The position numbers and the translations under genes were made by a program. This document shows, piece by piece, positions 1-64,000 of a stretch of DNA of 64,000 bases. The DNA is taken from IMG/VR virus record IMGVR_UViG_3300029736_000004, one strand, 5' to 3'. Every line of letters starts with the position of its first letter. The first letter of the stretch is position 1. The notes below the pieces were generated by a model. That model was not told the DNA's origin. It was given only the letters and a program-made list of their open reading frames with translations, and did not search any database. Source of the stretch: a virus. Lineage: Duplodnaviria > Heunggongvirae > Uroviricota > Caudoviricetes.

Positions 1-194
1 CAATTACACCAAAAAAACATGCCTGTGGAGCGGACAAGGATTCATCATGCCAACTCCGCGAATCGACGAGTCGTTAGGTGATCCAGACAACCGAATACAC
101 AAGGCACCGCCAGGACCTGAAAGAGCGAATTTTCGTAGCGCAACACCTTACGGTTTTGCAAGAGCTGTATTTGAAGCAAATAAGGAGGGAATCC

Positions 195-1112
195 GTGGCT
201 GATATTGGTGCTAAATTTATTTCTTATAGCGACAATCATCGTCCTGCGGCGGAAGCCACTATCAACCATATGCGACGTATTCGCTCGGAGGACGAATTTG
301 ATCGCCCCGTCTTTAAGTGGGTCGGCGGCAAATTTTCTGCACTGCCCATTATCTTCGAACACCTGCCCCACGGAAAACGGTTGATAGAACCTTTCGTTGG
401 AGGTGGCGCTGTTTTCACTAATGCCGGATTTAAAAGCAACCTGCTGAACGATATCAATAATGACCTGATTAACTTCTATCAGACATTGCAGCGTGAAGGG
501 CATTCTCTTATCACACTGGCATATCGTTTTTTTCAGGATTACAACTCTGCTGATGCATTTTTGAATGTTCGCAATGCATTCAACAATGGTGCTTATGATT
601 CTCTTCACCATGCGGCGGCGTTCCTGTATCTCAATCGTCATTGTTTTAATGGCGTCACTCGCTATAACCGTAAAGGAGAGTTCAACGTCGGATATGGAAA
701 GCAGAAATCTCCCTACTTCCCTCTCGCGGAAATGGAGGCGTTCCTGGATGACGATATTTCAAAGTATTCGGAGTTTGTGTCCGGCGATTTTGCTGGTGTA
801 ATTGAGGCTGCCGGGAATGATGATGTGATTTTCTGCGATCCCCCCTATGAACCATTGCCTGACACTACCGGATTTACAAATTACTCAGGGCATAGCTTTA
901 GGTTTGAAGATCAACAACGGCTGGTGTCACTGCTGGTGGATGCCCACAGACGCGGAGCGAAAATTGTGATAACAAACAGTGGTGCGCCTAACATTCGCGA
1001 ACTTTACGTTGGCAATGGCTTCAAGGTGTATCCTATGCCATCCCGTCGCTCTGTATCCTGTAAAGCATCAACGCGAATGATAGCTAACGACATTATAGCC
1101 ACGCTTAATTAA
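195..1112 (+). CDS. dam: DNA adenine methyltransferase (Dam family)
   Basis: Dam-like motifs FKWVGGK, EPFVGGGAVF and DPPY in ORF 78-1112; AAGGAGG SD 5-6 nt before in-frame GTG at 195. ATG at 78 or 270 are alternative starts. Confidence 0.8.
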   Translation: MADIGAKFISYSDNHRPAAEATINHMRRIRSEDEFDRPVFKWVGGKFSALPIIFEHLPHGKRLIEPFVGGGAVFTNAGFKSNLLNDINNDLINFYQTLQREGHSLITLAYRFFQDYNSADAFLNVRNAFNNGAYDSLHHAAAFLYLNRHCFNGVTRYNRKGEFNVGYGKQKSPYFPLAEMEAFLDDDISKYSEFVSGDFAGVIEAAGNDDVIFCDPPYEPLPDTTGFTNYSGHSFRFEDQQRLVSLLVDAHRRGAKIVITNSGAPNIRELYVGNGFKVYPMPSRRSVSCKASTRMIANDIIATLN

Positions 1113-1117
1113 GAAAA

Positions 1118-1137
1118 GCCCCATATGGGGCTTTTAT
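1118..1137 (+). terminator. rho-independent terminator after dam
   Basis: GCCCCA-TA-TGGGGC hairpin followed by TTTTAT. Confidence 0.5.
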
Positions 1138-1149
1138 AACATCAAACAA

Positions 1150-1240
1150 GCACCGTTACGGTACACTAATAACACCATTCTGGTACTAAAAAGGAACCAA
1201 AGCAGCCTCAAAATAACACATGGAACCAAAACGGTGTTAT
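1150..1240. repeat. repeat cluster downstream of parAG (GGAACCA / ACCAAAACGGTGTT motifs)
   Basis: GGTACTAAAAAGGAACCAAA and ACCAAAACGGTGTT here are mirrored by inverse copies at 2363-2400 on the other side of the operon. Confidence 0.3.
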
Positions 1241-1247
1241 TCCGGCG

Positions 1248-1535
1248 TCATTTTGTATCCTCAGACTCTGCAAGCATGAGGATAGCATGGCGGATCATAT
1301 TCAATTTGCTGCGATTATGCTTTTTGCTTAACGCATCAAGTACCTGGTACTCGTATTCATTGAAGCCAACACGAATGGATTTAAAATCACGTGGGGCGTC
1401 CTTATCGAGCACTTTGTTGTCTTCTGGTTGCTCACCCGGCACCAAATCAGCTTTGCTGGCAAAAGCCTCAATTCGGCGTTCAAGATCGAGGTCTTTTACT
1501 TCGGGGGCTTTTACCGATTTACGAGGCTTAATCAC
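1248..1535 (-). CDS. ribbon-helix-helix partition protein (ParG-like centromere binder)
   Basis: 95 aa; C-terminal strand-helix-helix pattern (KSIRVGF...EYQVLDALSKKH...LNMIRHAILMLAE); start overlaps parA stop by 8 nt. Confidence 0.5.
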   Translation of the reverse strand: MIKPRKSVKAPEVKDLDLERRIEAFASKADLVPGEQPEDNKVLDKDAPRDFKSIRVGFNEYEYQVLDALSKKHNRSKLNMIRHAILMLAESEDTK

Positions 1536-2169
1536 TTAATAACTCCTTAACCAACATCTGGATTTCACCTTTAGCTTTCCCGTTGTCCATCTCAACAACG
1601 CCCTTCCCTTCAGCCATACAATCGCGGTAAACCTTGCGATCGCGAATGATGGTTTTCAGCAACTTCAGTTGCGGATATTCAGCAAGGTACTCTTTGGCCT
1701 CATTGGCTTCATTCACAACCGGATTGGATGGGGCCATTGTTAAGACTGCGCACGCCTTAATGCTAGGATTAGGCATCAGATCCAAAGCCTCTTCAAAGAC
1801 TTCAACAAAATGCGCCAGCGTGTCTAAATCTGGCTGAGATGGCCTGAATGGAACAAGCAAAACATCCGCCGCAGTAATACCGGTGCGCATCTCTTTGCTA
1901 TCACGACCAGCGGTATCAACAACCACAAATTCATAACGCTTGTCCAGATCAAGAAGTGTTTCACGAATATTCCCAAACTTCTGGACGCAATGAATTACTG
2001 GAGAAACCTCTGCCGCATTACGGTCCGATGCCCAACGGGCAGATGTTCCTTGCTTATCTGCATCAAGTAGAACTACGTCCTTATTTGCGCGGGCAAGCTC
2101 CGCACAAATGTTTACGCTGGTGGTTGATTTGCCACAGCCACCTTTTTGGCTGGCTACCAATATAATCAT
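1528..2169 (-). CDS. parA: ParA/ParF-type partition ATPase (small, type Ib)
   Basis: 213 aa; deviant Walker A KGGCGKST near N-terminus; VVLLDADKQG motif. Confidence 0.8.
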   Translation of the reverse strand: MIILVASQKGGCGKSTTSVNICAELARANKDVVLLDADKQGTSARWASDRNAAEVSPVIHCVQKFGNIRETLLDLDKRYEFVVVDTAGRDSKEMRTGITAADVLLVPFRPSQPDLDTLAHFVEVFEEALDLMPNPSIKACAVLTMAPSNPVVNEANEAKEYLAEYPQLKLLKTIIRDRKVYRDCMAEGKGVVEMDNGKAKGEIQMLVKELLSD

Positions 2170-2194
2170 ATCCGTTCCTCGGTGTTATTTTGGT

Positions 2195-2410
2195 ATCAAA
2201 ATGGTTCCAAACAGAAGCCTTATTGATGCGGTTTTGGCTCTATAGTGGAGTCACTATGCTTTGCAAAAGTATAACACTAAACACTCTAAATTTGCCCTCT
2301 GTTGCATCCTGTTTAACACGAAATCAGCCTCAAAGTGGAACCAGACACAAAACAGCACCATAACAACACCGTTTTGGTACTAAAAGAACACCAAATTAGA
2401 ACCATAACAG
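2195..2410. repeat. repeat cluster upstream of parAG (candidate centromere/operator)
   Basis: TGGTTCCAAAC, GTGGAACCAGAC, AACACCGTTTTGGTACTAAAAGAACACCAAA; related motifs at 1150-1240. Confidence 0.3.
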
Positions 2411-2440
2411 TATAAAAAAGGCTGCAAATTGCAGCCTTTG
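2410..2440 (-). terminator. rho-independent terminator after parMR (minus strand)
   Basis: GGCTGCAAATTGCAGCC hairpin; minus strand reads hairpin then TTTTTTAT. Confidence 0.45.
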
Positions 2441-2454
2441 AAGATGTAGATTTG

Positions 2455-2820
2455 TTAATCAGGGAGTGAGTTTGCCAAATTCTGTGCAGAGCGGCTTTTC
2501 GAAACGCCAGGTTTTTTAACATCCGCTGAGGCAGAGGGGTTTCCTTCAGGGTTTTCCCGAACTTCAGGCGAAATTTCAAGAAATGAAACCAGCATTTTTC
2601 TGATCACTTCAGGGCTATTATCACCGGATAAAAGCGATGCCAACATGGGAGGTAATCTGCTATCAACCTCGCCAAGAGCGATACCTGCAAGCATCGCTGT
2701 GCGCGCCATATCATTGCGATCTCTTAATGGATGGCCCTCAAGTTTTGCATCAGCATATTGCTCACTGGCGTTAAGACCAGGACGAAGATAAAACAATACT
2801 TTTCGACGTTCCTGAGACAT
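2455..2820 (-). CDS. parR: ParR-like centromere-binding protein (type II partition)
   Basis: 121 aa directly downstream of parM; N-terminal RRKVLFYLRPG...MARTAMLAGIALG resembles R1 ParR KRRTIAFKLNP...NRAALTAGLAL (recalled). Confidence 0.6.
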   Translation of the reverse strand: MSQERRKVLFYLRPGLNASEQYADAKLEGHPLRDRNDMARTAMLAGIALGEVDSRLPPMLASLLSGDNSPEVIRKMLVSFLEISPEVRENPEGNPSASADVKKPGVSKSRSAQNLANSLPD

Positions 2821-2830
2821 GGCAACCTCA

Positions 2831-3790
2831 TCAACCGATAGATTTTAGACCATAGACAAGAGCAAGTTGTGGATCATCAGCAACGAAAAACCTATCGTCA
2901 CGAATGTTTACCTGCTCACGGATAGCATCAGCAACAAGCGGCGCGCCGCCACCAATGACCATAACATGCGTGTATCCTTTGAAATCACTGATCACATCCA
3001 GTACGCGTGTACGGAGTCGTTCTATGCTTGACGAAATGGCTTTCTTAACATCATCAATAGCAGACGGATCGTTAATATTGTCGGTCAAATAATCCTCATC
3101 ATCACGATTAATGATTAATTGATCGACATTATAATTAGAGGTTTCGGTATTCGCTTTTGCAAGTGCCTGTCTGACCTCTTTAGTTACCAGCGAAACGCCG
3201 AGATTAGAATCGCCAAATACGCGAGAAACGGCGGTCATTTGCCCGGCGACCATCGACACATCCAGAGTAGTCCCACCAAGATCAACAATAAGCACAGAAT
3301 GCGCTGGCACAAGGCTGTCGCACAGACCGATCCCTGCGGGTATTGACTCCGGGCGCACAGTCACTTTTTTGATAGTAAAAACCTGACCTTTGTTAAGGGT
3401 GACTGGTCGCATCAGGCTGGCCTTTTTCCGCTCAATATTTTTCATGTTGTATTGTGCGTCGTCGTCATAAAACTCTGCCAGTGGCAACGTGACAACTATT
3501 TCCACTTCTTGAGGCTCAATGCCACTTGTAAGCAGGGCATGATGAACAGCAAGCACATTAAGCGGGCTGTATTGCCATTCAACGTTATTCGTCGGCAGCA
3601 CATCCGGCGAGATCAAGTCATATGAATATTTTTCGTCATCAATGATGTAGTTAAACGGCTTTCCTGCGCCAAATGTGGCGGACCATCCACGTTTAAAACT
3701 GTTCGGACAGATATGGGTTCGAGTTTCCCCGTCTTGTTCCCACAGCATTTTGATATTGGTAGAACCATCGTCGATAAAAATGCGCATCAT
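2831..3790 (-). CDS. parM: ParM/StbA actin-like segregation ATPase
   Basis: MRIFIDDGSTNIK phosphate-1 motif, VLIVDLGGTTLDV, VMVIGGGAPL; start set at ATGATG 3790 with GGAG SD rather than upstream ATG 3847. Confidence 0.8.
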   Translation of the reverse strand: MMRIFIDDGSTNIKMLWEQDGETRTHICPNSFKRGWSATFGAGKPFNYIIDDEKYSYDLISPDVLPTNNVEWQYSPLNVLAVHHALLTSGIEPQEVEIVVTLPLAEFYDDDAQYNMKNIERKKASLMRPVTLNKGQVFTIKKVTVRPESIPAGIGLCDSLVPAHSVLIVDLGGTTLDVSMVAGQMTAVSRVFGDSNLGVSLVTKEVRQALAKANTETSNYNVDQLIINRDDEDYLTDNINDPSAIDDVKKAISSSIERLRTRVLDVISDFKGYTHVMVIGGGAPLVADAIREQVNIRDDRFFVADDPQLALVYGLKSIG

Positions 3791-3799
3791 ATTGCTCCA

Positions 3800-3990
3800 C
3801 TTCTGAGACACATTTGAGAAAGAATTGAATTTTATATGAGAAAACAAAATAAGACCAGAAGTTAGATAGCGTAAAAAGCATCAAACTAGAGACGTAAAAG
3901 AGACACAAAAGAGACTTAGATGATACATGATGTACCCACGATACCCATTTGAGACAAATCAGAGACAAATATGAGAAGTAAGAAATCTGA
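3800..3990. repeat. parC-like centromere: phased 11-bp AGAGACA repeats
   Basis: AGAGACgtaaaAGAGACacaaaAGAGACttaga at 3888-3920 and GAGACAAATCAGAGACAAATATGAGAAG at 3950-3978, immediately upstream of parM. Confidence 0.5.
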
Positions 3991-4039
3991 AGAGTGAAAA
4001 TCACAAAGTGGAGAAGATTTAAGAAAAAGGAGGTGTTAG

Positions 4040-4324
4040 ATGAGTGCAATAGCGACCAGTGACACAGTTTGTTCTGGTCATGGAGGATTCCCTCCGCGAC
4101 CTGTAGCAGAAACAGTTTCCTGGTTTACCGTAAATGGAAAGCCAGTGGTTGTAGATGGGGGAGCGTTCCCCAGCCATACAGACGGAAATAGCGCGCACCC
4201 CGGATCAGCCGTATCGACGCGCTCATGGTTTGCAATAGGCGGAAAAGGAGTTGTTTGTGTGGGAGATCCCCTTTCTTGTGGCTCAGTCATCGCCAATGGT
4301 GAGGCAATTTTTCAGGTGTCATAA
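4040..4324 (+). CDS. PAAR-like spike-tip protein (putative)
   Basis: 94 aa; TVNGKPVVVDGG and VGDPLSCGSVIANG segments resemble PAAR repeats; AAGGAGG SD. Confidence 0.4.
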   Translation: MSAIATSDTVCSGHGGFPPRPVAETVSWFTVNGKPVVVDGGAFPSHTDGNSAHPGSAVSTRSWFAIGGKGVVCVGDPLSCGSVIANGEAIFQVS

Positions 4325-5118
4325 TGCTTGATTCAATCGCTGAAGTTAATGCATTCAAAATTCTAAATGCATCAGGCACAACTACGCCTGCATCTATCAC
4401 GCTAAGTAAAACAGCGTCATCCAATGCCAGTTCTCTGGAAGAGAATATCCAGGCTCTTATCCTGAAGGATAAAGCATACCCGGCGTCGGTGGTTTCATGG
4501 GTCAATCAGCTTTCTGTCTTTTCAGAACAACTGAAAACTGTCAGTGCAGAAGCAACCAATTTAGCCGACTCGCTGTCTCCGTATACTTCGCCAACTGAAT
4601 TACTTCAGATGAAAATTGGCTGGGAATGTTACGTCAAAGGTAATGAGTTATCTCCTGCGCCAGAATTTGCTCTCGTAACAGTTATGGGAGATACCCTGCA
4701 TCCGCAATCGCTTATTGACGCGTTGGCTGCATTTGAACTGGTGCCAATCACTTCAGCCATGGCCGCTATAAATGCAAAAGTTCAGGCGTCAAGCGGGGAG
4801 GCTTCAGGCAACGGAAGTTCCACCGGAACAACACAGCAACCAGCACTAACAGAAGAAGAGATCAAAGCACTAAAAGACGCTGTGGAAGCAGCAACAGAAC
4901 AAATAAATGCAATAAACAACACGAGCAGTAGTCTCTCAACACTTGCACAGCAAGTTAAGGACTCTACCGGAAAAGCCAAACAGGGACTGGAAAATGCTGT
5001 AGCTATTACGTTAACCGGTTCTCTACTGGGCGATGAAGTAATGAGTCCGGCAATCAGTTTGATCATGCCACAAGGTGTAATCGATGCGCTCCAAAGCAAC
5101 ACTAAAAAGGAATCATAA
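4324..5118 (+). CDS. hypothetical protein (Ser/Thr/Ala-rich)
   Basis: 264-aa ORF; start overlaps PAAR stop (TAATG). Confidence 0.5.
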   Translation: MLDSIAEVNAFKILNASGTTTPASITLSKTASSNASSLEENIQALILKDKAYPASVVSWVNQLSVFSEQLKTVSAEATNLADSLSPYTSPTELLQMKIGWECYVKGNELSPAPEFALVTVMGDTLHPQSLIDALAAFELVPITSAMAAINAKVQASSGEASGNGSSTGTTQQPALTEEEIKALKDAVEAATEQINAINNTSSSLSTLAQQVKDSTGKAKQGLENAVAITLTGSLLGDEVMSPAISLIMPQGVIDALQSNTKKES

Positions 5119-5188
5119 CCACACCATTTAAGCCCATAAATGGTTACAAATTGGTACACATATCACACCAACAAAAAATCTGAAGAGG

Positions 5189-5647
5189 ATGGTTTTGAAA
5201 AAGATAATTTTGATAGTAGTTGCGCTTTTAGCCATTTATGGAATTTACCGTACTACGGCGGCAGTTATCGATCACATCAGGTATATCCGTTCCCTGGAAG
5301 ACTCAAAATCACAACTTGAAAGCGAGAACAACACGCTTTCTACCGCATTGCAGTTAAGTGAAAAATCGCGATCTGCCATGATGGCTGAAAACGAAAGAAT
5401 TAAAACACTGGAGAAGGAGTACCAGCGCAAAACAGCAGAACTGAATACCAGCCTGATCAAACAACGGGAGGAAAGCCAGAATGAAATCAATCGTCTTGAA
5501 ACTGCGTTACGTAATGCCGGGGTTAATGATGTGCGTGTGCCTGATGACGTTATCAGGATGCAGCGGGAACGGGCAAAAGAAATCAATCAGCGTGCCAATG
5601 CAAATTACCGTAGAAGCCACCAGCAAACCGCAGGGAAATCTGATTGA
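5189..5647 (+). CDS. i-spanin (Rz-like)
   Basis: N-terminal TM (KKIILIVVALLAIYGIY) followed by a long coiled-coil periplasmic domain. Confidence 0.5.
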   Translation: MVLKKIILIVVALLAIYGIYRTTAAVIDHIRYIRSLEDSKSQLESENNTLSTALQLSEKSRSAMMAENERIKTLEKEYQRKTAELNTSLIKQREESQNEINRLETALRNAGVNDVRVPDDVIRMQRERAKEINQRANANYRRSHQQTAGKSD

Positions 5648-5813
5648 TTATACCCCTTGCATAGTGCCAGAGGACACACCTGTGCTGTTAAACAAGTATC
5701 CGGCATACACTGAACAGTTATTCAGCACTATCGATGAATGCAACCAACGAAATGCACTGAATAACCAAAGGAACAGGGAAATTTGGGAAGGGAAGGGGGA
5801 TCACGGCTCCTGA
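5481..5813 (+). CDS. o-spanin lipoprotein (Rz1-like), +1 frame overlapping i-spanin 3' end
   Basis: Signal peptide with lipobox LSGC, Pro-rich mature part; overlapped with the Rz-like gene. Confidence 0.45.
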   Translation: MKSIVLKLRYVMPGLMMCVCLMTLSGCSGNGQKKSISVPMQITVEATSKPQGNLIDYTPCIVPEDTPVLLNKYPAYTEQLFSTIDECNQRNALNNQRNREIWEGKGDHGS

Positions 5814-6283
5814 AGCCAGATATCCTGGCTGTCAGCTTCTTCAAAACCGTGACAGACGTTAAAGTCACTCAAGCGATACTGGCGCTGACGGCCTCTATTT
5901 CGCTCATGCCAATGCATATATCCACCGGCAAATGCCAGCGGACAATCGCTATAGTCGATGTAGCCAATACCATTACCCAAACGCGCTTCGCGCGCCCCGG
6001 CTTTCCAGGACAGTAGAAAAGAGTCACGATCTGCCAGCATGACTACAAAATCATCTGGATCGCCTATGCAGTGAAGAATGCCTGCCTTGCATAACTGTTT
6101 GAGTGCCTTAGACTGGCTCAGGATGTCTTCACCGTAATACTGAAAACAATCATCAACAATAGCGGGATAGCCAGCGGGTGGATTCAGGCTGGTTGGTATA
6201 GCTGACGCGATAGCCAGCATTAAACGATATTGTGTTTTCGATGGGTTCGCGTGACTCATGTTTCCTCTACTCACTGTCTCCAT
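5801..6283 (-). CDS. hypothetical protein
   Basis: 160-aa ORF, second gene of a two-gene minus-strand operon (13-nt overlap with upstream gene). Confidence 0.45.
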   Translation of the reverse strand: METVSRGNMSHANPSKTQYRLMLAIASAIPTSLNPPAGYPAIVDDCFQYYGEDILSQSKALKQLCKAGILHCIGDPDDFVVMLADRDSFLLSWKAGAREARLGNGIGYIDYSDCPLAFAGGYMHWHERNRGRQRQYRLSDFNVCHGFEEADSQDIWLQEP

Positions 6284-6663
6284 GCATTTTTCAGCTCCGG
6301 AATATCAGCCATTTCCACTAACTTCCGAAGCCCCGCGCTGACCTTCCCATTACCAACCGCAGCAAGCCAATCCCTTACTGACTTCGGCATATAAAGAGTG
6401 GTCGTTACAGGATCTTCCACTCTTACAGGCGTGCCAATTTGAGGCCACTTAACAGATGCCAAAACGTCAGAAGGCGGGGTAAGCGCGGGAACATTAAGAA
6501 TAGCCTTTCCTGAATGGAGAATCACGATTCGTTCAGCCAGGGAAAGAATGTCTCTTTCAGTAAGGATTGATGACAGTTGAGCTTCTACAAGGCATCTGCT
6601 GCTTGTATTCAGAGAATGGCTTTTAGCACCATTTTTGTATGAAACGAAGATCTTGTACGCCAT
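6271..6663 (-). CDS. hypothetical protein
   Basis: 130-aa ORF, first gene of the minus-strand pair. Confidence 0.45.
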   Translation of the reverse strand: MAYKIFVSYKNGAKSHSLNTSSRCLVEAQLSSILTERDILSLAERIVILHSGKAILNVPALTPPSDVLASVKWPQIGTPVRVEDPVTTTLYMPKSVRDWLAAVGNGKVSAGLRKLVEMADIPELKNAWRQ

Positions 6664-6679
6664 TTGTTCTAATGTTTTA

Positions 6680-6742
6680 TGTTAGAAAATTAAGATTAAA
6701 ACATACTAACACAAGATTGTTAACGAAAATTATTTTTCTAAT
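6680..6742. promoter_or_regulatory. operator-like motif cluster (inverted pair plus extra half-site) upstream of capsid gene
   Basis: TGTTAGAAAATTAA at 6680-6693 with inverted partner ACTAACA at 6705-6711, plus TTTTTCTAAT at 6733-6742. Confidence 0.45.
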
Positions 6743-6822
6743 GCTATTGACTAAATAACAAAGTGAGTATTGTCACCTCGTCAAAAGAATCTTCACGCCG
6801 CGCCCGAATTTAGGGTTTAACC

Positions 6823-8520
6823 GTGAACAAGAACATTGAGCCAGCTCGTAAGCGCGAGCGCGAGATTATGAATCGGGCGGCAAGCGTCATGGCTATGACC
6901 GTCGATCCAACCACTGATGCTGCCGGTAACATGATTGCCGACAACGAAGTGATGATGGCTAACCTGGAAAAAGCTATCCAGAAAGAGCCTATGTTTGAAG
7001 GCGTTGAACCAGAAGCAGCTCGCCAGATCATTGGTAGCTGGGCCATGTCTATTCATGAATACAAACGCCAGTATGGGCATTATCCGGCAAGCGATGTATT
7101 AGCCAACGCCCATGTAGCACTTGAGCGCCTGATGATGGAGTCCGCTAAAGAGACTCATGAAGGCGCTGGCAAAGCCATGTTTGAATCAGTAGCCAAGGAC
7201 ATGCGCACCTCCGATGGTGTAATGAAGGTTGCACAATATGCCGCACTGATCCTGCCTGCTTCTCTCGGCGCAGCCACCAGCGACGCATGTACGTTTATCC
7301 CTTGTGATCGTGATGAAACCAATATTTACGAGCTGACCAACGTTGCTGGTACAAAATTCGGTACATTCGAGCAGGGCGATGAACTGAACATGCAGTCTGC
7401 TGGAGTGTATTCGCAGATGAAACGCCTGTACATCCTGACCGAAAAAGGAGATGGCAGCAAAACCACCTTCCAGTTTGATATCCAGAACTTCGAAGGCCAG
7501 GCCTGCCCACTGCGCCAGGGCTACAACAAACTGCTGATTAACCGCAAACCGTCCAAAGTAGATGATGGTGACGGCAACCTGTATTTCAACGACAAAGACG
7601 TCAACGGCAACTCTTTCTCTGTGACGGCAAAGGTTCGATACGATACCGGCGTTATCGATATCACCTTTAATGAAGCACCAGCAGAAGGCACAGAAATCGC
7701 TGTTCAGGTTGAAATCAACATTGAACGCAATCCGAACCTGATACCTGTCATTAACCAGTCCATGCGCAATTACGCCCTGCGCCCGTCGGAGTACGTGATC
7801 GCATCCGAACATACGGTTATGGCTGCATCTGACCTGAGCCGTGAACACGGACTCGAACTGGCAGCATTGCAATTCTCTGCAATGCGCAACTGGATTTCCC
7901 ACGAAATCGATATGATGCGCCTGCGCACTCTGGTATTCCACACCGTTTACGGTCGTGAATTTGATGTGGCACTGCCAGAAGCGCAGAACTACGAGTCGTG
8001 GGTTGGTTTAATTCGCCATGTTGTGAACGCGCTGTCACAGGAGATGGCTGACCGCACCCTGACTACCGGTATCCGTGGTGGCTTTGCTGGTGGCGATGCT
8101 GCTAACTTCCTGCGTTCCTTACCGCCGCAGCACTTCCAGTTGGCACCGGGCTATGTACAGTCGCCGTACATTCAATACATCGGCACCCTGTTTGGTTCCA
8201 TTCGTATCTACGAAGTGCCGAAGCCTATCTGCAAACAATTCCAGAAATATGGCTACGACTTCGGCCTGGACGACATCTATTTCTATGGTCGTGGCGAAGG
8301 CATTGGTAAAGCAGGCCTGGTCGCAGGTGATGCTGTGCCTGCTATTCCGTATGTCCACGAAACAAATCCAGCCCTGGTGAACCGCACCACTTTCTGGGGC
8401 AAAGCAATCAACGATGTGCATCCGCGCAACGGTGAGAACTATTTCACTCGCCTTCGCCTGACACGTTCGAAAGAAGGTGCGATTGACATGTTGAGCGGGC
8501 AAATCAACGAAAAAAAGTAG
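6823..8520 (+). CDS. major capsid protein precursor (putative, P1 gp23-like)
   Basis: 565 aa (~62 kDa), size and position next to sheath/tube genes as in P1 genes 23-22-21; assignment versus sheath not certain. Confidence 0.45.
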   Translation: MNKNIEPARKREREIMNRAASVMAMTVDPTTDAAGNMIADNEVMMANLEKAIQKEPMFEGVEPEAARQIIGSWAMSIHEYKRQYGHYPASDVLANAHVALERLMMESAKETHEGAGKAMFESVAKDMRTSDGVMKVAQYAALILPASLGAATSDACTFIPCDRDETNIYELTNVAGTKFGTFEQGDELNMQSAGVYSQMKRLYILTEKGDGSKTTFQFDIQNFEGQACPLRQGYNKLLINRKPSKVDDGDGNLYFNDKDVNGNSFSVTAKVRYDTGVIDITFNEAPAEGTEIAVQVEINIERNPNLIPVINQSMRNYALRPSEYVIASEHTVMAASDLSREHGLELAALQFSAMRNWISHEIDMMRLRTLVFHTVYGREFDVALPEAQNYESWVGLIRHVVNALSQEMADRTLTTGIRGGFAGGDAANFLRSLPPQHFQLAPGYVQSPYIQYIGTLFGSIRIYEVPKPICKQFQKYGYDFGLDDIYFYGRGEGIGKAGLVAGDAVPAIPYVHETNPALVNRTTFWGKAINDVHPRNGENYFTRLRLTRSKEGAIDMLSGQINEKK

Positions 8521-8661
8521 CAGTGGCGAACGTGTCAGTTTCACCAACGGCAATTGAAGTAAACGAAGGTGAAACTATCGCCGCGAGCACTTCAAAGACA
8601 CGAAAAACACCCAAAAAGAAGTAAAACCAGCCCCTGAATAGGGGGCTATATGGAGGAAAAA

Positions 8662-8940
8662 ATGGCTGATATCAAAGTAACTATTACCCCACCAAATGCG
8701 ACAGATAAAACTTTCACTGTCGAATCCGATCATCCGGAAATTGTGAGAGTTGATGGAACCACATGCACCGCAGTATCTGCTGGTACTGCGGTACTAACCA
8801 TCAAAACTACAGATGGAAATAAAACCGCAACGTGCACTGTAACGGTTAATGAAGCCGTAGTAAGTGTCGACTCTGTCAGCGTTGATCCGTCAACCAAAGA
8901 AGTGACGGTAGGTGACAGCTTCACGGTCGGCGAAGCCTGA
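8662..8940 (+). CDS. Ig-like (Big_2-type) domain protein, probable virion decoration
   Basis: Beta-rich T/V repeats (VTITPPNATDKTFTV...AVLTIKTTDG); GGAGGA SD before ATG 8662 (ORF track start 8650). Confidence 0.45.
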   Translation: MADIKVTITPPNATDKTFTVESDHPEIVRVDGTTCTAVSAGTAVLTIKTTDGNKTATCTVTVNEAVVSVDSVSVDPSTKEVTVGDSFTVGEA

Positions 8941-8944
8941 TAAA

Positions 8945-8976
8945 AGCCTCCCCATGCAAATGGGGAGGCTTCTCTC
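8945..8976 (+). terminator. terminator-like hairpin between Ig-like and sheath genes
   Basis: AGCCTCCCCA-TGCAAA-TGGGGAGGCT stem-loop followed by TCTCTC. Confidence 0.35.
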
Positions 8977-9005
8977 ATCCGCTCGATAAAGAGGAAAAGA
9001 GCAGC

Positions 9006-10661
9006 ATGAATAAAATTGGTTTTTCTGTTGGTCAGGCTGCGGGCGTTGCGGTAGCGGACGTTAATGCCGATGCTACTCTGACTAACACATCTGGCGGTGC
9101 TTCCGTCTTTGCCGGGCTGGTCATTTCCCGCAGAGGGGCGCCAGGTAAGGTTTTGCAGGTTACAGCAGCCAACTATCAGAGCGTGTTAGGTTCACCTCTT
9201 CACCCGCGCACCGGGGCCGCATTTGAACCATATCGCCACGTTGAACGCGCAGTAAAAGGCGGCAGCGGTTATGTGGTTCGCGTATGCGCAAAAGACATGA
9301 AAGTACCGGGCATTGCCGTTTCTGTTCAGGCCAAGTCGAAAAGCACTAAGTCTGCAAAAACTCTGCAAATTGCTCCGACCGAAGCAACGGTAAACATCGG
9401 CGATACACTGACCGTTCGTGCCGTTTCTGGTGCCACTTCTACGGTAACTTTCGCTGCAAGCGAAACACCTGAAATTTCCGGCAGTGAACTGGCTATTTTC
9501 TACATAAAGGACGGTGATGCTTCGACAAACCGCACGTTATCACTGACCCGTGAGGACGAAGAAAATGACCTGTTCACTCTGGAACTGAAAGAGACACAGA
9601 CCGATGGTTCTGTAGAAACTCTGGAAAGCTACCAGGTTTCTTTCGATCCGGATGCAACGAACGATATGGGCCAGCCAGCATGGATTCCTGCGTTGTTAGA
9701 AAGTCAGTCCACCAGGCTTGGAGCTGTACTGGCTGATGGTGCCGAAGACTCCGCTCACTTGCTGACTTTCGAAGATGTAGCGTTTGAAGGCGGTACAGAT
9801 GGCGATCTGTCCTCAATTGACGCTGATGATTATCTGAAAGCGTTAGAGGTTCTCGAAGCGTCAGAAGTTAATTATACCGCGCTGCTTTCTCTGGGCTGCT
9901 ACGACGCATCCGTGCTGGCAAAAATCAATTCGCTGGCAGAAGACGTTCGCGTGGATATGTTCTACGACCTGAAATGTGCTCAGACTGGTGAAAACGCTAT
10001 CGCAGAAGCTAAATCACATGGTTTCGGCAAATCCCACCAGGCTGCACGTTATCACTTCCCGTACTCATGCCGTGACACTTTCAGCGGTATGAATGTGGTT
10101 TACGGAATCAGTTGCGACGCATTTGTGGCAAAAGCGAAAGGCGTTGCGCTTGTGTCTGATGTAGGCGGCTGGCATTACGCCCCGGCTGGTCTGTCTCGCG
10201 CAATCATTGATCGCCAGAACATCACCAGACTCTCCGGGATTGGCACAATCGATCGTGAAGCGTATGTAACCGCTCGTATTAACCCTGTAAGCGTTGCAGC
10301 GGATGGTTCTGTCTACATCGACGACTCCCTGACGACATACAGCAAAAATAACCATCTGCGATTCCAGCACGTTTCATCACTGATGAATGCAATTGCCCGC
10401 AATTTCTATGAAGTTGCTCAGGCAATCAAGCATGAACCTGATGGCGTAACGCAGGAAAGTCTGACTAACGCACTGACAGATCTTCTGGACCGTTTTTATG
10501 CGGCTGGTGCGCTGGTTACACCACGCGATGAATCTCAAGGTTCAGACCCTTATGTGGTCAAGGTAACTCAAAAAGACATCGACTTGTGGGAAGTGGAATG
10601 GTCCGTGTGCCCAACAGGCACTGCTCGTCGAATCCTCGGCAAACCAATCCTGATGCGTTGA
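9006..10661 (+). CDS. tail sheath protein (putative)
   Basis: 551 aa (~57 kDa), acidic, with an Ig-like segment near the N-terminus; followed by tube-like gene; contractile-tail context. Confidence 0.45.
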   Translation: MNKIGFSVGQAAGVAVADVNADATLTNTSGGASVFAGLVISRRGAPGKVLQVTAANYQSVLGSPLHPRTGAAFEPYRHVERAVKGGSGYVVRVCAKDMKVPGIAVSVQAKSKSTKSAKTLQIAPTEATVNIGDTLTVRAVSGATSTVTFAASETPEISGSELAIFYIKDGDASTNRTLSLTREDEENDLFTLELKETQTDGSVETLESYQVSFDPDATNDMGQPAWIPALLESQSTRLGAVLADGAEDSAHLLTFEDVAFEGGTDGDLSSIDADDYLKALEVLEASEVNYTALLSLGCYDASVLAKINSLAEDVRVDMFYDLKCAQTGENAIAEAKSHGFGKSHQAARYHFPYSCRDTFSGMNVVYGISCDAFVAKAKGVALVSDVGGWHYAPAGLSRAIIDRQNITRLSGIGTIDREAYVTARINPVSVAADGSVYIDDSLTTYSKNNHLRFQHVSSLMNAIARNFYEVAQAIKHEPDGVTQESLTNALTDLLDRFYAAGALVTPRDESQGSDPYVVKVTQKDIDLWEVEWSVCPTGTARRILGKPILMR

Positions 10662-10704
10662 TTTATCTTCCCCGCTGAAACGCGGGGATGAATGAGGTTT
10701 CCTA

Positions 10705-11451
10705 ATGAAAAACTATTCTGTTGTTGATCCATTCATGCGCGCGCTATTTGCAGGCAAAACAGCCGATAACGCAGATACAGCCATACTGGAAAGCGCCAAA
10801 GATTCTGGTTGTTTTGAAAGTGGCGATAACGCCATCCTGGAAAGTGCCAAGAATGGAACCGATGGCGCGGATATCGAAGCCGCAATGATGGAAGCGGTGG
10901 AATCCCGTGCACAAAGTGACATCCGCAGTCTGGCAGCTTCAATGCTGGCGAGCTGGGTAGAAGATGGCGACCCTGAAGCGGATTCATTTGATGCGCTGGC
11001 AATCACAATGGCTGGCCTGGCCGACATTGACGAAGACACAGAACTGACCGACGAACAGGTTGACGCATATAACGACGCACTCGCGGCGTTGGCTAACGCG
11101 GCTGTGGCCCTGGGCGCTGATCAGGACGACGTCACCGAGATGATCGATGACGAAGATGACGCGGCAGCAGAACGCGTATTTGACGCACTGTCAGAAAGCG
11201 ATAGCGAAATGATGGAAGAAGCCATTGCAATTTACACCGTTGCTGGTGGCAATACAGCAATGCTCGAAGCTGTAAGCAAAAAAGTCGTCCGTGATGGCAA
11301 GGTTACTATCATCCGCAAACGCCCGCGCCCGCGTCGCATGACGTCCTTACAAAAGCAGGCGCTGAAAAAAGCGCGCCTTAAGGCGCATACGTCGATAGCT
11401 AACACTCGCCGCCGGAAGTCTATCCGCATTCGCAAAAAACGCGGCCTGTAA
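10705..11451 (+). CDS. hypothetical structural protein (acidic, basic C-terminal tail)
   Basis: 248 aa, very acidic body and Arg/Lys-rich C-terminus; GAGG SD. Confidence 0.45.
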   Translation: MKNYSVVDPFMRALFAGKTADNADTAILESAKDSGCFESGDNAILESAKNGTDGADIEAAMMEAVESRAQSDIRSLAASMLASWVEDGDPEADSFDALAITMAGLADIDEDTELTDEQVDAYNDALAALANAAVALGADQDDVTEMIDDEDDAAAERVFDALSESDSEMMEEAIAIYTVAGGNTAMLEAVSKKVVRDGKVTIIRKRPRPRRMTSLQKQALKKARLKAHTSIANTRRRKSIRIRKKRGL

Positions 11452-11469
11452 TTATGTAAGCCACCTGTA

Positions 11470-12087
11470 ATGGTGGCCTGTTTGGGAGAAATAGCAGTGA
11501 TTTGCGGCGCGATCATGGCAGACGGCATAAGCCCGCTAATGAAAGCCTACATCAAGTCAAGTGAGGATATGGTAGTCGGATATATCGGCGAAGGTTCCTC
11601 TGCCGAACTATCGTCTCTGTGGCAGTCGCCATTTGAAGATAAAGCGATGGGCAGCATGTTAGGCGCTATTAGCGAGGCTGCATCATCTCTTGCAGGCATC
11701 GTGCAGACATCATCAGGGTACACGAGTAAAAGCCGGTTCAACTCCACCCTCGTGTGGGAAGGGCAACAACCGCCGGAATTTACCCTTGTCCTGGATTTTT
11801 TAGCTACATCCAGCGCAAAAATTGAGGTGAATGACGCCATCACGACGTTGCTGAAAATGGCATCGCCAGAACTAAACGACATTACGCCTTTTGGTCGAGT
11901 CCCGGAGGCCGTAACGATAAATATCGGCAGGAACGTGATGTTAACGAACGTTGTGATCAAAAGCGTCAGCTATCAGCTTGACGCCCCGCGCACATCGGAA
12001 GGCTATTTCACCCACAACACGGTCACTCTGCAATGCAGTGGCAACACATCTATTAACCGCAGCAATATCTCATCTGTTTTTGTTTAG
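11470..12087 (+). CDS. hypothetical tail-associated protein
   Basis: 205-aa ORF inside the structural block. Confidence 0.45.
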   Translation: MVACLGEIAVICGAIMADGISPLMKAYIKSSEDMVVGYIGEGSSAELSSLWQSPFEDKAMGSMLGAISEAASSLAGIVQTSSGYTSKSRFNSTLVWEGQQPPEFTLVLDFLATSSAKIEVNDAITTLLKMASPELNDITPFGRVPEAVTINIGRNVMLTNVVIKSVSYQLDAPRTSEGYFTHNTVTLQCSGNTSINRSNISSVFV

Positions 12088-12095
12088 GAGTAATT

Positions 12096-12587
12096 ATGGC
12101 CGGTTTTTCAAACACAAAAGCCGATCTCGCCTTCCTGAAAGCCAGATTCAACAAGAACCTGGCAGCAGGCGAAAAATTAATTGGCACTGAATACTGGATG
12201 ACCATTAAGGGATACGAAAATCTGTCAGTGCTGATCCGCACTGCGCAGTTACCGGAAATGACGCGTGAAGACGTAGAAGATTACGCACCAGGCGGTATGA
12301 AGTTCAACCAACACGGTCCGCTGCGTAACTCAGGTGAATTTCAGGTTACCTGTGCGGAGACGATTGAAGGTGTTGTACTCGCTGCCGTCAAAGAGATGGT
12401 TTATCAGAAGAAATATCTGGATATCTCTTTCCAGGCTGCCGCTGAATCTAACAGCGGTGACAGCAAAGGTCTGTCACGTACTTACTCACACTGCAAAGTG
12501 TATTCCGATGCCGTTGATTTCTCATCAGAAGATGTAACGGCGGTTGTCAGACCGACCCTGCGTATTGTGTACAACTGGGTTGAGTAA
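12096..12587 (+). CDS. tail tube protein (putative)
   Basis: 163 aa, same length as T4 gp19 and similar C-terminal ending (RIVYNWVE vs LDYWE, recalled). Confidence 0.45.
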   Translation: MAGFSNTKADLAFLKARFNKNLAAGEKLIGTEYWMTIKGYENLSVLIRTAQLPEMTREDVEDYAPGGMKFNQHGPLRNSGEFQVTCAETIEGVVLAAVKEMVYQKKYLDISFQAAAESNSGDSKGLSRTYSHCKVYSDAVDFSSEDVTAVVRPTLRIVYNWVE

Positions 12588-12638
12588 TACCGATCCCGCT
12601 CAAAAGAGCGGGGTTATCCCCCTCCGTCCGGAGCATCT

Positions 12639-13190
12639 ATGACACCTTCTGAACTATTAGAAAGCGTTAAAGCGCGATTCAATCCTCTTCTTGTACGGGA
12701 AGAGGAGACACTGAAAGCATTCCTGATCAAAGCATTGACTACTTACCAGGACAGAGCGGGAGTAGTGAAGGCATTAAAGCTGGAGAAAGCAGACGGTACG
12801 GCGATCCCTGTTCCGGATGATTATCTGTCTCTGGTCCACGTCACTGACCACAACGGACTTCTGGTTTACGCCGACGAGATTGCCGGTTTTGTCGAACTTG
12901 AGCTTACCGGTTCTGAACGCTGGCCTTTCAAGATGCAATACCTTGTAAATCTCCGCGATCGCAACCTGGATGAGTGGCAAGTTCCACCTGCGATTATCGG
13001 AATGCTTGAGGAATATCTTGAAGCACTAATCAATGTCCGCAACGTTGCCCGCCAGCGAAGGGCGTCAATTGATGGCAAGTTTGATTACTCCGATCTTCCT
13101 GATGAGGCGACGCTCTACGCGCGTGTTCAGGAGATAGAAGAAAAAATGGCAGCCAACCGGGCCATTATCCCTGGTGCCACCATTTTTTAA
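12639..13190 (+). CDS. hypothetical protein
   Basis: 183-aa ORF in the structural block. Confidence 0.45.
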   Translation: MTPSELLESVKARFNPLLVREEETLKAFLIKALTTYQDRAGVVKALKLEKADGTAIPVPDDYLSLVHVTDHNGLLVYADEIAGFVELELTGSERWPFKMQYLVNLRDRNLDEWQVPPAIIGMLEEYLEALINVRNVARQRRASIDGKFDYSDLPDEATLYARVQEIEEKMAANRAIIPGATIF

Positions 13191-13203
13191 CACGGAGGGC
13201 TAC

Positions 13204-13911
13204 GTGAGTATTTTTAGTGCTACAACGCAAACGCTAGCCAGTGCGGTATCGTTTAGCGCGAAATCGTTCACCAGCAACCTTATCAGCGACATTCTGGATA
13301 GAGCGGTGTCTGGCAGTGGCGTTAGTGGGAGCTACGGCAATGACATCGCTTACGGAAAGAACGTAGTTGCTACGGCTATGCGTATCCGCTATGCCCAGGG
13401 CTGGCAGTGGACGGTAGACGTAGACGGATTAAGCGGCTTTGATATGTTCGTTAAGGACATCACTTACAGTAGCGGGAATATTGAAACAGAAAGCAAAATC
13501 ATTGGTAGCGTCGAGTTCAATAAGCCAACGCACGTAACCGCCGGACCGGTAACAATGACGGTCAGAGACACAGAAGACGGCAAAATAATGAATTGGTTCA
13601 AGGAGCGCCGCGCCCGTGTAACCAATAGCGATGGTACGCTAAACCTGCCGCCAGATTATCTCATGAATATCAGGCTATACCGCGTTACACAGGAAGGCGG
13701 GAAAGAGCTGGAAGAGGAAATGCGTGTATTTCCGACTCAGATAGGAGAGATCAGCCGCTCACGTGATCAGGTGTCCGAATTCTTGTCCTATCCGATCACG
13801 TTCCAGCGATACACATCTGCTGGTTCCGGCCTGTCCGCATTAGTCAATGGAGCTGCTGGTTTAGCAACAAGCGCACTTAAAAGCGCCGCCAGCAACGTGA
13901 TCAAGTTTTGA
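13204..13911 (+). CDS. hypothetical protein
   Basis: GGAGGG SD 4 nt before GTG 13204 (ORF track start 13174). Confidence 0.4.
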   Translation: MSIFSATTQTLASAVSFSAKSFTSNLISDILDRAVSGSGVSGSYGNDIAYGKNVVATAMRIRYAQGWQWTVDVDGLSGFDMFVKDITYSSGNIETESKIIGSVEFNKPTHVTAGPVTMTVRDTEDGKIMNWFKERRARVTNSDGTLNLPPDYLMNIRLYRVTQEGGKELEEEMRVFPTQIGEISRSRDQVSEFLSYPITFQRYTSAGSGLSALVNGAAGLATSALKSAASNVIKF

Positions 13912-13952
13912 AATGCAATATTAAAGTGCGAGAAGGAGAGGAAAGGACAAAC

Positions 13953-14245
13953 TTGAGGGCAATTTTTACACCAGCTATTTACACCAGTGATGGCATTTTT
14001 TACACACCACAACAAAATCAATGAGTTACATTCAAAAAACACTTAACAGGTGTGCTATAAAAATAGCTATAACATACGATGCTATCTGAGGGTGATTTTT
14101 ACACATTACTTATTAATCAATAAATTACAAATGATGTTAGCCGTTAAAGCTCCAACCAACTCACTAATGGTGTAAGAATTGCCCTCAATCTCCCATCTTT
14201 AAGGGCAAATCCTACACCTACAGAGAGGTGTAGAAATTGCCCTTA
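13953..14245. repeat. iteron cluster downstream of repA (inc/control-type locus)
   Basis: TGAGGGCAATTTTTACACC-type 19-bp repeats at 13953, 14087, 14200 plus inverted copies at 14169 and 14227. Confidence 0.6.
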
Positions 14246-14998
14246 AGACTGCTGATAGGTGAATTTTATTTTTGTAACTCTGCCACCTTCTGTAACCTCT
14301 GAGAAAACTATTTTCATTTTTGTGTTTTTTTCGATTTCAGCTACAGCTTTTGCCAGAAAGCTTCTCTTAAATTCGGCGTACCGTTGATAGCTTTTGGGAA
14401 GACCATAACGCTCCCGCATCCATTCAACGCCAAGTATAGCGAAGCCGCTCCCATCATCCTTTCTATACTGGCATAAGGACTCATAAAGCCGCATAGAATA
14501 AGGGTTTGTCAGGCGAGACACTTCAGTAAAATTCAGCCTCGTGAACCTCTTATCAAGCAGAGTAAAAAACGGCATGAGATATGGATTCAGATGAATAATG
14601 TAAGTCCCCCGGCGTGGTGAGTAAGCATCCTTAATCATCCAGGGATAAGACTCATAACTGTCTTCTGATTCGGTTGATTCATCAGGGTTATATATCGTGA
14701 CTTTCTTCTCACTAAGTCCGGAGATAGCTTTACGAATATCCTTGCTGGCTTCAGCAGAGGGCAAATTATACATCTCTGCATATTCGTTGACCGTCAACTC
14801 ACAGGCTCCTGAACCAAGAACGCCATCCTTAGAAGCATAGCGAAGTCTTCCCACCACAATAAACAACAGTCGCTTTTGGTCGCGTGTCAGGTGATAAGCC
14901 GCCTCTGTGATCTCATTGGCCTGCGCCAAGCTACGGCTAATTGGTGTCGCTGATTCAATCAGACTGACGGCTTTTGCCGTTAATTCCGCTCTGTTCAT
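14243..14998 (-). CDS. repA: iteron-binding replication initiator RepA
   Basis: 252 aa flanked on both sides by iterons; start set at ATG 14998 (MNRAELT) because the upstream ORF extension would be encoded by iteron sequence. Confidence 0.7.
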   Translation of the reverse strand: MNRAELTAKAVSLIESATPISRSLAQANEITEAAYHLTRDQKRLLFIVVGRLRYASKDGVLGSGACELTVNEYAEMYNLPSAEASKDIRKAISGLSEKKVTIYNPDESTESEDSYESYPWMIKDAYSPRRGTYIIHLNPYLMPFFTLLDKRFTRLNFTEVSRLTNPYSMRLYESLCQYRKDDGSGFAILGVEWMRERYGLPKSYQRYAEFKRSFLAKAVAEIEKNTKMKIVFSEVTEGGRVTKIKFTYQQS

Positions 14999-15020
14999 AA
15001 CCCTGTGTGATCCTTCAAAT

Positions 15021-15140
15021 GGTGAGGGCAATTTTTACATCACTTTGAGGGCAATTACTACACCTTTTGAGGGCAAATCTTACACCTGCTGAGGGCAAAT
15101 CTTACACCTCAATAGCTTAATTGAGGGCAAATCTTACACC
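15021..15140. repeat. origin iterons: five direct 19-bp repeats upstream of repA
   Basis: TGAGGGCAA(A/T)T(C/T)TTACACC at 15023, 15046, 15068, 15090, 15122; three spaced 22 bp apart. Confidence 0.7.
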
Positions 15141-15235
15141 TTGGTCCTCTACAAGCCCCGCCACACCTGACCTCCGCGATGCCTAAAAAGGATCTAAAAA
15201 GGATTAAAAAGAGAAAAAGGTTTATAAAAATACTC

Positions 15236-15244
15236 TGTGGATAT
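15236..15244 (-). promoter_or_regulatory. DnaA box in A-rich origin segment
   Basis: TGTGGATAT = ATATCCACA on the minus strand (8/9 to TTATCCACA) beside AAAAAGGATCTAAAAAGGATTAAAAAG; extra inverted iteron at 15262-15283. Confidence 0.4.
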
Positions 15245-15384
15245 GTGAATTGCGTCACTTAAGGTGTAAAAATCACCCTCAATAGTTGCTGTTCGATCGA
15301 CAAAGATCCTTATTCAATACTCCCACAAATCACACACTCCCTATCCTCTGAAAAACTAACTGAACCTAGCTTTCGGAGGAATCC

Positions 15385-16209
15385 TTGAACATTCCCAAAT
15401 TCCCATTGCCTTCACAGCCTGAAATGGAAATTCAGTTTCATGCACCTACTGTGAAAGATGCCCTGAAATATTCAGACATCAATCCGGCAGAAGACGAGGC
15501 AACCACAACAGAATACCTCAATGCCATGCAAGACGGCGAAATTAACGACAGCTCAAACTGGACAGTTCAGGATCGCAGAACCGCACTTTGGTGGATCTTT
15601 GTCAATTCCAGACCAGATGCCGTAATGACTTACTCATACGAGTGTGGTCACTGTGGAAGCGTTCATCACGCAGATATTAACCTTTCCGACCTTGCCGAAA
15701 CGGTAGAAATCCTGACTGTTCCGCCGTTTATTAAAACTATGGTCCCAATAAACGGAGTACCAACCGAGTGGACGCTTAAACCACTAACAGGGAAAGGCGC
15801 TGAATTGCTTGAGCGTATGCGCGCCACTCTGCCTGATATGAAAACTCCAGAGTACAGTGCTAAGGTTGCTCGTCTCCGCATAGCTGAGTTGGCCTTGTGT
15901 ACATCTCTGAACGACGATCCAGAAGACTTCACACAAGCTGCAAACAGACGATTCGATATCATTGAAAACATGGCACTGGAAACCGAGTTTACCCCTCTGG
16001 TAGCTCGCATTCAGCTCATGCAGAAAGACCTTCGCCACGGCTTAAAAATGGCTATTGAACGAGGCACAAGCCGCCTGATCCTACCGCCACAACGTTGCAA
16101 AAACGCTAAGGAGGGTGCAGACGTGACTACCACGCTGTACGCCCCATTTCTCAATAGAGAGTTTATCCCATCAATTAGATCTGAATGGATGGCTAACCAT
16201 TATCAATAA
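15385..16209 (+). CDS. hypothetical protein
   Basis: 274-aa ORF; TTG start with GGAGGA SD at optimal spacing. Confidence 0.5.
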   Translation: MNIPKFPLPSQPEMEIQFHAPTVKDALKYSDINPAEDEATTTEYLNAMQDGEINDSSNWTVQDRRTALWWIFVNSRPDAVMTYSYECGHCGSVHHADINLSDLAETVEILTVPPFIKTMVPINGVPTEWTLKPLTGKGAELLERMRATLPDMKTPEYSAKVARLRIAELALCTSLNDDPEDFTQAANRRFDIIENMALETEFTPLVARIQLMQKDLRHGLKMAIERGTSRLILPPQRCKNAKEGADVTTTLYAPFLNREFIPSIRSEWMANHYQ

Positions 16210-16260
16210 CCTGACGTTATACGGCTACCAGCCAGTTAGTGACGTTGAACAATTACCGCA

Positions 16261-19200
16261 GTGGCGGGCACTCCATATGGAAAAAGCACTGGAAGAGAAA
16301 TACAAAGCCCACGCCAAAAAAACAGGGTGATCACCGCCGATGTAAGTGAGGTTATTTTGAACGATAAAAAAGACCGAATAGCGATAATCGACGCAATACA
16401 AACGGCAAACGCGAAAGAGCTAGCTGCGCTTTCAGAAATAAAAAAAGCACTTGAGTCTTACGGACGCAATCCTGATACCAGCGACGCACCACAAGGACGC
16501 GTAAGTCGTCGCCTGGCCCGAACAGGGAAAGCAGGGGCGCAACGCAACAGTTTCACACAGGGGCCGTATAAAGACCGGCTCCCTGCCAAGAAACAGAGAT
16601 TACGTATAAACAACGCTAGCGAGATAGATAATCCGCAAAAAGCAGCAGCAGATCACCGCACCGCTCATTCGGAATCAAAAACAGCACCGCTGGCTGAAGG
16701 CAAAGCCACGAAGTCATCACCTGAGCGCATTCAGTCGCTCACTTCTGACATTCAGCCTGCAAGGCAAGAACAACCAGTTAGAGAAAACCAGAGTATCGCT
16801 GGTGCACCGTTACGGGATAGCAACGGACGATTTGCCTCTCAGAAAAAAAACGAGGATCTCGCACGCCAGAATGAGCTACGCGCACAGGCAAAACTACAGG
16901 TTGGGTTCCTGCGAAAACTCGGTTCCATTATGGGGGTTGATGGTTCAGGGAAAGTCGACGATGGAGCTGTAACCGATGCTGCTGGGGTAGGTGCTGGTGG
17001 TCCACTATGGATGGCAGCACGGGGCGTATTTGATATCAGCCGCGAGATTACTGGTAAGGCTAAATCATTGAAAGAATGGATAGATAATGGCAACGACAAG
17101 GCGGCTGGCGCACCGGTGGTCGCAAAATCCCCCGCCATTACTTACCCGGCACCTGACAATGAAAGGAAGACTCCAGATAACGCGCCCGGTTCAGCAAAGG
17201 CATTTACTGAAGCCGTTAAAGAAAAATCTGTACGTGCGATCGAAGAACAAACGAAAGTTCTTCAACGCAACGACAGCCAGATAATTGATGAGCTGGAAAC
17301 TGTATCCGAAGAGATCCGGAAACTACGAAAGTCGCAGGAGAGTGGGCTAAAACTGAGCGACCTCCTCGGCGGTGGCGGATTACGTACCAAAATATCCCCT
17401 ACACGCGGTCGTAGCAGTGCACGTGGTGGCAACACGGGCCGCACTGGAGACAGTAAAGAAAACAAGGGCAAGAAGGGAAAAAACACCAGCAAACCTACTG
17501 AGACGGGCAGGAGTCAGGAAGGCAAAGAGGGGAAAAAAAATCAGCCAGGCAAAAACAACAGTGCGGGCGAGGAAAAAAATCGGACAAAAAATGCTGGTGG
17601 GAACGAGGGTAGTACCTCACCAAAATCATCGGGTGATAAATCTTCAGTTAAAACCAGAGCAGGTAAGGTCACTGAAGAAAGTGTAGCCAAAACGGTGACT
17701 GGTGGAGCGGCAGGGAAAGACGCTGGTAAAGCGGCAACTTCCGCTGGGGAAAGCCTTACCAGGAAAGAGGCGGGTAAGGTTGCCGTTGCCACTGGTGAAA
17801 ACATCGCGAAAAAAGAAGCTGGAAAAGTGGCTCTCAAAGCTGCCGGAGGTGTTGCCGCAAGGGCCGGATTCAGGGCGATTCCAGTCATCGGCCAGGTGGC
17901 TATGGTTGGTTATGATGCCGTAGACGGCTACAGCGACACAGAAGCGCAGAGGGCGACTTATAACCTGAAGGAAGGGCAGGACGTTACAACACAGCAAAAG
18001 AGCGCCTACGCCGCTGCTAACGTCCTGGATATGGGCGGTCTGGTGACGGGAGCGGCTAACCTCATTGGCGAGGGGATGTCCGCGCTAGGCTTTGAAGGTG
18101 TCGGACAAAAACTTCAGAGTCTTGATACCAGCAATATCGCTCGCGGCATAAATAGTTCTATCGACGCGTCGAAGAACGCATTCAGCAGCCTAAAAGAATC
18201 GTTCTCATCAAGCAGCGAAGGCACTGCGCAGGTTAAGAAAGCCGTTGAAGATGGCACCAAGCAAACGGTAGCCGCAATTAATGATCTGGCCCGACAGCTA
18301 CAGGGCGGGCGCAGAGGTGAGGATGGCGTGGGTGAACACGGCTACAAATCGCCAGACGAATTTAAAGCGCCTGAAAAAAATACAATAACGGCTGATCTGA
18401 ATATAGGCGGAAGCAACGCCAAGAACAGGAATTACCGGAATAACAACCTGGGGAACCTGGTTTTTGCAAATCAGGAGGGGGCGGTACTGGAAGCGCCGAA
18501 CGCGAAAGGCGAACAGCGTTTTGCGCGGTTTAATACGCCCGAAGAAGGGATTCGGGCATTGGCAAACCAGGTATCGAGTTATTACAACGGTACAAGTGCT
18601 GCCGCCGGGTATCAGAAGCTGCAAACAGTATCCAGCATCATTTCAAAATGGGCACCACCAACAGAGAACAACACCAATCAGTACATTGAAAACGTCAGCA
18701 AATATCTCGGGGTATCCCCCAACGATAAAATAGACGTTAGCAACCCTGAAGTTATGACGCACCTTGTTCGCGCCATTGCGACGAAGGAGGGGGGTAACCC
18801 GGCGGTTAACAACAATTTCATCAAAACAGCTCTTGGTTCATTCAACGCTAAAACTGGGCGTTGGGAAGGGCAATTCAATGATGAAACGCTGGAACACATT
18901 AATAAAATCCAGAAGGAAAAGGGCGGTCCTCTAATCGCTCGCAACTCCCAATATAGTGTCGGTAGCAAAGTCAAATACGCCAACGGCTCATCTTCTGCTA
19001 TTCCTGCGTCAAGCGTAGCCCAGGCTGTAATGCCTAGCCCTACTGACGTGGTTCAACACGCACAGGCAGCTAAAAAACCGAAGGCAGCTCAACAGGAAAA
19101 TGCCCAGGCGATCAGCCACGCGAAAGCTAGTGGCAATTCTTCCGCCGCAGCCGGATTGACGGAGCGGTTAATGAGTGCAGACGGTGTTGGGGGCGTCATC

Positions 19201-20124
19201 GCCGGGATAGTTGGGGGAGATCCCAATATGGGGCTAAATCTCGGCCCTGTCAGTTCTCCGGAAGAGATGTCCTCGTTAGCAGCAAAAGCCAAGCAATTGG
19301 ATAAGTTTCTTGTTGAAAAAATATCCAGAGCAACGGGCAAAAACTTTAGTTTCCAGAAGGCGGAACAGATCGCCGATATCACTACGGCTATACAGCAAAA
19401 GCGCAACGTTAACCGCGATACAGAAACCATTGGCCTGCTTCCGGAGAGTCCGGCAACCATCAGCGAGAAGCGTGCCACATCGACACCGGCGGGTGTGCAG
19501 ATGTACGACAACGGCTACAAGGTGGTTGAAGGTGAGGACAGGGGCTTCTTTGGCTCGCTATTTGATTCAACTGTGTCAGGGCTTAACCAGGTAGGCTCCG
19601 CCGTCCTCCCCGCCGTTGGAGATAACCTCTCGCGACTTGTGGGCGGTATTGATAGCACCGGAATGTTAAATGACTTTGTATTGCAGTCCTCTGGACAGAA
19701 TACCGATGTTGCTCGCGCTATTAGTCCGTTAACAAGGAGTGTTGGCGGTTGGCTGAATGGTGGCATACAGAAAACGGCGGATACGATCAGGGACACAACT
19801 GGCGCAATCAATCAAAGCCTGTTTGCTTCGGGCGTGGCTGCTAAAGAACCGTTCCTTGCAATGCCTCCGCAGCTACCAATCGTCACGGACCTCGCACGAA
19901 GCGGAATAAGGCAGATGCTAACAACAGATACCGCAAATAACGATCCGGCTATGTTGAAAGCACTGGAGAACGTTTATTCCGTTCTCAAAGAGATTCTTGG
20001 CGTAAGCAAAGACAACCGAAAAGGCGATCAGGACAAAGTTGTGAACACATCACAACCACAACCTCGTCAGCGTGCCAGCACGACTATCAATGACCCATCT
20101 CTTGACAAATTACTGGAGGATTAA
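16261..20124 (+). CDS. tail tape-measure / injection protein (Sit-like)
   Basis: 1287 aa, Lys/Gly/Ala-rich, directly upstream of baseplate genes; start uncertain (GTG 16261 or GTG 16327 coupled to a 17-codon upstream ORF). Confidence 0.5.
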   Translation: MAGTPYGKSTGREIQSPRQKNRVITADVSEVILNDKKDRIAIIDAIQTANAKELAALSEIKKALESYGRNPDTSDAPQGRVSRRLARTGKAGAQRNSFTQGPYKDRLPAKKQRLRINNASEIDNPQKAAADHRTAHSESKTAPLAEGKATKSSPERIQSLTSDIQPARQEQPVRENQSIAGAPLRDSNGRFASQKKNEDLARQNELRAQAKLQVGFLRKLGSIMGVDGSGKVDDGAVTDAAGVGAGGPLWMAARGVFDISREITGKAKSLKEWIDNGNDKAAGAPVVAKSPAITYPAPDNERKTPDNAPGSAKAFTEAVKEKSVRAIEEQTKVLQRNDSQIIDELETVSEEIRKLRKSQESGLKLSDLLGGGGLRTKISPTRGRSSARGGNTGRTGDSKENKGKKGKNTSKPTETGRSQEGKEGKKNQPGKNNSAGEEKNRTKNAGGNEGSTSPKSSGDKSSVKTRAGKVTEESVAKTVTGGAAGKDAGKAATSAGESLTRKEAGKVAVATGENIAKKEAGKVALKAAGGVAARAGFRAIPVIGQVAMVGYDAVDGYSDTEAQRATYNLKEGQDVTTQQKSAYAAANVLDMGGLVTGAANLIGEGMSALGFEGVGQKLQSLDTSNIARGINSSIDASKNAFSSLKESFSSSSEGTAQVKKAVEDGTKQTVAAINDLARQLQGGRRGEDGVGEHGYKSPDEFKAPEKNTITADLNIGGSNAKNRNYRNNNLGNLVFANQEGAVLEAPNAKGEQRFARFNTPEEGIRALANQVSSYYNGTSAAAGYQKLQTVSSIISKWAPPTENNTNQYIENVSKYLGVSPNDKIDVSNPEVMTHLVRAIATKEGGNPAVNNNFIKTALGSFNAKTGRWEGQFNDETLEHINKIQKEKGGPLIARNSQYSVGSKVKYANGSSSAIPASSVAQAVMPSPTDVVQHAQAAKKPKAAQQENAQAISHAKASGNSSAAAGLTERLMSADGVGGVIAGIVGGDPNMGLNLGPVSSPEEMSSLAAKAKQLDKFLVEKISRATGKNFSFQKAEQIADITTAIQQKRNVNRDTETIGLLPESPATISEKRATSTPAGVQMYDNGYKVVEGEDRGFFGSLFDSTVSGLNQVGSAVLPAVGDNLSRLVGGIDSTGMLNDFVLQSSGQNTDVARAISPLTRSVGGWLNGGIQKTADTIRDTTGAINQSLFASGVAAKEPFLAMPPQLPIVTDLARSGIRQMLTTDTANNDPAMLKALENVYSVLKEILGVSKDNRKGDQDKVVNTSQPQPRQRASTTINDPSLDKLLED

Positions 20125-20129
20125 GACCG

Positions 20130-20504
20130 ATGCTTTATGAGATTGATGCCCGCCTTCAGACAAACGAGAGCGGGGTGGTGATCGCTGAAGGCGACACAAA
20201 CGCCTGGATAGCCCGACTCGATGAATGGCTACGGACACCAAATGGCAGCGTTTACGGATTGCCGTCATGGGGGAATCCGATGGAGGAGTTCAAACACGAA
20301 CCCTTCGGTTCTGATACGTCACACATTGTTGAAGTGGCGATTGAAGCGCGAATGATGACGAAGCTACAGCAGGACTTACCAGGGCTTGGACTCCAGGCGA
20401 TCCGCTGCGCGACTGTCTCTGAAGACCAGTTACTAATTAGCTTCCAGGCAAAAGGAGGCACCGTGAATGTTGTTATGCAGAAAGATAGCGGAGATACAGC
20501 GTGA
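20130..20504 (+). CDS. baseplate protein (gpW/gp25-like)
   Basis: 124 aa immediately before the J-like gene, matching the P2-type W-J-I order; GGAGGA SD. Confidence 0.4.
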   Translation: MLYEIDARLQTNESGVVIAEGDTNAWIARLDEWLRTPNGSVYGLPSWGNPMEEFKHEPFGSDTSHIVEVAIEARMMTKLQQDLPGLGLQAIRCATVSEDQLLISFQAKGGTVNVVMQKDSGDTA

Positions 20505-21931
20505 GTATTACCGAATTACTGGACAAGTTTAATGCCAAGCTGAACGAAAACCCCTGGTGGGCGCGATTTGTAAACAGCCAGTTTATTCAAATGCAGTCCG
20601 TTTTGGGCGCGCAGATTGTTTATATTGCGCGTACATTTGCAAGCCGTGCACTTACAGAAGGATTCATTTCCACCGCGACGCGTAGAGCAAGTATTCTCGC
20701 GGCAGCGGAAGACCGTGGCTATGTCGGTCGTTTGGTCGATGCGTCATACGGCACTGTTTCCATCACCAACAAAACCGACAGGGATATTACTCTACCCGGA
20801 GGGGCTGAATTACTGACAAGTGACCAGACACCAATTGCAACCAGCAGTAGTGTTGTTATCCCTGCTGGTGAAACAGTACCCGGCATAGAAGTAAAACAGC
20901 ATGAAGCAGTCAGCGTAACGTTCGACGTGGTGCAAGAAACACCATTCTTGACGCTGTTACTTTCCCGTGAGTTAACAGCAGAAGTCGCCAGCCTGGAAGT
21001 TGTCGTGATAACTAATGGTGTCGAGGAAAAATGGACACATAACCCCCTGTTCCGCATGTCCAGGGATAACAGTAAACATTATGTGTTGGTTTATAAGCCG
21101 ACAGAACAGATCGGCGTGCGCTTCGGTGATGGATCAATGGGGATGATGCCAGCGGCAGGGAGTCAGGTACGCATTGACATTATGGCAAGCCTCGGTGATT
21201 ACACGCTGGCTGAAGGCCAGAAACTTGAACCAGCAGGGAACATCTCCGGGTATGTCGAATCACTGGAAGTAAAAACCGATTCGATCATTTCTGGCGGTGG
21301 TGGCATGGAAACTACCGAGGAAACCCGAAACAGGGCGCAGTATTATGTGGCCTACGATGAGCAGGTTGTTTGGGGCGGTGATTACCGCCAGTTCATTCAG
21401 AACGTGGTCAGTGGCACGTCATGGCTTAACGTGTGGGGGGAGGCGCTACAGGAGAAAATAACGGGCTTTGATGTGCGTAATATCAACAAAATTTTCTTTT
21501 GTGGGCATAAGCCCGGCGTAACACAGGAAGCTCTGAAAACAGAGATATTATCAGCCCTTGAGAGTATCCCTAATGAGCTGAATAAGAAGTTCGAATACGT
21601 CGCCACCAATGAACAGCCGTTCAATATCAAATTTACCGGTATCGTAAAAAAGAGTGTGCTGGTGGATGACGCGCTAACTGCAATTAAAGCGGCACTGGAG
21701 GAGAACTTCGGTAAAGACTCCATGTCATTTAACCAGCTATTGCAGAGTGATGACGACTCACAGCAATGTTATGCACAGGTCAAAGTAAAAGATATCTGGC
21801 GAGTAATCGAATCGCTGGATATGTTCCTGTCTTATGACGTGGCTACGCAGAACATGAAAGAAGCAGTGTACTTTAATGATTTTGTTTATCTGGACGTGGA
21901 ATCATCAACGTTCAGCATAACCTATCCGTAA
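20501..21931 (+). CDS. baseplate J-like protein
   Basis: 476 aa; GTG start overlaps upstream stop (GTGA); position between W-like and I-like genes. Confidence 0.5.
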   Translation: MSITELLDKFNAKLNENPWWARFVNSQFIQMQSVLGAQIVYIARTFASRALTEGFISTATRRASILAAAEDRGYVGRLVDASYGTVSITNKTDRDITLPGGAELLTSDQTPIATSSSVVIPAGETVPGIEVKQHEAVSVTFDVVQETPFLTLLLSRELTAEVASLEVVVITNGVEEKWTHNPLFRMSRDNSKHYVLVYKPTEQIGVRFGDGSMGMMPAAGSQVRIDIMASLGDYTLAEGQKLEPAGNISGYVESLEVKTDSIISGGGGMETTEETRNRAQYYVAYDEQVVWGGDYRQFIQNVVSGTSWLNVWGEALQEKITGFDVRNINKIFFCGHKPGVTQEALKTEILSALESIPNELNKKFEYVATNEQPFNIKFTGIVKKSVLVDDALTAIKAALEENFGKDSMSFNQLLQSDDDSQQCYAQVKVKDIWRVIESLDMFLSYDVATQNMKEAVYFNDFVYLDVESSTFSITYP

Positions 21932-21940
21932 GAGGTCACA

Positions 21941-22783
21941 ATGCAGAATAACTGGCTAAAAGAGCGTCTGACGCAATTTAAACAGGATTCTAAATTGTGG
22001 GCCGCCTTTGTTGATACGATTCAGGACGTGTGGAATGAATCGGTTGAACCTATTCTCACGCGAATAAGCAACCGTAAATCGTTTTTCACAATGGCAAGCG
22101 AGGATATGGACACTCGCATTGCTGAATATGGTCGTTTCTTTGTTATCACAGAAACGGACAAAACACGCAGGCCAATGCTATTAGCTCAACGACTGGATGA
22201 GGTGCACTTCAAAGGAACAGTAAGGCCGATAGAGCAAACGTTCTGGCGTGAATTTGGCACAATCCCCGTCTCATGGGAACCTTTGTATGCGCCTGTCGAT
22301 ACAGAAAAACATCCCTATGGTTCATTCTTCGCGACTGCAAATGAAATACCGACTGCTCAGGCACAATATGGTGAGTTTTTCCTGACATCCAGAGGGCTGG
22401 TTGTCGTCAACCAAAATAAGCTGTATCGAGCTTATGATAGCGATGACAGAGACGTTGCTGTACAGAAGCTACTTGCTGATTTTGATACGGTTATAGCGCC
22501 GCTATTGCCATTGCATATCGTGTTTGATGGTGTTTCTTTCCAGTTGAGCGCAACATTGCCGGAAATGGCGGAGATCCTGAATTGCTTATCTGCGGAAGTG
22601 TCCTTTATTGAGGGGGTGTACACGACGCAAGAGATGGTCGATGAACTATCTATTAGCGATACGATCATTCAATTAGACGGCATCCAGTTCGCAGGAAGGC
22701 CAGACCGGACGACGGAAAGAGTGCTTCATCTCGATGAACTCCCGCTCGACGCCTGGGCGCTGGATTATAATTTTGCACCTTAG
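21941..22783 (+). CDS. baseplate/tail protein (gpI-like)
   Basis: 280 aa following the J-like gene; hairpin terminator at 22791-22820. Confidence 0.4.
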   Translation: MQNNWLKERLTQFKQDSKLWAAFVDTIQDVWNESVEPILTRISNRKSFFTMASEDMDTRIAEYGRFFVITETDKTRRPMLLAQRLDEVHFKGTVRPIEQTFWREFGTIPVSWEPLYAPVDTEKHPYGSFFATANEIPTAQAQYGEFFLTSRGLVVVNQNKLYRAYDSDDRDVAVQKLLADFDTVIAPLLPLHIVFDGVSFQLSATLPEMAEILNCLSAEVSFIEGVYTTQEMVDELSISDTIIQLDGIQFAGRPDRTTERVLHLDELPLDAWALDYNFAP

Positions 22784-22790
22784 CAAACCA

Positions 22791-22820
22791 GGCCCCACCA
22801 ACCTGGGTGGGGCCATTTCT
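22791..22820 (+). terminator. rho-independent terminator
   Basis: GGCCCCACC-AACCT-GGGTGGGGCC hairpin followed by ATTTCT. Confidence 0.45.
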
Positions 22821-22899
22821 CAAAACAAAAGACCACTGGAAATCACAAACTGAACATACTGCCCTTCGATTTATTGCTTGTTAAAGGGGCTATGTTCGT

Positions 22900-23346
22900 A
22901 TGGCTGAAACTTTAAAATCCCAAAGCGATTCAAGTATTTACAAGGCGCAACTCCTTTCTTACTACTACTCTCGCCGTGCAGAGTCTGCAATCGGCAGGGG
23001 TGAGCGTTTTGTTATGACAAAGGCTTATTGGTGCAAGTCCGATCTTGTGACGGTAAATAGTGCTGGTGGCTGGACTATTTCTGATATTCCGCTCGACTTC
23101 AAGTTAAGTGATGCACAGCATTTTGCTGAATCCAATCTCATTCTTTCCAGCCTCGATGGTGTCATTACGATTAATGCCGCTTTTCCACAAGAAACGATGC
23201 CGGACGATACACCTTACGATTTCAATACGCTGGTTCTCGTAGATGCAGAGGATCAGGCTTTTGGGGTTGTTTGTACTCAACAGGACACCTTATTCAAAGG
23301 TAAGCGATACAGCTTGCTCATGACCATTGAACAGGTCGAGGGATAA
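22900..23346 (+). CDS. hypothetical tail-fibre-associated protein (P1 R position)
   Basis: 148-aa ORF immediately upstream of the tail fibre gene. Confidence 0.35.
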   Translation: MAETLKSQSDSSIYKAQLLSYYYSRRAESAIGRGERFVMTKAYWCKSDLVTVNSAGGWTISDIPLDFKLSDAQHFAESNLILSSLDGVITINAAFPQETMPDDTPYDFNTLVLVDAEDQAFGVVCTQQDTLFKGKRYSLLMTIEQVEG

Positions 23347-23348
23347 TT

Positions 23349-26300
23349 ATGTGCGCAGATAAAGTAAAGAATATTGTCACCTTATCTTCGGACATTTCCG
23401 CTCCACTAATTGCAGACATGCAATACTTTGAGCTGTATAGCACCGAAGCTCTAAACAGGAAGATGAAAAATATCGTTCTGCCCGGAGTGTACTGTGGGTT
23501 TGAACCGGTGCCAGGGGATGGTCTGTTTGTGCGTATTACATCCGAGAAAACAGAGGGAAGAGGGGCGGCTTCAATTGACGTGGGTAAATGTCAGATATCC
23601 GTGCAGCAAGTCAGTGATGTTCTTGTTCCTGTAGAAGCTGGTGTAACGACAATCATCGTTCTTGAAGCTAATTACGAACATGGAGTGAAAACCAGCCAGG
23701 TAGATAGCTCATCGGATATTAGCGCAGCGAGAATTATTGCTCTCGTTGATGAGGAAATAGCATCTAACCAGATTGAGCTATGCCGCGTGATCGTGCCTGA
23801 CAATGCTCAAGCCGTTACCGCAGATATGATTAGCACTGAATATCGTGCTAATCGTGCTGTTGGTGTTGAGTTTTCCAGTGCTTTGGATAGTGACGAAGAA
23901 TATAAAGCCGCAACACCTCTTGCTATCAGCACGTTAAACAAACTAAAAGCTCCGGTTGATAGCCCGGAGTTTATTGGTATACCTAAATCTCCAACTCCGG
24001 AACAAGGTACAAACAGTACACAAATCGCAAACACTGCCTTTGTTCAGGCCGCAATAACCGCCCTTATTGATGGTTCTCCTTCAGCGTTGGATACGCTGAA
24101 AAAAATTGCAGATGCAATTAACAATGATCCTCAGTTTAGCCAGACGATTAATGCTGCTTTAGCTCTTAAAGCACCGTTATTAAGCCCGGCATTTACAGGG
24201 GTGCCAACAGCGCCTACAGCGTCACAAGGTACGAACAACACTCAGATTGCAACAACCGCTTATGTTCGTGCCGCTATTTCTGCATTGGTCGGCTCATCAC
24301 CAGAAGCTCTTGATACTCTTAATGAGCTTGCTGCGGCGCTGGGCAATGACCCGAACTTTGCGGCTACAATGACAAATGCCCTGGCAGGTAAGCAGCCTCT
24401 CGACGCAACCTTAACCGCGCTCGCTGACCTGGCGACGGGGGCAAATAAATTACCGTACTTTACCGGAACAGACACTGTAGCCCAGACTGATTTAACGTCA
24501 GTCGGTCGCGATATTCTTGCTAAAACAAGCACACTGGCTGTTATCCAATACCTTGGTTTAAGAGAACTCGGAACCAGCGGAGAAAAGCTCCCCCTGTTGA
24601 GCACAGCTAATACCTGGAGTGCACGCCAGACTTTCAGCGCGGGGATCACTGGTACGCTGACCGGGAACGCCGATACTGCGACGAAATTAAAAACAGCCAG
24701 AAAGATTAACGGTGTGGCATTTGATGGGTCGGCAGATATTACTCTGACCCCTGAAGATCTTGGCTTAACGGATATTGCTTCTCAAGCTGGTAACGCAGTT
24801 CAGCGTTCTGGCGACACAATGGGGGGGCAGCTAAAAATTGGCACAATAAATGCCCTTCGAATATTTAACCAGGACTTTGGCCTTATCTTCAGGAGATCCG
24901 AGGAATATCTTCATCTTATCCCGACAAATGAAGGTGAGGGAGAAAATGGTGACATCGGCCCATTAAGACCTTTTGCTATAAATTTAAGAACCGGGTTGGT
25001 GTCCATCGGTAATGGGGTAACAGTTAGTGGTGGCATTACAGGTAATTTGACGGGAAACGCAGATACTGCCACAAAGCTCAAGATGGCCCGAACGATCGGC
25101 GGGGTGGCATTTGATGGCACCGCCAATATCGACCTGCCGGGTGTGAACATTGCCGGTAACCAGAACACAACAGGTAATGCTGCAACCGCTACAAAACTTC
25201 AGACGGCACGCACAATCAACGGTGTTAAGTTTGATGGTTCTGCGAACATTTCGATACCAACAATTACGTCCAGAGGGCGTGTTACTGCGCTCACCGGTAC
25301 AACGCAAGGTGCTGCTGCTGGATTGCAGATGTATGAGGCGTACAACAACGGCTATCCTTCTGCTTACGGGAATGTGCTTCATCTTAAGGGCGCAACGGCA
25401 GTTGGTGAAGGCGAGTTGTTCATAGGCTGGAGCGGTACAAGTGGCGCTCATGCCCCGGCTTTTATTCGCTCTCGCAGGGATTCAACAGATGCTGCATGGT
25501 CTGAGTGGGCGCAGGTCTACACATCGAAGGATTCCATCCCTGGTGTAAATACAACAGGCAACCAGAACACAACCGGAAACGCAGATACTGCCACAAAGCT
25601 CAAGATGGCCCGAACGATCGGCGGGGTGGCATTTGATGGCACCGCCAATATCAACCTGCCGGGCGTTAATAAAACAGGTAATCAGAGCACAACCGGTAAT
25701 GCTGCAACCGCAACAAAACTTCAGACGGCACGCACAATCGGCGGGGTGGCATTTGATGGCAGCGCCAATATCAACCTGCCGGGTGTGAACATTGCCGGTA
25801 ACCAGAACACAACAGGTAATGCTGCAACCGCTACAAAACTGCAAACAGCCCGCACAATCAACGGTGTTAAGTTTGATGGTTCTGCAGATATCACATTAAC
25901 GGCAAGTCATGTTGGTGCGTTACCAACAACAGGTGGTACTGTTACCGGTGAAATTATATCCAGCAGCCAAAATGCTATACGCCTAACTTATAATAATAAC
26001 TATGGATTCCTAATAACTAATACTGGATATAGTTTCCAGATATCAACCACTGGGCAAAATGTTAATGGTGATGTCGTTTACACTCCATTAAAGATAGATG
26101 GCGGTGATGGTCGCGTAGAATTAGGACGTGCTGATGGTCATGTAAGGGTTATGGGGAATTTATCTGCCGCTGGTCAGATTACCCCTGGTAACTATAGTAA
26201 TTTCAACACGAAATATCAGGCTAAAAACACAGCATATGCCAACATTCATGGATGGCATAAGGATACATCAACTAAGGTGATGATGCAGTGGGGGATTATA

Positions 26301-26498
26301 GCGGCTGTTACTCCAGGAAGCGTAGTTAAATTTCCGACTGCTTTTCCTGAGGCGTGTGCGGTAGTTGTGATTTCACCTAATAGCGGGAATGCTGTTAATG
26401 CAATTCTTTATACATACAACAACTCAGCCACTGGTTTTACAGTAAAAAGTAGCTCTACTGATAAAGTATATGCACAGTATGTTGCTTATGGGTATTAA
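23349..26498 (+). CDS. tail fibre protein with internal repeats
   Basis: 1049 aa; repeated TGNQNTTGNAATATKLQTARTI(N/G)GV(K/A)FDG(S/T)ANI and GNADTATKLKMARTIGGVAFDG units; followed by Tfa gene. Confidence 0.75.
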   Translation: MCADKVKNIVTLSSDISAPLIADMQYFELYSTEALNRKMKNIVLPGVYCGFEPVPGDGLFVRITSEKTEGRGAASIDVGKCQISVQQVSDVLVPVEAGVTTIIVLEANYEHGVKTSQVDSSSDISAARIIALVDEEIASNQIELCRVIVPDNAQAVTADMISTEYRANRAVGVEFSSALDSDEEYKAATPLAISTLNKLKAPVDSPEFIGIPKSPTPEQGTNSTQIANTAFVQAAITALIDGSPSALDTLKKIADAINNDPQFSQTINAALALKAPLLSPAFTGVPTAPTASQGTNNTQIATTAYVRAAISALVGSSPEALDTLNELAAALGNDPNFAATMTNALAGKQPLDATLTALADLATGANKLPYFTGTDTVAQTDLTSVGRDILAKTSTLAVIQYLGLRELGTSGEKLPLLSTANTWSARQTFSAGITGTLTGNADTATKLKTARKINGVAFDGSADITLTPEDLGLTDIASQAGNAVQRSGDTMGGQLKIGTINALRIFNQDFGLIFRRSEEYLHLIPTNEGEGENGDIGPLRPFAINLRTGLVSIGNGVTVSGGITGNLTGNADTATKLKMARTIGGVAFDGTANIDLPGVNIAGNQNTTGNAATATKLQTARTINGVKFDGSANISIPTITSRGRVTALTGTTQGAAAGLQMYEAYNNGYPSAYGNVLHLKGATAVGEGELFIGWSGTSGAHAPAFIRSRRDSTDAAWSEWAQVYTSKDSIPGVNTTGNQNTTGNADTATKLKMARTIGGVAFDGTANINLPGVNKTGNQSTTGNAATATKLQTARTIGGVAFDGSANINLPGVNIAGNQNTTGNAATATKLQTARTINGVKFDGSADITLTASHVGALPTTGGTVTGEIISSSQNAIRLTYNNNYGFLITNTGYSFQISTTGQNVNGDVVYTPLKIDGGDGRVELGRADGHVRVMGNLSAAGQITPGNYSNFNTKYQAKNTAYANIHGWHKDTSTKVMMQWGIIAAVTPGSVVKFPTAFPEACAVVVISPNSGNAVNAILYTYNNSATGFTVKSSSTDKVYAQYVAYGY

Positions 26499-26529
26499 AA
26501 ATATAGTTAATTAGAATGAAGGCTTTTAA

Positions 26530-26952
26530 ATGGCAAAGTATTACAGCAAAGATACTGGTGGTTTCTACGACGATAGACTAAAAGAAGATTACGATAAAAA
26601 CGGTTCATGGCCGTCCGATGCTGTACATATACCTGATGACTTATATGATGAATTGTTATCAGGGTATGGCAATGGGAAAATAATAATTGCAAATGGCGAT
26701 GGTTATCCAATGTTATCTGACCCACAACCTATGAGCTTAGAGGATAGAGTCAGCATTGCTGAAAACACCAAAAGTAGTCTTATGAATGATGTGAGCATAA
26801 AAATATCAACGCTTCAGGATGCTGTTGATATGGATATTGCCACTGATGAGGAAATAGAAATGTTGACAAAGTTAAAGAGGTATAGAGTTCTTCTTAATAG
26901 AGTTGACACTTCTGTTGATGCAGATATCTCATGGCCTGAGATGCCTGCATAA
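26530..26952 (+). CDS. tfa: tail fibre assembly chaperone (Tfa)
   Basis: C-terminus KSSLMNDVSIKISTLQDAVDMDIATDEEIEMLTKLKRYRVLLNRVDTS matches lambda Tfa C-terminal region (recalled). Confidence 0.8.
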   Translation: MAKYYSKDTGGFYDDRLKEDYDKNGSWPSDAVHIPDDLYDELLSGYGNGKIIIANGDGYPMLSDPQPMSLEDRVSIAENTKSSLMNDVSIKISTLQDAVDMDIATDEEIEMLTKLKRYRVLLNRVDTSVDADISWPEMPA

Positions 26953-26996
26953 ACAATCATAACAATCCAATCAGCACTGCTTTTTTGATATTTCAA

Positions 26997-27021
26997 GCCC
27001 TCTTTTGTTGAGGGCTTTATT
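26997..27021 (+). terminator. rho-independent terminator after tfa
   Basis: GCCCTC-TTTTGTTG-GAGGGC hairpin followed by TTTATT. Confidence 0.55.
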
Positions 27022-27412
27022 AGTGAGTGCTTTTGTGACCTTTTTTAGTAATACAATCCTTTGGTACAAAAAAGCCGCCGTCCAGTCAATGACGGCGGGC
27101 AAAATGAACACTCAGTTAGTGGTATCTGAGAGGGGGGCATTATATTCACTGAATGACGCTTGTGAAGACTCACATGTCATCATTTTGTCCTCAAGAATCA
27201 GCTCACATCTTGCGCATTCAAGCGTATTTCTCTTTAAAGCCGTGTTTGGACCATTTTGTTGATACGCGAATTTGGCATCCTCCACGCTCTGAGTGACGAG
27301 GTTTACGGACCACCGGGCCATCATATGCATCCATTTTGTGTGAATGGCATTTAGTCGGGAAATAACAAACTGGATAAGTTGAAGCCGCGTTAAACGTCAT
27401 TTCTGGAGGGGT

Positions 27413-27739
27413 ATGTTTGCAGATTATGAAAATCTGGCTGTAGCAGTCATAACATCCCTGCTGAGTGGAACCGGCGTATTCCTTCTCGGAGTTAGAGACG
27501 GGCGCATTTCTGCGTCACTGCTCAACCTCGCGAGTGAATTGTTTACTGCGGTAACTGCCGGGCTTGCGGGGTTTTGGGTGGCTGATAGCTATGAATGGCC
27601 GGAAGGCATCATTTACTGCGTTGTTCTGATTGCCAGTAACAACGGAAGTGAAATTTTACAGGGCTTGAAGTCCAGAGCTAGTAACGTCTTGAATCTCTTA
27701 AGCGTAATAGCGAGTGGGGGAAAAGGTGGAGAGAAGTAA
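27413..27739 (+). CDS. holin-like small membrane protein (P1 LydA position)
   Basis: 108 aa with two or three hydrophobic helices; GGAGGGG SD. Confidence 0.4.
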   Translation: MFADYENLAVAVITSLLSGTGVFLLGVRDGRISASLLNLASELFTAVTAGLAGFWVADSYEWPEGIIYCVVLIASNNGSEILQGLKSRASNVLNLLSVIASGGKGGEK

Positions 27740-28185
27740 TGGGTGACTTTGGAAATTATTTCATTTTTATCATGGCATTTGTTGCCGTTATTGACCGTTT
27801 CTTATTTCGTCGCAAGAGTGTTGATATTTTGAGCATTGGCGAAGCTGTAGTGAAAGAGTCTGCTATAGCGTTTCCTGTGTCGCTTCGCGTTAAACGAAGC
27901 TGGGTAAGCAATGCACAAATCGAATATTGGTTGCAGGACTTGAAAAATCCATCTGTGGTTATTTCGGGGAAAACCAGACCAGTTGACGCGTCAAAACGCG
28001 GTGAGAGAGAAGAATATTTGCTCATCGACACGAAATATCTTGAGCCAGCGAAGTGGGATCTAAAGGTCACATTGACTAACGGTAATTGCCGCCTGAATCC
28101 GCTTTATCGCATTTTCCCTATCAATGACTGCATAGAACGTCAGTTTATGATTGAAAAGTGTGAAGGAGACTGGAATGTCAAATAA
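27739..28185 (+). CDS. hypothetical protein (P1 LydB position), N-terminal TM
   Basis: 148 aa; start overlaps upstream stop (TAATG). Confidence 0.35.
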   Translation: MGDFGNYFIFIMAFVAVIDRFLFRRKSVDILSIGEAVVKESAIAFPVSLRVKRSWVSNAQIEYWLQDLKNPSVVISGKTRPVDASKRGEREEYLLIDTKYLEPAKWDLKVTLTNGNCRLNPLYRIFPINDCIERQFMIEKCEGDWNVK

Positions 28186-28792
28186 GTCTAATTATGTTCT
28201 TCTTAATTATGATGAGTTAAACGAAAAGGGGCTGGCAAAACTCGTCAAAGAAATCGGTAAAGGAGGCTACAAGATAGCGAGGGTGATCCCCGCCAGTAAT
28301 GGCAGGAAGAAAGACGGGATCATGACGCGCACGTTTACCCTTATCGGAATCGATGAGCAGACGATGGACGTTCAGGTTAATGATACTGGTGATATTTCTG
28401 GTGTAAAACTGAACGGAAAAATTGTTCCTTTCAAGCCAGTTAAAACGCTGATGGCTTTAGGGCAATCACTGGCTGCTTTATTTAATAAAGGCGCATCATC
28501 ATTTCAGAAATCATTGGCGCGTAAGTTAGCTCGTGCGGCGAAAGATATTGATGATGGGAATAAGAAAATAAAAGGCGTTAAGTCCAATGCGCAGAAACTA
28601 GCAGAGGCAAAGGAATCTCGCGATGCGATCCGCGAGGATATTGAAAGGGCCAAAGAAAAATTAAATCAGGTGCAAGGTAATTCAGACCGCGCAACAAGAG
28701 AAACTGAAATCATTAGAACCGAGATGGCGCAGGAACTGGCGAAAACTCGCGTATTGAAAGAAGAAATAGCGCGCCTGGAGGAAGATGCATGA
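28175..28792 (+). CDS. coiled-coil protein of Dar-operon-like block (Hdf-like by position)
   Basis: GGAGAC SD before ATG 28175 (ORF track TTG start 28151); Lys/Glu-rich coiled coil. Confidence 0.35.
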   Translation: MSNKSNYVLLNYDELNEKGLAKLVKEIGKGGYKIARVIPASNGRKKDGIMTRTFTLIGIDEQTMDVQVNDTGDISGVKLNGKIVPFKPVKTLMALGQSLAALFNKGASSFQKSLARKLARAAKDIDDGNKKIKGVKSNAQKLAEAKESRDAIREDIERAKEKLNQVQGNSDRATRETEIIRTEMAQELAKTRVLKEEIARLEEDA

Positions 28793-30741
28793 TAAAGAAA
28801 CCTATTCGAATAAATATCCAGTCCACTTTTGCAGATACGCTCACTGGATATACGCCTAATCGTTGGGTGGCGGAAGATATCACCGAGGATGATTTACTTA
28901 TCGAGCCTGCGACGCTGGAAGATATCGAGCTGGCCTATATGGGCAACGAAATTTTGGTAACTACCAATGAGGCAATGTTCGAAGCCATAACCACAACAAA
29001 ATTGCGGTTAGCGCAAACAATGCGAGCATTTGTCCGGGCGCTTAATCGCGGCCTGAATGGCACTGACATTGCTGCGGGTACGGATGAGGCAGGTGAATAT
29101 GAAGACGGACGTAATAGTATCGGTGGGGCAATCATTGGGCGCGTGCGCCGGGTTGCTAATATCCCTGTTGTAACAGCACAAATACCTCTAACCGATGGAC
29201 AAACGACAAGCATAATTTTCCATTCTCCAACCGCAGACGGCACAAGAATTAAAGGGGATGACGAGCTGGTTGCGTTTCAGTTTCTTCTTAACAAAAGAAA
29301 CGTTACGCATGTTGTTGCGCCAATCGGTGGGCGTGATGTATCTCTGAGCCAGGTGTGTCAGGCGCTTTCTAACCTCATTGAGCGTAACAGTGCAAAATTC
29401 AAAAAAGCAAAGGAGCGCCAGGACAAAATGAAGGCTGATATTGAGGGGTATCTCAATGAAGCCGACAAGCTGGCAGAAGAACGTTCTGTGCTGATTGAGC
29501 AGGTTGAAGACGCACAGCGGGGGCTGGCAGAGAAACGCTCAACACTCAATGATATGCAGAATAAATTAGACGCACAAAAAGCCCTTAACGCGGAATTGCA
29601 GGCTAAACGCGATAATTTATTGTCAGCTAAGAGCCAAGGAACTAAAGAGCGTGCCTTCAATGATCAACTGCGACACATAAAACATAATCTTGCTACAGAA
29701 GGCCAAACAACGCTGGATAATGGTGCTGTAGTTAAGTATGTCACGTCAGGCAGTGATAGCTTTGTCACGATTGAGGCACCAGAAGGCAATTTCAGTATTG
29801 ATGTCAGTGCTGTTAAAGGTGGGAGTTCAGCGGACGCTGCAACCAAATTACTTAAAGCCTATCGTGAACATAATGCTGATCAATACAAAGTGGATGTGTT
29901 GCCGGGCCAGCCTGAGCCAACTGATCAGCCGCAGCCTGAACAGGAGCCACAACCAGCATCACATCCTGATCCCCTGGAGGTTGGTAAATATCGCTATGCG
30001 CTCCAATCTCGCCCGGCGGGTGTTGGTGCGGTTCCTGAAGGAAATAAAGCTGTACTTGACCGTCCTGATCAGGCTGATCCGTATTACGAATATGCTCGTC
30101 ACGGAATCATTACGTATGACCGCAAACTGACAGACGAAGAAGTCAGTCAGTACGAGTTGCTATATCTCCCTGGTGACGATGAATTGAAAGAGATTGCAGG
30201 CGAATTGGTTGCGTCCAGTATGTCGAACCATATTGATGGCTATGTTGATCTGTTTAGAAGCGACTTGAAAACCTTTAAGGCGCAGATAAAAATCCTCTTC
30301 CGCAAAGCATTTCCTAACGTCGCTTATCCACTTGGAGATGGGGAGAACCTTTTTATAATGGATATCTATGACGCGCTTCAGAATCAATCAGAAGTAGTCG
30401 AAGCTGAACAGACATTAGATCAGGCACCGGAAGCAGTACAAGAACCAGAACCTGAGTCTGAACCTGAATCCCCCCAAGAGTCTGATACAGGTTCAGATGG
30501 GCCAGTAGTTAGTGAGGCTGATCAGGAGGCGGACAGTGCGCTGGAATATCTGAAATCCGTGCCGTTGCAGTTTACGTCCCGTGATTTGACGGTGATTAGA
30601 GCGGAGTTTGATCGCATTCAGGAGGCAGCTAATGTTCTTATCAACGCAGGTCGATATGATGAGAACGAGTCACTTGTTGGTGCGGCAGCCGATCACCTGA
30701 TCAACATTCTGGCAGAGATACAACAAGGGGGCGTGTGGTGA
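28789..30741 (+). CDS. DarA-like internal head / antirestriction protein (by size and position)
   Basis: 650 aa (P1 DarA is about 640 aa), acidic Pro/Glu-rich C-terminal region; GGAGGA SD. Confidence 0.35.
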   Translation: MIKKPIRINIQSTFADTLTGYTPNRWVAEDITEDDLLIEPATLEDIELAYMGNEILVTTNEAMFEAITTTKLRLAQTMRAFVRALNRGLNGTDIAAGTDEAGEYEDGRNSIGGAIIGRVRRVANIPVVTAQIPLTDGQTTSIIFHSPTADGTRIKGDDELVAFQFLLNKRNVTHVVAPIGGRDVSLSQVCQALSNLIERNSAKFKKAKERQDKMKADIEGYLNEADKLAEERSVLIEQVEDAQRGLAEKRSTLNDMQNKLDAQKALNAELQAKRDNLLSAKSQGTKERAFNDQLRHIKHNLATEGQTTLDNGAVVKYVTSGSDSFVTIEAPEGNFSIDVSAVKGGSSADAATKLLKAYREHNADQYKVDVLPGQPEPTDQPQPEQEPQPASHPDPLEVGKYRYALQSRPAGVGAVPEGNKAVLDRPDQADPYYEYARHGIITYDRKLTDEEVSQYELLYLPGDDELKEIAGELVASSMSNHIDGYVDLFRSDLKTFKAQIKILFRKAFPNVAYPLGDGENLFIMDIYDALQNQSEVVEAEQTLDQAPEAVQEPEPESEPESPQESDTGSDGPVVSEADQEADSALEYLKSVPLQFTSRDLTVIRAEFDRIQEAANVLINAGRYDENESLVGAAADHLINILAEIQQGGVW

Positions 30742-31106
30742 AAATATCAGTAACGGAGCGCCTTAGCTTAGGCAAAGAACTGTCTGAGCTGATGTCAGCG
30801 CAAAAAAGCGCGACTGCGGTACAACGTGTCACTATTGGCGTGCGGATAGTTGAAGTGATGATGAAGCTGGGGCTTGGTTCATCGAATAATCCAGCACAAC
30901 AGCAAGAAGAGGAAGTGCAACCGGCGGCACAAGAAACGCCTAAAATTGTTGCTGACTTCCTTAGTGGTGCATTTACTAAATCATCACAAATGGAGTTCAT
31001 CGATGCTTTGAGAGGCATATCTCAATATATTGGTGAATTTTTGACACTCGACCAGGCCAAAGAACAGACCGTAAACTGGGTTTCAGCTAACGGGTATGCA
31101 GCGTAA
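30735..31106 (+). CDS. hypothetical protein (DdrA position)
   Basis: 123-aa ORF overlapping upstream stop; terminator-like hairpin follows. Confidence 0.35.
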   Translation: MVKISVTERLSLGKELSELMSAQKSATAVQRVTIGVRIVEVMMKLGLGSSNNPAQQQEEEVQPAAQETPKIVADFLSGAFTKSSQMEFIDALRGISQYIGEFLTLDQAKEQTVNWVSANGYAA

Positions 31107-31112
31107 AAGAGA

Positions 31113-31136
31113 GGGGCAGAATGCCCCTTTCTTCTT
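31113..31136 (+). terminator. terminator-like hairpin
   Basis: GGGGCA-GAA-TGCCCC then TTTCTTCTT. Confidence 0.4.
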
Positions 31137-31197
31137 AAAATAGTCACCGAAATAACACACTTTTTACACTGCCTTTTTTACAGAAAGGTGGTTAATT

Positions 31198-32583
31198 GTG
31201 ACTCAAAACGTAACATCAGCACTTCTGGCCGCAGCGAACATTGAGGGGGTTATCGCTGTGGTGTCATCTCTTGAAAAGCAAGAGACGAAGTTGGGGCGTA
31301 GCAGCTATGTCGTCACCAGCAAAGGCGACGAAGTTAAAACAGCGTTCAAGGTTATTGATGCCAAAAAGCTCATCATTTCTAACAACCTGGACGGAAGTAT
31401 AAATCCGTCATTTCCGGAGGAACTCCAGCCTCGCGATCGCACCCGACTGTCAAGTAAGCTCCAGGTTAACCGTATCGCCGCCAATTTACGCCCGGCACAG
31501 CTCACTGATTCGGGTATGAGTAGTCATGGTTCCCCGATTGTTGGTCCGGATAATGTCGTTGAGTCTGGTAATGGTCGAAGCATGGGAATCTGGCGTGCTT
31601 ATGAACAAGGACAGGCTGAAGATTACCGACAATATCTTATCGATCACGCTAAAGAGTTTGGCCTTAATCCCGAAGACGTCAGGGCAATGGTGATGCCTGT
31701 ACTGGTTCGCGAGCGCCTCACTGACGTTGATCGTGCTCAATTTGCACGCGACTCAAACATCAGCGATCTGCAAGAGATGGCTGCAAGTGAGAAAGCGTAT
31801 GCGGATGCGCAATTTCTCACTGAGAGCGTCATGGCGCTATTTAATCCTTCAGATGATGGAAATCTACTGGCGCGGTCCAATGATGCGTTTATTCGTGCGT
31901 TTTTGCACGAAATAGGCGATACCGCGACGGCAGGTTTGCTTACAGCCGATGGACGTCCAACGAAACAGCTTATCGATCGCATTCAGAATGCGATTTTTGC
32001 CAAAGCCTATAAGGATGAGCGACTTGTTCGGCTTGTGGCGGAAGAACCGGATCCGGAAATGCGCAATATCCTGACCGCGCTTAATACAGCAGCCAGTGAC
32101 TTTGCGCAAATGCAGTCGATTTCTGGCGATGCACATCATGATGCTGTAACTGGTCTGGTTGATGGTATAGAGCAGGTGAACGGTCTGGATAAACAGGCTA
32201 TAGCAGCACTCCAGGACGCGATTAACCTTGTTCGTGAAGCCAAAGACAACGGTCAGGCAGTGGAAGAGGTGATAGCCCAGCGCGGACTCTTCGGTGATAG
32301 CACGCCGGAAGCCGAGGCGTTGGCGCTATTCATCGTGGCAAATAATCGAAGCGCGAAGCGCATGGGGGCTGCATTCAAAAAAATGGCACAAAAAATCAAC
32401 GACGAACTGATTCATAAACAGCAGGCGTTGGGCGATATGTTCGGCGGTGGAGATGTCGATCTACGTAGTATTTTGACCGCTGTTTCTAATGAGATTGAAC
32501 TGGAACATGGAGAGGGGAAAGGGCTTAACTTCACGATGTTCGAAGCCAAAACAGAACAAAGCGATTTTGGGCTGGAAACCTGA
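31198..32583 (+). CDS. hypothetical protein (DdrB position)
   Basis: 461 aa; GTG start with AAAGGTGG SD. Confidence 0.35.
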   Translation: MTQNVTSALLAAANIEGVIAVVSSLEKQETKLGRSSYVVTSKGDEVKTAFKVIDAKKLIISNNLDGSINPSFPEELQPRDRTRLSSKLQVNRIAANLRPAQLTDSGMSSHGSPIVGPDNVVESGNGRSMGIWRAYEQGQAEDYRQYLIDHAKEFGLNPEDVRAMVMPVLVRERLTDVDRAQFARDSNISDLQEMAASEKAYADAQFLTESVMALFNPSDDGNLLARSNDAFIRAFLHEIGDTATAGLLTADGRPTKQLIDRIQNAIFAKAYKDERLVRLVAEEPDPEMRNILTALNTAASDFAQMQSISGDAHHDAVTGLVDGIEQVNGLDKQAIAALQDAINLVREAKDNGQAVEEVIAQRGLFGDSTPEAEALALFIVANNRSAKRMGAAFKKMAQKINDELIHKQQALGDMFGGGDVDLRSILTAVSNEIELEHGEGKGLNFTMFEAKTEQSDFGLET

Positions 32584-32695
32584 CCTGGCGACCGGACACC
32601 CCGGATAACCTCCGGGGGATTCGGTATTTCTTCTTTGAATAGAGCGTTTTTAACAAATACCCCGTAAATCCTCGCCCAGCCAGGGCGGGGAGCAG

Positions 32696-33127
32696 TCACC
32701 GCATTGGTGTGACAGATACGGCGATATTTTTATTCAGTTGATGCAGTGCCAGCTCGACAGTTTCAACTTTCGATGAATGTTCGACGTCGAGAAGCCGATC
32801 AATCTGTGTTCCATTTTTTCCGAGTTTGCGCGCCAACTCTGCTTTGCGTGTGCCGGTTTCTATCATCGCGTTGTGGAGTGCAGCCTTCATTGCTGGTAGC
32901 ACTGGCAAAGAGACAACGTACTCACCTTCTTTTGGCTCGCTACCAGTGGGAACAGGTCGGCGTTCTTCAATCTCAATCGCAACCGCTGCGACCAATCCAT
33001 AACCAGCCTCAAGCAACGCTTCTTCAACTGAGTCACCCACGGAATTAAACAATGGTAGGTCGCGGCATGATACGACATACGCGCCGGTTTTGTCGTCGCG
33101 CTCCAGTTTTACCGGATAGTTAAACAT
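32696..33127 (-). CDS. hicB: HicB antitoxin
   Basis: 143 aa immediately downstream of the HicA-like gene; C-terminal HTH-like segment (TRKAELARKLGKNGTQIDRLL). Confidence 0.7.
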   Translation of the reverse strand: MFNYPVKLERDDKTGAYVVSCRDLPLFNSVGDSVEEALLEAGYGLVAAVAIEIEERRPVPTGSEPKEGEYVVSLPVLPAMKAALHNAMIETGTRKAELARKLGKNGTQIDRLLDVEHSSKVETVELALHQLNKNIAVSVTPMR

Positions 33128-33157
33128 AGAGAAGCTCCTAGTGAAAAAGGCTGGGGC

Positions 33158-33340
33158 TTAAAGCCCCAGGTCCTTCATTATTTTCTTGCGTAGCGGTTCA
33201 GGCATTTCCTTTGAACCGTGGTCCGGGAAAACCGACCGCTTTCCGTTCAGGTTCACTTTCTGATGACTGCCGCCACCAGGCGCTTTCCTGAACTCTGCCC
33301 CTTGCTGGATTAACCAGCGTTTGAACTCTGAATACTTCAC
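33158..33340 (-). CDS. hicA: HicA mRNA-interferase toxin
   Basis: 60 aa; MKYSEFKRWL...GGSHQKV...RSVFPDHG...PLRKKIMKDLGL matches the HicA pattern. Confidence 0.8.
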   Translation of the reverse strand: MKYSEFKRWLIQQGAEFRKAPGGGSHQKVNLNGKRSVFPDHGSKEMPEPLRKKIMKDLGL

Positions 33341-33572
33341 AAGTTTCCTTATGCAATTTATCCATCATGGGCGATAAGAATAGTAACACAAAAGATATAA
33401 AACACAACAAAAATGTTTATAAACATAACTTCCTTGTTTGGTGGTTGCGTTTTTGGAAAAGCATTTCCGCATATGAAAAAACATCAGCATATGGTGAAAA
33501 CAACGAAAAATTACTGATGAAATCACACACTGGATAAGCTGCCACGAAATCGGAAACCTTTTGCGGTGAATC

Positions 33573-35258
33573 ATGGCAACGAAAGACAAAAACAAGGGCT
33601 TTCTGTCGGCATTGAAGAAAGCCTTCAGCGGTGGTGATGTTACGCCTGCCGATCCGGTCGTATTTGCGAGCGGGCATAGCGTCGTTGCTCGTTCTGGCCT
33701 GTCCGCCTTGCGTCCTGGCATCCTGGGGAGCAATAGCGATGGCATGACAAGCGCGGCGGATACTGTATCTATATCGGCAGAATTACCGAGTGACCGCCTG
33801 CAAAAATACAACATACTGGAGACGATGGCGAAAAGTCCGACTATCTCCACAGCATTAAACATTCACATTGCGCATTCTCTGGCTCCATCAAAAAAAACAG
33901 GCCTCGCATTTATTCTCTCTCCGAAAAATGGGGCGGATAAGGAGGCTGTAAGTCGATGTGAGGAATTGACCGCTGATTTAAGCTCAATGATTAATGATGG
34001 CCTGCCATCGTGGGCCATGATCATGGCTATTTTCGGTGTGTCGTATATCCGTCCATATGCAGAGCAAGGGAAGGGGATAACTGGAATTGAGTCGAGCTAT
34101 TACACGCTCCCTCATTTCGTTCAGGAGTTTTATCGCGGTAGCCAACTTGTCGGATTCAGCGGTGATTATATTCTGGATACGCATACTTTGCGCAGAGTTA
34201 TAACCGAACCGTGGAATCTGGTTTCCATGAAAAACCCGTACTGGATGCCTCAGCATAAAGTAATGCCAGTAACTTACGGCACTAACGGCTATTCCTTGCT
34301 TAGTGAACAGCAGGACAAGCCGTTAATGGAGACGCAGAACTACGGTACGTCGTTTCTTGAATACAGTTATGAACCCTACCTGAATTTATGTGCCGCGCTT
34401 GCTGCGCTGAAAGCAACGCGAAACAACGCTGCAAAAATTGATCGCCTGATTGCACTCACAACGAACACGATAGATCCGGTAAACGCGGCGAATTATACGC
34501 GCGGGGTCAGCCAGGCACTGAAGCGTCATAGCGACCTCGTAGCGCAACGGTCGATTAATTCTAATGCTCTCCCATCTGTACTTAACCATCTGATACCCGT
34601 CATGGGGGATGGGAAGAACGGGATCACCATTGATACGCAATCTATACCCGCAGATATCAGTGGTATCGAAGACGTTATGTTTCATCTCCGACAGCTCGCG
34701 GCAAGCCTCGGTATTGACGCAACAATGCTTGGCTGGGCTGATCAGATGAGTGGTGGACTTGGAGAAGGCGGTTGGCAGCAAACAGCTATCCAGGCCGCCT
34801 TACGCGCGAACTGGATCAGACAGGCCGCCCAGCGGACTATTTATCGGCTTCATGACATTCACCTCGCTTATAAATACGGGAAGGTTTACACCGAAAAAAA
34901 CCGTCCTTATGACGTGCAATTCAACTCAATGAACACAGCTATCCAGGAAGAGGAAAACCGAGAGCTGGATGCGCGCGCCAACTTCGTAGCTGTCATCTCG
35001 CAAATAATGGACCAGATCCAGAACAACCCGAAACTGGCGGGTAGCGACGCGTTTATGCGTTATCTGTTCACCGAACAGCTTCGTATCGACGATGACACTC
35101 TCAACGTAATGATCAAAGAGTTTAAGGCGAATGAATCAGAGCAAAACAACGAGCATGGTATGTACGAATCCGCGCCGTTGTCGTCCGGTGACGATCCGGA
35201 AAACTGGACGCAAGAACAATTAATCAACTTTGCAAAATTTGTGATGAGCAATAATTAA
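33573..35258 (+). CDS. portal protein (putative)
   Basis: 561 aa immediately upstream of the prohead protease/scaffold gene. Confidence 0.5.
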   Translation: MATKDKNKGFLSALKKAFSGGDVTPADPVVFASGHSVVARSGLSALRPGILGSNSDGMTSAADTVSISAELPSDRLQKYNILETMAKSPTISTALNIHIAHSLAPSKKTGLAFILSPKNGADKEAVSRCEELTADLSSMINDGLPSWAMIMAIFGVSYIRPYAEQGKGITGIESSYYTLPHFVQEFYRGSQLVGFSGDYILDTHTLRRVITEPWNLVSMKNPYWMPQHKVMPVTYGTNGYSLLSEQQDKPLMETQNYGTSFLEYSYEPYLNLCAALAALKATRNNAAKIDRLIALTTNTIDPVNAANYTRGVSQALKRHSDLVAQRSINSNALPSVLNHLIPVMGDGKNGITIDTQSIPADISGIEDVMFHLRQLAASLGIDATMLGWADQMSGGLGEGGWQQTAIQAALRANWIRQAAQRTIYRLHDIHLAYKYGKVYTEKNRPYDVQFNSMNTAIQEEENRELDARANFVAVISQIMDQIQNNPKLAGSDAFMRYLFTEQLRIDDDTLNVMIKEFKANESEQNNEHGMYESAPLSSGDDPENWTQEQLINFAKFVMSNN

Positions 35259-35271
35259 CCGGAGGGAAATA

Positions 35272-36270
35272 ATGCAATCACTGAATACCGTTACGGATCG
35301 CTTCTCCCTGGTAGAGAAAATCCGCAAACACACACCTCAGAACAATCGCAATTACGTTATCCAGTCGGTACGAGACACATTCAACTCGCCAGAAACAAAA
35401 GAGCGTATCGCACTGGGTGAGATGTATGGTTATTACGGTCATGGTCGCCGGGCGATGCACTATAACAAAACGAAAAGCCTGGACTTGCCGGAAGTCTCTG
35501 TTGTGATGGTAGATGGGAAGCCTGTTGTATTGGAGAACGTGCCGTCAAACAGGACTATCGACATTTCAATTGACGACAACGGCATTGTTACCCATACACA
35601 GGAAATACTGGATACGGACACCGGACGTATTGTTCAGGGTATGATTAATTCTGGCGCAGGTGGTTGGTCATGGGCTACATCTGGTCCAGATTACTCTGTA
35701 TCCCTGGTAAAGTCTTTTCACGGTTTTGATTACGTAACTGTGCCTAACTATATCAGCCTCGACAAGAAAAGCCTGATGCTTGAATCAGCAGAAGAACGCG
35801 ACGCGGCGATTCATGCGGCACTTATCGAACAAGGTTTTACCGATAATGCTGCTACGGATCTGGTTCACCACTTTTCAGCAATGAAGAGTCAGCAAGCCAT
35901 ATTCGAATCAGCACAACGTGAAGTTCTGGAGTCGGAACTGATACATCTTGAAGTGGAAAATATGCAGCTTCGCGACAAACTACGCGACCAGGCCGCGATG
36001 ATGGAAAGCCAGGGGGAGAACGCGAAGAAATGCCGCCGTATTTTGCGTGATGCTATCCAGGAAATGCCTGTTTTTATCAGCGCAGAACAGCGCCGGGCGC
36101 TCTGCCGTATGCAGTCAGAGGATGATGCACGCATTGTCGCAGCGATGCTTGAATCCCTGGGGGCTAATGCCACTTATGGTCTGCCAATATCAGCCAATAA
36201 ACAACAAGAAATACCGGTGAAAGAGAACAAGACGGTGACTCCGCTGATCTTTGTGTCTAAGAGGATGTGA
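35272..36270 (+). CDS. prohead protease / scaffold (putative)
   Basis: 332 aa; N-terminal domain followed by C-terminal coiled coil; GGAGGG SD. Confidence 0.45.
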   Translation: MQSLNTVTDRFSLVEKIRKHTPQNNRNYVIQSVRDTFNSPETKERIALGEMYGYYGHGRRAMHYNKTKSLDLPEVSVVMVDGKPVVLENVPSNRTIDISIDDNGIVTHTQEILDTDTGRIVQGMINSGAGGWSWATSGPDYSVSLVKSFHGFDYVTVPNYISLDKKSLMLESAEERDAAIHAALIEQGFTDNAATDLVHHFSAMKSQQAIFESAQREVLESELIHLEVENMQLRDKLRDQAAMMESQGENAKKCRRILRDAIQEMPVFISAEQRRALCRMQSEDDARIVAAMLESLGANATYGLPISANKQQEIPVKENKTVTPLIFVSKRM

Positions 36271-36283
36271 GCTAAAAGATAGC

Positions 36284-36297
36284 TTAATTTTCTAACA
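36284..36297. promoter_or_regulatory. operator-like site (TTAATTTTCTAACA)
   Basis: Reverse-orientation perfect copy of the TGTTAGAAAATTAA 14-mer. Confidence 0.45.
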
Positions 36298-36385
36298 CAG
36301 TGTGTTTTTATACACTGTTGATCCGACGGCGCGTGATCGAGTAGGATCGCGGTCACTGCTCCGGTAGCGACTGCCAAAAAAGCAA

Positions 36386-36409
36386 AAGCCGCTGAGAAGC
36401 GGCTTTTGG
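36386..36409 (+). terminator. rho-independent terminator
   Basis: AAGCCGCT-GAGA-AGCGGCTT followed by TTGGG. Confidence 0.4.
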
Positions 36410-36468
36410 GTGTATAAATCTCCGGACATAGATTTATACGGTAGATAGATTTTTCACGGTACTATCTG

Positions 36469-37428
36469 GTGAGTATTTTAAATTCAGTTTCAGTAACTTT
36501 CAACACTTCTGAGTATAAAAACAACACTGAATACCACAAAAAAATCAAAGGTCATCAGTTGAGTTTTTTTGCTCGTCATAGCGGTTTTCTTTCCCCTTCA
36601 CATAGCGCCATTATTGCCGAGTTCGCCAACCTGGCAGGAGCTACCGATGAATACATGATCCGTCGCTCATATGCTGATATGTCCGAGATTACAGGACGCA
36701 GTATTTCTACTGTGCGCCGGGCATTTACCGAAGCGACGAAGTGCGGAATGCTTGTTAAGCAGCATCAGGTAGCGAATAACAATGCTCAGGTGTGTAACGT
36801 GTACCGGTTTACAACACAATTTCTCCACTTCATTCATGTAGCAATGGAGATAGGGAGTAAGCAGGGCATCAAATTTGCCAACGCCACAAAACTGGTTAAG
36901 CAGTTGATTTCAAAGGTTCGTTATTTTTTTGAAACTGGGAACCCCCTGTTCAAATTGAACAAGTCCCCCCATGTTCAAAATGAACAGCCAATAGAAAATA
37001 AGAGTCACTCTATAGCCAAAAGAAGAGAAAGATCATGCGCGGTTCAGCCAAAGGCTTCACCAGCAGATAGTTCTCAAGCGGATAATGGCTTGCTGGATAA
37101 AAAAACAGTAATCAGGGAAGAACATACCAACCACTGCCTGGCGGCAGCAAAAGCGAGAGCTGCAAAGCGTCGTTCAGACGAGGGGTACGCAAAACGGCAG
37201 GCTCTGTATCGTACCGCTGAAAAACTGGCAAAAAAATTTGCATGGTTACGTAGTGCTACCACAGTGAATAAGCCCAAACGATCCAGCGCCCTGGATTTCT
37301 CTATGGATTATTCTGCTTCCCAGGGATGTGCAACCATCAATGAAGCATTTGACCTGATGAAACAGCGTGGCTATCGGTCTGAATTTGACCGGGAAGACTG
37401 GTCAATTCCGGAGGGCTTTCGGGGATGA
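36469..37428 (+). CDS. HTH DNA-binding protein, possible RepL-like replication initiator
   Basis: 319 aa; HTH-like ISTVRRAFTEATKCGMLVK; preceded by operator-like site and palindromes. Confidence 0.3.
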   Translation: MSILNSVSVTFNTSEYKNNTEYHKKIKGHQLSFFARHSGFLSPSHSAIIAEFANLAGATDEYMIRRSYADMSEITGRSISTVRRAFTEATKCGMLVKQHQVANNNAQVCNVYRFTTQFLHFIHVAMEIGSKQGIKFANATKLVKQLISKVRYFFETGNPLFKLNKSPHVQNEQPIENKSHSIAKRRERSCAVQPKASPADSSQADNGLLDKKTVIREEHTNHCLAAAKARAAKRRSDEGYAKRQALYRTAEKLAKKFAWLRSATTVNKPKRSSALDFSMDYSASQGCATINEAFDLMKQRGYRSEFDREDWSIPEGFRG

Positions 37429-37485
37429 TGTTGCGATTGACTGTACAATAACCGTGCGGCGGGAATTTCATCGCTCGAAAATGTA

Positions 37486-37514
37486 TGTTAGAAAATTAAA
37501 TTGATGTTTCTAAT
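37486..37514. promoter_or_regulatory. operator-like inverted pair
   Basis: TGTTAGAAAATTAAATTGATGTTTCTAAT; additional half-site CTTTCTAATGTT at 37574-37585. Confidence 0.45.
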
Positions 37515-37599
37515 CAAGAATGTATGATTTATATCGTCACTAAAAAACAGCATCTGATAAAAATTCTGTTGATCTTTCTAATGTTCAGGCTTATATTCA

Positions 37600-37830
37600 T
37601 GCCGTCGTAGCAAATTCTGCGACCGGGTTTAGCAGCCTGAATGTTAGTGCGGACAACCGCAGATATCCGATATTGCGGTATTTTTGTGTCCGTAAAACCG
37701 CGTTACGCCCAAATTATGGTGGGGCGTGATGGGGAGGCTTCGGCCTGCTGGTTTCACTAACGCCAGTCTGCTAACCCCGTCACGTCCTGCCACCTGTTTA
37801 GCAGCGGGTAGCAGGTTGTTAAACCTGTTA
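37600..37830 (+). ncRNA. candidate c4-like antisense RNA / structured leader
   Basis: TTTAGCAGC at 37628 and 37798 is complementary to CTGCTAA at 37768; GAGGCTTCGGCCTGC tetraloop hairpin; lies upstream of icd-like and Rha-family genes. Confidence 0.3.
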
Positions 37831-37844
37831 GTGAGGCCGTAACT

Positions 37845-38069
37845 ATGGTTAATGCCAATCCTTGCTCACGTCCAGAATTCATCTGGCGTTTTCACTCCCT
37901 GCAAAAACACTGCGATCACTTCGCAATTGCCGCAACTGAAAAAGAAGCCCGTTCTCTGATCCCGGATCAGTATGGCGTTCTCACTGGTCGTTTCTCTACT
38001 TCCCCACAACCAAACACCAATCCCTGGTATCGCAATATTACCAATCCCGGCATTGTGGAGGCTCACTGA
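37845..38069 (+). CDS. small protein translationally coupled to antirepressor (icd-like position)
   Basis: 74 aa; stop overlaps the start of the Rha-family gene (TGATG). Confidence 0.35.
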   Translation: MVNANPCSRPEFIWRFHSLQKHCDHFAIAATEKEARSLIPDQYGVLTGRFSTSPQPNTNPWYRNITNPGIVEAH

Positions 38070-38776
38070 TGGATATCTGCATTCTCGAAAAGCCATCAAT
38101 GACAAGCATTGAGATCGCGGAGCTGGTGGGAAAACGTCATGACAATGTGAAACGCACTATTGAGACATTAGCCAAAGGTGGCGTTATTGTTCGTCCTCAA
38201 ATTGAGGTTTTCGAAAAAATCAATAACTTAGGACTACGACGTAGTGTTGAGGCTTACGTCTTCGAAGGCGAGCAAGGCAAGCGCGATAGCATTATCGTCG
38301 TCGCGCAGCTCTCTCCCGAATTCACCGCCCGGCTGGTGGACCGCTGGCGCGAACTGGAAGAACAAGTACGCCAGCCGTTGACCGAAATAGAGATGATCGC
38401 TGCAATGGCTGCAAATGCAGTTCAGCAGCAAAAGCGGCTTCATGTTGTTGAGTCAAAGGTTAGCCAGGTTGCTGAAACCGTCGAGCAGATCAAGAAAGGC
38501 AATATTCCGGAAGGCTACATTGGCTATCGCCAGTTGGCGGCAAAATGCGGCCTGACTGAAGCCAAATGCCGCAACCTGGTCAACGCTTACCGGATACCCA
38601 CTGATACGCATGAGTTTTTGACGCCAGAGGGGGTATTGTCGCGTCGTACTATTGTGGCCTTATCTCCCTTCATGAATGCCTTTACCCTGATGATGTCGGA
38701 GGCTGAACACCGAGGAAAACGCTGGTATCACCCAAGGATGGGACAATTCCAGGTGATCGGTTGGGGAGGCGAGTGA
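38069..38776 (+). CDS. Rha-family phage regulatory protein / antirepressor-like
   Basis: N-terminus MTSIEIAELVGKRHDNVKRTIETL matches the Rha-domain signature. Confidence 0.6.
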   Translation: MDICILEKPSMTSIEIAELVGKRHDNVKRTIETLAKGGVIVRPQIEVFEKINNLGLRRSVEAYVFEGEQGKRDSIIVVAQLSPEFTARLVDRWRELEEQVRQPLTEIEMIAAMAANAVQQQKRLHVVESKVSQVAETVEQIKKGNIPEGYIGYRQLAAKCGLTEAKCRNLVNAYRIPTDTHEFLTPEGVLSRRTIVALSPFMNAFTLMMSEAEHRGKRWYHPRMGQFQVIGWGGE

Positions 38777-38973
38777 TGGACATCATGCAGGCGGTAAAAA
38801 AAATCAGGGAAGGACAGGCTGAAGTGTGCCGCCGTAAAGCATGGAGTGTTGGTATATGGATCTGGCCTGATAATTGCTCTACTACCGGATGGTTTTGTAT
38901 TAATGGATGCCAGATCCGGGAAGTCGATTTATCGATGGCGGATGCAGTCGGTAATGATTGGATCGTAACTTGA
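38776..38973 (+). CDS. small protein with W..G..V.RR..W and C-terminal DWIV signature
   Basis: 65 aa; GGGGAGG SD; start overlaps upstream stop; one of four paralogous domains in the window. Confidence 0.4.
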   Translation: MDIMQAVKKIREGQAEVCRRKAWSVGIWIWPDNCSTTGWFCINGCQIREVDLSMADAVGNDWIVT

Positions 38974-38982
38974 AGTGTGATG

Positions 38983-39005
38983 CCCCGGCCTGGCCGGGGC
39001 TTTTT
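38983..39005 (+). terminator. rho-independent terminator
   Basis: GCCCCGGCC-T-GGCCGGGGC hairpin followed by TTTTT. Confidence 0.6.
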
Positions 39006-39490
39006 CATGCCTCATTAGTTGAGGTTGCTGCGTCTCCGACAGGTAACAGAGCTGTATTGCGTGGTTCGCCAGCAGGCCAGCGATAGCCAGACACTCTTGA
39101 TGTTGGGAATGCGCGAATATTAACAGCATCCCCCTGGTTCCCACCCAAGACAAGCAGATCGCCATTGGCGCGGCGTCCGACAACAAAGCCTACATGCCCA
39201 CCGCCTGCGCGAGTAAATACAACGATACATCCGTATGCCGGTGTATCTAATTTCTCGCCCCAATCCAGATAGGATTTTGCCGACTCAAATCTTGTTGAGC
39301 GGATACCTACACGTTCCAGCATTGCACCAACAAATGCAGCGCACCACGGCGTTTCGTCGTCTTTAATTCCGCTGCGCTTAATATCCCGCCAGAACTGGAC
39401 GATCTCAGGATTGTGTTTCGCTCCTTTTATTTCGGTGACTCCAATATTTTTACGGGCCTCAATAAGCCAACGAGGTTCATTGTTTGCCAT
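39005..39490 (-). CDS. peptidoglycan hydrolase (CHAP/NlpC-P60-like, TIGR02594-type)
   Basis: 161 aa; conserved Cys (ETPWCAAFVG) and His (GGHVGFVVG) spaced as in cysteine-peptidase cell-wall hydrolases; GGGAGA SD. Confidence 0.45.
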   Translation of the reverse strand: MANNEPRWLIEARKNIGVTEIKGAKHNPEIVQFWRDIKRSGIKDDETPWCAAFVGAMLERVGIRSTRFESAKSYLDWGEKLDTPAYGCIVVFTRAGGGHVGFVVGRRANGDLLVLGGNQGDAVNIRAFPTSRVSGYRWPAGEPRNTALLPVGDAATSTNEA

Positions 39491-39627
39491 ATATTTCTCC
39501 CGGTCATGGGTTAATAAGTAGGCAAACTATGGTGAGTATATGATTTTGACGGTAGTATCGTTCATCCCTGAAAATAACATTCTCCATACCCTCTCAAACC
39601 GTACCGCTTAAGGCGGATTTAACGGTT

Positions 39628-42600
39628 TTGAGGGGGCTTCCTTTGGACAAAATAATTGATTCAATTAGCCAGGCCACCAGCATTGGGGCGCTGATTGAAA
39701 TTGTTAGTCGGTTGCATAAACCGCGAGCTGTAGTGACCTTTGGCGTTAAGAAAGTCGATGGCGTCAGTATTCAGAAAACACGCCGGGCAGCAAACAACGC
39801 CGCAGTAAATCTTCTTAATTCCCTTCCGCCTGGCTTCGATGGGGCGAAATTAACTGACGAACAGCGTCAGATTCTTGCCGGGTATACCGGTGAAGGCGGC
39901 CTGACAGATGGTGAGGGCAGCCAATACGAATACTATACGCCACAGTTTATGGCAGAAGGTATATGGGATCTCTTCGGCGACTACGGTATTGATAGCGGTC
40001 ACGTACTGGAACCGTCAGCAGGCACAGGTATTTTCCAGGAGACAAAACGGCAGGGCATGATAATGACCAGCGCCGAACTGTCTCCGATCTCCGGTCGAAT
40101 AAACCAGCTTTTGCACCCGGAAGATGATGTGAATATCGGGGCGTTTGAGGCGCTGGCGGCGAAAGATGCAATGTATGACCACGCAGTTGGTAACGTACCG
40201 TTTGGCGAAGGGCGTTCCGGCGTCGCCGGGCTTGATCCGGCATATGCAAACGAGAAGAACGTTGGCAATTATTTTGTGCTGCGCACGATCGACAAGGTTA
40301 AGCCTGGTGGACTAATTGTATTGGTGGTGCCGAATGGCATGACCGATGGTACGAAATACAAAAAATTGCGCGATAAAGTCAGCCGTAAAGCGGAATTTTT
40401 GGGCGCGCATCGTATGCCTTCTGGTACGTTCAGCGAATCCGGTACAGATACCGTGGTGGACGTATGGGTATTGCGTAAACACCCGGAAACCTTCCTGGAG
40501 ATGATCCCCGACACGGATGATGCAACGCTCAAATCGGCAAACGTCCTTTGGGATACCTTCCTCAAAGGGAAATGGTTTACAACCGAAGGGAAGCGATTTG
40601 TTTACGGCGACATGGAACGCACCAGCTTCCGCAATACCCTGGTGGTGAAAAAGGACGGTCGTGTATCCAATGAGTCGATGAAAACCGCGTTATCACGCCG
40701 CTTTGAAAGCCGTATTAATTGGGATTTGCTCGGAGTAACTACCCAGGCATGGCAGGGCGCAAAAGTAGGGGATAAGCGTCTTGTAGGCGGTATCTGGCAT
40801 GAGTTTGATGGCCTGAAATGGGTTAAGGACACGACAACCAAATCCTCCGCGCTTGATGTAAGTCGATATGGTGTTTCGACGTTTGGCGATCTGCAGATCG
40901 CGTTCCAGTCAACAAACGGGATTCTGGCTTTGTCATGGGACCAGATATCGGCGATCGCGTCCGACTATCCATCGGTTGTCAGTGATGAAGTGGCAGCAAT
41001 GATTCGCTTTGCTGGCAAACAGCGAGAAAAAGACAGGGAGCGCGTTATGCGCGGTGCACTGATAGGTCAGTTGATCAACAAGGCACTTGATTTGCGTAAC
41101 CTGGGGGGGAACGTTGATGACAAACTGGCAGATGCATCCCGCCTGGCGGCAGCAGAAGTTGCGAAGTATGGACCACCGCACGCGATTAAGCTGAATGGGC
41201 TTGCAGAAGCTGGAGCTAAAAACTGGATGACGTTCACTGGCAATGTGAAACAGGATGGTTCCACTTCTGACCTTCTGGCAGGGCGACTTGATGTAACGGA
41301 TGGTGCTGCCGGTATTGACTTTACACGTCCGGAACAAGTGATAGCACATCTTTTCAGTGATGTAGCCCTTAATCCTATAACGCTGGGCGACTTTCGTGAG
41401 GCGTTTGCTGGTGAACTGCCAGAGGACGACGACGCGGCCCTTGAATACCTGGCGAAATTTGATGATATCGCTATTGATGGGTATGGCTGCCTGCTGCCGA
41501 TGGACCGCGCCACCAGCGGCGATATTGCAACCAAAACAACATTGCTGGTGGGCTGGCGTGATGCGTCAACAGGTGAACAGAAAGCGAACTTTGAGCGTCA
41601 GTTGGCGAAAATCGAAGAGAAACGCATTTTCACGCCACTAAATAAAGTCACCGTTAATCTGAACGCCCGCTGGCTGGATCGCCGCTTGATAAAAGAGTTC
41701 CTGGCAGAGCAGGGCTATGACGAGTTTAAGTACACTGAACCTGATCTGAAGGTCGTCGATGGCATTCTGGTATCTCCGGACGATTACGAAGGTAAGGACG
41801 GGGTATTTACCGGCTATCAGCTACGAACCGTAAACGGCAAAAACGGGAATGAGTTCAAGAAGGCCAACAATAAAGACGGCTTCCTGAACCAGTTAGAAAA
41901 CTACCTGAACGGTGTTAAACCGCGTGGGCAGAACGCTAACGAGTACCTGGATAAAATTGCTCAACTGGAAGTTAGCTTTAACGACTGGTTACGCACCCAC
42001 CCGCAGGCGGATCAGATAGCCCGTGACTATAACGACGCATTCAATGGCTTCATTCCGTTCACGCACTCTAACGCACCGCTTGGCCTGGAAGGGATTAGTG
42101 GAAAGCGCATTCCTCTGACTTATCAGAATGAAGAAGTTCGTCGCTTGTCAGAAGATGGGCGCGGCATCATGGGATTTGGTACCGGGCTGGGTAAAACCAC
42201 GACCGCGCTTGCGCTTGAGGCGTATAACTTCGAAACAGGTCGTACTAAACGCACGTGTATTGTTGTTCCGAAGGCGGTTTATCAGAACTGGTATCACGAG
42301 GCACAGAGCTTCTACAGTGCTGATGCCTTCGCCAATATGATGTTTATCGGTCTGGATGAAGTTCGTGATGAAGACGGCAATATTCTGACCGCGCCGGTGC
42401 TTGATGAAAATGGCGAACCCCGCCTCGACAGTAACGGGCAGCCTCTTACCAGAAATGTTGTGAAAGAGTCCGCCAGCGCCGTTATCGTTCAGCGCATGAA
42501 CATGATCCCGTCGTCAAATTGGCGAACGGTCATCATGACAAAAGAACAATTCGCGTCTATCCCGCTACGAGAAAAAACCATCGAGGAGAACTCACAGCAA

Positions 42601-45600
42601 GCTGTCTTTAATGCTGTGGAAATGGGGCGTCTTGACCTGGCGTCTGGTAAACACCGTGATGCGCAGAAGAAGAACAAGATTAAGGATCAGGCCGCGAATA
42701 CCGGTACAACGAAGAAGCAGAATATCCCGTACTTTGAGGATATGAACTTCGATAGCGTGATTGCCGACGAGGGGCATAACTACCGCAACTCCTTTAATGC
42801 CGGGCGTGAAGCGGGACAACTGGCATATTTGCCTAACCCGGCAGTATCCAAGATGGCCCGCGACATGGCTGTAAAAGCTGCGTACATGATGAAACGCAAC
42901 AACGGGCGTGGTGTAGTCATGCTGACGGCAACTCCGCTGGTGAACAGTCCGATTGATGCCTTCAACATGCTGTCTACTGTCATTCCGCAGGAAGAGTGGA
43001 TGCGCATGGGCATTATTACGCCGGATGATTTCGTTCGCGTGTTCGGCAAAACAGCCACAGTTCAGGTTCAGAAAATTTCCGGTGAGGTGGAAGAGAAGCA
43101 GGGGCTGGTGGGCTTCCAGAACCTTGATGGTCTGCGTGGTATTTTCCACCGTTGGACCACTCTGAAGACTGCCGCAGATGTCGGAGCGACGGTTAAAATT
43201 CCCGACATCATCGAGAACACCTTGCAGATCCCGATGACAGGGGAGCAGGAGGCTGCTTATGAAGAGCTTCGTAAGCGTGCTCAGGAGTTAAGTCGCAATG
43301 ATGAGCTGACAGTCGATGAAAACGGGCATATCACTAACGACAAACCGGATGATTTCATCTTCTCCATCATCCGCGACATGGATAAGGTTGCTATAGATCC
43401 GGATCTGTATGCCAGTGCGATTACATTCCAGTTCCCCGTTGAGCTTGCAGACAAGGTAAAAGCTATTGCGGATGCCCTGCCAAAAGTCGCAGGCGGTAAA
43501 GTGGCAGATGATGCAGACGAGGCCGAAGAAGACGGCGCTGGTGGACTGGTCAGTACGCGTACCAGCAAGGTAGTGAAGACCACCTTTAGTGAACATCCGG
43601 CGCATGTTGAAATACGCGCCAGCATTGAACTGGAAGCTGAAATACTGAAGGCCATTGCTGCCGCCGGGATTGATCTGCAGCAGGTATCACACCCCATCCC
43701 GCCGAAGTATGCCGCGCTGATCGAAAACCTTCGTGAAGGTTTGAAGAACGGTAAACAAATTGTCTTCATTGATGAAAAAGCCCAGCACCAGAAGCTGCGC
43801 CGTATTATCGCCAGTGCACTGCAAATGCCGGAGCAGGAGATAGGCATTATCAATGCGACGACCGTTAGCCAGGCTGGCGGCATCAAGCTGAAGAAGGTGA
43901 ATAAGCCGACTGAACCTACTCCGAATAAAAACGGTGAATACAAAGAAGGGGCATGGGAAACCTACTACAGCAAACTTGCCCAATATGAGGATTATCTCTC
44001 AGCTAAAAATGATGCTGGCCTTGAGGGTATGGAAGGCATTGCCGCCGACTATAACGAAGGGCGCACGCGCATCATTATCTGTAACAAGAAGGCTGAAGTA
44101 GGTATTAACCTGCATATCGGGACAACCGATATCCACCACCTGACACTACCCTGGACACCAGCCAGTATCGACCAACGAAATGGGCGCGGTGCGCGCGTAG
44201 GTTCACCGCAAGAGAAGGTCAATGTTCACTACTATTGTGGCAAAGGCACATTCGACGACTTCCGTCTGGATACGCTGAAACGTAAGAAAGACTGGATCAA
44301 GATGGTGATGACCTCCGACATGTCAGAGATCGCCAATGGTGATGCGGATGATGCTGATGAACGCGCCATTATGCTGGCGGCAAACCCGGAAGAACGCCGC
44401 GCAATCATGGCTCGCCAGGCGCAAGAGCGCGAAGAACGTCTGAAACTGAAAGCACAGCGCGAGGCCAACAATGCTCTCGATATCTACCTGAAAGCGGCAA
44501 ACGCCGCTGGAAAAGATATCGGCATGATGGAGACAGAACTGAAAAGCGCGATGGAACAGATAGAGTATTACCAGCGAAATCTTGACGACCTGATAAAAGC
44601 GGGTACGAACAGGAATGGGCAAAAATTCGCGCTTGAGCAGTTGAGTAGCTACAGAAAACGTGCGCGGGTGCTGCGGTTTGCGATCACCAGGGCAAAAGAC
44701 GCGGATACCATAATGAAACGCTCTCGTGGTGATGTGGAGCGAGCTATTAAGTCTGGTGTGCTGGATATCAGTATCGATGTTATTCAGAACCCACAGGAAT
44801 ATATGCGCACTGACAAGAATATCCTGTTGCATAAAGGTAGTTATTACCGTGCAGTCATTGATGATCGCGAAACAACAGCGATTGTCCGGGTGGAAAAAAT
44901 TGACGGTGAAAAAGCACAATACCTCTGCCGTATCGCCTGGCTGGATAGAGCAAGTCGTTACGCTCGATCACCGGGGTCAATCGTTACATTGCCGTTTGAC
45001 TCTGTGATTGAAGCGGTAACTTTTGAAGAGGGGGTAGCTGAATCGCGCGCAACGGCTGCGCGTGGTGTTCAGTGCCACCAGCTATCAACAATACTTACTC
45101 GCGATCAGTTCTATGATGCTATTCGCAATGGGGTAATGAATGTTATTGCTGGTAAACCTGGTAATGCATGGGGCGGTGGGTCAGCTATTAAATACTGGGC
45201 ATATCGCACAGATGATGGTCAGATCGCGCTGTCATCGGCCTATGATGGCGTGATAGGCCAAAAAATCGGGCGAGCATCGGATATAGCACCTGAACGATGG
45301 ATATATCCAGATGGCAACGATGAGGCGCTGAAGCGTGAAGTGGCAAAAATACAAGCCAGTGATAACCCGCTGAATATCGTGGACGGCGAGGGATTCCTCC
45401 AGGCATTGTATGGGTATGATTACATCCAGGGAATGCAGGCATGGGGCGCACAGGCAACGATGGATGATGTTGTCCAGGAGTTCGAAAACTGGATGGCTGG
45501 GCGTGGTCTGTCAGGTCGTTCGCTTAATAAAGTCACTTCTGAAGATATTCTTAGCTTGTTCCGCAAACCGTCCGGAGAAGGTCTGGAATCATTCTGGAGG

Positions 45601-46479
45601 ACCGTGCTGGCATACCGTTTATTCAAGGGCAGAATGAAAGCCTTTAGCAATATCGATGATATTGAACGGATGTTTAATCAGGTCAAGATCGCGAAAATTA
45701 AGACGAAGATCGAAAAAACACGTTCTGCGCTGGTGGCCTGGCGCGATGCATTGTTTGAGCAATATAAATCACTCAGTGATGCAGATGGATGGGCGGCATT
45801 GGAACAGTTGGCGAATAATGGGGTAGATGGAGCGAAACTCGCCATAGTCCAGGCTGATAACCCCCTGGAATCACCGGCAGCACAGTGGATTAAGGTGGGG
45901 GCTGTCATCAATGCATTTGATGAAAAACACATTAGTAAGGACGATTTTGCTGATGCTGTTTCTGTTAATCGCCTGGTAGAAATGGCTACCCGCCGCGCCC
46001 GTGAGTTGAAAGACGGTGACTATGTGAATGAGTTGCCGGATGCGCTCAAATCAGCAACGTGGCAAGACTATGTATCGCTGAAAAACGGCGGGGCCACCGA
46101 ATCAGAGATCGCGGAAAGGCTTGAACAGGCTGAAAGCAAAAGAGAAGAGCAGGCGGCAGTGGCTGAAGCCAGAGCTGATGAAGCGGCGAATGATGACTAT
46201 ATCATTGTGGTTAATGATAAGCCGATTCGCGCTAAGGCGCGTGTTCGCGGGCGCTGGTGGAGTGTCAGCGAGGACGTCGGTGCGGTTTATCTCATTGCCG
46301 ACCAACCTGGTTCCTCGACAATACGGAACGCCAAAGACGCGATTAAGAAGATTGGCGGGCGTTTCTGGAATTTTGAAGCAAACCCGGTTGCTGATGTGAA
46401 CTTTGACCGTCCGGCATGGATGGTATCTACGCGTTACTCGGTAGATGAACTGCGTAAAATAATCGCCGATGCGGCCTAA
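39628..46479 (+). CDS. DarB-like N6-adenine methyltransferase / SF2 helicase fusion
   Basis: 2283 aa; MTase motifs EPSAGTGIF and GNVPFGEG; helicase Walker A GFGTGLGKTT, DEGH box, motif VI QRNGRGARVG; start may be TTG 39628 or 39643. Confidence 0.7.
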   Translation: MRGLPLDKIIDSISQATSIGALIEIVSRLHKPRAVVTFGVKKVDGVSIQKTRRAANNAAVNLLNSLPPGFDGAKLTDEQRQILAGYTGEGGLTDGEGSQYEYYTPQFMAEGIWDLFGDYGIDSGHVLEPSAGTGIFQETKRQGMIMTSAELSPISGRINQLLHPEDDVNIGAFEALAAKDAMYDHAVGNVPFGEGRSGVAGLDPAYANEKNVGNYFVLRTIDKVKPGGLIVLVVPNGMTDGTKYKKLRDKVSRKAEFLGAHRMPSGTFSESGTDTVVDVWVLRKHPETFLEMIPDTDDATLKSANVLWDTFLKGKWFTTEGKRFVYGDMERTSFRNTLVVKKDGRVSNESMKTALSRRFESRINWDLLGVTTQAWQGAKVGDKRLVGGIWHEFDGLKWVKDTTTKSSALDVSRYGVSTFGDLQIAFQSTNGILALSWDQISAIASDYPSVVSDEVAAMIRFAGKQREKDRERVMRGALIGQLINKALDLRNLGGNVDDKLADASRLAAAEVAKYGPPHAIKLNGLAEAGAKNWMTFTGNVKQDGSTSDLLAGRLDVTDGAAGIDFTRPEQVIAHLFSDVALNPITLGDFREAFAGELPEDDDAALEYLAKFDDIAIDGYGCLLPMDRATSGDIATKTTLLVGWRDASTGEQKANFERQLAKIEEKRIFTPLNKVTVNLNARWLDRRLIKEFLAEQGYDEFKYTEPDLKVVDGILVSPDDYEGKDGVFTGYQLRTVNGKNGNEFKKANNKDGFLNQLENYLNGVKPRGQNANEYLDKIAQLEVSFNDWLRTHPQADQIARDYNDAFNGFIPFTHSNAPLGLEGISGKRIPLTYQNEEVRRLSEDGRGIMGFGTGLGKTTTALALEAYNFETGRTKRTCIVVPKAVYQNWYHEAQSFYSADAFANMMFIGLDEVRDEDGNILTAPVLDENGEPRLDSNGQPLTRNVVKESASAVIVQRMNMIPSSNWRTVIMTKEQFASIPLREKTIEENSQQAVFNAVEMGRLDLASGKHRDAQKKNKIKDQAANTGTTKKQNIPYFEDMNFDSVIADEGHNYRNSFNAGREAGQLAYLPNPAVSKMARDMAVKAAYMMKRNNGRGVVMLTATPLVNSPIDAFNMLSTVIPQEEWMRMGIITPDDFVRVFGKTATVQVQKISGEVEEKQGLVGFQNLDGLRGIFHRWTTLKTAADVGATVKIPDIIENTLQIPMTGEQEAAYEELRKRAQELSRNDELTVDENGHITNDKPDDFIFSIIRDMDKVAIDPDLYASAITFQFPVELADKVKAIADALPKVAGGKVADDADEAEEDGAGGLVSTRTSKVVKTTFSEHPAHVEIRASIELEAEILKAIAAAGIDLQQVSHPIPPKYAALIENLREGLKNGKQIVFIDEKAQHQKLRRIIASALQMPEQEIGIINATTVSQAGGIKLKKVNKPTEPTPNKNGEYKEGAWETYYSKLAQYEDYLSAKNDAGLEGMEGIAADYNEGRTRIIICNKKAEVGINLHIGTTDIHHLTLPWTPASIDQRNGRGARVGSPQEKVNVHYYCGKGTFDDFRLDTLKRKKDWIKMVMTSDMSEIANGDADDADERAIMLAANPEERRAIMARQAQEREERLKLKAQREANNALDIYLKAANAAGKDIGMMETELKSAMEQIEYYQRNLDDLIKAGTNRNGQKFALEQLSSYRKRARVLRFAITRAKDADTIMKRSRGDVERAIKSGVLDISIDVIQNPQEYMRTDKNILLHKGSYYRAVIDDRETTAIVRVEKIDGEKAQYLCRIAWLDRASRYARSPGSIVTLPFDSVIEAVTFEEGVAESRATAARGVQCHQLSTILTRDQFYDAIRNGVMNVIAGKPGNAWGGGSAIKYWAYRTDDGQIALSSAYDGVIGQKIGRASDIAPERWIYPDGNDEALKREVAKIQASDNPLNIVDGEGFLQALYGYDYIQGMQAWGAQATMDDVVQEFENWMAGRGLSGRSLNKVTSEDILSLFRKPSGEGLESFWRTVLAYRLFKGRMKAFSNIDDIERMFNQVKIAKIKTKIEKTRSALVAWRDALFEQYKSLSDADGWAALEQLANNGVDGAKLAIVQADNPLESPAAQWIKVGAVINAFDEKHISKDDFADAVSVNRLVEMATRRARELKDGDYVNELPDALKSATWQDYVSLKNGGATESEIAERLEQAESKREEQAAVAEARADEAANDDYIIVVNDKPIRAKARVRGRWWSVSEDVGAVYLIADQPGSSTIRNAKDAIKKIGGRFWNFEANPVADVNFDRPAWMVSTRYSVDELRKIIADAA

Positions 46480-46515
46480 CAGATAAGGAGCGGCCCCAAC
46501 CGGGGCCGAATTTGA

Positions 46516-46950
46516 ATGACGACATTAATTGACACTGTAAAACCGACGGAATCCTACCTTGAGGACATTTTGCCGCAGGCGCTCAATGGCAGGAGTGAAG
46601 AGGCGTTTCTGGATGCATATCTGGATGGCATGGCGGAAAGGCTGAAAAGAGATCCACAGCTTTATCATCTTTATGGGCCGTGGTGGCCTGCGCTTAAAAC
46701 GTTATTGCTGGAGCGCGGCGACATATCATTTGGACAAGTTGTAGATAGTGATGTGGCAGAAATCTACAAAATGAGTCGCCCGGCGCTTACGGTTTTAGCC
46801 GGGCATCTGTATTCGAGCGATCGCCTGGAAAATGACGCGGTATACAATCCCGTTCATGCTCTGGAAGTCGCGCCTTATGCTGATGATACAGAGCCATACG
46901 TATACACAAGTTACGACGAGTCTATAGAGAAATATCGAATCGTGGGGTAG
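46516..46950 (+). CDS. hypothetical protein
   Basis: 144-aa ORF. Confidence 0.45.
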   Translation: MTTLIDTVKPTESYLEDILPQALNGRSEEAFLDAYLDGMAERLKRDPQLYHLYGPWWPALKTLLLERGDISFGQVVDSDVAEIYKMSRPALTVLAGHLYSSDRLENDAVYNPVHALEVAPYADDTEPYVYTSYDESIEKYRIVG

Positions 46951-46952
46951 CC

Positions 46953-47213
46953 ATGCGAAAGAATCGTAGGTTTACGATCGACGACTTAAAAGCGTACTCA
47001 CAAGGGAAGGGATACGCCCTTGAATACCACCGTTATAAGCGGGTATTTACCCTGCGGCATATAGAAAACCCTTCGAAATGGGGATGGATTTATTTTCCGC
47101 ACACTGACGATAAGCTGGTGGGGCTTGTTGATGATTTATCCTATGAAGGATGGATGATTGCTATCGACAAGGCGGTTACGGAAATTAACGAACCGGATAA
47201 AATAAACCATTAA
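46953..47213 (+). CDS. hypothetical protein
   Basis: 86-aa ORF, tightly spaced after the upstream gene. Confidence 0.4.
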   Translation: MRKNRRFTIDDLKAYSQGKGYALEYHRYKRVFTLRHIENPSKWGWIYFPHTDDKLVGLVDDLSYEGWMIAIDKAVTEINEPDKINH

Positions 47214-47389
47214 AAATAACAAGTTGGGTAAATGACATACAATTTACCCGGCTTGTTGACCCGCATCACCATTTACTCTAAAAACAAGTCCGACCTGTTG
47301 CATCCGCTTATCTCTTCAGTAGTATTCCCCTCGGTTTTGATAAAACTAACGCTCTTGTTATTATCGTTTTCATGATTTCAGGAAGTTTG

Positions 47390-47400
47390 TGTTAGAAATT
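47390..47400. promoter_or_regulatory. operator-like half-site (TGTTAGAAATT)
   Basis: Overlaps the start region of the VRR-NUC gene. Confidence 0.4.
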
Positions 47401-47402
47401 TG

Positions 47403-47846
47403 ATGCGAAGACGCAGGCATCATAGTGCGTATTCTGAAATATCCCCGCACGCTGCTGCACTAAGAGAGTTAGAAAGAAATCCTGACTTATTAAAACGGAA
47501 TTACGAACATTACGAACAGGTTCGCGTTCTGGATTGGCTGTATCGCAACATGCGATACGTGTATGAGCACACACACTCAACACCGAACGGCGGCCTGAGA
47601 GGCAAAAGGACAGCCATTAAGATGGTGGCAGAAGGTCAGAAGAAGGGCTATCCGGACCTTTCTATTGACCTTGCTCGTGGTGGGTATCACGGAATGCGCA
47701 TTGAGATGAAGCACGGGAGAAACCGTCTGACTCCCGAACAGCTCGTCTGGATGACCCGCCTCACGGAAGCAGGCTATTACTGCTTTGAGGCGCGCAGTGC
47801 CGATGAAGCCATAAAAGCTATCACGGAATATGTAAATCTTGATTAA
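47403..47846 (+). CDS. VRR-NUC domain nuclease
   Basis: GYPDLSIDLARGGYHGMRIEMKHGRNRLTPEQLVWMTRLTEAGY matches the VRR-NUC signature. Confidence 0.5.
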   Translation: MRRRRHHSAYSEISPHAAALRELERNPDLLKRNYEHYEQVRVLDWLYRNMRYVYEHTHSTPNGGLRGKRTAIKMVAEGQKKGYPDLSIDLARGGYHGMRIEMKHGRNRLTPEQLVWMTRLTEAGYYCFEARSADEAIKAITEYVNLD

Positions 47847-47860
47847 ACGGAGAAATAGTT

Positions 47861-48061
47861 TTGCGTTTACTTAACGTGGCTGAACTTATCCCTGCCGGTG
47901 CTAACGTTGTTGCTCGTCGCTGCTCATGGCCTCATTCTTTCTGTATAGAGCTTAAAAAGATGGATGATGGGGCATTAGAAGCCCGAAACATAGTTACCGG
48001 CGACAAGGTATGCATTACCCCGGAAAGCGCGAAAGCCAATGATTGGGAGTTTGTTCATTGA
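47861..48061 (+). CDS. small protein with W-domain signature (AGANVVARRCSW ... NDWEFV)
   Basis: 66 aa; paralogous to 38776-38973. Confidence 0.35.
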   Translation: MRLLNVAELIPAGANVVARRCSWPHSFCIELKKMDDGALEARNIVTGDKVCITPESAKANDWEFVH

Positions 48062-48369
48062 GCAGAAAACACCACGTAAATCTGACGTTTGCTGATGACG
48101 CCGGAAGAACCAGAAGCATAACCATGAAAGTTGCTTCCAGGAAAGTAACCGCTCCACTTATACGAGAGGCCGTAAGTGAACTTGATATGAGTGAGAATGC
48201 AGCTCTGTTATCGGTAAGCTGGCTTGGGAAAATGACGGATCAGGAATACTCGGATGGTATACCCCACGGTGAGCGGCAGATAGTAAAGCGCGCGTTTAGA
48301 ATTTCAGAGGTAGTTGTCGTACTGATAGCTTTGATTTATATGGCATACATGCTACTCCAACACGTCTAA
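48043..48369 (+). CDS. hypothetical tail-anchored membrane protein
   Basis: C-terminal hydrophobic helix VVVVLIALIYMAYMLL; start uncertain (possibly ATG 48124); terminator follows. Confidence 0.3.
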   Translation: MGVCSLSRKHHVNLTFADDAGRTRSITMKVASRKVTAPLIREAVSELDMSENAALLSVSWLGKMTDQEYSDGIPHGERQIVKRAFRISEVVVVLIALIYMAYMLLQHV

Positions 48370-48380
48370 ACGGTCATAAA

Positions 48381-48404
48381 CCCGCCAGTTGGCGGGTTTT
48401 TTGT
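48381..48404 (+). terminator. rho-independent terminator
   Basis: CCCGCC-AGTT-GGCGGG followed by TTTTTTGTT. Confidence 0.6.
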
Positions 48405-48444
48405 TGCCTGAGTCTTTTTATTGAAATTGCATACTAATAAAATA

Positions 48445-48458
48445 TGTTAGAAAACTAA
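48445..48458. promoter_or_regulatory. operator-like site (TGTTAGAAAACTAA)
   Basis: 20 bp upstream of the 48479 gene; ATACTAATA variant half-site at 48431. Confidence 0.4.
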
Positions 48459-48478
48459 TTTCAAGAAAGGGAACAAAC

Positions 48479-49687
48479 ATGAGTCAGCAAGTAGAATCAT
48501 CAAGCCTGGAGATCATCTCAACCGCAATTGAAACGCTGCGGACACAAATCGCGCTTATACAGAAACGAAATCCGGGCGATGACCTGTCAAAGCGACTGCA
48601 TGAGAGCGTCATTGCCACTACAGATAACCTGGTGGCGGAAATCAACCAGCTCCTTGATGATGGGGCAGTTGATTACAATAAGCTGGTGGATCAGTTTGAG
48701 GAGTATCAGCAAGCCGTTAATGATGGCTTGATCCGTTTTTCTCAAGTCACTGGTGTATCAGCGACAGTTGAAAGCCTGGGGGATGCAGTTAATCAATTTG
48801 CCGCGAATATGCGTAATGAGATCGGCAATCTGGAGGCGCGTCTTGAGCAGGCAAATACACTGCGCAAATCTGCTGAAGTCGATTTGAGTCGTTACAAAAA
48901 AGACTATCCGCCAAGCCTGACAAAACGACTGGATGTTGCGGAGAAAGATAACCGCACGCTGAAAAGAGAGCGTCGCGAACTAAAAGAGCGTTTAACCAAG
49001 CTAAATCAGCAATGCGTTGAGTATCAAGGCGAACTCGTCACACTGCGTAAAAAGTTAGCAGCGGCGCAGAGCATTATTGAAACATTGAAACGAGAGTGCT
49101 CAGAGCTTGGTCATGATCTGAATCGCGCCTGTGGCATGGGGCAAAGGCCAGAGACATTCCCGCTAATGTATGACGGAAGAGAAGCTATTGCCTATATCCA
49201 TGAGTTTCCGCATGGTCTGGTCGCGGAGACTGGGCAACGTGGCGAAGCGTTGCTGACGGCAAATTACCATCAGCAAATCAGAACCAGCCGCCTGCTGACG
49301 ATGGATGTGATCCCGTCAGTATGGGGAACGCCGCTTTACTACCGAATTCCTGGCTTCGAAACTGACTGGAATACCGACATAGACGAATGTCTGGCAGATA
49401 AAATTATGGCGTACCTTGAAACGGATTTTCCACGCTTGCATCGCCGGATTATGGACTCTAAGGATGCACCGATCGACGAATTGAAAATGCGTCCAGAGAC
49501 GTTGGAGGCAATCAAGCAGACTGAGTTTGATACAGTGTTCAGTGTGGCCTGCATTCCAAGCAGCTTTCATGAAAGCATTCCGTTCATGCAGGGCGATCGC
49601 CGTCAGGAAATAATTGATGCTTGCCGGGTATGGGCGAACGAGTGGGATAAGAAGAACGGTGGAGTTGAAAATCTTTACGGGAAATAA
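48479..49687 (+). CDS. hypothetical coiled-coil protein
   Basis: 402 aa; N-terminal half predicted coiled coil, C-terminal globular part. Confidence 0.45.
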   Translation: MSQQVESSSLEIISTAIETLRTQIALIQKRNPGDDLSKRLHESVIATTDNLVAEINQLLDDGAVDYNKLVDQFEEYQQAVNDGLIRFSQVTGVSATVESLGDAVNQFAANMRNEIGNLEARLEQANTLRKSAEVDLSRYKKDYPPSLTKRLDVAEKDNRTLKRERRELKERLTKLNQQCVEYQGELVTLRKKLAAAQSIIETLKRECSELGHDLNRACGMGQRPETFPLMYDGREAIAYIHEFPHGLVAETGQRGEALLTANYHQQIRTSRLLTMDVIPSVWGTPLYYRIPGFETDWNTDIDECLADKIMAYLETDFPRLHRRIMDSKDAPIDELKMRPETLEAIKQTEFDTVFSVACIPSSFHESIPFMQGDRRQEIIDACRVWANEWDKKNGGVENLYGK

Positions 49688-49688
49688 T

Positions 49689-49720
49689 ATGTTAGAAAAT
49701 TAAAATTGTTTTTCTAACAT
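49689..49720. promoter_or_regulatory. operator-like perfect palindrome
   Basis: ATGTTAGAAAATTAAAATTGTTTTTCTAACAT; another site TGTTAGAAAGTAAA at 49840-49853. Confidence 0.5.
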
Positions 49721-50548
49721 ATTGATTATGGGGTTAACTTAACATAGAATTTTTCGTGCTGGTGGGGAGCTTCCCATGTCGCTTGCGGGTTTGATAGTCA
49801 CTTCATTGTCTTTCCCCACCAGCATCAAACAAATTTAAGTGTTAGAAAGTAAATTTTAAGGTAAGGGAAAGCTCCGGCACCGTGCAAATACATGCCCGGC
49901 AGGTTTAGTGCGTAAAGTGGCTTCAGCGAGAGCATTTTACGGAGTAAACGACAGTGACTTGAGCCACGGAAGGTCTTTTTATGGTGTTCATTGATGATGA
50001 TCTGGCAGTGAGTATGTTAAGTGGGCCAGGCTGCATCGGGTCATCATCAGTGCACATCCTCAACGTTAAGGAGGCGCAGAGTTGGGTTTTCCTCTTATTT
50101 TGCTGACTCTGAGTCTCCTTAACGTTGCGGTAATGCACCTATGCGGATGTGGCCTTGCATTGTGTCTTGAAAGAATGGGGTAAGGCCGGGGATATCCCCA
50201 GGGGGAGGCACCCCCGCTGCAACGAACAGCCACAGACGGCAGTCGAGTGATGGAAACGTGCAAAGACTTTAAACCTCGTTACGGCTGGCGTGGCAAACGC
50301 GACAACCGAGACAGAGCGGTGACGGGCGGAGAGAGAGCCGCTTCAAGATAAAAGCCGACTATGGATTCCTTTCTGCGGGCCTTTGAAAGTGAATCTTGCT
50401 CAGGCAGTCGGCTTTTATGTTGATACGTAGCGATAGCCGCGACAGGCGCGGCGGCAAGTATGGCGGGGTAGTGACTCCTTCCCCCTTATGACGCCGATTT
50501 GCCAGGCTGGCCATACGCCTAAGTGGCAATACCGCGAGTGGGATATTT

Positions 50549-50574
50549 GCCCACCTTCGGGTGGGTGTTTTTTC
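50549..50574 (+). terminator. rho-independent terminator inside non-coding region
   Basis: GCCCACC-TTCG-GGTGGGT followed by GTTTTTTC. Confidence 0.6.
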
Positions 50575-51034
50575 AGGGTTTTCGTCATGGTTAGCGACTT
50601 TGCGGCGGTTTAGAACCCGACCATTAAAGTAAATGCAAACGATGATCTGATGATGGTAGCGGCCTAAGAAGCCTGACGCCACGGGGTATGAGTCGTCCCC
50701 CGTCAAAAAATCGACCGCAGAGTGTCCCCGTCTGTGTATTAGGGAACGGGGAGGCATAACAGGCAAGGGCGCTGGTGTGATTAACCAGATGAATGAGAAG
50801 GGTCAGGTCTTTCTGGTCAGCGCCCTTACCTGTTACGTCCTTACCGCGTAACAGCCATTGGTTAATGGCTTTCTGGAATAATGTCTTGTAACGGGTATAT
50901 CCCGTCATGCTGAAGGCGCTAATCACGCTGGAAGCCAGGGTTATGCATCCCCTGTTACCGAATTGCAGCCAGGGCGCGGTGCGCCGAAAAGCATACGGAG
51001 GTGGAAGCCCTCGCCGGAGACGTACCCGGCAAGT

Positions 51035-51111
51035 GATGGTGTAGCTCAGTAGGATAGAGCAGCAGCCTTCTAAGCTGTCGGTCGGTGGTTCGAATCCACC
51101 CACCATCGCCA
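51035..51111 (+). tRNA. tRNA-Arg (anticodon TCT)
   Basis: Cloverleaf: acceptor GATGGTG/CACCATC, D-arm TAGCTCAGTAGGATAGAGC, anticodon loop CTTCTAA, T-arm GGTGGTTCGAATCCACC, CCA end. Confidence 0.85.
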
Positions 51112-51116
51112 ATTTA

Positions 51117-51203
51117 GGGGAGTTAGTCCGTAGGGGTAGCGGGGTAGACTGTAAATCTACTGTCATTGCGACTCGGATGGTTCGACTCCATCACTCCCCA
51201 CCA
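51117..51203 (+). tRNA. tRNA-Tyr (anticodon GTA)
   Basis: Acceptor GGGGAGT/ACTCCCC, anticodon stem-loop GTAGA-CTGTAAA-TCTAC, long variable arm, T-loop TTCGACT, CCA. Confidence 0.8.
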
Positions 51204-51207
51204 AATT

Positions 51208-51283
51208 GCCGGTTTAGCTCAGTTGGTAGAGCAGTCGCTTTGTAAGCGAATGGTCAGCGGTTCGATCCCGTTAACCGGCACCA
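51208..51283 (+). tRNA. tRNA-Thr (anticodon TGT)
   Basis: Acceptor GCCGGTT/AACCGGC, D-arm GCTCAGTTGGTAGAGC, anticodon loop TTTGTAA, T-loop TTCGATC, CCA. Confidence 0.8.
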
Positions 51284-51296
51284 ACACAACAGGTAA

Positions 51297-51361
51297 GGGT
51301 ATTTTGCGACATCGGAGATCGCCGAGCTTGGCAGAGGGTTCGAATCCCTACGAAGTACCCT
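51297..51361 (+). other. tRNA-like element lacking a canonical anticodon arm (possible degenerate tRNA)
   Basis: Acceptor-like GGGTATT/AGTACCC, D-arm-like GCGA...TCGC, T-arm GAGGGTTCGAATCCCTA, but only 11 nt between D and T arms; extended outer stem CACAACAGGTAAGGG/CCCTTGCCGTTGTG. Confidence 0.25.
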
Positions 51362-51471
51362 TGCCGTTGTGATGAATGCACAGGCTGATGTGCCGCAACT
51401 ACAGTAGTGCGCGCTTTGCGGGGCTTGCTACAACCCTGTGTCGGAGTTCAGCACCGACCATCACAATCACT

Positions 51472-51558
51472 GGAGAGTAGGGAGCATGGTGCTCAAGCGG
51501 TCTTGAAAACCGTCCCATTGCGCAAGCGATGATGGTTCGATTCCATTACTCTCCGCCA
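51472..51558 (+). tRNA. tRNA-Ser (anticodon TGA)
   Basis: Acceptor GGAGAGT/ACTCTCC, anticodon stem-loop GCGGT-CTTGAAA-ACCGT, long variable arm, T-arm GATGGTTCGATTCCATT, CCA. Confidence 0.8.
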
Positions 51559-51849
51559 GCGCAACGTTAAGAGTATTTGGCTAATTAAGCGAATGCCGGA
51601 AGCAGAACCGGATCACCAAATGCGTACAGGCGTCATCGCCGCCCAGTCAGCCAAATGCTCTTACCATTGCGGTGAATGCGGCTAAGCGCACGCGGAACAG
51701 TTAAAACAGTAAAGGTGGTCTTTTTACTGGCGTAACGAGCATCCATAAGTGATCCGGCGTTAATTGTTAACTGGTTAACGTCACCGGGAGGCACCCGGCA
51801 CCGCAACCTAACAGCAATGGCGTTTTGTCTTAAAAGGTGGCTGCAAGTG

Positions 51850-51978
51850 ATGGATTTTTGGGCGTTTGCCGATAAAAACCCGGAGTGGACATTATTGTTT
51901 CTGCTGGTGGTTGCATACGGGGTAGAGCAAGCGGCAAAAGCCTTACGCGGTTCTGGCAAAAAGCGTAAGCGTAATTAA
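51850..51978 (+). CDS. small hydrophobic ORF (42 aa) between tRNA genes
   Basis: MDFWAFADKNPEWTLLFLLVVAYGVEQAAKALRGSGKKRKRN; not in the ORF track (under 60 aa); AAAGGTGG upstream. Confidence 0.25.
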   Translation: MDFWAFADKNPEWTLLFLLVVAYGVEQAAKALRGSGKKRKRN

Positions 51979-51987
51979 CAGTAATCT

Positions 51988-52063
51988 GGCCCTTTAGCTC
52001 AGTGGTTAGAGCGGGCGACTCATAATCGCACGGTCACCGGTTCAAGTCCGGTAGGGGCCACCA
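51988..52063 (+). tRNA. tRNA-Ile2-like (anticodon CAT; Met not excluded)
   Basis: GGCCCTTTAGCTCAGTGGTTAGAGCGGGCGACTCATAATCGC...GGTTCAAGTCCGGTAGGGGCCACCA closely resembles E. coli ileX-type tRNA (recalled). Confidence 0.8.
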
Positions 52064-52517
52064 CATTTGGTTGTAACACGGCGTATGGCACATGCGTCGT
52101 TAGCGGTCTGGTGTAGCTGTTAGGTGCCTTACTAACACTGCATGGGCACACCAGGTAGCCGGAATGTGCAAGTCACCGTTGGAGGGATAGCGGACTCAGG
52201 GACTCACCATCCTGGCGATTCGGTGTGACAGCCGGAATAGCACGGCGTACAACAGGAAAAGGTGTTTAATTAATACGAGCGCCTTCTCCGTTGTGGTAAT
52301 TGCGGCTATGCGCTCGTGACGAAGCCATTTTCATTCACTACGTTCTGATAAGTGTCGTCGCCGGGCGTGGCTAACCTGGCAGGTGGAGGCACCACCGCCA
52401 CAACTCCTTTCAATTCATCATATAGCCGCTCAGGCTGTAACCCTTAATTAATACGAAGTTACGACGTCACTACCGGTTCAGCCGGGGGATAGTCGCGCGT
52501 GTAAAAAAGGAGACGTT

Positions 52518-53093
52518 ATGTTAACGGCGAACGATAACGCGTATTCAGAAGATGATCTCGTTTTGAGTGACTTTATAGGGCGACGAGAATGCTGGACGCA
52601 AAAGCGCGAGGAGCTTTATGCAGCGTTAGTTCGTAAAGGCGTCAACATCGAAACCGCACAGAACGGTGATATGACAGTGGTAAGTGTTGGACTGCACGGC
52701 GTAAGCGTGTCAGCAATCAATCATGAGCCGTACATTGCGTTATCCGAGTCAATGGTAAGGTTAGTTAAGTTCCTGAAGTACACAGAAGCGAATAACGTGC
52801 TCATCGCCAAAAAGAACATCCCGTTCTCATCGGCCTTTTACTGGATGATGAAGGGGCTTGATGCCCGGCGAACATCATGGCCTAAAGGGAGCTATATATC
52901 GATGCTCCGTGGCAGTGTTGGCAGCAAAGAAAAGCTCGTCGAATTCCTGCCGGAAGAGGCATTCGATATTGTTGAAGGTTGTGATGTGATGGTTATGCCT
53001 CGCCTGGTAATGATGAATGGGGATTTACAGGCACAGACAGACTGGTTTGCAACTGGTGTTGATATTATCGCTACTGACTGGGAGGTTTTTTGA
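52518..53093 (+). CDS. hypothetical protein with C-terminal W-domain (FYWMMKGLDARRTSW ... TDWEVF)
   Basis: 191 aa; GGAGAC SD; same signature as 38776, 47861 and 60733 proteins. Confidence 0.45.
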   Translation: MLTANDNAYSEDDLVLSDFIGRRECWTQKREELYAALVRKGVNIETAQNGDMTVVSVGLHGVSVSAINHEPYIALSESMVRLVKFLKYTEANNVLIAKKNIPFSSAFYWMMKGLDARRTSWPKGSYISMLRGSVGSKEKLVEFLPEEAFDIVEGCDVMVMPRLVMMNGDLQAQTDWFATGVDIIATDWEVF

Positions 53094-53473
53094 TGTACGA
53101 GGCTACTAAATTACGCATTGAGGATGCGATGCACATTGGTTGGGACATCATCACCTGCAAGATAACATCATGCAAGGCTACACGCACAGACGCCGGACAC
53201 AAGAGCACAATATCAGGTTATGTCGTGATGTCAGTCAGGAGTGTGCGCATACGCTTCAGATGGAAAGCCTGCCAGGTTACATCATCAATGCCGCTTACCG
53301 TCGAGCAGGATTACTTATGCTTACCTGAAATAGACGGAGCGTTGCTGGTGGGTAATAGTGGTCGAAAAGCCGATTTTGAAGCCAGTCTGAAGATGGCCCA
53401 GACGGTGATCAACAAACATAAAGGGAAGTGGGAGGCAAAAGTTAAGCATGTTGTTCGTTTATCCCGCTGGTAG
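53090..53473 (+). CDS. hypothetical protein
   Basis: 127-aa ORF overlapping upstream stop. Confidence 0.4.
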   Translation: MMYEATKLRIEDAMHIGWDIITCKITSCKATRTDAGHKSTISGYVVMSVRSVRIRFRWKACQVTSSMPLTVEQDYLCLPEIDGALLVGNSGRKADFEASLKMAQTVINKHKGKWEAKVKHVVRLSRW

Positions 53474-53505
53474 TGTTAGTAAATTAATATTAATTTTCTA
53501 ATACA
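53474..53505. promoter_or_regulatory. operator-like inverted pair upstream of Lpa-like gene
   Basis: TGTTAGTAAATTAATATTAATTTTCTAATACA. Confidence 0.45.
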
Positions 53506-53580
53506 TCATGTTTTTGACAGTCTTCTCAGTATTAACAAGCTGATTATCATCCCCTCGGTCTTTTTCTATCCGGGGGATAA

Positions 53581-53973
53581 ATGGAGCAAATCAGTAGCGC
53601 CGAAATAGCGGATATCATGATCAGGGCTGACTGCTATCTGACGGTCACCGAAATCACCAGCCGTGCAAAAGCACAATATCCTCACCTTCATGTGTCGCGC
53701 GTAAACGTAAATAACATCATACGTTTTTTTGTTCGTTCCAGTCGTGCCATTTGCGAAATAGACGACCGCGTATACCCCCGGAAATATTGGTTACATGGCC
53801 TGAATGGATACCAGTTCAAGGTGCGCGGGCGCACTCCTGAATTCGGTCGGCTGTTGGTGAAAAACACCAACCGAAAGATAGAAGCTCAATTACGAAAGGA
53901 GCAGCGTCAGTTGGTGGCGATGACTAACCAGCTATGGAACGCCGCTGTGAAAAAACGTGAGGCTTCCCTATGA
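53581..53973 (+). CDS. putative late-gene activator (Lpa-like, by position)
   Basis: 130 aa immediately upstream of pacA with an operator-like palindrome in its promoter region; no motif-level support. Confidence 0.3.
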   Translation: MEQISSAEIADIMIRADCYLTVTEITSRAKAQYPHLHVSRVNVNNIIRFFVRSSRAICEIDDRVYPRKYWLHGLNGYQFKVRGRTPEFGRLLVKNTNRKIEAQLRKEQRQLVAMTNQLWNAAVKKREASL

Positions 53974-55334
53974 CGTTAATTAACTGGGAAGCGCATCGAG
54001 CTAAGTTCCTGGAGTTAAGAGAAGAAACCGGGATCACCATAAAAGAATATTGCGAGCAGCATGACCTCAGCTTTAACACCGCCAGAAAGCATCTCAATAT
54101 GAAAAAAAATGAGGTTAAGGCGAAAGCAAAGGCTGCCGGGAAAAGTACAAAACAGCGCGCAAAAAGCAGCGCCACCGGCTCAAAAAAAGAGCAAAAAAAG
54201 GCTGATAAAAGCACAGAATTTACAAAAACTGACAAATCGTTAGCTGGTGGACGGTTCCGCGCCATGCCGCAAAAACAAAATGCGGATCACAAAGAAAAGC
54301 CAAGTAATAACAACAAGATACACAAGGATGTGAAGGGATCATTTTGTGATGAAATGGGAGAAATGATCCCTAAAAGCAGCGAAAAAGCCCAACGAAACAA
54401 GGGATCATTGCAAATGATCCCTGACTCATCAGCTCAAAGCGCCACTTTGCCTGCCACCAACGTCGCCCGTGAGATGATGAAGAACGGCGCGACTGAACAT
54501 TTACGACTTGCGATACAGATGGCGCAGGAACGAGCAATTCAGTATCAGGCCATCGTTGACCAGGAAGCGGAGCGACTACAGGAAGAGATTGACGCCCTCG
54601 GCGATACACAGCCAGAGGGGATGCACCCAGGGCAGCGTCTTCTCGGCCTAATAAGCGATGCGGCCTACTACATGAATGACTTTATCAGTAGGTTGGCAGC
54701 CATCTACCAGACCGAGCAGAAGCTACGCCAGGGGGATGAAAAACTTGCGCAGGGCGCGCGTCAGCAGGCATTCAGGGAGGCTGAGGCCAGAGAAAAACTG
54801 GCGATTGCCCGCCTGCAGGCCGAGCAGCGTGGCAAGGAGATTGAGTATCGCATTGGCGCTGACGCACGCGCCGCCAGGGTTATCGCCGCCGCTATACGTA
54901 TGCGTGAGCGCGAGGAGCTGGACGATATAGGCGTAGCTGAATATATCGAGCGGCAGGGCGTCAGTGTCCCAGCTATCCTGGCGGCACGAGCGGCAAAAGC
55001 GATCTCACTTCTGGAGCCTCCGGTTTCTGACGTTAACGATGTTGATGATGAGCAACTGGATAAAGAGGCGAAGCAGTTTGCCGAGCAACAAGCTGGACTA
55101 CCACAATGGCTTGCACAACGCCGGGCTGAAGTAGCGAAAATCGTTGATAGGCTTGGGATGGGGGATTACGACCGGAACGGAGAACGTAAAGCCGGTGAAT
55201 TTGAGGCCAATGATGAAGACCTGAATATAGACCCTTCCGCCACGGCTGATATCTACGGTGATTATGACGCGGGGGATACCGGTTTTGATGCTGTAGATGA
55301 CGAGATTGTGATAGACCAGCCGGAGGATGACTAA
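53970..55334 (+). CDS. pacA: terminase small subunit (PacA-like)
   Basis: 454 aa directly upstream of the large terminase; N-terminal HTH-like region, Lys-rich linker, internal GATC-hexamer cluster. Confidence 0.6.
   Translation: MTLINWEAHRAKFLELREETGITIKEYCEQHDLSFNTARKHLNMKKNEVKAKAKAAGKSTKQRAKSSATGSKKEQKKADKSTEFTKTDKSLAGGRFRAMPQKQNADHKEKPSNNNKIHKDVKGSFCDEMGEMIPKSSEKAQRNKGSLQMIPDSSAQSATLPATNVAREMMKNGATEHLRLAIQMAQERAIQYQAIVDQEAERLQEEIDALGDTQPEGMHPGQRLLGLISDAAYYMNDFISRLAAIYQTEQKLRQGDEKLAQGARQQAFREAEAREKLAIARLQAEQRGKEIEYRIGADARAARVIAAAIRMREREELDDIGVAEYIERQGVSVPAILAARAAKAISLLEPPVSDVNDVDDEQLDKEAKQFAEQQAGLPQWLAQRRAEVAKIVDRLGMGDYDRNGERKAGEFEANDEDLNIDPSATADIYGDYDAGDTGFDAVDDEIVIDQPEDD
54333..54422. 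other. pac-like site: four GATC hexamers as two inverted pairs inside pacA
   Basis: GGGATCATT...AAATGATCCC at 54335-54370 and again at 54401-54420; GATC at 54337, 54365, 54403, 54416. Confidence 0.45.
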
Positions 55335-56842
55335 TGGCTGGTGGTCGTAAGATTAAGTGCGTCACCAGTGATCCACGTTGGCGCGATATGGTTATCAGGT
55401 ATCGATACAACTTTACCCAGGCGGTTGTCGATATTTTTGGGATGTTCCCCTCCCATCAGCAGCAGCAGATCATTCAGTCAGTGCAGGAGACGGGGAGCAG
55501 GACGACCGTTACGTCCGGACACGGAACGGGTAAGTCATCCCTTACCGCGATGTTGCTACTAATTTTTATGATCCTGTTCCCCGACGCCCGCGTCATTATT
55601 GTTGCGAACAAAATAGGCCAGGTAAAAACAGGCGTATTCAAATACGTGAAACAGTTTTGGGCGAATGCTGTTAAGCGCCACGGCTGGTTACAGACCTATT
55701 TTGTCCTGTCTGACACCATGTTTTATGAGCGTTCCCGTAAAGGGATATGGGAAGTGCTCTGTAAAGGTTATCGACTCGGTAACGAAGAGGCACTGGCGGG
55801 GGAGCACGCGGAGCATTTACTGCTAATCCTTGATGAAGCATCGGGCATATCCGATAAGGCGATTAACGTCATGACGGGGGCGTTAACGCAGAAAGATAAC
55901 CGTATGCTCATGCTTTCCCAGCCTACGCGTCCAAGCGGTTACTTTTATGAATCCCACCATTCAAGGGCAAAGGCAGAAGGCAATCCGGAAGGAGTCTGGA
56001 CGGCAATAGTCCTTAACTCTGAAGAATCTCCATTCGTTGAACCGAGCTTTATTCGTGAGAAATTGCTGGAGTACGGCGGCAGGGATTCGCTGGAGTACAT
56101 GGTTAAGGTGCTGGGCCAGTTCCCGCGTGCAATTAACGGGTATTTGCTTGGTCGTGATGAGTGCGACCGCGCCGCACGGCGTAAAGTGTTGCTGGAGAAA
56201 GATTGGGGCTGGGTAGCGACCGCTGACGTCGGTAATGGTCGCGACAAATCGGTGCTCAATATATGCAAAGTATCCGGTTATCGTGAGAAACGACGCGTTG
56301 TGAACTTTAAGATACTGGAGATGCCAGGCACTATGGACCCGTTGGCTTTTGCCGACTTTATCTATAACGAATGCACTCCTGATAAATACCCGAACATCAC
56401 CATTGCTGTGGATGCTGATGGCTTTGGTTCAGATACGTGTGCGCAGCTTGTCCGCCGTGGTGCTAATCCCGTTCGCATCCGTTGGGGTAAGCCTATGTTT
56501 GCGCTAAGAGACAGAGAACGCTTTGTCAATCAGCGTGCTTACGCCAATATTATGGCAGGGGATGCCATTAAATCAGGGCGTATGCGTATCGATAGTGACC
56601 CCAAAACCGCAGATCAGGCATCAAAAATCCCGTATATGCTTAACGAAGAAGGGAAGGTAGCGATGATGCGCAAGGAGCACATGCGGCAGAAGTTAAACAT
56701 CAAGTCGCCGGACAGATGGGATACCTACTGCTTCACTATGCTGGTGGATTACGTGCCTGCTAATGAAGACATTGGCGCAGAACTCGCAACATTCCGCGAT
56801 CAGGTGTTGGCAGAAGTGGATATTCCTGATATTGACATTTAA
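55334..56842 (+). CDS. pacB: terminase large subunit (PacB-like)
   Basis: Walker A SGHGTGKS, Walker B LLLILDEA, C-terminal nuclease-like acidic residues; GGAGGA SD. Confidence 0.75.
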   Translation: MAGGRKIKCVTSDPRWRDMVIRYRYNFTQAVVDIFGMFPSHQQQQIIQSVQETGSRTTVTSGHGTGKSSLTAMLLLIFMILFPDARVIIVANKIGQVKTGVFKYVKQFWANAVKRHGWLQTYFVLSDTMFYERSRKGIWEVLCKGYRLGNEEALAGEHAEHLLLILDEASGISDKAINVMTGALTQKDNRMLMLSQPTRPSGYFYESHHSRAKAEGNPEGVWTAIVLNSEESPFVEPSFIREKLLEYGGRDSLEYMVKVLGQFPRAINGYLLGRDECDRAARRKVLLEKDWGWVATADVGNGRDKSVLNICKVSGYREKRRVVNFKILEMPGTMDPLAFADFIYNECTPDKYPNITIAVDADGFGSDTCAQLVRRGANPVRIRWGKPMFALRDRERFVNQRAYANIMAGDAIKSGRMRIDSDPKTADQASKIPYMLNEEGKVAMMRKEHMRQKLNIKSPDRWDTYCFTMLVDYVPANEDIGAELATFRDQVLAEVDIPDIDI

Positions 56843-56843
56843 A

Positions 56844-56870
56844 AGCCCCGGCGATTCGGGGCTTGTGGGT
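56844..56870 (+). terminator. terminator-like hairpin between convergent pacB and c1 candidate
   Basis: AGCCCCG-GCGATT-CGGGGCT hairpin. Confidence 0.4.
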
Positions 56871-56879
56871 GGTTTGCGA

Positions 56880-57917
56880 TTACCAGAGTTTTGCCGCGTA
56901 CATCGTTTGTGTGAATGTGTACCCATAGCGTTCTTCAACGCTTTTACCGTATTTTTTCCTGGCTTCAGTAAGGCGGATGCCTGTCAGGTCATCGCCGGAG
57001 GCAATCATAACTTCCAGTAGTTCCAGGTCCATTTTATCCAGCCTTGCCATTGCATCTTTAGCCTCTTGAATTTTCCGGCTAACGATCTGGTGTATGGCTG
57101 GATCGGCTTCGGCCAGCATTTTATCTGATTTGTTTTTTAAACTCTGATTGCGGATATCAATGTTTCTCAGGATATATGACTTCACGACATAGCTTGGCTG
57201 CTGCTTTTCCAGATCACGAACCCGATAAAGGTCAAATTCGCCGAGAAGTCCGCACGGAAGCGGTTTAATGCCAGTGTAAATGGTAAGGGTACGGCGCTCA
57301 CCAACGTTGTTAACAACGGGAATCTCTGTGTTTGCTTTTCTTGCAAAGATCAGCGCACCGTGCGCACCCACTCGGAAGCGTGAAAGTCCATTGTTGCCCT
57401 CGATATTGGTGGTAATCACCACATCGGTATAACCTTCTTTTCTTGCGCGGTATACCTCGCCCTCACGTTCAGCGGCGAAGAATCTGCGTTCTTCTTCAAG
57501 CGCACCGACAACCTGTGAAAATATCCTGTTTTTCATGCTTTTCTTTATAGTTTTATCGTATTTTTTCAGCAGGTCTTCGCGCGTAAATGTTCTCGTTGTG
57601 GTTGCGCTTTGCATAACGATATGCGTACTCTGATTAGTATCCTCAACAATGAATGGGATCGGTAAATAAACCGACTCAACAATGTTTGAGGCTTTGTCAT
57701 CATCCTTGCGACACAGATCAACAAAGGCTTTCCATTCGGCTATGCATTTTTCAGCTTCTTCTAATACAGCCGGATCATGTGTTAATGCAACATGGCGAAA
57801 TTCCTCGCCAACATAACTGGTATCATGGAAAACAGAGTTTGCGACCACCAGCTCTTTCCACCGTTCGGCGGTTTGCAGGAACCGTTTGTACTCATTCTCG
57901 ATCGACTTCTTACTCAT
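56880..57917 (-). CDS. candidate immunity repressor (c1 position)
   Basis: 345 aa between pacB and the rox-like site, as c1 lies in P1-family pac-c1 regions; operator-like sites at 57936-57946 and 58021-58030 in its upstream region. Confidence 0.35.
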   Translation of the reverse strand: MSKKSIENEYKRFLQTAERWKELVVANSVFHDTSYVGEEFRHVALTHDPAVLEEAEKCIAEWKAFVDLCRKDDDKASNIVESVYLPIPFIVEDTNQSTHIVMQSATTTRTFTREDLLKKYDKTIKKSMKNRIFSQVVGALEEERRFFAAEREGEVYRARKEGYTDVVITTNIEGNNGLSRFRVGAHGALIFARKANTEIPVVNNVGERRTLTIYTGIKPLPCGLLGEFDLYRVRDLEKQQPSYVVKSYILRNIDIRNQSLKNKSDKMLAEADPAIHQIVSRKIQEAKDAMARLDKMDLELLEVMIASGDDLTGIRLTEARKKYGKSVEERYGYTFTQTMYAAKLW

Positions 57918-57931
57918 TATTCCTACTCGAT

Positions 57932-57946
57932 TTAGTTTTCTAACAT
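57932..57946. promoter_or_regulatory. operator-like site (TTAGTTTTCTAACAT)
   Basis: 15 bp upstream of the c1-candidate start; variant ATTAGAAAAT at 58021-58030. Confidence 0.45.
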
Positions 57947-58102
57947 AAAAGTCCTGTGACAAATTTATGCTGAATAACAAGGTGAGTAAAGGATAAAACC
58001 GCTTTTTTTTGATTGTTCCTATTAGAAAATGTAGCCAGGAACGGCTACCGCATGGCTGACGGATTTGCGAAGTGATCTGGTCGGTGTTTTTTTGGGAAAA
58101 AA

Positions 58103-58134
58103 GCCCCGATTCCAACTTTAAATAATTGGCATTA
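58103..58134. other. rox-like site-specific recombination site
   Basis: CAACTTTAAATAAT-TGGC-ATTATTTAAAGTTA: 14-bp inverted arms with 4-bp spacer; 31/32 identical to the reverse complement of the D6 rox site as I recall it. Confidence 0.65.
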
Positions 58135-58296
58135 TTTAAAGTTAGGCTATAATCTCCAGTAAACAGGTAGTATTGACAAGGATGAAAAATCATGCCTCGA
58201 ATCAAAGGCTTGAATTTTGAAAATTAACTTATAACTACCCTGTCAGTTTTCTATTTTTCATGTAGCGTTATCTGTATATAGAGGTTTAATAGTTTC

Positions 58297-59325
58297 ATGG
58301 GTGAACTAGTTATCTCCGGCGGTTCTGGTGGTTTTCTGCGCGATATTGGCACCGAATACCAGGAAGCTGCAAAAAACTTTATGCAGTTCATGAACGACCA
58401 GGGAGCTTATGCCCCAAATACGCTTCGAGATCTCCGTCTGGTGTTTCATTCCTGGGCGCGGTGGTGTAACTCGCGCCAGCGCCCCTGGTTCCCGATTACG
58501 CCGGAAATGGCCCGCGAGTATCTTCTCCAGTTGCATGAGGCCGATCTGGCTTCGACCACCATTGATAAGCACTATGCCATGCTTAACATGCTGCTTTCGC
58601 AATGTGGCCTCCCGCCGCTCTCGGACGATAAAAGTGTGTCTCTGGCCATGCGGCGCATCCGGCGCGAAGCGGCAACGGAAAAAGGCGAGCGAACAGGCCA
58701 GGCTATACCGTTGCGGTGGGATGATCTGAAATTGCTCGACGTGTTGCTGTCCCGTTCCGAGCGGCTGGTGGACCTGCGCAATCGGGCGTTTCTCTTCGTG
58801 GCATACAATACCCTGATGCGTATGTCAGAAATCTCGCGCATCCGCGTCGGAGATCTGGAACAAACAGGTGACACTGTAACGCTGCATATTTCACACACGA
58901 AGACCATCACGACCGCCGCCGGACTTGATAAGGTGCTTTCTCGTTACACTACCGCCGTACTGAACGACTGGCTGGAGGTGTCCGGACTTCGAGAACATCC
59001 GGACGCGGTGCTATTCCCGCCAATACACCGCAGTAATAAGGCCAGAATCACGACAACGCCCCTTACTGCACCTGCAATGGAGAAAATATTCAGCGATGCC
59101 TGGGGGTTGCTGAACAAACGAGATGCCACGCCGAACAAAGGAAGATACCGGACGTGGACAGGCCATAGTGCGCGTGTTGGTGCGGCAATTGATATGGCTG
59201 AGAAACAGGTGTCAATGGTCGAGATCATGCAGGAAGGCACATGGAAAAAGCCCGAAACACTTATGCGATATTTGCGCCGTAGCGGGGCATCCGTTGGTGC
59301 AAATAGTCGCCTGATGGATTCATAA
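58297..59325 (+). CDS. dre: Cre-family tyrosine recombinase (Dre-like)
   Basis: WARWCNSRQRPWFPITPEMAREYLLQL...LPPLSDDKSVSLAMRRIRRE aligns with Cre WAAWCKLNNRKWFPAEPEDVRDYLLYL...SNAVSLVMRRIRKE; C-terminal WTGHSARVGAAIDMA catalytic region; rox-like site 160 bp upstream. Confidence 0.7.
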   Translation: MGELVISGGSGGFLRDIGTEYQEAAKNFMQFMNDQGAYAPNTLRDLRLVFHSWARWCNSRQRPWFPITPEMAREYLLQLHEADLASTTIDKHYAMLNMLLSQCGLPPLSDDKSVSLAMRRIRREAATEKGERTGQAIPLRWDDLKLLDVLLSRSERLVDLRNRAFLFVAYNTLMRMSEISRIRVGDLEQTGDTVTLHISHTKTITTAAGLDKVLSRYTTAVLNDWLEVSGLREHPDAVLFPPIHRSNKARITTTPLTAPAMEKIFSDAWGLLNKRDATPNKGRYRTWTGHSARVGAAIDMAEKQVSMVEIMQEGTWKKPETLMRYLRRSGASVGANSRLMDS

Positions 59326-59326
59326 A

Positions 59327-59340
59327 TTAATTTTCTAACA
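59327..59340. promoter_or_regulatory. operator-like site (TTAATTTTCTAACA)
   Basis: Perfect reverse-orientation 14-mer just after the dre stop. Confidence 0.45.
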
Positions 59341-59397
59341 ATCTTTTTAGACAGTGCATTTTAATGTAAAGTACCCTCGCCTATTGCGGAGGGTACT

Positions 59398-59742
59398 TTG
59401 CACAATCGTATTACGGAATCAAAACGCTTCACTGTTGACGGTTACACCATAACCTTCACTGCGGGCGTTAAGCGCGACCAGGCGGTCGTGGTGTTCGGTG
59501 TTATGACCGGACTTGATGCCGTTCCCGTATTTACCCTCGAAAAAAACTGGCGAAATCTGGAGGAAGCTGAACGCTACGTCCGGAAAGTAACCGTCATTGC
59601 TGCTGAAAAACTCCTGGCCCACTATCAGGAAAATTATCGCGCTATGACCGAGAAAATTAACCATGTTTTCACTCGCCCCACCAGCGGCTTCATTGCCCCT
59701 GATGCGAATGCCGGGCGCTATCCGGCAAGGGGGCGCAAATGA
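59398..59742 (+). CDS. hypothetical protein
   Basis: 114-aa ORF. Confidence 0.45.
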   Translation: MHNRITESKRFTVDGYTITFTAGVKRDQAVVVFGVMTGLDAVPVFTLEKNWRNLEEAERYVRKVTVIAAEKLLAHYQENYRAMTEKINHVFTRPTSGFIAPDANAGRYPARGRK

Positions 59743-60227
59743 AAACTTACTACCCATCTCTGAACTGCTATCCAACCACTAATCCTGAGCTGTCAGGGAA
59801 ACTTCTGTCCCTCCTGGCTGATAGTCCTGATGAATGGCATAAGCCTGGTGATATCAACACACAGTTCCCTGAGTACGGGTGTATCCGCACCCGAAATGAG
59901 CTGAAGAACCTCATTGCTCACGGTTTTGTCCGTCACCGTAGCGGGAAAGGCTATCAGTTGGCTATCCCACAAGGAGAGGCAAGAGAACTCTTTGGCTATC
60001 GAGAAAGCCAGACGCAAGCGCGGGTGATCGCAGAAATTATCCGTAATGGCAGCGTCTATGCCCGCAAATTCTGGCTGTCTGGCGGTGGCGATGCATCACA
60101 GTTCTTGCGTGCTGTGCGATCGCTGGAGGAACAAGGTGTAATCGAGAATACCTGCGTCTCCGTTCCGACCGCTCCGCATATCAAACGCCGGATTTATACA
60201 TTTACCCGGAGAGCTAAAAAGCAATGA
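59739..60227 (+). CDS. hypothetical protein
   Basis: 162-aa ORF overlapping neighbours by 4 nt. Confidence 0.45.
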   Translation: MKTYYPSLNCYPTTNPELSGKLLSLLADSPDEWHKPGDINTQFPEYGCIRTRNELKNLIAHGFVRHRSGKGYQLAIPQGEARELFGYRESQTQARVIAEIIRNGSVYARKFWLSGGGDASQFLRAVRSLEEQGVIENTCVSVPTAPHIKRRIYTFTRRAKKQ

Positions 60228-60718
60228 TTAACGTGAAAGTGAAACGCCTTCATCCGGCGGCAAAACTCCCCGTTTACGCCACCGCCGGATCGGCGGCGAT
60301 GGATTTTGTTGCTGTTGAAATAACGCCTGGTATCGATAGCAATGGCGCTATTTCCTCAAGCTGGTGGGTGCATACCGGCCTCGCTATGGCGATCCCTCCT
60401 GGCTGGTGTCTGAAACTTTATCCTCGTTCCGGATTGGGCTGCAAAAAGCATACGCGCCTGGCTAACTGCGTAGGAATTATCGACGCCGATTATCGCGGTG
60501 AAATCATGGCAAAACTGATTACAGATCCTGGTGGTGAAGGTGTTTGCCTCAAGCCTGGAATGGCGGTCATGCAAGGCATTTTTGAGCGTGTTGAACCGGT
60601 ATCGCTGGTAGAAGTTGATGAACTCGATGAAACAGAGCGAGGTGCTGGTGGCTTTGGTAGCACATCGGAAGACCGCATTGAAATCAAGCGTACACCGCTT
60701 CAGTACGAAAAGTTTTAA
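60224..60718 (+). CDS. dut: dUTP diphosphatase (dUTPase)
   Basis: dUTPase motifs AGSAAMD, GIIDADYRGEI and RGAGGFGSTS. Confidence 0.75.
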   Translation: MINVKVKRLHPAAKLPVYATAGSAAMDFVAVEITPGIDSNGAISSSWWVHTGLAMAIPPGWCLKLYPRSGLGCKKHTRLANCVGIIDADYRGEIMAKLITDPGGEGVCLKPGMAVMQGIFERVEPVSLVEVDELDETERGAGGFGSTSEDRIEIKRTPLQYEKF

Positions 60719-60732
60719 GTAGAGGAAAGATT

Positions 60733-61419
60733 ATGGCCAGCACTTTTCAGGTGTTCCCCAAATACAAAAGCCACAGCATCATTCGGGCATCGAAAATCAA
60801 AGATATTGTTATTGTCGGCGAAGCTTATGCGCCCATTTTTGGCAGTATCGAAGTCGTGGAGCCAAAAGGAATGACGCTTCGTGTTGATGGTGTGTTCTTG
60901 GAAAAATTCCGACCGCAAATAGGAGGATATCTCGTCACTGCTGAAAATGGCTATCTGGTCTATGTGCCAGAGAAAGCATTTGAAAAATGCTATAGCCGGG
61001 TTAACGACGCCTCCGAAAATGGGGTATCGCTCAGCATTGAAGGTCACAATGGGGTGACATTCATTACAGCCAGGGACGTAACTATTTCTGCAGGCGGTAT
61101 CGCTACTCTACAAGAAGAAATCGACCTTGAAGCAGCCGACTTTTCTGACGCGCTGATGTGGCTGAAGGATGGCAAGAAAGTTGCCCGGCGCGGGTGGAAT
61201 GGCGAAAACCAATTCTGCTGGCTGGTTCCAGACAAACAGGGCGCTTCAAGACTAACCCCTATAAAACATGCCATCAATGGAGAGCTTGAAATCAATTTCG
61301 ACTCTCCTCTTGCTCCTTATGGTACGCATTTCGCTTTGAAAAATGCACAAGGTGTAGTTGTTCCGTGGGTGCCTTCAGTTGGCGACCTGCTGGCCTGTGA
61401 CTGGTTTGTTGTGGAGTGA
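60733..61419 (+). CDS. hypothetical protein with C-terminal W-domain (MWLKDGKKVARRGW ... CDWFVVE)
   Basis: 228 aa; C-terminal domain shares the signature of three other proteins in the window. Confidence 0.45.
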   Translation: MASTFQVFPKYKSHSIIRASKIKDIVIVGEAYAPIFGSIEVVEPKGMTLRVDGVFLEKFRPQIGGYLVTAENGYLVYVPEKAFEKCYSRVNDASENGVSLSIEGHNGVTFITARDVTISAGGIATLQEEIDLEAADFSDALMWLKDGKKVARRGWNGENQFCWLVPDKQGASRLTPIKHAINGELEINFDSPLAPYGTHFALKNAQGVVVPWVPSVGDLLACDWFVVE

Positions 61420-61425
61420 TTTAAC

Positions 61426-62223
61426 GTGGAAAATACCAAGAACATTCAATATCGCCTGCGTAACGGCCTGCTGGTGGATGTAAACGATGATATGTCCCTG
61501 CCCTTTGCCACCATTGAGCGAACCATCCTTACATACCTGGGTTTAGACGAAGAGTTAGATAGTGAGAATGGCATTGCTATCTGGCGTGACGGAAAAACGG
61601 GAGTCAGACGTTTTATTACGGCAAGAGGCATTCAGTGCACACAGGAAGAATTGTTTGAACTGGCGCAGTCTTATGGATGCATCGCGTTAGATCCCCTGCA
61701 TGACCCAGCCATAGCGCAACAACTCATTCGAGAGCTGTCGCTTTCGGTCACGCCAATAATCTTCCGCCAGGGAACCTTAACCGGCACATGGCGTGTAGAA
61801 CGCATCTCTAAATATCAGCCATATAATATCCATTTGAACGGCACTATTACTGGTGTGGATCAACCAGTAGCAGGTGAAAACAAAGACCTGGAACTTGCAG
61901 TAATGATGGCTGCTTGTCGCGTGCTTGGCCTGGGCAAGCAGATGTTTATCCATTTCCCAAACGGCGCGGAAGGCGAAGTAGAGCTGATTTCCTGCGACTT
62001 TTCCTTAACCTGGATGCTTGATGAATTCCTGGACAAAACAGTATTCCGTGCTGAAGAACTGGATATGTATGTCACCTCAAGTATTCCTAATGACGTGAAA
62101 GTTGAGGCCATCGCTACAGCCAGGGCGAAATGCCGTGCGGCGATTGCAGAACAGGCCAAAGAAGAACAGTCCGATGAAGTCGCGGCAGATGTGGAAGCAG
62201 AGGATGCTGATGCTGACGCCTAA
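61426..62223 (+). CDS. hypothetical protein (acidic C-terminus)
   Basis: 265-aa ORF; hairpin terminator follows. Confidence 0.45.
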   Translation: MENTKNIQYRLRNGLLVDVNDDMSLPFATIERTILTYLGLDEELDSENGIAIWRDGKTGVRRFITARGIQCTQEELFELAQSYGCIALDPLHDPAIAQQLIRELSLSVTPIIFRQGTLTGTWRVERISKYQPYNIHLNGTITGVDQPVAGENKDLELAVMMAACRVLGLGKQMFIHFPNGAEGEVELISCDFSLTWMLDEFLDKTVFRAEELDMYVTSSIPNDVKVEAIATARAKCRAAIAEQAKEEQSDEVAADVEAEDADADA

Positions 62224-62273
62224 AAGCAAGAAATTAGCTGGCTGACAGCAGAAAAAATCATTGAGTGATAGTA

Positions 62274-62305
62274 GGAAGCCCGCTTGGTTGAGCGGGCTTC
62301 TTTTC
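62274..62305. terminator. bidirectional terminator-like hairpin between convergent genes
   Basis: GGAAGCCCGC-TTGGTTGA-GCGGGCTTC followed by TTTTC. Confidence 0.5.
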
Positions 62306-62684
62306 AAATATTGGAACCATATAGTTCACGTAGTTTTTCCGCTACTGAAGATACGGGGATTTCACCAGTTGCAGCCCCCACCGCAAGTTCCACCAGCACG
62401 GGAGAATCATATACCTGTATACCGTTACGGCGTAGAAATAGCAGCGCACTGTTTAGCGCGGTACGCTTATTGGCATCATTGAATATATGCCCTCTCGCAG
62501 TAGCCACCAGGTAGGTGGCGGAGACTTCGAAAAGGCCGGTGATCTCTTCGTAGGCAACTCTGGCCTGAACTCTCCCGATAATGGCCTCTGCCCTACCCGG
62601 ATCTGACATTCCCGGCAGGCCGCCGTAGCGGTTTATATTCGCATCATGAAGCGCAATAAGTTCTTCCGGTGATATATGCCTCAT
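62304..62684 (-). CDS. doc: Doc toxin (Fic/Doc family)
   Basis: [11 protein letters not shown] Fic/Doc motif; sequence near-identical to P1 Doc as I recall it; start overlaps phd stop. Confidence 0.85.
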
Positions 62685-62905
62685 TATCGGTTAACCAGTT
62701 CCTTGTTAGTGGAGTCCAGGGTGTCAAACAGGGATGCAAATTCAGCATCCAGCGCCGCTTTTTTGTAGGCTTCGAAAGTAGCCTTGCTGACAATTACTGC
62801 TGGCTCACGGCCTCTGCGGGTGATTTCAACCTCTTCACCGGCTTCAACATTGTTGAGCACTTCAGAAAGGTTGCCACGCGCGGTACGGAAGTTAATGGAT
62901 TGCAT
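62684..62905 (-). CDS. phd: Phd antitoxin
   Basis: [49 protein letters not shown]... matches P1 Phd as recalled; GAGGTG SD; start set at second Met. Confidence 0.85.
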
Positions 62906-62977
62906 AAACACCTCGTGTACTCGTTATGTGTACACAATTATAAACTTCACAGGCATAAAGCACCAGCACTTTGCAGC

Positions 62978-63367
62978 TTAAATAACCGGACAATCATCAA
63001 ATTCCCCACTCCGGGCATCATTGATGATGTGAGTGATCACGCCAAACACAGCATTGCTACCAGTATATCCATCATCATCCACTGGCAACGCCTCTTTCTT
63101 CCCGGTGCTTAAATCTTCCAGGTGCTGGCTCGGATGCTTCCGGTATCTCTTTATGCGATATTCCCCCTCTATAGCGCATACAAGCAGTGAACCATCAACC
63201 GGAGTAAGTGAGGAATCAACCACCAGCAAAGCACCTTGCAATATTCCCTCACGGTGATGGCTGTCTGCCGCCCGCATGAAGTAGGTCGCTGAAGGATGTC
63301 TGATTAGTTGCTGATCAAGAGAAATACGGCTCTCTGCATAATCCGCCGCAGGAGAAGGGAAGCCCAT
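62978..63367 (-). CDS. humD: UmuD-like SOS protein (HumD-like)
   Basis: 129 aa, GFPSPAADY N-terminus, S24 peptidase-like; LexA box directly upstream; humD-phd-doc order as in P1. Confidence 0.7.
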   Translation of the reverse strand: MGFPSPAADYAESRISLDQQLIRHPSATYFMRAADSHHREGILQGALLVVDSSLTPVDGSLLVCAIEGEYRIKRYRKHPSQHLEDLSTGKKEALPVDDDGYTGSNAVFGVITHIINDARSGEFDDCPVI

Positions 63368-63387
63368 AGCGTTTTACCTCAATGATA

Positions 63388-63403
63388 CTGTTTATTCATA
63401 CAG
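63388..63403. promoter_or_regulatory. LexA box (SOS operator)
   Basis: CTGTTTATTCATACAG = CTGT-N8-ACAG, ending about 20 nt upstream of the humD start. Confidence 0.65.
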
Positions 63404-63466
63404 TATACATTGAAAAGGCATAGTTTGTGAAAGCGGGGTTTGTACGCGCGCCACGCTGGGGGCTAA

Positions 63467-63817
63467 TCACATTGGTGGCGTGAACGTGCCATTCATATAT
63501 TGCAAAATGCTTGACTCGATTTTTTCATTAAAATCAGAATGATGCTCCTCAAGGACAAAGCGCGCCTTATTGTTGCGCACAATAACCTCCGCCAACGGCT
63601 TAACCAGAGATGTGGAGTTAGAGATTTTCTCGGCGCGCTCTACATCGCTTTTAAACGTTACGATGAAGTGCTGGTGGCCTGGTGACCGGCGACACAACAT
63701 GCGTCGCACTTCCACGGTATCTTCACGGCCTTGAGTATGTACAGGAAAGCTATCGACCACCGCTGTATTGGTGCGGATTGTCTGCATAGAACGCGTGTTG
63801 TCGTGATAGTTAAGCAT
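63467..63817 (-). CDS. hypothetical protein
   Basis: GGGGGAG SD before ATG 63817 (ORF track lists a longer 63467-63964 frame). Confidence 0.4.
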   Translation of the reverse strand: MLNYHDNTRSMQTIRTNTAVVDSFPVHTQGREDTVEVRRMLCRRSPGHQHFIVTFKSDVERAEKISNSTSLVKPLAEVIVRNNKARFVLEEHHSDFNEKIESSILQYMNGTFTPPM

Positions 63818-64000
63818 GTTTAATGTCTCCCCCATCTTGCCGTTATTTTTTTGGTGCATCCTCGTTCTGATACACCGGATCGCTCCCTTTTGGCAACTGG
63901 AGGGGGTTCCGTGGGAATTTCTGCGATAACACCCGCTAAGCGATTCCTCCCTGACGGAAATCACTTGTTTTCCGTCAGGTCCTGCAGTTGAAGAAAATTG

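What the first reader, a model, noticed from the sequence alone, without database searches (positions are those of the whole stretch)
13953..15283. Iteron replicon with direct and inverted 19-bp iterons on both sides of repA
Five direct TGAGGGCAA(A/T)T(C/T)TTACACC iterons (three at 22-bp spacing) lie upstream of repA and overlap its promoter region, followed by an A-rich segment with GATC sites and a DnaA-box-like ATATCCACA. A second set, including inverted copies, lies downstream and overlaps the repA stop. This resembles the origin-plus-control-locus layout of F/P1-type replicons, but the iteron sequence and RepA differ from P1 RepA as I recall it.
Basis: partly seen in the sequence, partly recalled or inferred. 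Interest (0 to 1): 0.45.

Follow-up and report, generated by a model that had tools for sequence, protein, structure and literature searches.

The report
Plasmid replication origin of D6-like phage
This is the low-copy plasmid replication module (initiator gene flanked by its repeated binding sites) of a D6-like phage-plasmid; it is related to the F-plasmid RepE/ori2 replicon rather than to P1 RepA, and it is already annotated in databases and mentioned in the literature, so it is real but ordinary.

Summary
A position-weight scan finds 13 copies of the 19-bp repeat TGAGGGCAA(A/T)T(C/T)TTACACC in the 64-kb window, all within 13954-15281. The layout is:
- five direct copies just upstream of repA (minus strand, 14243-14998);
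- one inverted copy beyond a DnaA box and an A/T-rich block;
- six copies downstream in mixed orientation, one overlapping the stop codon;
- one weak copy inside the gene.

All 13 keep position and orientation in seven relatives, although the downstream spacers have diverged.

The interpretation needs one correction. RepA is 50% identical to F-plasmid RepE and shows no detectable pairwise similarity to P1 RepA. The DnaA-box/AT-rich core aligns with F ori2.

It differs from F in several ways:
- there is no room for the RepE operator, because the last iteron ends 24 nt before the ATG;
- there is an extra inverted iteron beyond the DnaA box;
- the downstream locus has mixed orientation, as in P1 incA;
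- that locus holds two conserved perfect IHF consensus sites.

The window is a D6-like (P1-g2) phage-plasmid: 99.8% identical to an Escherichia marmotae plasmid and 90.6% to phage D6. The gene is already annotated as a replication initiator, and iterons have been noted for a D6-like plasmid. Function is inferred by homology. Interest is low.

The parts
14243..14998 (-). repA, 251-aa iteron-binding initiator (WH1+WH2); an F RepE homologue
   Evidence: Pfam Rep3_N 3.8e-29 and Rep3_C 2.7e-15. 50% identical to F RepE over 228 aa, E 3e-86. PDB RepE chains match at about 1e-73. 98.8% identical to the phage D6 orf42 protein.
15023..15140 (+). Origin iteron array: five direct 19-bp iterons at 15023-41, 15046-64, 15068-86, 15090-108 and 15122-40. 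It ends 24 nt before the repA ATG; the repA promoter is inferred to lie within it.
   Evidence: PWM scores 29-32 bits. 98% of iteron columns are invariant in 7 relatives. Same orientation relative to rep as the F ori2 iterons.
15141..15183 (.). G+C-rich spacer between the A/T-rich block and the iterons
   Evidence: 35% A+T. Partly conserved; F ori2 also has a spacer between its AT-rich block and its iterons, where the two sequences share only scattered identities.
15184..15235 (.). A/T-rich block with five phased A5 tracts and a single GATC (15191); the presumed DNA unwinding element
   Evidence: 79% A+T. Nearly invariant in 7 relatives. Aligns with the F ori2 blocks TATTTTTATAA and TTTTTAGATC.
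15236..15244 (-). DnaA box ATATCCACA (8/9 match to TTATCCACA)
   Evidence: position. Invariant in relatives. Aligns with the second DnaA box of F ori2.
15263..15281 (-). Single iteron in inverted orientation on the far side of the DnaA box, so that iterons bracket the DnaA box and A/T-rich block
   Evidence: 28.9 bits. Identical in all 7 relatives. No counterpart in F. The 72%-identity relative L014 has three iteron-like copies (one in the pattern scan, two read from the printed sequence) at the same place.
14199..14246 (.). Two iterons (14200-14218 +, 14227-14245 -) forming a 21-nt-arm palindrome that covers the repA stop codon
   Evidence: Inverted repeat I13, 90% complementary. Arms conserved while the 6-8 nt spacer varies. 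Folds as RNA at -35.2 kcal/mol, z -6.0, but no U-tract follows.
14169..14187 (-). Downstream iteron, inverted relative to the origin array
   Evidence: 33 bits; conserved in position and orientation.
14115..14127 (+). IHF consensus AATCAATAAATTA (WATCAANNNNTTR)
   Evidence: Perfect match; only 6 in the window. Perfect consensus in 5 of the 7 aligned sequences and one mismatch (TTTCAA) in L006/L007, within a spacer that is otherwise 26% invariant.
14087..14105 (+). Downstream iteron, same orientation as the origin array
   Evidence: 25.7 bits; conserved.
14016..14028 (+). IHF consensus AATCAATGAGTTA
   Evidence: Perfect match; the consensus positions are kept in all 7 relatives.
13988..14006 (+). 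Degenerate downstream iteron TGATGGCATTTTTTACACA
   Evidence: 18.9 bits. Present at the same place in all relatives at 13-19 bits.
13954..13972 (+). Outermost downstream iteron
   Evidence: 33 bits; conserved.
14756..14774 (+). Iteron-like site inside repA (AGAGGGCAAATTATACATC), same orientation as the origin array; function uncertain
   Evidence: 18.2 bits. It overlaps (17 of 19 nt) the most nucleotide-conserved 19-mer of the gene (14754-14772) across four lineages at 57-72% protein identity: 16/19 against 46% overall, with codons TAT, AAT and CCC identical. Absent in the 79% relative L012 and in F.

Best explanation
This is the theta-type, iteron-controlled replicon that maintains a D6-like (P1-g2) phage as a low-copy plasmid prophage.

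Initiation (inferred by homology to F ori2/RepE):
- RepA is a two-winged-helix initiator of the F RepE lineage. As a monomer it binds the five direct 19-bp iterons next to its own gene.
- Together with host DnaA at the adjacent DnaA box, it opens the phased-A-tract A/T-rich block so that the host helicase can be loaded.

Autoregulation (inferred):
- The array ends 24 nt before the ATG, which leaves no room for an F-type inverted-repeat operator.
- The repA promoter most likely lies inside the array, so RepA bound to the iterons would repress its own gene, as in P1.

Copy-number control (inferred):
- The six iterons downstream of repA act as a copy-control and incompatibility locus, equivalent to F incC and P1 incA.
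- They would work by titrating RepA and by pairing (looping or handcuffing) with origin iterons.
- The two conserved IHF consensus sites between them probably fold this locus into a compact complex.

What is shown and what is not: the sequence homology, the site map and their evolutionary conservation are shown. Binding, origin firing, autorepression, handcuffing and the IHF role are inferred.
For: Site map and conservation:
- There are 13 iteron sites and none elsewhere in 64 kb.
- All keep position and orientation in seven D6-like elements.
- In the downstream intergenic region 82% of iteron columns are invariant, against 26% of other columns. Upstream the figures are 98% against 69%.

Initiator:
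- RepA has Rep3_N and Rep3_C domains.
- It is 50% identical to F RepE and matches the solved RepE-iteron and RepE-operator structures at about 1e-73.
- The iteron half TGAGGGCAA is identical to the F iteron, and the WH1 recognition helix EASKDIR is invariant. The other half differs, and WH2 is more diverged (41% against 51% identity). The review PMC4980987 assigns the GTG/GtCA half to WH2.

Origin:
- The DnaA box and A/T-rich block align with F ori2.

Distribution:
- The same layout recurs in relatives at 57-79% protein identity.
- MOB-suite types these plasmids by this replicon (rep_cluster_1704); it is the only replicon type given for six of the seven fetched records, and one also carries IncFIA.

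Background on the model systems:
- The roles of ori2, the operator and incC in F are summarised in PMC13028717.
- The P1 layout comes from the annotated record.
Against: - Nothing here is experimental.
- No sigma-70 consensus promoter for repA was found on the minus strand, so the 'promoter within the iterons' step is a deduction from lack of space.
- RepA scores below the NCBIfam RepE equivalog cut-off (281 against 342 bits), so details of RepE biology such as the dimer/monomer switch may not carry over. The residue equivalent to RepE R118 is Asp.
- IHF mutations do not affect F replication (PMC4980987), so an IHF role is not predicted by the F model.
- The second IHF site also overlaps a conserved promoter-like element.
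Confidence: 0.85

Rival explanations
1. It is a P1-type (IncY) RepA/oriR/incA replicon, as might be expected in a P1-related phage.
For: The host element is P1-related. The layout of five origin iterons, rep, then a downstream mixed-orientation cluster whose first iteron touches the stop codon resembles P1.
Against: - RepA against P1 RepA gives E 0.056, with no meaningful alignment.
- There are no P1 iterons in the window.
- There is one GATC in the A/T-rich block rather than P1's five.
- RepA is 50% identical to F RepE instead.
Confidence: 0.02
2. Only the upstream array is functional; the downstream copies are decaying duplicates with no role.
For: Two downstream copies are weak (13988 at 18.9 bits; 14087 at 25.7 bits). 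Spacing is irregular. The number and orientation of downstream copies differ greatly between distant relatives, from 1 to at least 13.
Against: All six keep position and orientation across D6-like elements. Meanwhile the spacers have diverged so far that megablast no longer aligns them. Column invariance is 82% in iterons against 26% outside them. The F and P1 counterparts are proven control loci.
Confidence: 0.07
3. The conserved ATCAAT..TTA motifs downstream are not IHF sites. They are the -10 parts of RepA-repressible promoters (-35 TTTACA inside an iteron, 17-bp spacer) that send antisense transcripts into repA.
For: The scan finds TTTACA-17-TAAATT on the + strand at 14098-14126. The -35 hexamer, the 17-bp spacing and a TAnnTT hexamer are kept in relatives (read from the alignment).
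Against: - The match is only 9 of 12 positions, a quality expected about 3 times by chance in this region.
- The first motif does not keep the TA in all relatives.
- Two perfect IHF consensus sites 99 bp apart are unlikely by chance, with 3.2 expected in 128 kb of strand.
- The two readings are not exclusive.
Confidence: 0.15
4. The palindrome over the stop codon acts mainly as an RNA hairpin (3' end stabiliser or terminator of repA mRNA, or a barrier to late transcription entering from the tail genes) rather than as two RepA sites.
For: It predicts a 20-bp stem at -35.2 kcal/mol with z -6.0. It sits exactly at the 3' end of the gene.
Against: No U-tract follows on either strand. Each arm is a full iteron. 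The arms vary independently in the variable iteron centre among relatives, with no compensatory pattern. P1 and F also place an iteron at or next to the stop codon without any palindrome.
Confidence: 0.15

Closest known systems
Phage D6 plasmid replicon (orf42 'replication initiation protein'; D6-like / P1-g2 phage-plasmids; MOB-suite rep_cluster_1704)
   Same: - RepA is 98.8% identical.
- Nucleotide identity is 90.6% over 14171-15350.
- The same 13 sites occur at the same positions.
- The location is the same, between the tub-like and pmgB-like tail genes and on the opposite strand.
- The closest record is an E. marmotae plasmid at 99.8%.
   Different: The outer 270 bp of the downstream locus (13900-14170) has diverged beyond megablast detection except at the iterons and IHF motifs. 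This allele of that segment is shared by only seven plasmid records at 95% identity or more.
F plasmid ori2(oriS)/repE/incC (RepFIA)
   Same: - The initiator is homologous: 50% identity, and both are 251 aa.
- Both use 19-bp iterons at about 22-bp phasing that share the TGAGGGCAA half.
- The DnaA box and A/T-rich block are homologous.
- Both have an iteron cluster downstream of rep.
   Different: - Five rather than four origin iterons.
- No roughly 100-bp promoter/operator region with the TGTGACAA inverted repeat.
- One good DnaA box rather than two.
- An extra inverted iteron beyond the DnaA box.
- The second iteron half is GGTGTAAGAT rather than TGTGACAAAT, with GTG one base further from TTGCCCTCA.
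- The downstream copies are of mixed orientation, whereas F's are all inverted.
- Two IHF consensus sites in the downstream locus.
- RepA falls below the NCBIfam RepE equivalog cut-off.
Phage P1 oriR/repA/incA (IncY)
   Same: - Both are plasmid-prophage maintenance replicons with five origin iterons abutting rep.
- In P1 the promoter is nested in the iterons; here that is inferred.
- Both have a downstream cluster of mixed orientation (P1 has 3 direct and 6 inverted) whose first iteron touches the stop codon.
   Different: The initiator is unrelated at the level of pairwise sequence comparison. The iteron sequence is different. There is no cluster of five GATC sites. In P1 the partition genes are adjacent, whereas in the D6 subgroup they lie elsewhere (PMC7969092).

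Membership tests
Iteron-type Rep3 (winged-helix) theta replicons | Initiator with WH1 (Rep3_N) and WH2 (Rep3_C) domains | tested here: met
   Pfam E 3.8e-29 and 2.7e-15, both above the gathering cut-offs.
Iteron-type Rep3 (winged-helix) theta replicons | Array of directly repeated 17-22 bp sites next to the rep gene, helically phased | tested here: met
   Five 19-mers at 22-23 bp spacing (one gap of 32 bp). 8 matches against 0.03 expected.
Iteron-type Rep3 (winged-helix) theta replicons | Autonomous, Rep-dependent replication and iteron-mediated incompatibility | not testable with these tools
   Requires cloning and copy-number or incompatibility assays.
F ori2/RepE (RepFIA) replicon | Initiator orthologous to RepE | tested here: inconclusive
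   It is a clear homologue (50% identity, E 3e-86; PDB matches). However, the NCBIfam RepE equivalog score of 281 is below the 342 cut-off. D6-type proteins form a separate cluster: at least 95% identity within it, about 51% to RepE, and few intermediates.
F ori2/RepE (RepFIA) replicon | F iteron sequence TGTGACAAATTGCCCTCA (determines IncFIA specificity) | tested here: not met
   Only the TTGCCCTCA half is shared. The other half is GGTGTAAGAT, with GTG shifted by one base.
F ori2/RepE (RepFIA) replicon | DnaA boxes and A/T-rich 13-mer region upstream of the iterons | tested here: met
   The pairwise alignment shows the shared blocks CACnTATCCAC, TATTTTTATAA and TTTTTAGATC. Only one good DnaA box is present, not two.
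F ori2/RepE (RepFIA) replicon | Inverted-repeat operator (half-iteron arms) between the iterons and repE, for dimer autorepression | tested here: not met
   Only 24 nt separate the last iteron from the ATG, against 97 nt in F. No local inverted repeat occurs there. Relatives at 57-79% identity show the same.
F ori2/RepE (RepFIA) replicon | incC: iteron cluster downstream of rep, all inverted relative to ori2 | tested here: inconclusive
   A cluster is present and conserved, but only 2 of its 6 copies are inverted.
P1 oriR/RepA (IncY) replicon | P1 RepA homologue and P1 iteron GATGTGTGCTGGAGGGAAA | tested here: not met
   BLASTP E 0.056. 0 iteron matches at up to 3 mismatches.
P1 oriR/RepA (IncY) replicon | Cluster of five GATC sites in the A/T-rich region | tested here: not met
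   One GATC lies in 15184-15235, and the regional density equals the window average.
D6-like (P1-g2) phage-plasmid replicon | Near-identical RepA and the same site map, located between the tub-like and pmgB-like tail genes of a P1-related genome | tested here: met
   98.8% protein identity and 90.6% nucleotide identity to D6. Gene neighbours are identical. The window also carries P1-type C4 RNA, repL, pac and tail genes.

The most novel reading that the evidence does not exclude
The D6-type replicons, together with their relatives at 57-79% identity, may form a distinct RepE sub-lineage that has given up F's dimer/operator autorepression. The promoter would instead be buried in the iteron array, as in P1. 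Further control elements not described for F or P1 would be:
- an iteron on the far side of the DnaA box;
- an IHF-folded, mixed-orientation control locus;
- a conserved iteron-like RepA site inside the rep coding sequence.
Probability: 0.3. Interest if true: 0.35.

Novelty: already known. Interest (0 to 1): 0.2.

Why it matters
D6-like phage-plasmids are widespread at low frequency in E. coli, Shigella and Salmonella. According to a 2025 survey (bioRxiv 10.1101/2025.09.12.675607), the common plasmid-typing tools do not include their replication gene.

Two points follow from this analysis:
- The replicon is an F RepE relative with its own iteron specificity, which helps typing and predicts compatibility with P1/IncY and probably with IncFIA plasmids.
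- The precise site map gives a ready design for mini-replicon, copy-number and incompatibility experiments.

Beyond that, it is a standard iteron replicon and opens no new question.

Tried and rejected
- **repA promoter.** I looked for a sigma-70 promoter with the consensus scan and found none on the minus strand. Hand inspection gave only a weak extended -10 (TGTAAAAAT, 15030-15038, minus strand).
- **P1 late promoter.** I compared 15284-15385 with the -22 box of P1 late promoters (AAGTGACTT type). There was no convincing match before pmgB.
- **GATC enrichment.** Not enriched.
- **DnaA box significance from sequence alone.** Not significant. It is accepted only because of conservation and its alignment to F.
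- **P1 iterons in the window.** None.
- **Known RNA families.** Rfam found none in the replicon region; hits elsewhere were only C4 RNA and tRNAs.
- **The D6 genome paper** (Gilcrease and Casjens 2018, PMC5800970). It could not be opened, so I cannot say how much of the layout it already describes.
- **Hairpin reading of the stop-codon palindrome.** Considered secondary (together with the arm variation).
- **Co-occurrence of D6-type and IncFIA plasmids in single genomes.** Not attempted, because the tools list too few rows to cross-match.
Full report
**What is there**

The only long ORF in 13953-15283 is on the minus strand: 14243-14998, 251 aa from the ATG. It has both winged-helix domains of iteron-binding initiators, Rep3_N (3.8e-29) and Rep3_C (2.7e-15).

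The 19-mer TGAGGGCAAATCTTACACC with up to 3 mismatches occurs 8 times, against 0.03 expected. A weight matrix built from 11 copies finds 13 sites of at least 10 bits. Every one lies between 13954 and 15281, and none lies elsewhere in the 64 kb. Shuffled sequence gives 0-3 hits at the 10-bit threshold (scores not recorded).

Read in the sense of repA (5' to 3' on the minus strand), the order is:
- an iteron in 'inverted' orientation (15281-15263);
- a DnaA box ATATCCACA (15244-15236);
- a 52-bp block of 79% A+T with five A5/T5 tracts spaced 8-12 bp (mean ~10) and one GATC (15235-15184);
- a 43-bp G+C-rich spacer;
- five direct iterons (15140-15023; spacings 32, 22, 22 and 23 bp);
- 24 nt containing a GGG Shine-Dalgarno-like motif;
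- repA;
- an iteron covering the stop codon (14245-14227), which with the next one (14218-14200) forms a palindrome with 21-nt arms;
- a third iteron (14187-14169);
- an IHF consensus site (14127-14115);
- an iteron (14105-14087);
- a second IHF consensus site (14028-14016);
- a degenerate iteron (14006-13988);
- a last iteron (13972-13954).

A weak iteron-like site lies inside the gene (14756-14774).

The one exception is that the 'GATC sites' are not an enrichment: one lies in the A-rich block, and the regional density equals the window average.

**More than chance: conservation**

The window belongs to a D6-like phage-plasmid. Region 13900-15350 is 99.8% identical to plasmids of Escherichia marmotae and 90.6% identical (from 14171 onward) to phage D6. 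It matches 111 plasmid records, mostly about 90 kb (74-96 kb among the full-length matches listed; one listed partial-match record is a 169-kb plasmid), nearly all typed non-mobilizable, from Escherichia, Shigella and Salmonella.

I mapped the sites in seven relatives besides the window (an E. marmotae plasmid 99.8% identical to it, phage D6 and five further plasmids). All 13 sites keep their position and orientation. I aligned six of them with the window, seven sequences in all; in that alignment:
- downstream of the gene, 82% of iteron columns are invariant against 26% of the other intergenic columns;
- upstream, the figures are 98% against 69%.

The outer downstream segment has diverged so far that megablast no longer aligns it. 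Even so, the iterons and two short motifs stand out as islands. Those motifs are perfect matches to the IHF consensus WATCAANNNNTTR: six in the whole window, 3.2 expected, and two of them here 99 bp apart. The DnaA box is not significant on its own, but it is invariant in the relatives.

**What the initiator is**

RepA is 50% identical over 228 residues to F-plasmid RepE (E 3e-86), and both are 251 aa long. It matches the solved RepE-iteron and RepE-operator structures at about 1e-73.

Against P1 RepA the best BLASTP E-value is 0.056. P1 iterons are absent from the window.

It is not the same orthologous group, however. The NCBIfam RepE equivalog model scores 281 bits against a cut-off of 342. 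In the plasmid collection the D6-type proteins (95% identity or more) are separated from the RepE proteins (about 51%) by an almost empty gap.

**Comparison with F ori2**

Both replicons share these features:
- In F the order is two DnaA boxes, an A/T-rich region, a spacer, four iterons TGTGACAAATTGCCCTCA, a roughly 100-bp promoter/operator with the inverted repeat AGTGTGACAA-9-TTGTCACACT, repE, and five incC iterons all inverted relative to ori2.
- The window's DnaA box and A/T-rich block align with F's (CACnTATCCAC, TATTTTTATAA, TTTTTAGATC).
- The iteron half TTGCCCTCA is identical.

The other iteron half differs. It is GGTGTAAGAT rather than TGTGACAAAT, and the GTG sits one base further from TTGCCCTCA.

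A review of Rep proteins assigns the GTG/GtCA contacts of the F iteron to WH2 (PMC4980987). This fits the protein comparison:
- the WH1 recognition helix EASKDIR is invariant between F, the window and relatives down to 57% identity;
- WH2 is more diverged (41% against 51% identity to F), and its helix reads EFKRSFLAKA rather than DFRRRFLQVC.

This argues for a separate iteron specificity, and hence probably a separate incompatibility group. That step is an inference.

**Differences in control layout**

- The last iteron ends 24 nt before the ATG, compared with 97 nt in F. No local inverted repeat is present, so the F-type operator bound by RepE dimers (PMC13028717) is absent.
- The consensus scan finds no sigma-70 promoter on the minus strand. 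The promoter must therefore lie within or upstream of the array, as in P1, where PrepA is annotated inside the iterons. The best candidate I can see is an extended -10, TGTAAAAAT, in the proximal iteron. This is weak and unverified.
- One iteron lies on the far side of the DnaA box. F has none there.
- The downstream set is of mixed orientation: two copies inverted and four direct relative to the origin. This resembles P1 incA (three direct, six inverted by my reading of the annotated sites) more than F incC.
- There are two IHF consensus sites. IHF is reported to be dispensable for F (PMC4980987).

**Wider family**

A protein search found intermediates at 79, 72, 64 and 57% identity. I read their loci. 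All four have DnaA box(es), the same A/T-rich block, a G+C spacer, five or six iterons (G/A)TGTAGAAATTGCCCTCA ending 20-43 nt before the start codon, and an opposite-orientation iteron at or next to the stop codon. The number of further downstream copies ranges from one to at least thirteen. The 'no operator' layout is thus a trait of a sub-lineage, not an accident of this window.

Three of the four also keep the intragenic iteron-like site. Across four lineages a 19-mer overlapping it by 17 nt (14754-14772) is the most nucleotide-conserved 19-mer of the gene (16/19 identical against 46% overall), with identical TAT, AAT and CCC codons, where only 14.5% of conserved degenerate residues share a codon. 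The 79% relative and F lack it, so I treat it as suggestive only.

**How it most likely works**

By homology with F and other Rep3 replicons:
- RepA monomers bind the five origin iterons.
- DnaA binds its box.
- The intrinsically bent A/T-rich block between them melts, and the host replisome is loaded.
- RepA on the proximal iterons represses its own promoter.
- The downstream iterons lower copy number by sequestering RepA and pairing with the origin, with IHF bends compacting the locus.

What is shown: homology, the site map and purifying selection on the sites. What is inferred: every biochemical step.

Alternative readings:
- The stop-codon palindrome predicts a strong RNA hairpin (-35.2 kcal/mol, z -6.0). 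However, it has no U-tract, and its arms vary independently in the variable iteron centre among relatives. Two protein sites are the better reading.
- The second IHF motif overlaps a conserved promoter-like TTTACA-17-TAnnTT that would read antisense into repA. I cannot exclude this.

**Context and novelty**

The replicon lies on the opposite strand between a tub-like tail-tube gene and pmgB/sit-like genes, exactly as in D6. There it is annotated 'replication initiation protein ... putative plasmid replication initiation'.

The rest of the window carries P1-type functions: repL, the C4 antisense RNA, pacA/B, a DarB-like SNF2 protein, an invertible tail-fibre region and a tRNA cluster.

The literature already covers the main points:
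- D6-like elements are classed as the P1-g2 subgroup, with replication and partition genes separated (PMC7969092).
- A 2025 survey notes that typing tools lack the D6 replication gene.

I could not open the D6 genome paper.

The finding is real and correctly read, but it concerns an already catalogued replicon of a well-understood kind. The F RepE affiliation, the missing operator, the IHF sites and the intragenic site are refinements worth a mini-replicon experiment, not a surprise.

Noticed in passing
window 14756-14774 (inside repA): An iteron-like 19-mer lies in the same orientation as the origin array. It overlaps (17 of 19 nt) the most nucleotide-conserved 19-mer of rep (14754-14772) across lineages at 57-72% protein identity, including synonymous positions. 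It is missing from the 79% relative L012 and from F repE.
   Followed up: partly
L012 2660-2740 and 3830-4270 (ENA ERZ15184914 NODE_74, 87 kb; RepA 79% identical): Seven P1-RepA-type iterons (GTGTGCGCTGGAGGGAA; 0.03 expected) are interleaved with RepE-type iterons in a roughly 180-bp repeating unit around a RepE-type rep gene. This could be a dual-specificity control locus or a device exerting incompatibility against P1. The rest of the contig was not examined.
   Followed up: partly
window 14098-14126 (+): A promoter-like TTTACA-17-TAAATT has its -35 inside iteron 14087-14105 and its -10 inside the second IHF consensus. The spacing and a TAnnTT hexamer are conserved in relatives. It would transcribe antisense into repA.
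   Followed up: partly
window 15335-15358: The block AAATCACACACTCCCTATCCTC (15335-15356) is invariant in the seven aligned D6-like sequences, about 30 nt upstream of the pmgB-like TTG start (15385). It does not resemble the -22 box of P1 late promoters. Its function is unknown.
   Followed up: partly
window RepA residue 124 (codon at 14627-14629): The residue aligned with F RepE R118 (whose R118P change makes RepE monomeric and raises copy number) is Asp in the D6 group and L012, and Lys or Arg in more distant relatives. Its meaning for dimerisation is unknown.
   Followed up: no
window 37591-37643 and 37712-37797 (+): Rfam finds the P1-type C4 antisense RNA (70 bits) and its a1/b1 target element (53.9 bits), which is the immI immunity region of P1-like phages.
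   Followed up: no
window 51035-52063 (+): A cluster of five tRNA genes: Arg-TCT, Tyr-GTA, Thr-TGT, Ser-TGA and Met-CAT.
   Followed up: no
L006 = NZ_CP091837.1 (76-kb E. coli plasmid): MOB-suite types this D6-like plasmid as both IncFIA and rep_cluster_1704. I did not check whether it carries a true F-type repE in addition, which would be a natural co-residence of the two iteron sets.
   Followed up: no
plasmid collection: A single Pantoea record matches the replicon at 60-80% nucleotide identity. I did not inspect it.
   Followed up: no
L008 = NZ_MK356558.1 (169-kb Salmonella plasmid): This record carries a truncated copy of the D6-type rep gene (annotated CDS 390 nt) with only two degraded iterons. 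It looks like a replicon remnant inside a larger plasmid.
   Followed up: no

What the first reader, a model, noticed from the sequence alone, without database searches (positions are those of the whole stretch)
25040..25885. Long near-identical direct repeats inside the tail fibre gene
Two blocks of about 75 bp and 105 bp recur about 510-640 bp apart (25057-25130 vs 25570-25643; 25138-25245 vs 25779-25885), encoding repeated GNADTATKLKMARTIGGVAFDG and TGNQNTTGNAATATKLQTARTINGVKFDG units. Recombination between them could change fibre length. Unlike P1, no invertase gene or inverted duplicate fibre segment was found after tfa.
Basis: seen in the sequence. Interest (0 to 1): 0.45.

Follow-up and report, generated by a model that had tools for sequence, protein, structure and literature searches.

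The report
Recombining shaft repeats in tail fibre
The tail-fibre gene of this P1/D6-like phage-plasmid contains six in-frame 40-residue shaft repeats around a small knob domain, and related plasmids carry different numbers of these units, so the repeats do act as recombination points that change fibre length, which is a known kind of tail-fibre plasticity.

Summary
The repeats are real. The true pairs are 25053-25130 = 25575-25652 (78/78, offset 522) and 25138-25245 vs 25780-25887 (102/108, offset 642). They are part of six 120-nt (40-aa) units, called R here, at 24630, 25020, 25140, 25542, 25662 and 25782. These flank a 94-aa knob (K, 25260-25541) in a 1049-aa P1-S/D6-gp35-type fibre gene (23349-26498).

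The window is a D6-like phage-plasmid (89% nt identity to phage D6).

Comparison with relatives shows gene-conversion tracts: u3 copies u1 and u5 copies u2, unlike their orthologues. It also shows a ladder of natural alleles: 23 R/K/X arrangements, 835-1406 aa, among 96 fibres that share the same N-terminus and tip. Near-identical backgrounds carry exactly the predicted 120-, 522- and 642-nt differences.

The claim of "no invertase" needs a qualifier. There is no intact cin, cixL or inverted Sv'/U'. However, a perfect orphan P1 cixR (24544-24563) and an 84-bp relic of the cin 5' end and enhancer (27185-27268) remain.

This is ordinary homologous recombination in a mosaic fibre gene, and the allele is a new member of a known kind.

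The parts
22900..23346 (+). P1 gene R-like fibre/baseplate-attachment gene (148 aa) just upstream of the fibre gene
   Evidence: Same position as P1 R and D6 orf36. The identical-length product in related contigs carries PF26881 Phage_P1_tail_fiber_R.
23349..26498 (+). Long tail fibre gene, P1 S / D6 gp35 type, 1049 aa
   Evidence: ORF found, translated. 74-84% nt identity to the S genes of P1, P7 and D6 over the N-terminal part. PHROG tail-fibre families hit at E = 0. An identical protein, P0040, exists in a JGI contig.
24544..24563 (+). Orphan cixR: a 20/20 match to the P1 and D6 Cin crossover site, inside the fibre ORF
   Evidence: Single exact match in 64 kb, 0 expected. Identical to the annotated cixR of P1 and D6. 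No second site was found within 3 mismatches.
24630..24749 (+). Repeat unit u0 (diverged R unit, TFSAGITGTLTGNADTATKLKTARKINGVAFDGSADITLT)
   Evidence: (family D2). 52-67% nt identity to the other units.
25020..25139 (+). Repeat unit u1. Its 3' 78 nt (25053-25130) are identical to 25575-25652 in u3.
25140..25259 (+). Repeat unit u2. 25138-25245 matches 25780-25887 in u5 at 102/108.
25260..25541 (+). Knob module K (94 aa, TITSRGRVTAL...WAQVYTSKDSIP), between u2 and u3
   Evidence: Present once in P1 Sv and in both D6 Sv segments. Absent from the 835-995-aa alleles and duplicated in P0001. Homologous proteins are named 'pyocin knob domain-containing' by NCBI. No Pfam or NCBIfam hit.
25542..25661 (+). 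Repeat unit u3. The first 41 nt match the orthologues; about nt 42-111 are converted to the u1 sequence.
   Evidence: about 22 differences from all five orthologues and 0 from the window's own u1 across the tract.
25662..25781 (+). Repeat unit u4, a hybrid: 5' half u2-like, 3' half u1/u3-like
25782..25901 (+). Repeat unit u5. The first ~93 nt are of the pre-knob (u2) type and unlike the orthologous last unit of relatives.
   Evidence: about 25 differences from the orthologues and 4 from the window's u2. At those 4 sites u5 matches the relatives' pre-knob unit.
25902..26498 (+). C-terminal receptor-binding tip (about 199 aa) ending in a Gp53-like_C domain
   Evidence: PF21882 matches aa 977-1049, E = 1.2e-9. 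Weak similarity to the Mu S tip 5yvq and the R1 pyocin fibre 6cxb.
26530..26952 (+). Tail fibre assembly chaperone (tfa, 140 aa)
   Evidence: PF02413 Caudo_TAP, E = 1.6e-34. It is the only copy in the window.
27185..27268 (-). Relic of the 5' end of the cin invertase gene, overlapping the homologue of the Cin recombinational enhancer; frameshifted
   Evidence: blastn: 82% over 84 nt to P1 cin and enhancer (annotation), and 80% to D6 cin. tblastn: Cin aa 11-34, 71% identity, E = 8e-6. The homologous stretch is annotated as a partial recombinase pseudogene in NZ_CP159120.

Best explanation
The repeats encode 40-residue structural units (R) of the trimeric shaft of a P1-S/D6-type long tail fibre. 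Five units lie around one 94-residue knob (u1-u2-K-u3-u4-u5), and a sixth, diverged unit lies upstream.

The units are in frame and stay alike at the DNA level. They therefore serve as substrates for ordinary homologous recombination: unequal crossing-over, gene conversion, and exchange with other fibre alleles. This adds or removes whole R units, or repeat-bounded blocks such as R+K, without touching the baseplate-proximal 568 aa or the receptor-binding tip.

The result is a population-level ladder of fibre lengths and module orders. It is not a programmed switch. The ancestral Cin inversion switch has been lost in this lineage, leaving only cixR and a cin fragment.

Shown: the repeat anatomy, the conversion tracts, the allele ladder and the junction positions.
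Inferred: the recombination pathway (RecA or a phage recombinase), the trimeric beta-helical structure of R, and any effect on adsorption or host range.
For: 1. Anatomy. Six in-frame 120-nt units plus a knob.

2. Concerted evolution. In u3, about 70 nt differ at about 22 sites from five orthologues but are identical to the window's u1. u5 carries the u2-type sequence rather than the orthologous one. u2 carries a 4-site patch shared with u4.

3. Allele ladder. Among 96 full-length cluster representatives with the same N-terminus and tip there are 23 architectures. Examples are RR 835 aa, RRR 875, RRRR 915, RRRRRR 995, RRKRR 1009, RRKRRR 1049, RRRKRRR 1089, RRRRKRRR 1129, RRRRRRKRRR 1209 and RRRRKRRRRKRRR 1383, plus forms with 232-255-aa inserts. 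RRRRRKRRR (1169 aa) occurs in three plasmids.

4. Same-background variants. Seven proteins have N-terminal 568 aa and tip 205 aa identical or nearly identical to the window's but different R/K content. Their contigs are 99.4-99.9% identical to the window over about 9 kb and differ by 120, 522 and 642 nt.

5. Junctions lie in repeat identity, and two different 522-nt junctions exist. L011/L014 switch at 25131-25141; L015 switches in a 27-nt run at 25191-25217. The 642-nt junction lies in a 68-nt run. The 10- and 27-nt identities are too short for k-mer assembly collapse of a window-identical template.

6. Complete-level plasmids show the same thing. pMUB-MIN14-1 (875 aa) and ECdb0009_p7 (1169 aa) are 99% identical in the flanks and differ by an 882-nt repeat-bounded block.

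7. Structural nature of R. A profile of R units matches the C-terminal stalk of phage L Dec (6e3c, E = 6e-4) and a tail fibre (8vbx gp47, E = 1.5e-3). The region hits many PHROG tail-fibre families.
Against: No data come from a single phage population, so neither the rate nor the existence of in-culture heterogeneity is known.

All the shorter variants in the window's exact background come from metagenome, draft WGS or Logan assemblies. There, collapse across 68-78-nt identical repeats is possible, particularly for the 642-nt class.

The direction of events (deletion or insertion) cannot be inferred.

The functional consequence of fibre length is not tested.

No usable structure was obtained for R or K: the AF2 monomer had pLDDT 41.
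Confidence: 0.8

Rival explanations
1. The repeats are only structural. Their similarity reflects purifying selection on a shaft motif, and they play no part in generating length variants. On this view the variants among relatives are independent acquisitions.
For: The R motif is strongly conserved at the protein level across many phages. 14 of 40 positions are invariant among 11 units.
Against: Identity extends to synonymous sites: 78/78 nt between u1 and u3, while the orthologous u3 of five relatives differs at about 22 sites. Alleles with 99% identical flanks differ by blocks bounded exactly by the repeats.
Confidence: 0.06
2. Assembly artefact. The near-identical repeats, or the shorter same-background variants, arise from mis-assembly of short reads across repeats, so they carry no biological signal of recombination.
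For: The same-background 835-, 875- and 1009-aa variants come from metagenomic, draft or Logan assemblies. The 642-nt junction lies in a 68-nt exact repeat, a size at which de Bruijn assemblers can drop a loop.
Against: The diagnostic 'KMARTIGGVAFDGT' conversion is shared by eight cluster representatives, counting the window's own P0040; six of the seven others were traced to independent assemblies. Two 522-nt variants have junctions in only 10-nt and 27-nt identities, too short for k-mer collapse. Complete-level RefSeq plasmids show the same kind of block differences. The RRKRRR architecture occurs in 9 cluster representatives.
Confidence: 0.08
3. Exchange between different co-resident phages or prophages, using R units as homologous linkers, is the main driver. 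Intragenic unequal crossing-over within one genome contributes little.
For: Many alleles carry extra 232-255-aa modules inserted between R units. Knob sequences differ (245-277 of 282 nt identical) between otherwise close alleles, which suggests imported segments. R/K modules occur in fibres of unrelated phages.
Against: Conversion of u3 by u1 and of u5 by u2 within the same gene, and the simple deletion-type differences in 99.4-99.9% identical backgrounds, are most simply intramolecular or between sister copies. The two routes are not exclusive.
Confidence: 0.3
4. A programmed site-specific system of the Cin/Min shufflon type still rearranges this fibre gene, using the repeats or the retained cixR.
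For: A perfect cixR is retained, and a cin/enhancer relic lies 230 bp after tfa. One relative, NZ_CP159120, has an intact invertase with inverted Sv' and tfa'.
Against: The window has no intact invertase, no second cix site within 3 mismatches, and no inverted fibre or tfa copy. The repeats are direct and lack a cix core. The 20/20 cixR match sits in coding DNA that is about 86% identical to P1 anyway.
Confidence: 0.03

Closest known systems
Phage P1 gene S and phage D6 gene 35 long tail fibres, with the Cin-invertible C segment
   Same: Same gene order (sit, pmgA, bplA, 16, R, S, tfa ... lydA, lydB, darA). The N-terminal part is homologous at 74-84% nt identity. The cixR site is identical. 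P1 Sv itself contains R-K-R, and both D6 Sv segments contain K and R modules.
   Different: Here the part downstream of cixR is fixed. There is no cixL, no Sv'/U' and no intact cin. The R array is expanded (2+K+3 against 1+K+1 in P1). The tip is a Gp53-like_C domain rather than the P1 or Mu type.
Repeated elements a0/a1/b1/b2 annotated in the constant part of P1 gene S (locus PP1RP/M81956; Sandmeier, Iida and Arber 1992, as cited)
   Same: These are direct, in-frame repeats inside the same fibre gene family, long recognised in the P1 record.
   Different: Those elements are 132-222 nt long, lie upstream of cixR and encode a different motif (SPxFTGxPTAPTAxQGTNxTQIA...). The repeats here are 120 nt, lie downstream of cixR and encode GNAxTATKLxTARxIxGVxFDG.
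Mosaic tail-fibre evolution by recombination at conserved motifs (Haggard-Ljungquist et al. 1992; Sandmeier 1994; Tetart et al. 1998; references listed; content from my own knowledge)
   Same: Short conserved fibre motifs act as homologous linkers for exchange of segments. The outcome is a set of chimeric fibres with a conserved proximal part.
   Different: Those papers concern exchange between unrelated phages and swaps of adhesin. This case is a within-family ladder of unit number, with a constant tip and visible intragenic conversion.
Tailocin fibre length haplotypes in wild Pseudomonas (bioRxiv 10.1101/2023.04.17.536465)
   Same: Discrete fibre length classes coexist in natural populations. 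In that system the length class correlates with killing spectrum.
   Different: It is a different organism and a different fibre family. The length classes there were not attributed to a 40-aa repeat ladder in the passages read.
C-terminal stalk of the phage L decoration protein Dec (PDB 6e3c) and tail fibre gp47 (PDB 8vbx)
   Same: They share the NAxTAxKLxTARTI...FDGSANI motif with the R unit (E = 6e-4 and 1.5e-3).
   Different: Each has a single copy with a 7-residue insertion. The match is by sequence only, and no fold comparison was possible.

Membership tests
P1 S / D6 gp35 long tail fibre | Homologous N-terminal (baseplate-proximal) part and a conserved neighbourhood: R upstream, tfa downstream, and the sit-pmgA-bplA-16 block | tested here: met
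   74-84% nt identity to P1, P7 and D6 S. Gene order matches the P1 and D6 annotation. The window is 89% identical to D6 over 23 kb.
Cin/Gin/Min-type invertible tail-fibre switch | Intact serine invertase gene next to the fibre segment | tested here: not met
   tblastn with P1 Cin finds only aa 11-34. tblastn with the invertase of NZ_CP159120 finds nothing. Only an 84-nt frameshifted relic remains.
Cin/Gin/Min-type invertible tail-fibre switch | Two crossover sites in inverted orientation | tested here: not met
   The window holds one exact cixR and no other match within 3 mismatches on either strand. About 26 kb of the element lies outside the window.
Cin/Gin/Min-type invertible tail-fibre switch | Alternative fibre C-terminus and chaperone on the opposite strand | tested here: not met
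   Self blastn and tblastn of fibre and tfa find no second copy on either strand.
Intragenic repeat array subject to homologous (unequal) recombination | At least two in-frame direct copies with long stretches of DNA identity | tested here: met
   78/78 and 102/108 nt. The unit is 120 nt and the offsets are 120, 522 and 642, all multiples of 3.
Intragenic repeat array subject to homologous (unequal) recombination | Natural alleles that differ by whole units, with junctions inside the repeats | tested here: met
   23 architectures among 96 fibres. Same-background differences of 120, 522 and 642 nt. Complete-level plasmid pair.
Intragenic repeat array subject to homologous (unequal) recombination | Concerted evolution (gene conversion) among units | tested here: met
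   u3 is converted by u1 and u5 by the u2 type, as shown against five orthologues.
Intragenic repeat array subject to homologous (unequal) recombination | Measurable heterogeneity within one population, and dependence on RecA | not testable with these tools
   This needs long-read or PCR data from a lysogen or lysate.
Pyocin-knob-type fibre domain (for module K) | Fold or profile match to the R-pyocin fibre knob | tested here: inconclusive
   The only support is the NCBI product name on homologues. No Pfam or NCBIfam hit. PDB sequence search gives only a weak match of the tip to 6cxb, not of K. The AF2 model was unusable.

The most novel reading that the evidence does not exclude
In D6-like phage-plasmids that have lost the Cin inversion switch, the R-unit array acts as a contingency locus. 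On this reading, frequent and reversible gain or loss of 40-aa units and R+K blocks tunes fibre reach to the thickness of the host's O-antigen or capsule layer. Inversion-based host-range switching would then be functionally replaced by length-based switching.
Probability: 0.1. Interest if true: 0.55.

Novelty: new member of a known kind. Interest (0 to 1): 0.3.

Why it matters
The result gives a concrete, well-delimited example of how a temperate phage-plasmid family varies fibre length and module order while keeping the baseplate attachment and the receptor-binding tip constant. The exact recombination offsets and natural products are mapped.

This is useful in two practical ways:
- For engineering P1/D6-type fibres, R-unit boundaries are natural splice points.
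- For annotation, short-read assemblies of these genes should be treated with suspicion.

The result does not reveal a new mechanism. The orphan cixR and the cin relic document loss of the inversion switch in a widespread E. coli plasmid lineage.

Tried and rejected
- AlphaFold2 on the single chain of aa 558-851 (u1 to u5) gave mean pLDDT 41 and pTM 0.31. The model is unusable, so no fold search was run. A trimer or alignment-based model would be needed.
- NCBIfam gave no hit for the fibre, the knob, the R-like gene or the 85-aa ORF. Pfam has no model for the R unit or the knob even at E = 10.
- A generic cix/gix core pattern (AAACCNNGGTTT) gave no enrichment, 3 hits against 2.3 expected. Only the exact cixR search was informative.
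- The look-up of encoding contigs for the window's own protein (P0040) found nothing on record, so the source sample could not be named.
- The primary papers were not held: Gilcrease and Casjens 2018, Sandmeier et al. 1992, and Lobocka et al. 2004. Their content is cited from memory or from record annotation only.
- A diversity-generating retroelement or other programmed mutagenesis was considered. Nothing in the fibre region suggests it: the repeats are direct, in frame and homogenised rather than diversified. No dedicated search for a reverse transcriptase was made.
- The minus-strand ORFs over the repeats (24984-25451, 25482-25844) were regarded as antisense artefacts of the fibre ORF and were not pursued.
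Full report
**What the window is.** The finding lies in a 3,150-nt ORF (23349-26498, + strand, 1049 aa). The ORF has the P1-type neighbourhood:
- sit-like transglycosylase
- pmgA
- bplA
- gene 16
- an R-like gene (22900-23346)
- the fibre gene
- a Caudo_TAP chaperone (26530-26952)
- lydA, lydB and darA

The fibre gene is 74-84% identical to the S genes of P1, P7 and D6 over its proximal part. The 23 kb downstream is 89% identical to phage D6 with 93% coverage. The window is therefore a D6-like (P1 group 2) phage-plasmid. Hundreds of E. coli plasmids carry related fibre genes. A protein 100% identical to the window's fibre exists once, in a JGI contig of 89,962 bp (P0040). Its contig could not be retrieved.

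**Check of the observation.** The repeats are real.
- The repeat finder reports a 194-nt family with copies at 25050, 25572 and 25692, and a 98-nt family that also includes 24642.
- TRF reports a period-120 array at 25548-25859.
- Self-blastn E-values are 1e-67 to 3e-69.

Block 1 as written is out of register (23/74). The true pair is 25053-25130 = 25575-25652, which is 78/78 identical at offset 522. Block 2 is 25138-25245 vs 25780-25887, 102/108 at offset 642.

**Anatomy.** The blocks belong to six in-frame 120-nt (40-aa) units, called R here. Their consensus is GVNxxGNQNTTGNAATATKLQTARTIxGVxFDGSANIxLP. The layout is as follows:

| Module | Coordinates |
|---|---|
| u0 | 24630-24749 |
| u1 | 25020-25139 |
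| u2 | 25140-25259 |
| K (knob, 94 aa) | 25260-25541 |
| u3 | 25542-25661 |
| u4 | 25662-25781 |
| u5 | 25782-25901 |

A 199-aa tip follows u5 and ends in a Gp53-like_C domain. P1's own Sv has the same module order in minimal form, R-K-R.

Neither R nor K has a Pfam or NCBIfam model. The region does hit more than 20 PHROG tail-fibre families. A profile of R units matches the C-terminal stalk of phage L Dec (6e3c) and a tail fibre (8vbx gp47). R is therefore a widely shared shaft motif. Homologues of K-containing fibres are named 'pyocin knob domain-containing' by NCBI. I could not confirm that fold, because a single-chain AF2 model was unusable (pLDDT 41).

**Evidence that the repeats recombine.**

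1. *Conversion tracts*. I aligned the window's post-knob units with the orthologous units of five related plasmids.
   - The first 41 nt of u3 match the orthologues. The next ~70 nt differ from all of them at about 22 sites and are identical to the window's own u1.
   - The first ~93 nt of u5 differ from the orthologous last unit at about 25 sites and carry the pre-knob (u2-type) sequence.
   - u2 carries a 4-site patch shared with u4.
   - These are gene-conversion footprints. They explain why non-adjacent units are 'near-identical' in this allele only.

2. *Allele ladder*. I searched the fibre against the large protein collection and parsed the best 120 hits.
   - Among 96 full-length proteins with the same N-terminus and the same tip there are 23 module arrangements, from 835 to 1406 aa.
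   - Several series rise in 40-aa steps: 835/875/915, 1009/1049/1089/1129/1209, 1303/1343 and 1305/1345.
   - An allele with two knobs is 1383 aa.
   - Some forms carry extra 232-255-aa modules spliced between R units.
   - Three plasmids carry a 1169-aa RRRRRKRRR form.

3. *Same-background variants.* Seven other proteins have N-terminal 568 aa and tip 205 aa identical or nearly identical to the window's. Their architectures are RRKRR (1009 aa), RRR (875) and RR (835).
- Three of their contigs (L011-L013, with 3-kb flanks) were compared with the window and are 99.4-99.9% identical over about 9 kb; they differ by 120, 522 and 642 nt.
   - Base-by-base junction analysis shows two different 522-nt junctions. 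One lies in a 10-nt window at 25131-25141. The other lies in a 27-nt identical run at 25191-25217 between u2 and u4.
   - The 642-nt junction lies in a 68-nt identical run.

4. *Complete-level assemblies.* pMUB-MIN14-1 (875 aa) and ECdb0009_p7 (1169 aa) are 99% identical in the flanks. They differ by an 882-nt block bounded by 180 nt of shared repeat.

**Caveats.** The same-background short variants all come from metagenome, draft or Logan assemblies. Loss of a loop between 68-78-nt exact repeats is a known failure of short-read assembly. Three points argue that the phenomenon is real:
- The 10- and 27-nt junctions are too short for k-mer collapse of a window-identical template.
- The same conversion markers recur in independent samples.
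- Complete plasmids show the same kind of block differences.

Individual short alleles still need read-level validation. Nothing here measures heterogeneity within one population, the direction of events, or any phenotype.

**The inversion system.**
- tblastn with P1 Cin finds only residues 11-34. tblastn with a relative's invertase finds nothing. Fibre and tfa have no second copy on either strand.

Two remnants were missed:
- A 20/20 match to the P1 and D6 cixR site lies inside the fibre ORF at 24544-24563. It is the only such site in the window.
- Window 27185-27268 is 82% identical to the 5' end of P1 cin, including the annotated recombinational enhancer, and carries a frameshift. It is 80% identical to D6 cin.

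D6 itself has the full arrangement cixR-S-U-U'-S'-cixL-cin. One close relative, NZ_CP159120, has an intact invertase with inverted Sv' and tfa' inserted exactly at the window's 27185/27186 breakpoint, next to the same relic. The window's lineage is thus a fixed-fibre derivative of an invertible ancestor. The repeats of the finding lie in what was the variable (Sv) part.

The cixR site is exact in all 15 related loci examined, with or without an invertase. It sits in coding DNA that is about 86% identical to P1, so its conservation is only mildly notable.

**Mechanism.** The best-supported reading is as follows.
- R units are structural shaft modules.
- Their DNA similarity, maintained by conversion, makes them substrates for general homologous recombination within the gene, between sister copies, or with other fibre alleles.
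- Products keep the reading frame because every offset is a multiple of 3, and they keep both functional ends of the fibre.
- It is not a programmed switch.

The pathway is inferred, whether RecA/RecBCD (whose minimal efficient homology of about 25 bp I recall from the literature) or a phage function.

**Comparison with what is known, and verdict.**
- Direct repeats in P1 gene S (elements a0, a1, b1, b2) are already annotated in the P1 record.
- Mosaic fibre evolution by recombination at conserved motifs is classical (references listed).
- D6-like plasmids are known to diverge most in the fibre inversion region (PMC6799933).
- Discrete fibre length classes that correlate with target range have been reported for Pseudomonas tailocins.

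This finding is a clear, well-resolved new instance of that known behaviour, not a new kind of system. Interest is modest, at 0.3.

Noticed in passing
window 24544-24563: A perfect 20/20 copy of the P1 and D6 cixR crossover site lies inside the fibre ORF, with no partner site and no invertase in the window. The same exact site is present in all 15 related loci examined, including lineages without cin. The flanks are about 86% identical to P1.
   Followed up: partly
window 27185-27268 (- strand): An 84-nt frameshifted relic of the cin 5' end overlaps the homologue of the Cin recombinational enhancer. In the relative NZ_CP159120 (L009 4610-4750) the same relic sits beside an intact invertase (4963-5544) and an inverted Sv'/tfa' cassette, inserted exactly at the window's 27185/27186 breakpoint. 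This suggests either loss of the cassette here or its re-acquisition there.
   Followed up: partly
window 27075-27098 and 27139-27166 (- strand): In the tfa-lydA spacer, downstream of the cin relic on the minus strand, there is a strong terminator-like hairpin (8 pairs, 7 G-C, T-run) and an 11/12 sigma-70-like promoter match. Their function is unknown.
   Followed up: no
relatives P0033-P0043, P0080-P0083, P0096, P0103: Two kinds of extra 232-255-aa modules are spliced between R units in related fibres. One begins SLSPANIGCPASPTGWL, the other ELTPRSIGTINSTTMSFSGG. Each is followed by a segment resembling the pre-tip region, like a second, internal 'tip'. They were not characterised.
   Followed up: no
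P0001 (1383 aa): One natural allele carries a tandem duplication of a whole [RRRR + knob] block, giving two knobs. This shows that expansions occur as well as deletions.
   Followed up: partly
window 23940-24400: There are two diverged copies of the ~74-aa SPxFTGxPTAPTAxQGTNxTQIAxTA...DTLxELAxALxNDPNF element, equivalent to the P1 'b1/b2' repeated elements. They lie upstream of cixR and are seen in the translation only. This part matches a tail collar fibre in PDB 9d93.
   Followed up: no
window 51035-52063: A cluster of five tRNA genes (Arg-tct, Tyr-gta, Thr-tgt, Ser-tga, Met-cat) lies on the + strand.
   Followed up: no
window 39628-46479: A very large ORF (2283 aa) occupies the position where D6 and P1 have the DarB-type methyltransferase/helicase anti-restriction protein. 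It was not examined.
   Followed up: no

What the first reader, a model, noticed from the sequence alone, without database searches (positions are those of the whole stretch)
37560..38776. Candidate antisense-RNA immunity region (c4/icd/ant-like) upstream of a Rha-family antirepressor
A 280-bp non-coding stretch contains two direct copies of TTTAGCAGC (37628, 37798) and one complementary CTGCTAA element (37768), plus a stable GGCTTCGGCC tetraloop hairpin and a CAGGTT-GTTA-AACCTG hairpin. It is followed by a 74-codon ORF translationally coupled (TGATG) to the Rha-family gene. This mirrors the P1 immI logic, where c4 RNA pairs with repeated target sites to block icd/ant translation. Operator-like sites lie just upstream.
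Basis: partly seen in the sequence, partly recalled or inferred. Interest (0 to 1): 0.6.

Follow-up and report, generated by a model that had tools for sequence, protein, structure and literature searches.

The report
P1-type C4 antisense immunity operon

Summary
Rfam models match above their curated cut-offs: C4 antisense RNA at 37712-37797 (70 bits, cut-off 45) and its a1/b1 target motif at 37591-37643 (53.9 bits, cut-off 46.7). Window 37569-37956 is about 90-91% identical to the c4-icd segment of P1 and P7. The whole operon is 89% identical to phage D6 and 99% to E. coli plasmids of about 90 kb.

The second pair is GTTAGTG at 37643 and 37827, matched by CACTAAC in the C4 loop at 37755. This is the pair that covers the icd Shine-Dalgarno sequence.

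In 53 distinct relatives, C4 loops and both target sets pair in 98.6-99.3% of cells, with many two-sided changes; shifted controls give 22-45%. The a and b recognition alleles occur in 13 combinations. The window carries P7's a allele with P1's b allele, as do 10 other loci.

P1's Ant1/2 is replaced by a Rha-domain protein plus a 65-aa ORF. A D6-type operator motif lies upstream. This is already known biology. The only mildly new points are the combinatorial specificity alleles and a conserved IsrK-like leader terminator.

The parts
37484..37518 (.). Candidate repressor operator: TGTTAGAAAATTAA (37486-37499) with a partial inverted partner TTTCTAAT (37507-37514). It overlaps the -35 of the upstream promoter.
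   Evidence: The motif TGTTAGAAAAYTAA occurs 13 times in the window (up to 2 mismatches) against 0.76 expected, and 0 of 100 shuffles reach 13. Other copies lie upstream of the repL-like gene (36284-36297) and of the C1-like gene (57932-57945). It is conserved in D6 at the same place. Binding has not been tested.
37501..37528 (+). Upstream promoter-like site TTGATG-16-TATGAT. By position it is the analogue of P1's C1-controlled P2c4/P51a.
   Evidence: Consensus scan. P1 has the C1 operator Oc4 and P2c4 upstream of P1c4. The sequence here is D6-type, not P1-type.
37569..37597 (+). Promoter equivalent to P1 P1c4 (former P51b): -35 TTGATC (37569-37574), 17 bp spacer, -10 TATATT (37592-37597).
   Evidence: Aligned to the annotated P1 promoter TTGACC/TATAGT and found independently by the scan. 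Homology to P1/P7 begins exactly here.
37591..37643 (+). Leader with the a1/b1 target motif (Rfam RF03163). a1 is TTAGCAG at 37629-37635, in a hairpin loop. b1 is GTTAGTG(C) at 37643-37650.
   Evidence: 53.9 bits against a gathering score of 46.7. Mapped from the P1 annotation. Pairs with the C4 loops in 99.3% of cells across 53 relatives.
37650..37692 (+). Terminator-like hairpin plus U-run (GGACAACCGCAG...CUGCGGUAUUUUUGUGUCC) between the leader and c4. Together with a1/b1 it resembles the IsrK small RNA.
   Evidence: Fold of 37604-37692: -29.5 kcal/mol, z -3.1. The Rfam isrK model scores 46 bits over 37604-37685, below its gathering score of 50. A hairpin plus T-run is kept in divergent relatives that have different stem sequences (L004, L065, L107).
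37718..37794 (+). Mature C4 antisense RNA, 77 nt (Rfam hit 37712-37797). b' is CACUAAC at 37755-37761, in a 9-nt hairpin loop. a' is CUGCUAA at 37768-37774, in a single-stranded junction. The UUCG-capped hairpin is at 37736-37745.
   Evidence: RF01695 at 70 bits against a gathering score of 45. Ends mapped from the P1 misc_RNA annotation. Fold: -45.4 kcal/mol, z -5.8, both recognition elements unpaired.
37798..37804 (+). a2 target site TTAGCAG, in the icd leader immediately after C4.
   Evidence: Mapped from the P1 annotation. Complementary to a' in 123 of 123 loci that could be scored, and 98.4% of cells pair.
37812..37827 (+). Spacer hairpin CAGGUU-GUUA-AACCUG between a2 and b2. Its last G is the first base of b2.
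   Evidence: centroid structure. Relatives with other b alleles keep a hairpin using different 3' arm sequences. Its function is not known.
37827..37836 (+). b2 target site GUUAGUGA, extended by two G-U pairs, overlapping the icd Shine-Dalgarno sequence GAGG. The icd AUG is at 37845.
   Evidence: Mapped from the P1 annotation, 'target site b2 ... repression of icd ant translation'. 98.7% of cells pair, and 6 of 10 pairs change on both sides.
37845..38069 (+). icd: 74-aa homologue of the host cell-division inhibitor Icd.
   Evidence: NCBIfam NF033153 at 40 bits against a cut-off of 25. 61% identity to P1 Icd, E 8e-27. 10 of 225 nt differ from D6 icd.
38069..38776 (+). Rha-domain protein, 235 aa, a putative antirepressor. 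It is translationally coupled to icd (TGATG) and stands in the place of P1 ant1/ant2.
   Evidence: Pfam PF09669 at 36.6 bits against a cut-off of 29.9. PHROG 63 'anti-repressor Ant', E 1.5e-48. The D6 orthologue is annotated 'similar to HK97 Roi'. No similarity to P1 Ant1.
38776..38973 (+). Third coupled ORF, 65 aa, function unknown. It starts with a TGATG overlap on the Rha gene stop codon.
   Evidence: PHROG 7385, unknown function, E 1.9e-45. Annotated as hypothetical in D6 and in plasmids.
38982..39010 (+). Intrinsic terminator-like hairpin (8 G-C pairs) plus T-run, at the end of the operon.

Best explanation
This is the immI (secondary immunity) operon of a D6-like phage-plasmid, built on the same regulatory RNA module as P1 and P7.

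Transcription starts at the P51b-type promoter (37569-37597), and probably also at an operator-covered upstream promoter. The transcript carries, in order:
- a leader with the a1/b1 sites;
- a leaky terminator;
- the C4 precursor;
- the a2/b2 sites;
- icd, a Rha-type gene and a 65-aa ORF, all translationally coupled.

The 77-nt C4 RNA is cut out of this transcript. It pairs through its junction element a' (CUGCUAA) with a2, and through its loop element b' (CACUAAC) with b2. Because b2 overlaps the icd Shine-Dalgarno sequence, icd translation is blocked. Because the downstream genes depend on icd translation, the Rha-type putative antirepressor stays off and lysogeny is maintained. A superinfecting phage with the same a/b alleles is repressed in the same way.

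Shown here: homology, structure, site positions and co-variation. Inferred from P1/P7 work: RNA processing, translational repression, polarity, and the antirepressor role of the Rha protein.
For: Rfam C4 scores 70 bits (cut-off 45) and c4-a1b1 scores 53.9 bits (cut-off 46.7).

DNA identity is 90.5% to P1 and 91.3% to P7 over 37569-37956. The experimentally based P1 annotation of promoter, a1, b1, c4, a2, b2 and icd transfers base by base.

The C4 fold leaves a' and b' unpaired: -45.4 kcal/mol, z -5.8.

In 124 loci that share the C4 core, the complement of a' is present at a1 in 121/121 and at a2 in 123/123 loci that could be scored. The complement of b' is present at b1 in 120/121 and at b2 in 120/121. 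This holds across 3 a alleles and 8 b alleles.

On 53 distinct sequences:
- C4 with site 1: 99.3% of cells pair and 10 of 14 pairs change on both sides.
- C4 with site 2: 98.6% of cells pair and 8 of 17 pairs change on both sides.
- Shifted registers: 22-45% of cells pair.

Of the 7 differences from P7 downstream of the transcript start region, 6 are the coordinated b1/b'/b2 changes.

Icd homology. The stop and start codons overlap as TGATG at both gene junctions.

A dispersed operator motif lies upstream, and a distant C1 homologue is in the window.

The published P1 mechanism is summarised in PMC8198154. A D6-like plasmid is reported to carry homologues of c4, icd and an antirepressor in PMC6799933.
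Against: No expression or processing data exist for this element.

The regulated protein is unrelated to P1 Ant1/2. Its orthologue in D6 is described as Roi-like, so 'antirepressor' is unproven.

A terminator-like hairpin lies between the promoter and c4, so C4 synthesis needs read-through.

The P1 C1 operator sequence itself is absent; the D6-type motif is only a candidate operator.
Confidence: 0.9

Rival explanations
1. There is an additional IsrK-type layer, which is compatible with the main model. Most transcripts stop at the leader terminator and give a short RNA of about 80-90 nt that carries a1/b1. This RNA acts in trans as a decoy for C4 (an anti-antisense). Alternatively, C4 binding at a1/b1 modulates termination. 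Either way, the leader sets how much free C4 and read-through mRNA exist.
For: The Rfam isrK model matches 37604-37685 at 46 bits, including the terminator. The fold shows a hairpin plus U-run. a1/b1 co-vary with the C4 loops as strictly as a2/b2 do, so pairing at site 1 is under selection. b1 abuts the 5' arm of the terminator stem. In Gifsy-1, short IsrK terminates at such a terminator, reads through in part, and activates translation of the coupled downstream orf45-anrP in trans. It is also complementary to a processed downstream RNA (PMC4825925).
Against: The isrK score is below its gathering score of 50. The P1 annotation calls a1/b1 only 'putative' targets. No transcript-end data exist for this element. 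The Gifsy-1 mechanism was described as a structural activation of the mRNA, not as C4 titration.
Confidence: 0.35
2. The RNA switch works as in P1, but the Rha-domain protein is not an antirepressor of the C1-like repressor. Instead it is a Roi/Rha-type DNA-binding regulator needed for lytic growth.
For: It has no similarity to P1 Ant1. It carries a Pfam Rha domain and a winged-helix match. The D6 record says 'similar to HK97 Roi protein'. RefSeq names it 'Rha family transcriptional regulator'.
Against: The best PHROG families are annotated as anti-repressor: phrog_63 at E 1.5e-48, and also phrog_1726, 373 and 8235. It occupies exactly the slot of ant in the operon. Relatives with the same C4 core carry either an Ant1-type or this Rha-type gene in that slot, which suggests equivalent cargo.
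Confidence: 0.3
3. The conserved stretch encodes a small protein repressor, or the repeats are chance, and there is no antisense RNA.
For: Short ORFs overlap the region: 37641-37760 (39 aa) and 37726-37842 (38 aa). An old P1 record annotates c4 as a CDS (X15639). In the sister locus of the closest plasmid, RefSeq places an 'ash family protein' CDS on top of a C4 match.
Against: The changes are compensatory at the RNA level across three separate sites, and 98.6-99.3% of cells pair. The covariance-model score and the fold z-score fit an RNA. The 9-mer and the b 7-mer are over-represented locally.
Confidence: 0.02

Closest known systems
immI operon of phages P1 and P7 (c4 - icd - ant1/ant2). References from my own knowledge: Citron & Schuster 1990, Cell 62:591, and Lobocka et al. 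2004. The annotation is in NC_005856 and NC_050152.
   Same: The P51b-type promoter, the a1/b1 leader, the 77-nt C4, the a2/b2 sites (with b2 on the icd ribosome-binding site) and the first half of icd are shared. Identity over 37569-37956 is 90-91%. C4 differs at 2 bases from P7 and at 3 from P1.
   Different: The recognition alleles are a hybrid: a as in P7 (TTAGCAG), b as in P1 (GTTAGTG). The 3' half of icd is D6-type. Ant1/Ant2 is replaced by an unrelated Rha-domain protein plus a 65-aa ORF. The upstream operator and second promoter are D6-type, not P1's Oc4. The neighbours differ: a repL-like gene lies upstream, instead of sim upstream and kilA-repL downstream.
immI-like region of phage D6 (NC_050154) and D6-like plasmid prophages such as pYU39_89 (PMC6799933).
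   Same: The gene order is the same: repL-like, c4, icd, Rha/Roi-like 'Ant', small ORF, lysozyme-like gene, darB-like gene. Identity is 89% over 95% of the query, and 99% to E. coli plasmids such as NZ_LR890273. The operator-like motif is shared.
   Different: D6 carries a = TTGACAG (as in P1) and b = ACTTACG, with matching C4 loops. The predicted immunity specificity therefore differs from the window at both elements.
IsrK / STnc1160 - orf45 - anrP locus of Salmonella prophage Gifsy-1 (Rfam RF01394; PMC4825925).
   Same: A leader small RNA with two hairpins and an intrinsic terminator, read-through into a short ORF that is translationally coupled to an antirepressor-like gene, and complementarity between the leader and a processed downstream RNA.
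   Different: The window's leader scores below the isrK gathering score (46 against 50), and the best-fitting model for the same stretch is c4-a1b1. Gifsy-1 regulation was described as activation by the short RNA. No experimental data exist here.

Membership tests
C4 antisense RNA (Rfam RF01695) | The covariance model (sequence plus structure) scores at or above the gathering threshold. | tested here: met
   70 bits against 45, full-length match 1-87 at 37712-37797.
C4 antisense RNA (Rfam RF01695) | A long closing stem with a UUCG hairpin and a second hairpin. The recognition elements are exposed, in a loop (b') and a junction (a'). | tested here: met
   MFE -45.4 kcal/mol, z -5.8. The loop UUCACUAAC and the junction CUGCUAA are unpaired.
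C4 antisense RNA (Rfam RF01695) | Complementary target sites a2/b2 lie just downstream on the same transcript, with b2 over the ribosome-binding site of the first gene. | tested here: met
   a2 is at 37798-37804. b2 is at 37827-37836 and overlaps GAGG, 8 nt before the AUG at 37845. Co-variation is shown.
C4 antisense RNA (Rfam RF01695) | A stable RNA of about 77 nt is produced by processing of a longer transcript (RNase P at the 5' end, per P1 work recalled from memory). | not testable with these tools
   The closing stem and the 3' CCACC are identical to P1. That is only indirect evidence.
c4-a1b1 motif (Rfam RF03163) | The covariance model scores at or above the gathering threshold, upstream of a C4 gene, and the sites are complementary to the C4 loops. 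| tested here: met
   53.9 bits against 46.7 at 37591-37643. 99.3% of cells pair with C4.
P1/P7 immI operon | An Icd homologue is the first cistron after C4. | tested here: met
   NF033153 at 40 bits against 25. 61% identity to P1 Icd.
P1/P7 immI operon | Ant1/Ant2 antirepressor genes are translationally coupled to icd. | tested here: not met
   Coupling is present (TGATG), but the protein has no significant similarity to P1 Ant1: best E 0.35. It is a Rha-domain protein.
P1/P7 immI operon | A C1 repressor operator (P1 consensus ATTGCTCTAATAAATTT) controls an upstream promoter. | tested here: inconclusive
   The P1 operator sequence is absent at the aligned position. A different dispersed motif, TGTTAGAAAAYTAA, occupies the place: 13 copies against 0.76 expected. 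A distant C1 homologue exists: 21% identity over 241 aa, E 2e-7. Binding has not been tested.
isrK Hfq-binding RNA (Rfam RF01394) | The covariance model scores at or above the gathering threshold. | tested here: not met
   46 bits against 50 at 37604-37685. The second locus of the sister plasmid does pass, at 61.3 bits.
Phage regulatory protein Rha (Pfam PF09669) | The domain scores at or above the Pfam gathering score. | tested here: met
   36.6 bits against 29.9, residues 11-98. The NCBIfam TIGR02681 subfamily model is not met: 17.6 bits against 45.95.
Tad2-like / DUF2829 (Pfam PF11195), for the 65-aa ORF | The domain scores at or above the gathering score, or the fold matches. | tested here: not met
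   17.3 bits against 25. No PDB sequence hit. The model has low confidence, pLDDT 63.7, and no Foldseek match with E below 1.

The most novel reading that the evidence does not exclude
The P1-type C4 module is a two-key combinatorial immunity code. The a and b recognition elements each exist as discrete alleles: at least 3 for a and at least 8 for b. They are found in 13 combinations, each with all three copies (site 1, C4, site 2) matched. This holds even though the six elements are interleaved on the DNA (a1-b1-b'-a'-a2-b2), so a single crossover cannot exchange one key alone.

The window's a(P7)+b(P1) hybrid would then be an immunity type distinct from both P1 and P7. Alternatively it is partly cross-immune with each, if one contact is enough.

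The strictly co-varying a1/b1 leader, with its conserved terminator, would act as an IsrK-like decoy or attenuator that tunes free C4. I could not read the D6 genome paper (Gilcrease & Casjens 2018), which may already describe part of this.
Probability: 0.25. Interest if true: 0.45.

Novelty: already known. Interest (0 to 1): 0.2.

Why it matters
It matters little as a discovery. The C4/icd/ant switch has been a textbook antisense system since 1990, and its presence in D6-like plasmid prophages is published.

The practical value is in annotation. The C4 RNA and its four target sites are not annotated in the D6 record or in the RefSeq record of the closest plasmid. A sister locus even carries a likely spurious 'ash family protein' CDS on top of a C4 RNA.

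The survey also gives a clean natural compensatory-mutation data set for an RNA-RNA interaction. It suggests that superinfection immunity among the P1-like and D6-like phage-plasmids common in E. coli is set by mix-and-match pairs of 7-nt keys. Part of this operon is found in 767 of 5426 complete E. coli genomes.

Tried and rejected
1. A long degenerate pattern across the C4 loops found nothing in viral contigs. The plain 20-mer core found more than 120 loci. I treat the first result as a limitation of the search, not as absence.

2. The single genome-contig scan gave one locus, a MAG labelled Achromobacter. It is of little use because that collection holds one genome per species.

3. I looked for a second c4/icd copy inside the window, because D6-like plasmids are reported to have two (PMC6799933). 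There is none. In the closest plasmid the second copy lies at 60.3-60.8 kb, which projects outside this window.

4. My first covariation count used a b' register that was one base off and gave poor pairing. I corrected it after checking, and the shifted result now serves as a control.

5. The 65-aa ORF as a Tad2-like anti-defence protein: the Pfam hit is weak and below cut-off, only 3 homologue clusters exist, there is no PDB sequence hit, the model has low confidence, and there is no structural match. Not supported.

6. The Rha-type protein against P1 Ant1 and against the PDB: no relationship found.

7. The D6 genome paper (PMC5800970) and the P1 genome paper (PMC523184) are not held in the library. 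I therefore could not check what they say about C4 specificity types.
Full report
**Observation.**
- TTTAGCAGC lies at 37628-37636 and at 37797-37805. There is only one further copy in the 64 kb, against 0.65 expected.
- CTGCTAA is at 37768-37774.
- GGCTTCGGCC is at 37736-37745.
- The CAGGTT-GTTA-AACCTG hairpin is at 37812-37827.
- The 74-codon ORF (37845-38069) and the next ORF (38069-38776) overlap by TGATG.
- The second ORF carries a Pfam Rha domain: 36.6 bits, cut-off 29.9.

**Identity of the RNA elements.**
A scan of the whole window with Rfam at curated thresholds returns two relevant families. C4 antisense RNA (RF01695) matches 37712-37797 with 70 bits (gathering score 45). The a1/b1 target motif (RF03163) matches 37591-37643 with 53.9 bits (gathering score 46.7). 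Both are full-length matches on the + strand.

**What carries it.**
Window 37569-37956 is 90.5% identical to phage P1 and 91.3% to P7 across their c4-icd segment. The whole 1.4 kb is 89% identical to phage D6 and 92-99% identical to E. coli plasmids of about 90 kb, which are non-mobilizable by PLSDB typing.

D6 and those plasmids have the same gene order: portal, pro-like gene, repL-like gene, [c4], icd, 'anti-repressor / Rha family', small ORF, lysozyme-like gene, darB-like giant gene. The window is therefore part of a D6-like phage-plasmid. Part of the operon is found in 767 of 5426 complete E. coli genomes, and at least 80% of it in 97.

**Base-by-base map.**
The P1 record carries the experimentally derived annotation of this region. 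I transferred it through a four-way alignment with P7 and D6:
- promoter P1c4 (former P51b): -35 TTGATC at 37569-37574, -10 TATATT at 37592-37597, also found by the promoter scan;
- a1: 37629-37635;
- b1: 37643-37650;
- mature C4: 37718-37794 (77 nt);
- a2: 37798-37804;
- b2: 37827-37834;
- icd: 37845-38069.

The b set is the one that matters for translation. b2 (GUUAGUGA), extended by two G-U pairs, covers the GAGG Shine-Dalgarno sequence 8 nt before the icd AUG.

Folded alone, C4 forms the expected long closing stem. It has the UUCG hairpin and a second hairpin whose 9-nt loop is b', and a 7-nt single-stranded junction that is a' (-45.4 kcal/mol, z -5.8).

**Evidence that the pairings are functional.**
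P1, P7, D6 and the window differ precisely at these elements, and always in all three copies at once.
- P1: a = TTGACAG, b = GTTAGTG.
- P7: a = TTAGCAG, b = GATTGTG.
- D6: a = TTGACAG, b = ACTTACG.
- Window: a = TTAGCAG, b = GTTAGTG.

I collected more than 120 loci from IMG/VR that share a 20-nt C4 core. In 124 parsed loci:
- the complement of a' was present at a1 in 121 of 121 and at a2 in 123 of 123 loci that could be scored;
- the complement of b' was present at b1 in 120 of 121 and at b2 in 120 of 121;
- this held over 3 a alleles, 8 b alleles and 13 combinations.

On an alignment of 53 distinct sequences:
- C4 with site 1 pairs in 99.3% of cells, and 10 of 14 pairs change on both sides;
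- C4 with site 2 pairs in 98.6% of cells, and 8 of 17 pairs change on both sides;
- shifted registers give 22-45%.

These loci are related and are not independent samples. Even so, the number of distinct alleles makes coincidence untenable.

Against P7, the window's 247-nt regulatory stretch has 10 differences. Three lie next to the -10 hexamer, six are the coordinated b1/b'/b2 changes, and one is elsewhere.

**Specificity type.**
The window's combination, the a key of P7 with the b key of P1, is not unique. Ten other loci have it, with either an Ant1-type or a Rha-type downstream gene. The C4 module and its cargo are therefore exchanged independently.

Whether the hybrid is heteroimmune to both P1 and P7 depends on whether both contacts are needed. 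I could not establish that from the papers available. The six elements are interleaved (a1-b1-b'-a'-a2-b2), so one key cannot be swapped by a single crossover. How the combinations arose is open.

**The leader.**
Between b1 and C4 lies a hairpin followed by a U-run (37650-37692). Together with the two leader hairpins it matches the Rfam isrK model at 46 bits, just under its gathering score of 50. Divergent relatives keep a hairpin plus T-run there with different stem sequences.

In Gifsy-1, IsrK is such a short RNA. It partly reads through its terminator into a short ORF coupled to an antirepressor-like gene, it acts in trans on that mRNA, and it is complementary to a processed downstream RNA (PMC4825925).

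a1/b1 co-vary with C4 as strictly as a2/b2 do. I therefore think pairing of C4 with the leader is functional here too, as a decoy or as a termination control. This is inference.

**Proteins.**
- The 74-aa ORF is Icd: NF033153 at 40 bits against 25, and 61% identity to P1 Icd. P1 Icd blocks Z-ring formation by targeting FtsZ (abstract of PMC11897509).
- The 235-aa protein has no similarity to P1 Ant1. It matches Pfam Rha and PHROG families named anti-repressor. D6's copy is described as Roi-like. Its antirepressor role is therefore positional inference.
- A 65-aa ORF (38776-38973) is coupled by a second TGATG, and a strong terminator follows at 38982-39000. The operon thus extends about 230 bp beyond the finding's end.

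**Upstream control.**
The sequence upstream of 37569 is not P1-like but D6-like. It holds TGTTAGAAAATTAA (37486-37499) with a partial inverted partner, overlapping a second promoter-like site (37501-37528).

The motif TGTTAGAAAAYTAA occurs 13 times in the window against 0.76 expected. Copies lie upstream of the repL-like gene and immediately upstream of a gene (56880-57917, minus strand) whose product is a distant homologue of P1 C1: 21% identity over 241 aa, E 2e-7. This fits a dispersed asymmetric operator system like P1's, with its own sequence. Binding is untested.

**Mechanism.**
By homology with P1/P7 (PMC8198154; Citron & Schuster 1990 and later work from that laboratory, cited from my own knowledge), the steps are as follows.
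1. The operon transcript yields C4.
2. C4 binds a2/b2 on the same kind of transcript and blocks icd translation.
3. Because the downstream genes are coupled to icd, and in P1 subject to transcriptional polarity, the antirepressor is not made.
4. The main repressor additionally shuts the upstream promoter.

Homology, structure, site geometry and co-variation are shown here. Processing, repression, polarity and protein function are inferred.

**Comparison and novelty.**
The element passes the membership tests for C4 and c4-a1b1, and for the Icd part of immI. It fails the Ant1/2 criterion. It is best called a D6-type immI operon built on the P1/P7 C4 module.

The presence of c4, icd and an antirepressor homologue in D6-like plasmid prophages, and of a second c4-icd region, is already published (PMC6799933). 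In the closest plasmid that second region is an orthogonal isrK+C4+icd locus with a = TTGGAAC and b = GTCAAAGG. It lies outside this window.

Neither the D6 record nor the RefSeq plasmid record annotates the RNA.

**Verdict.**
The system is already known, and interest is low. The combinatorial key alleles and the conserved leader terminator are the only points that might repay further work.

Noticed in passing
window 6680, 36284(-), 37486, 41891, 47390, 48445, 49690/49706(-), 49840, 53474/53490(-), 57932(-), 59327(-): A dispersed 14-nt motif, TGTTAGAAAAYTAA: 13 copies with up to 2 mismatches against 0.76 expected. At 49690-49719 and 53474-53503 two copies face each other as near-palindromes. 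It is probably the operator set of the D6-type C1 repressor, analogous to P1's scattered C1 operators but with a different sequence.
   Followed up: partly
window 56880-57917 (- strand): A 345-aa ORF with distant similarity to the P1 C1 repressor: 21% identity over 241 aa, pairwise E 2e-7. A copy of the operator motif sits directly upstream of its start, and a Cre-like tyrosine recombinase gene lies next to it (58297-59325). It is annotated 'hypothetical protein' in the closest plasmid.
   Followed up: partly
L126 13885-14365 (NZ_LR890273.1 60285-60765), outside the window: The closest complete plasmid has a second, orthogonal locus: isrK (61.3 bits), C4 (77.1 bits) and a second icd-like gene. 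Its keys differ (a = TTGGAAC, b = GTCAAAGG, with b2 on the AAGGAGG ribosome-binding site). RefSeq annotates a 39-codon 'ash family protein' CDS lying on the C4 RNA, which looks like a spurious call.
   Followed up: partly
window 38776-38973: A 65-aa ORF translationally coupled to the Rha-type gene, with a weak sub-threshold Pfam match to Tad2-like/DUF2829 (E 0.007). Its family is very narrow (3 clusters). No PDB sequence hit or structural match supports the link.
   Followed up: yes
window 37712-37797; NC_050154 and NZ_LR890273 records: The C4 RNA and its target sites are not annotated in the D6 GenBank/RefSeq record or in the RefSeq record of the closest plasmid. The flanking proteins are named there.
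   Followed up: yes
window 51035-52060: A cluster of four tRNA genes (51035-51108, 51117-51200, 51208-51280, 51988-52060) found by Rfam, as in D6-like and P1-like phage-plasmids.
   Followed up: no
window 39628-46479: A giant 2283-aa ORF just downstream of the operon, on the + strand. Its D6 counterpart is annotated as similar to P1 darB (a helicase/methyltransferase antirestriction protein).
   Followed up: no
L004 3405-3666 (JBEBWV010000114.1, MAG labelled Achromobacter deleyi): A divergent C4 locus with the same 20-nt core but its own keys (a = TTTGCAG, b = GTAAAAGG), matched in a1, C4, a2 and b2; the automatic b1 check failed at its expected position. It shows that the module extends beyond the E. 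coli P1/D6 group, or that the MAG bin contains an enterobacterial contig.
   Followed up: no
window 37598-38069 compared with P7 and D6: A mosaic junction inside icd. The regulatory RNA region is nearly P7 (10 differences in 247 nt). icd is D6-type (10 of 225 nt differ from D6, 82-85 from P1/P7). Megablast homology to P1/P7 ends at 37956, in mid-icd.
   Followed up: partly
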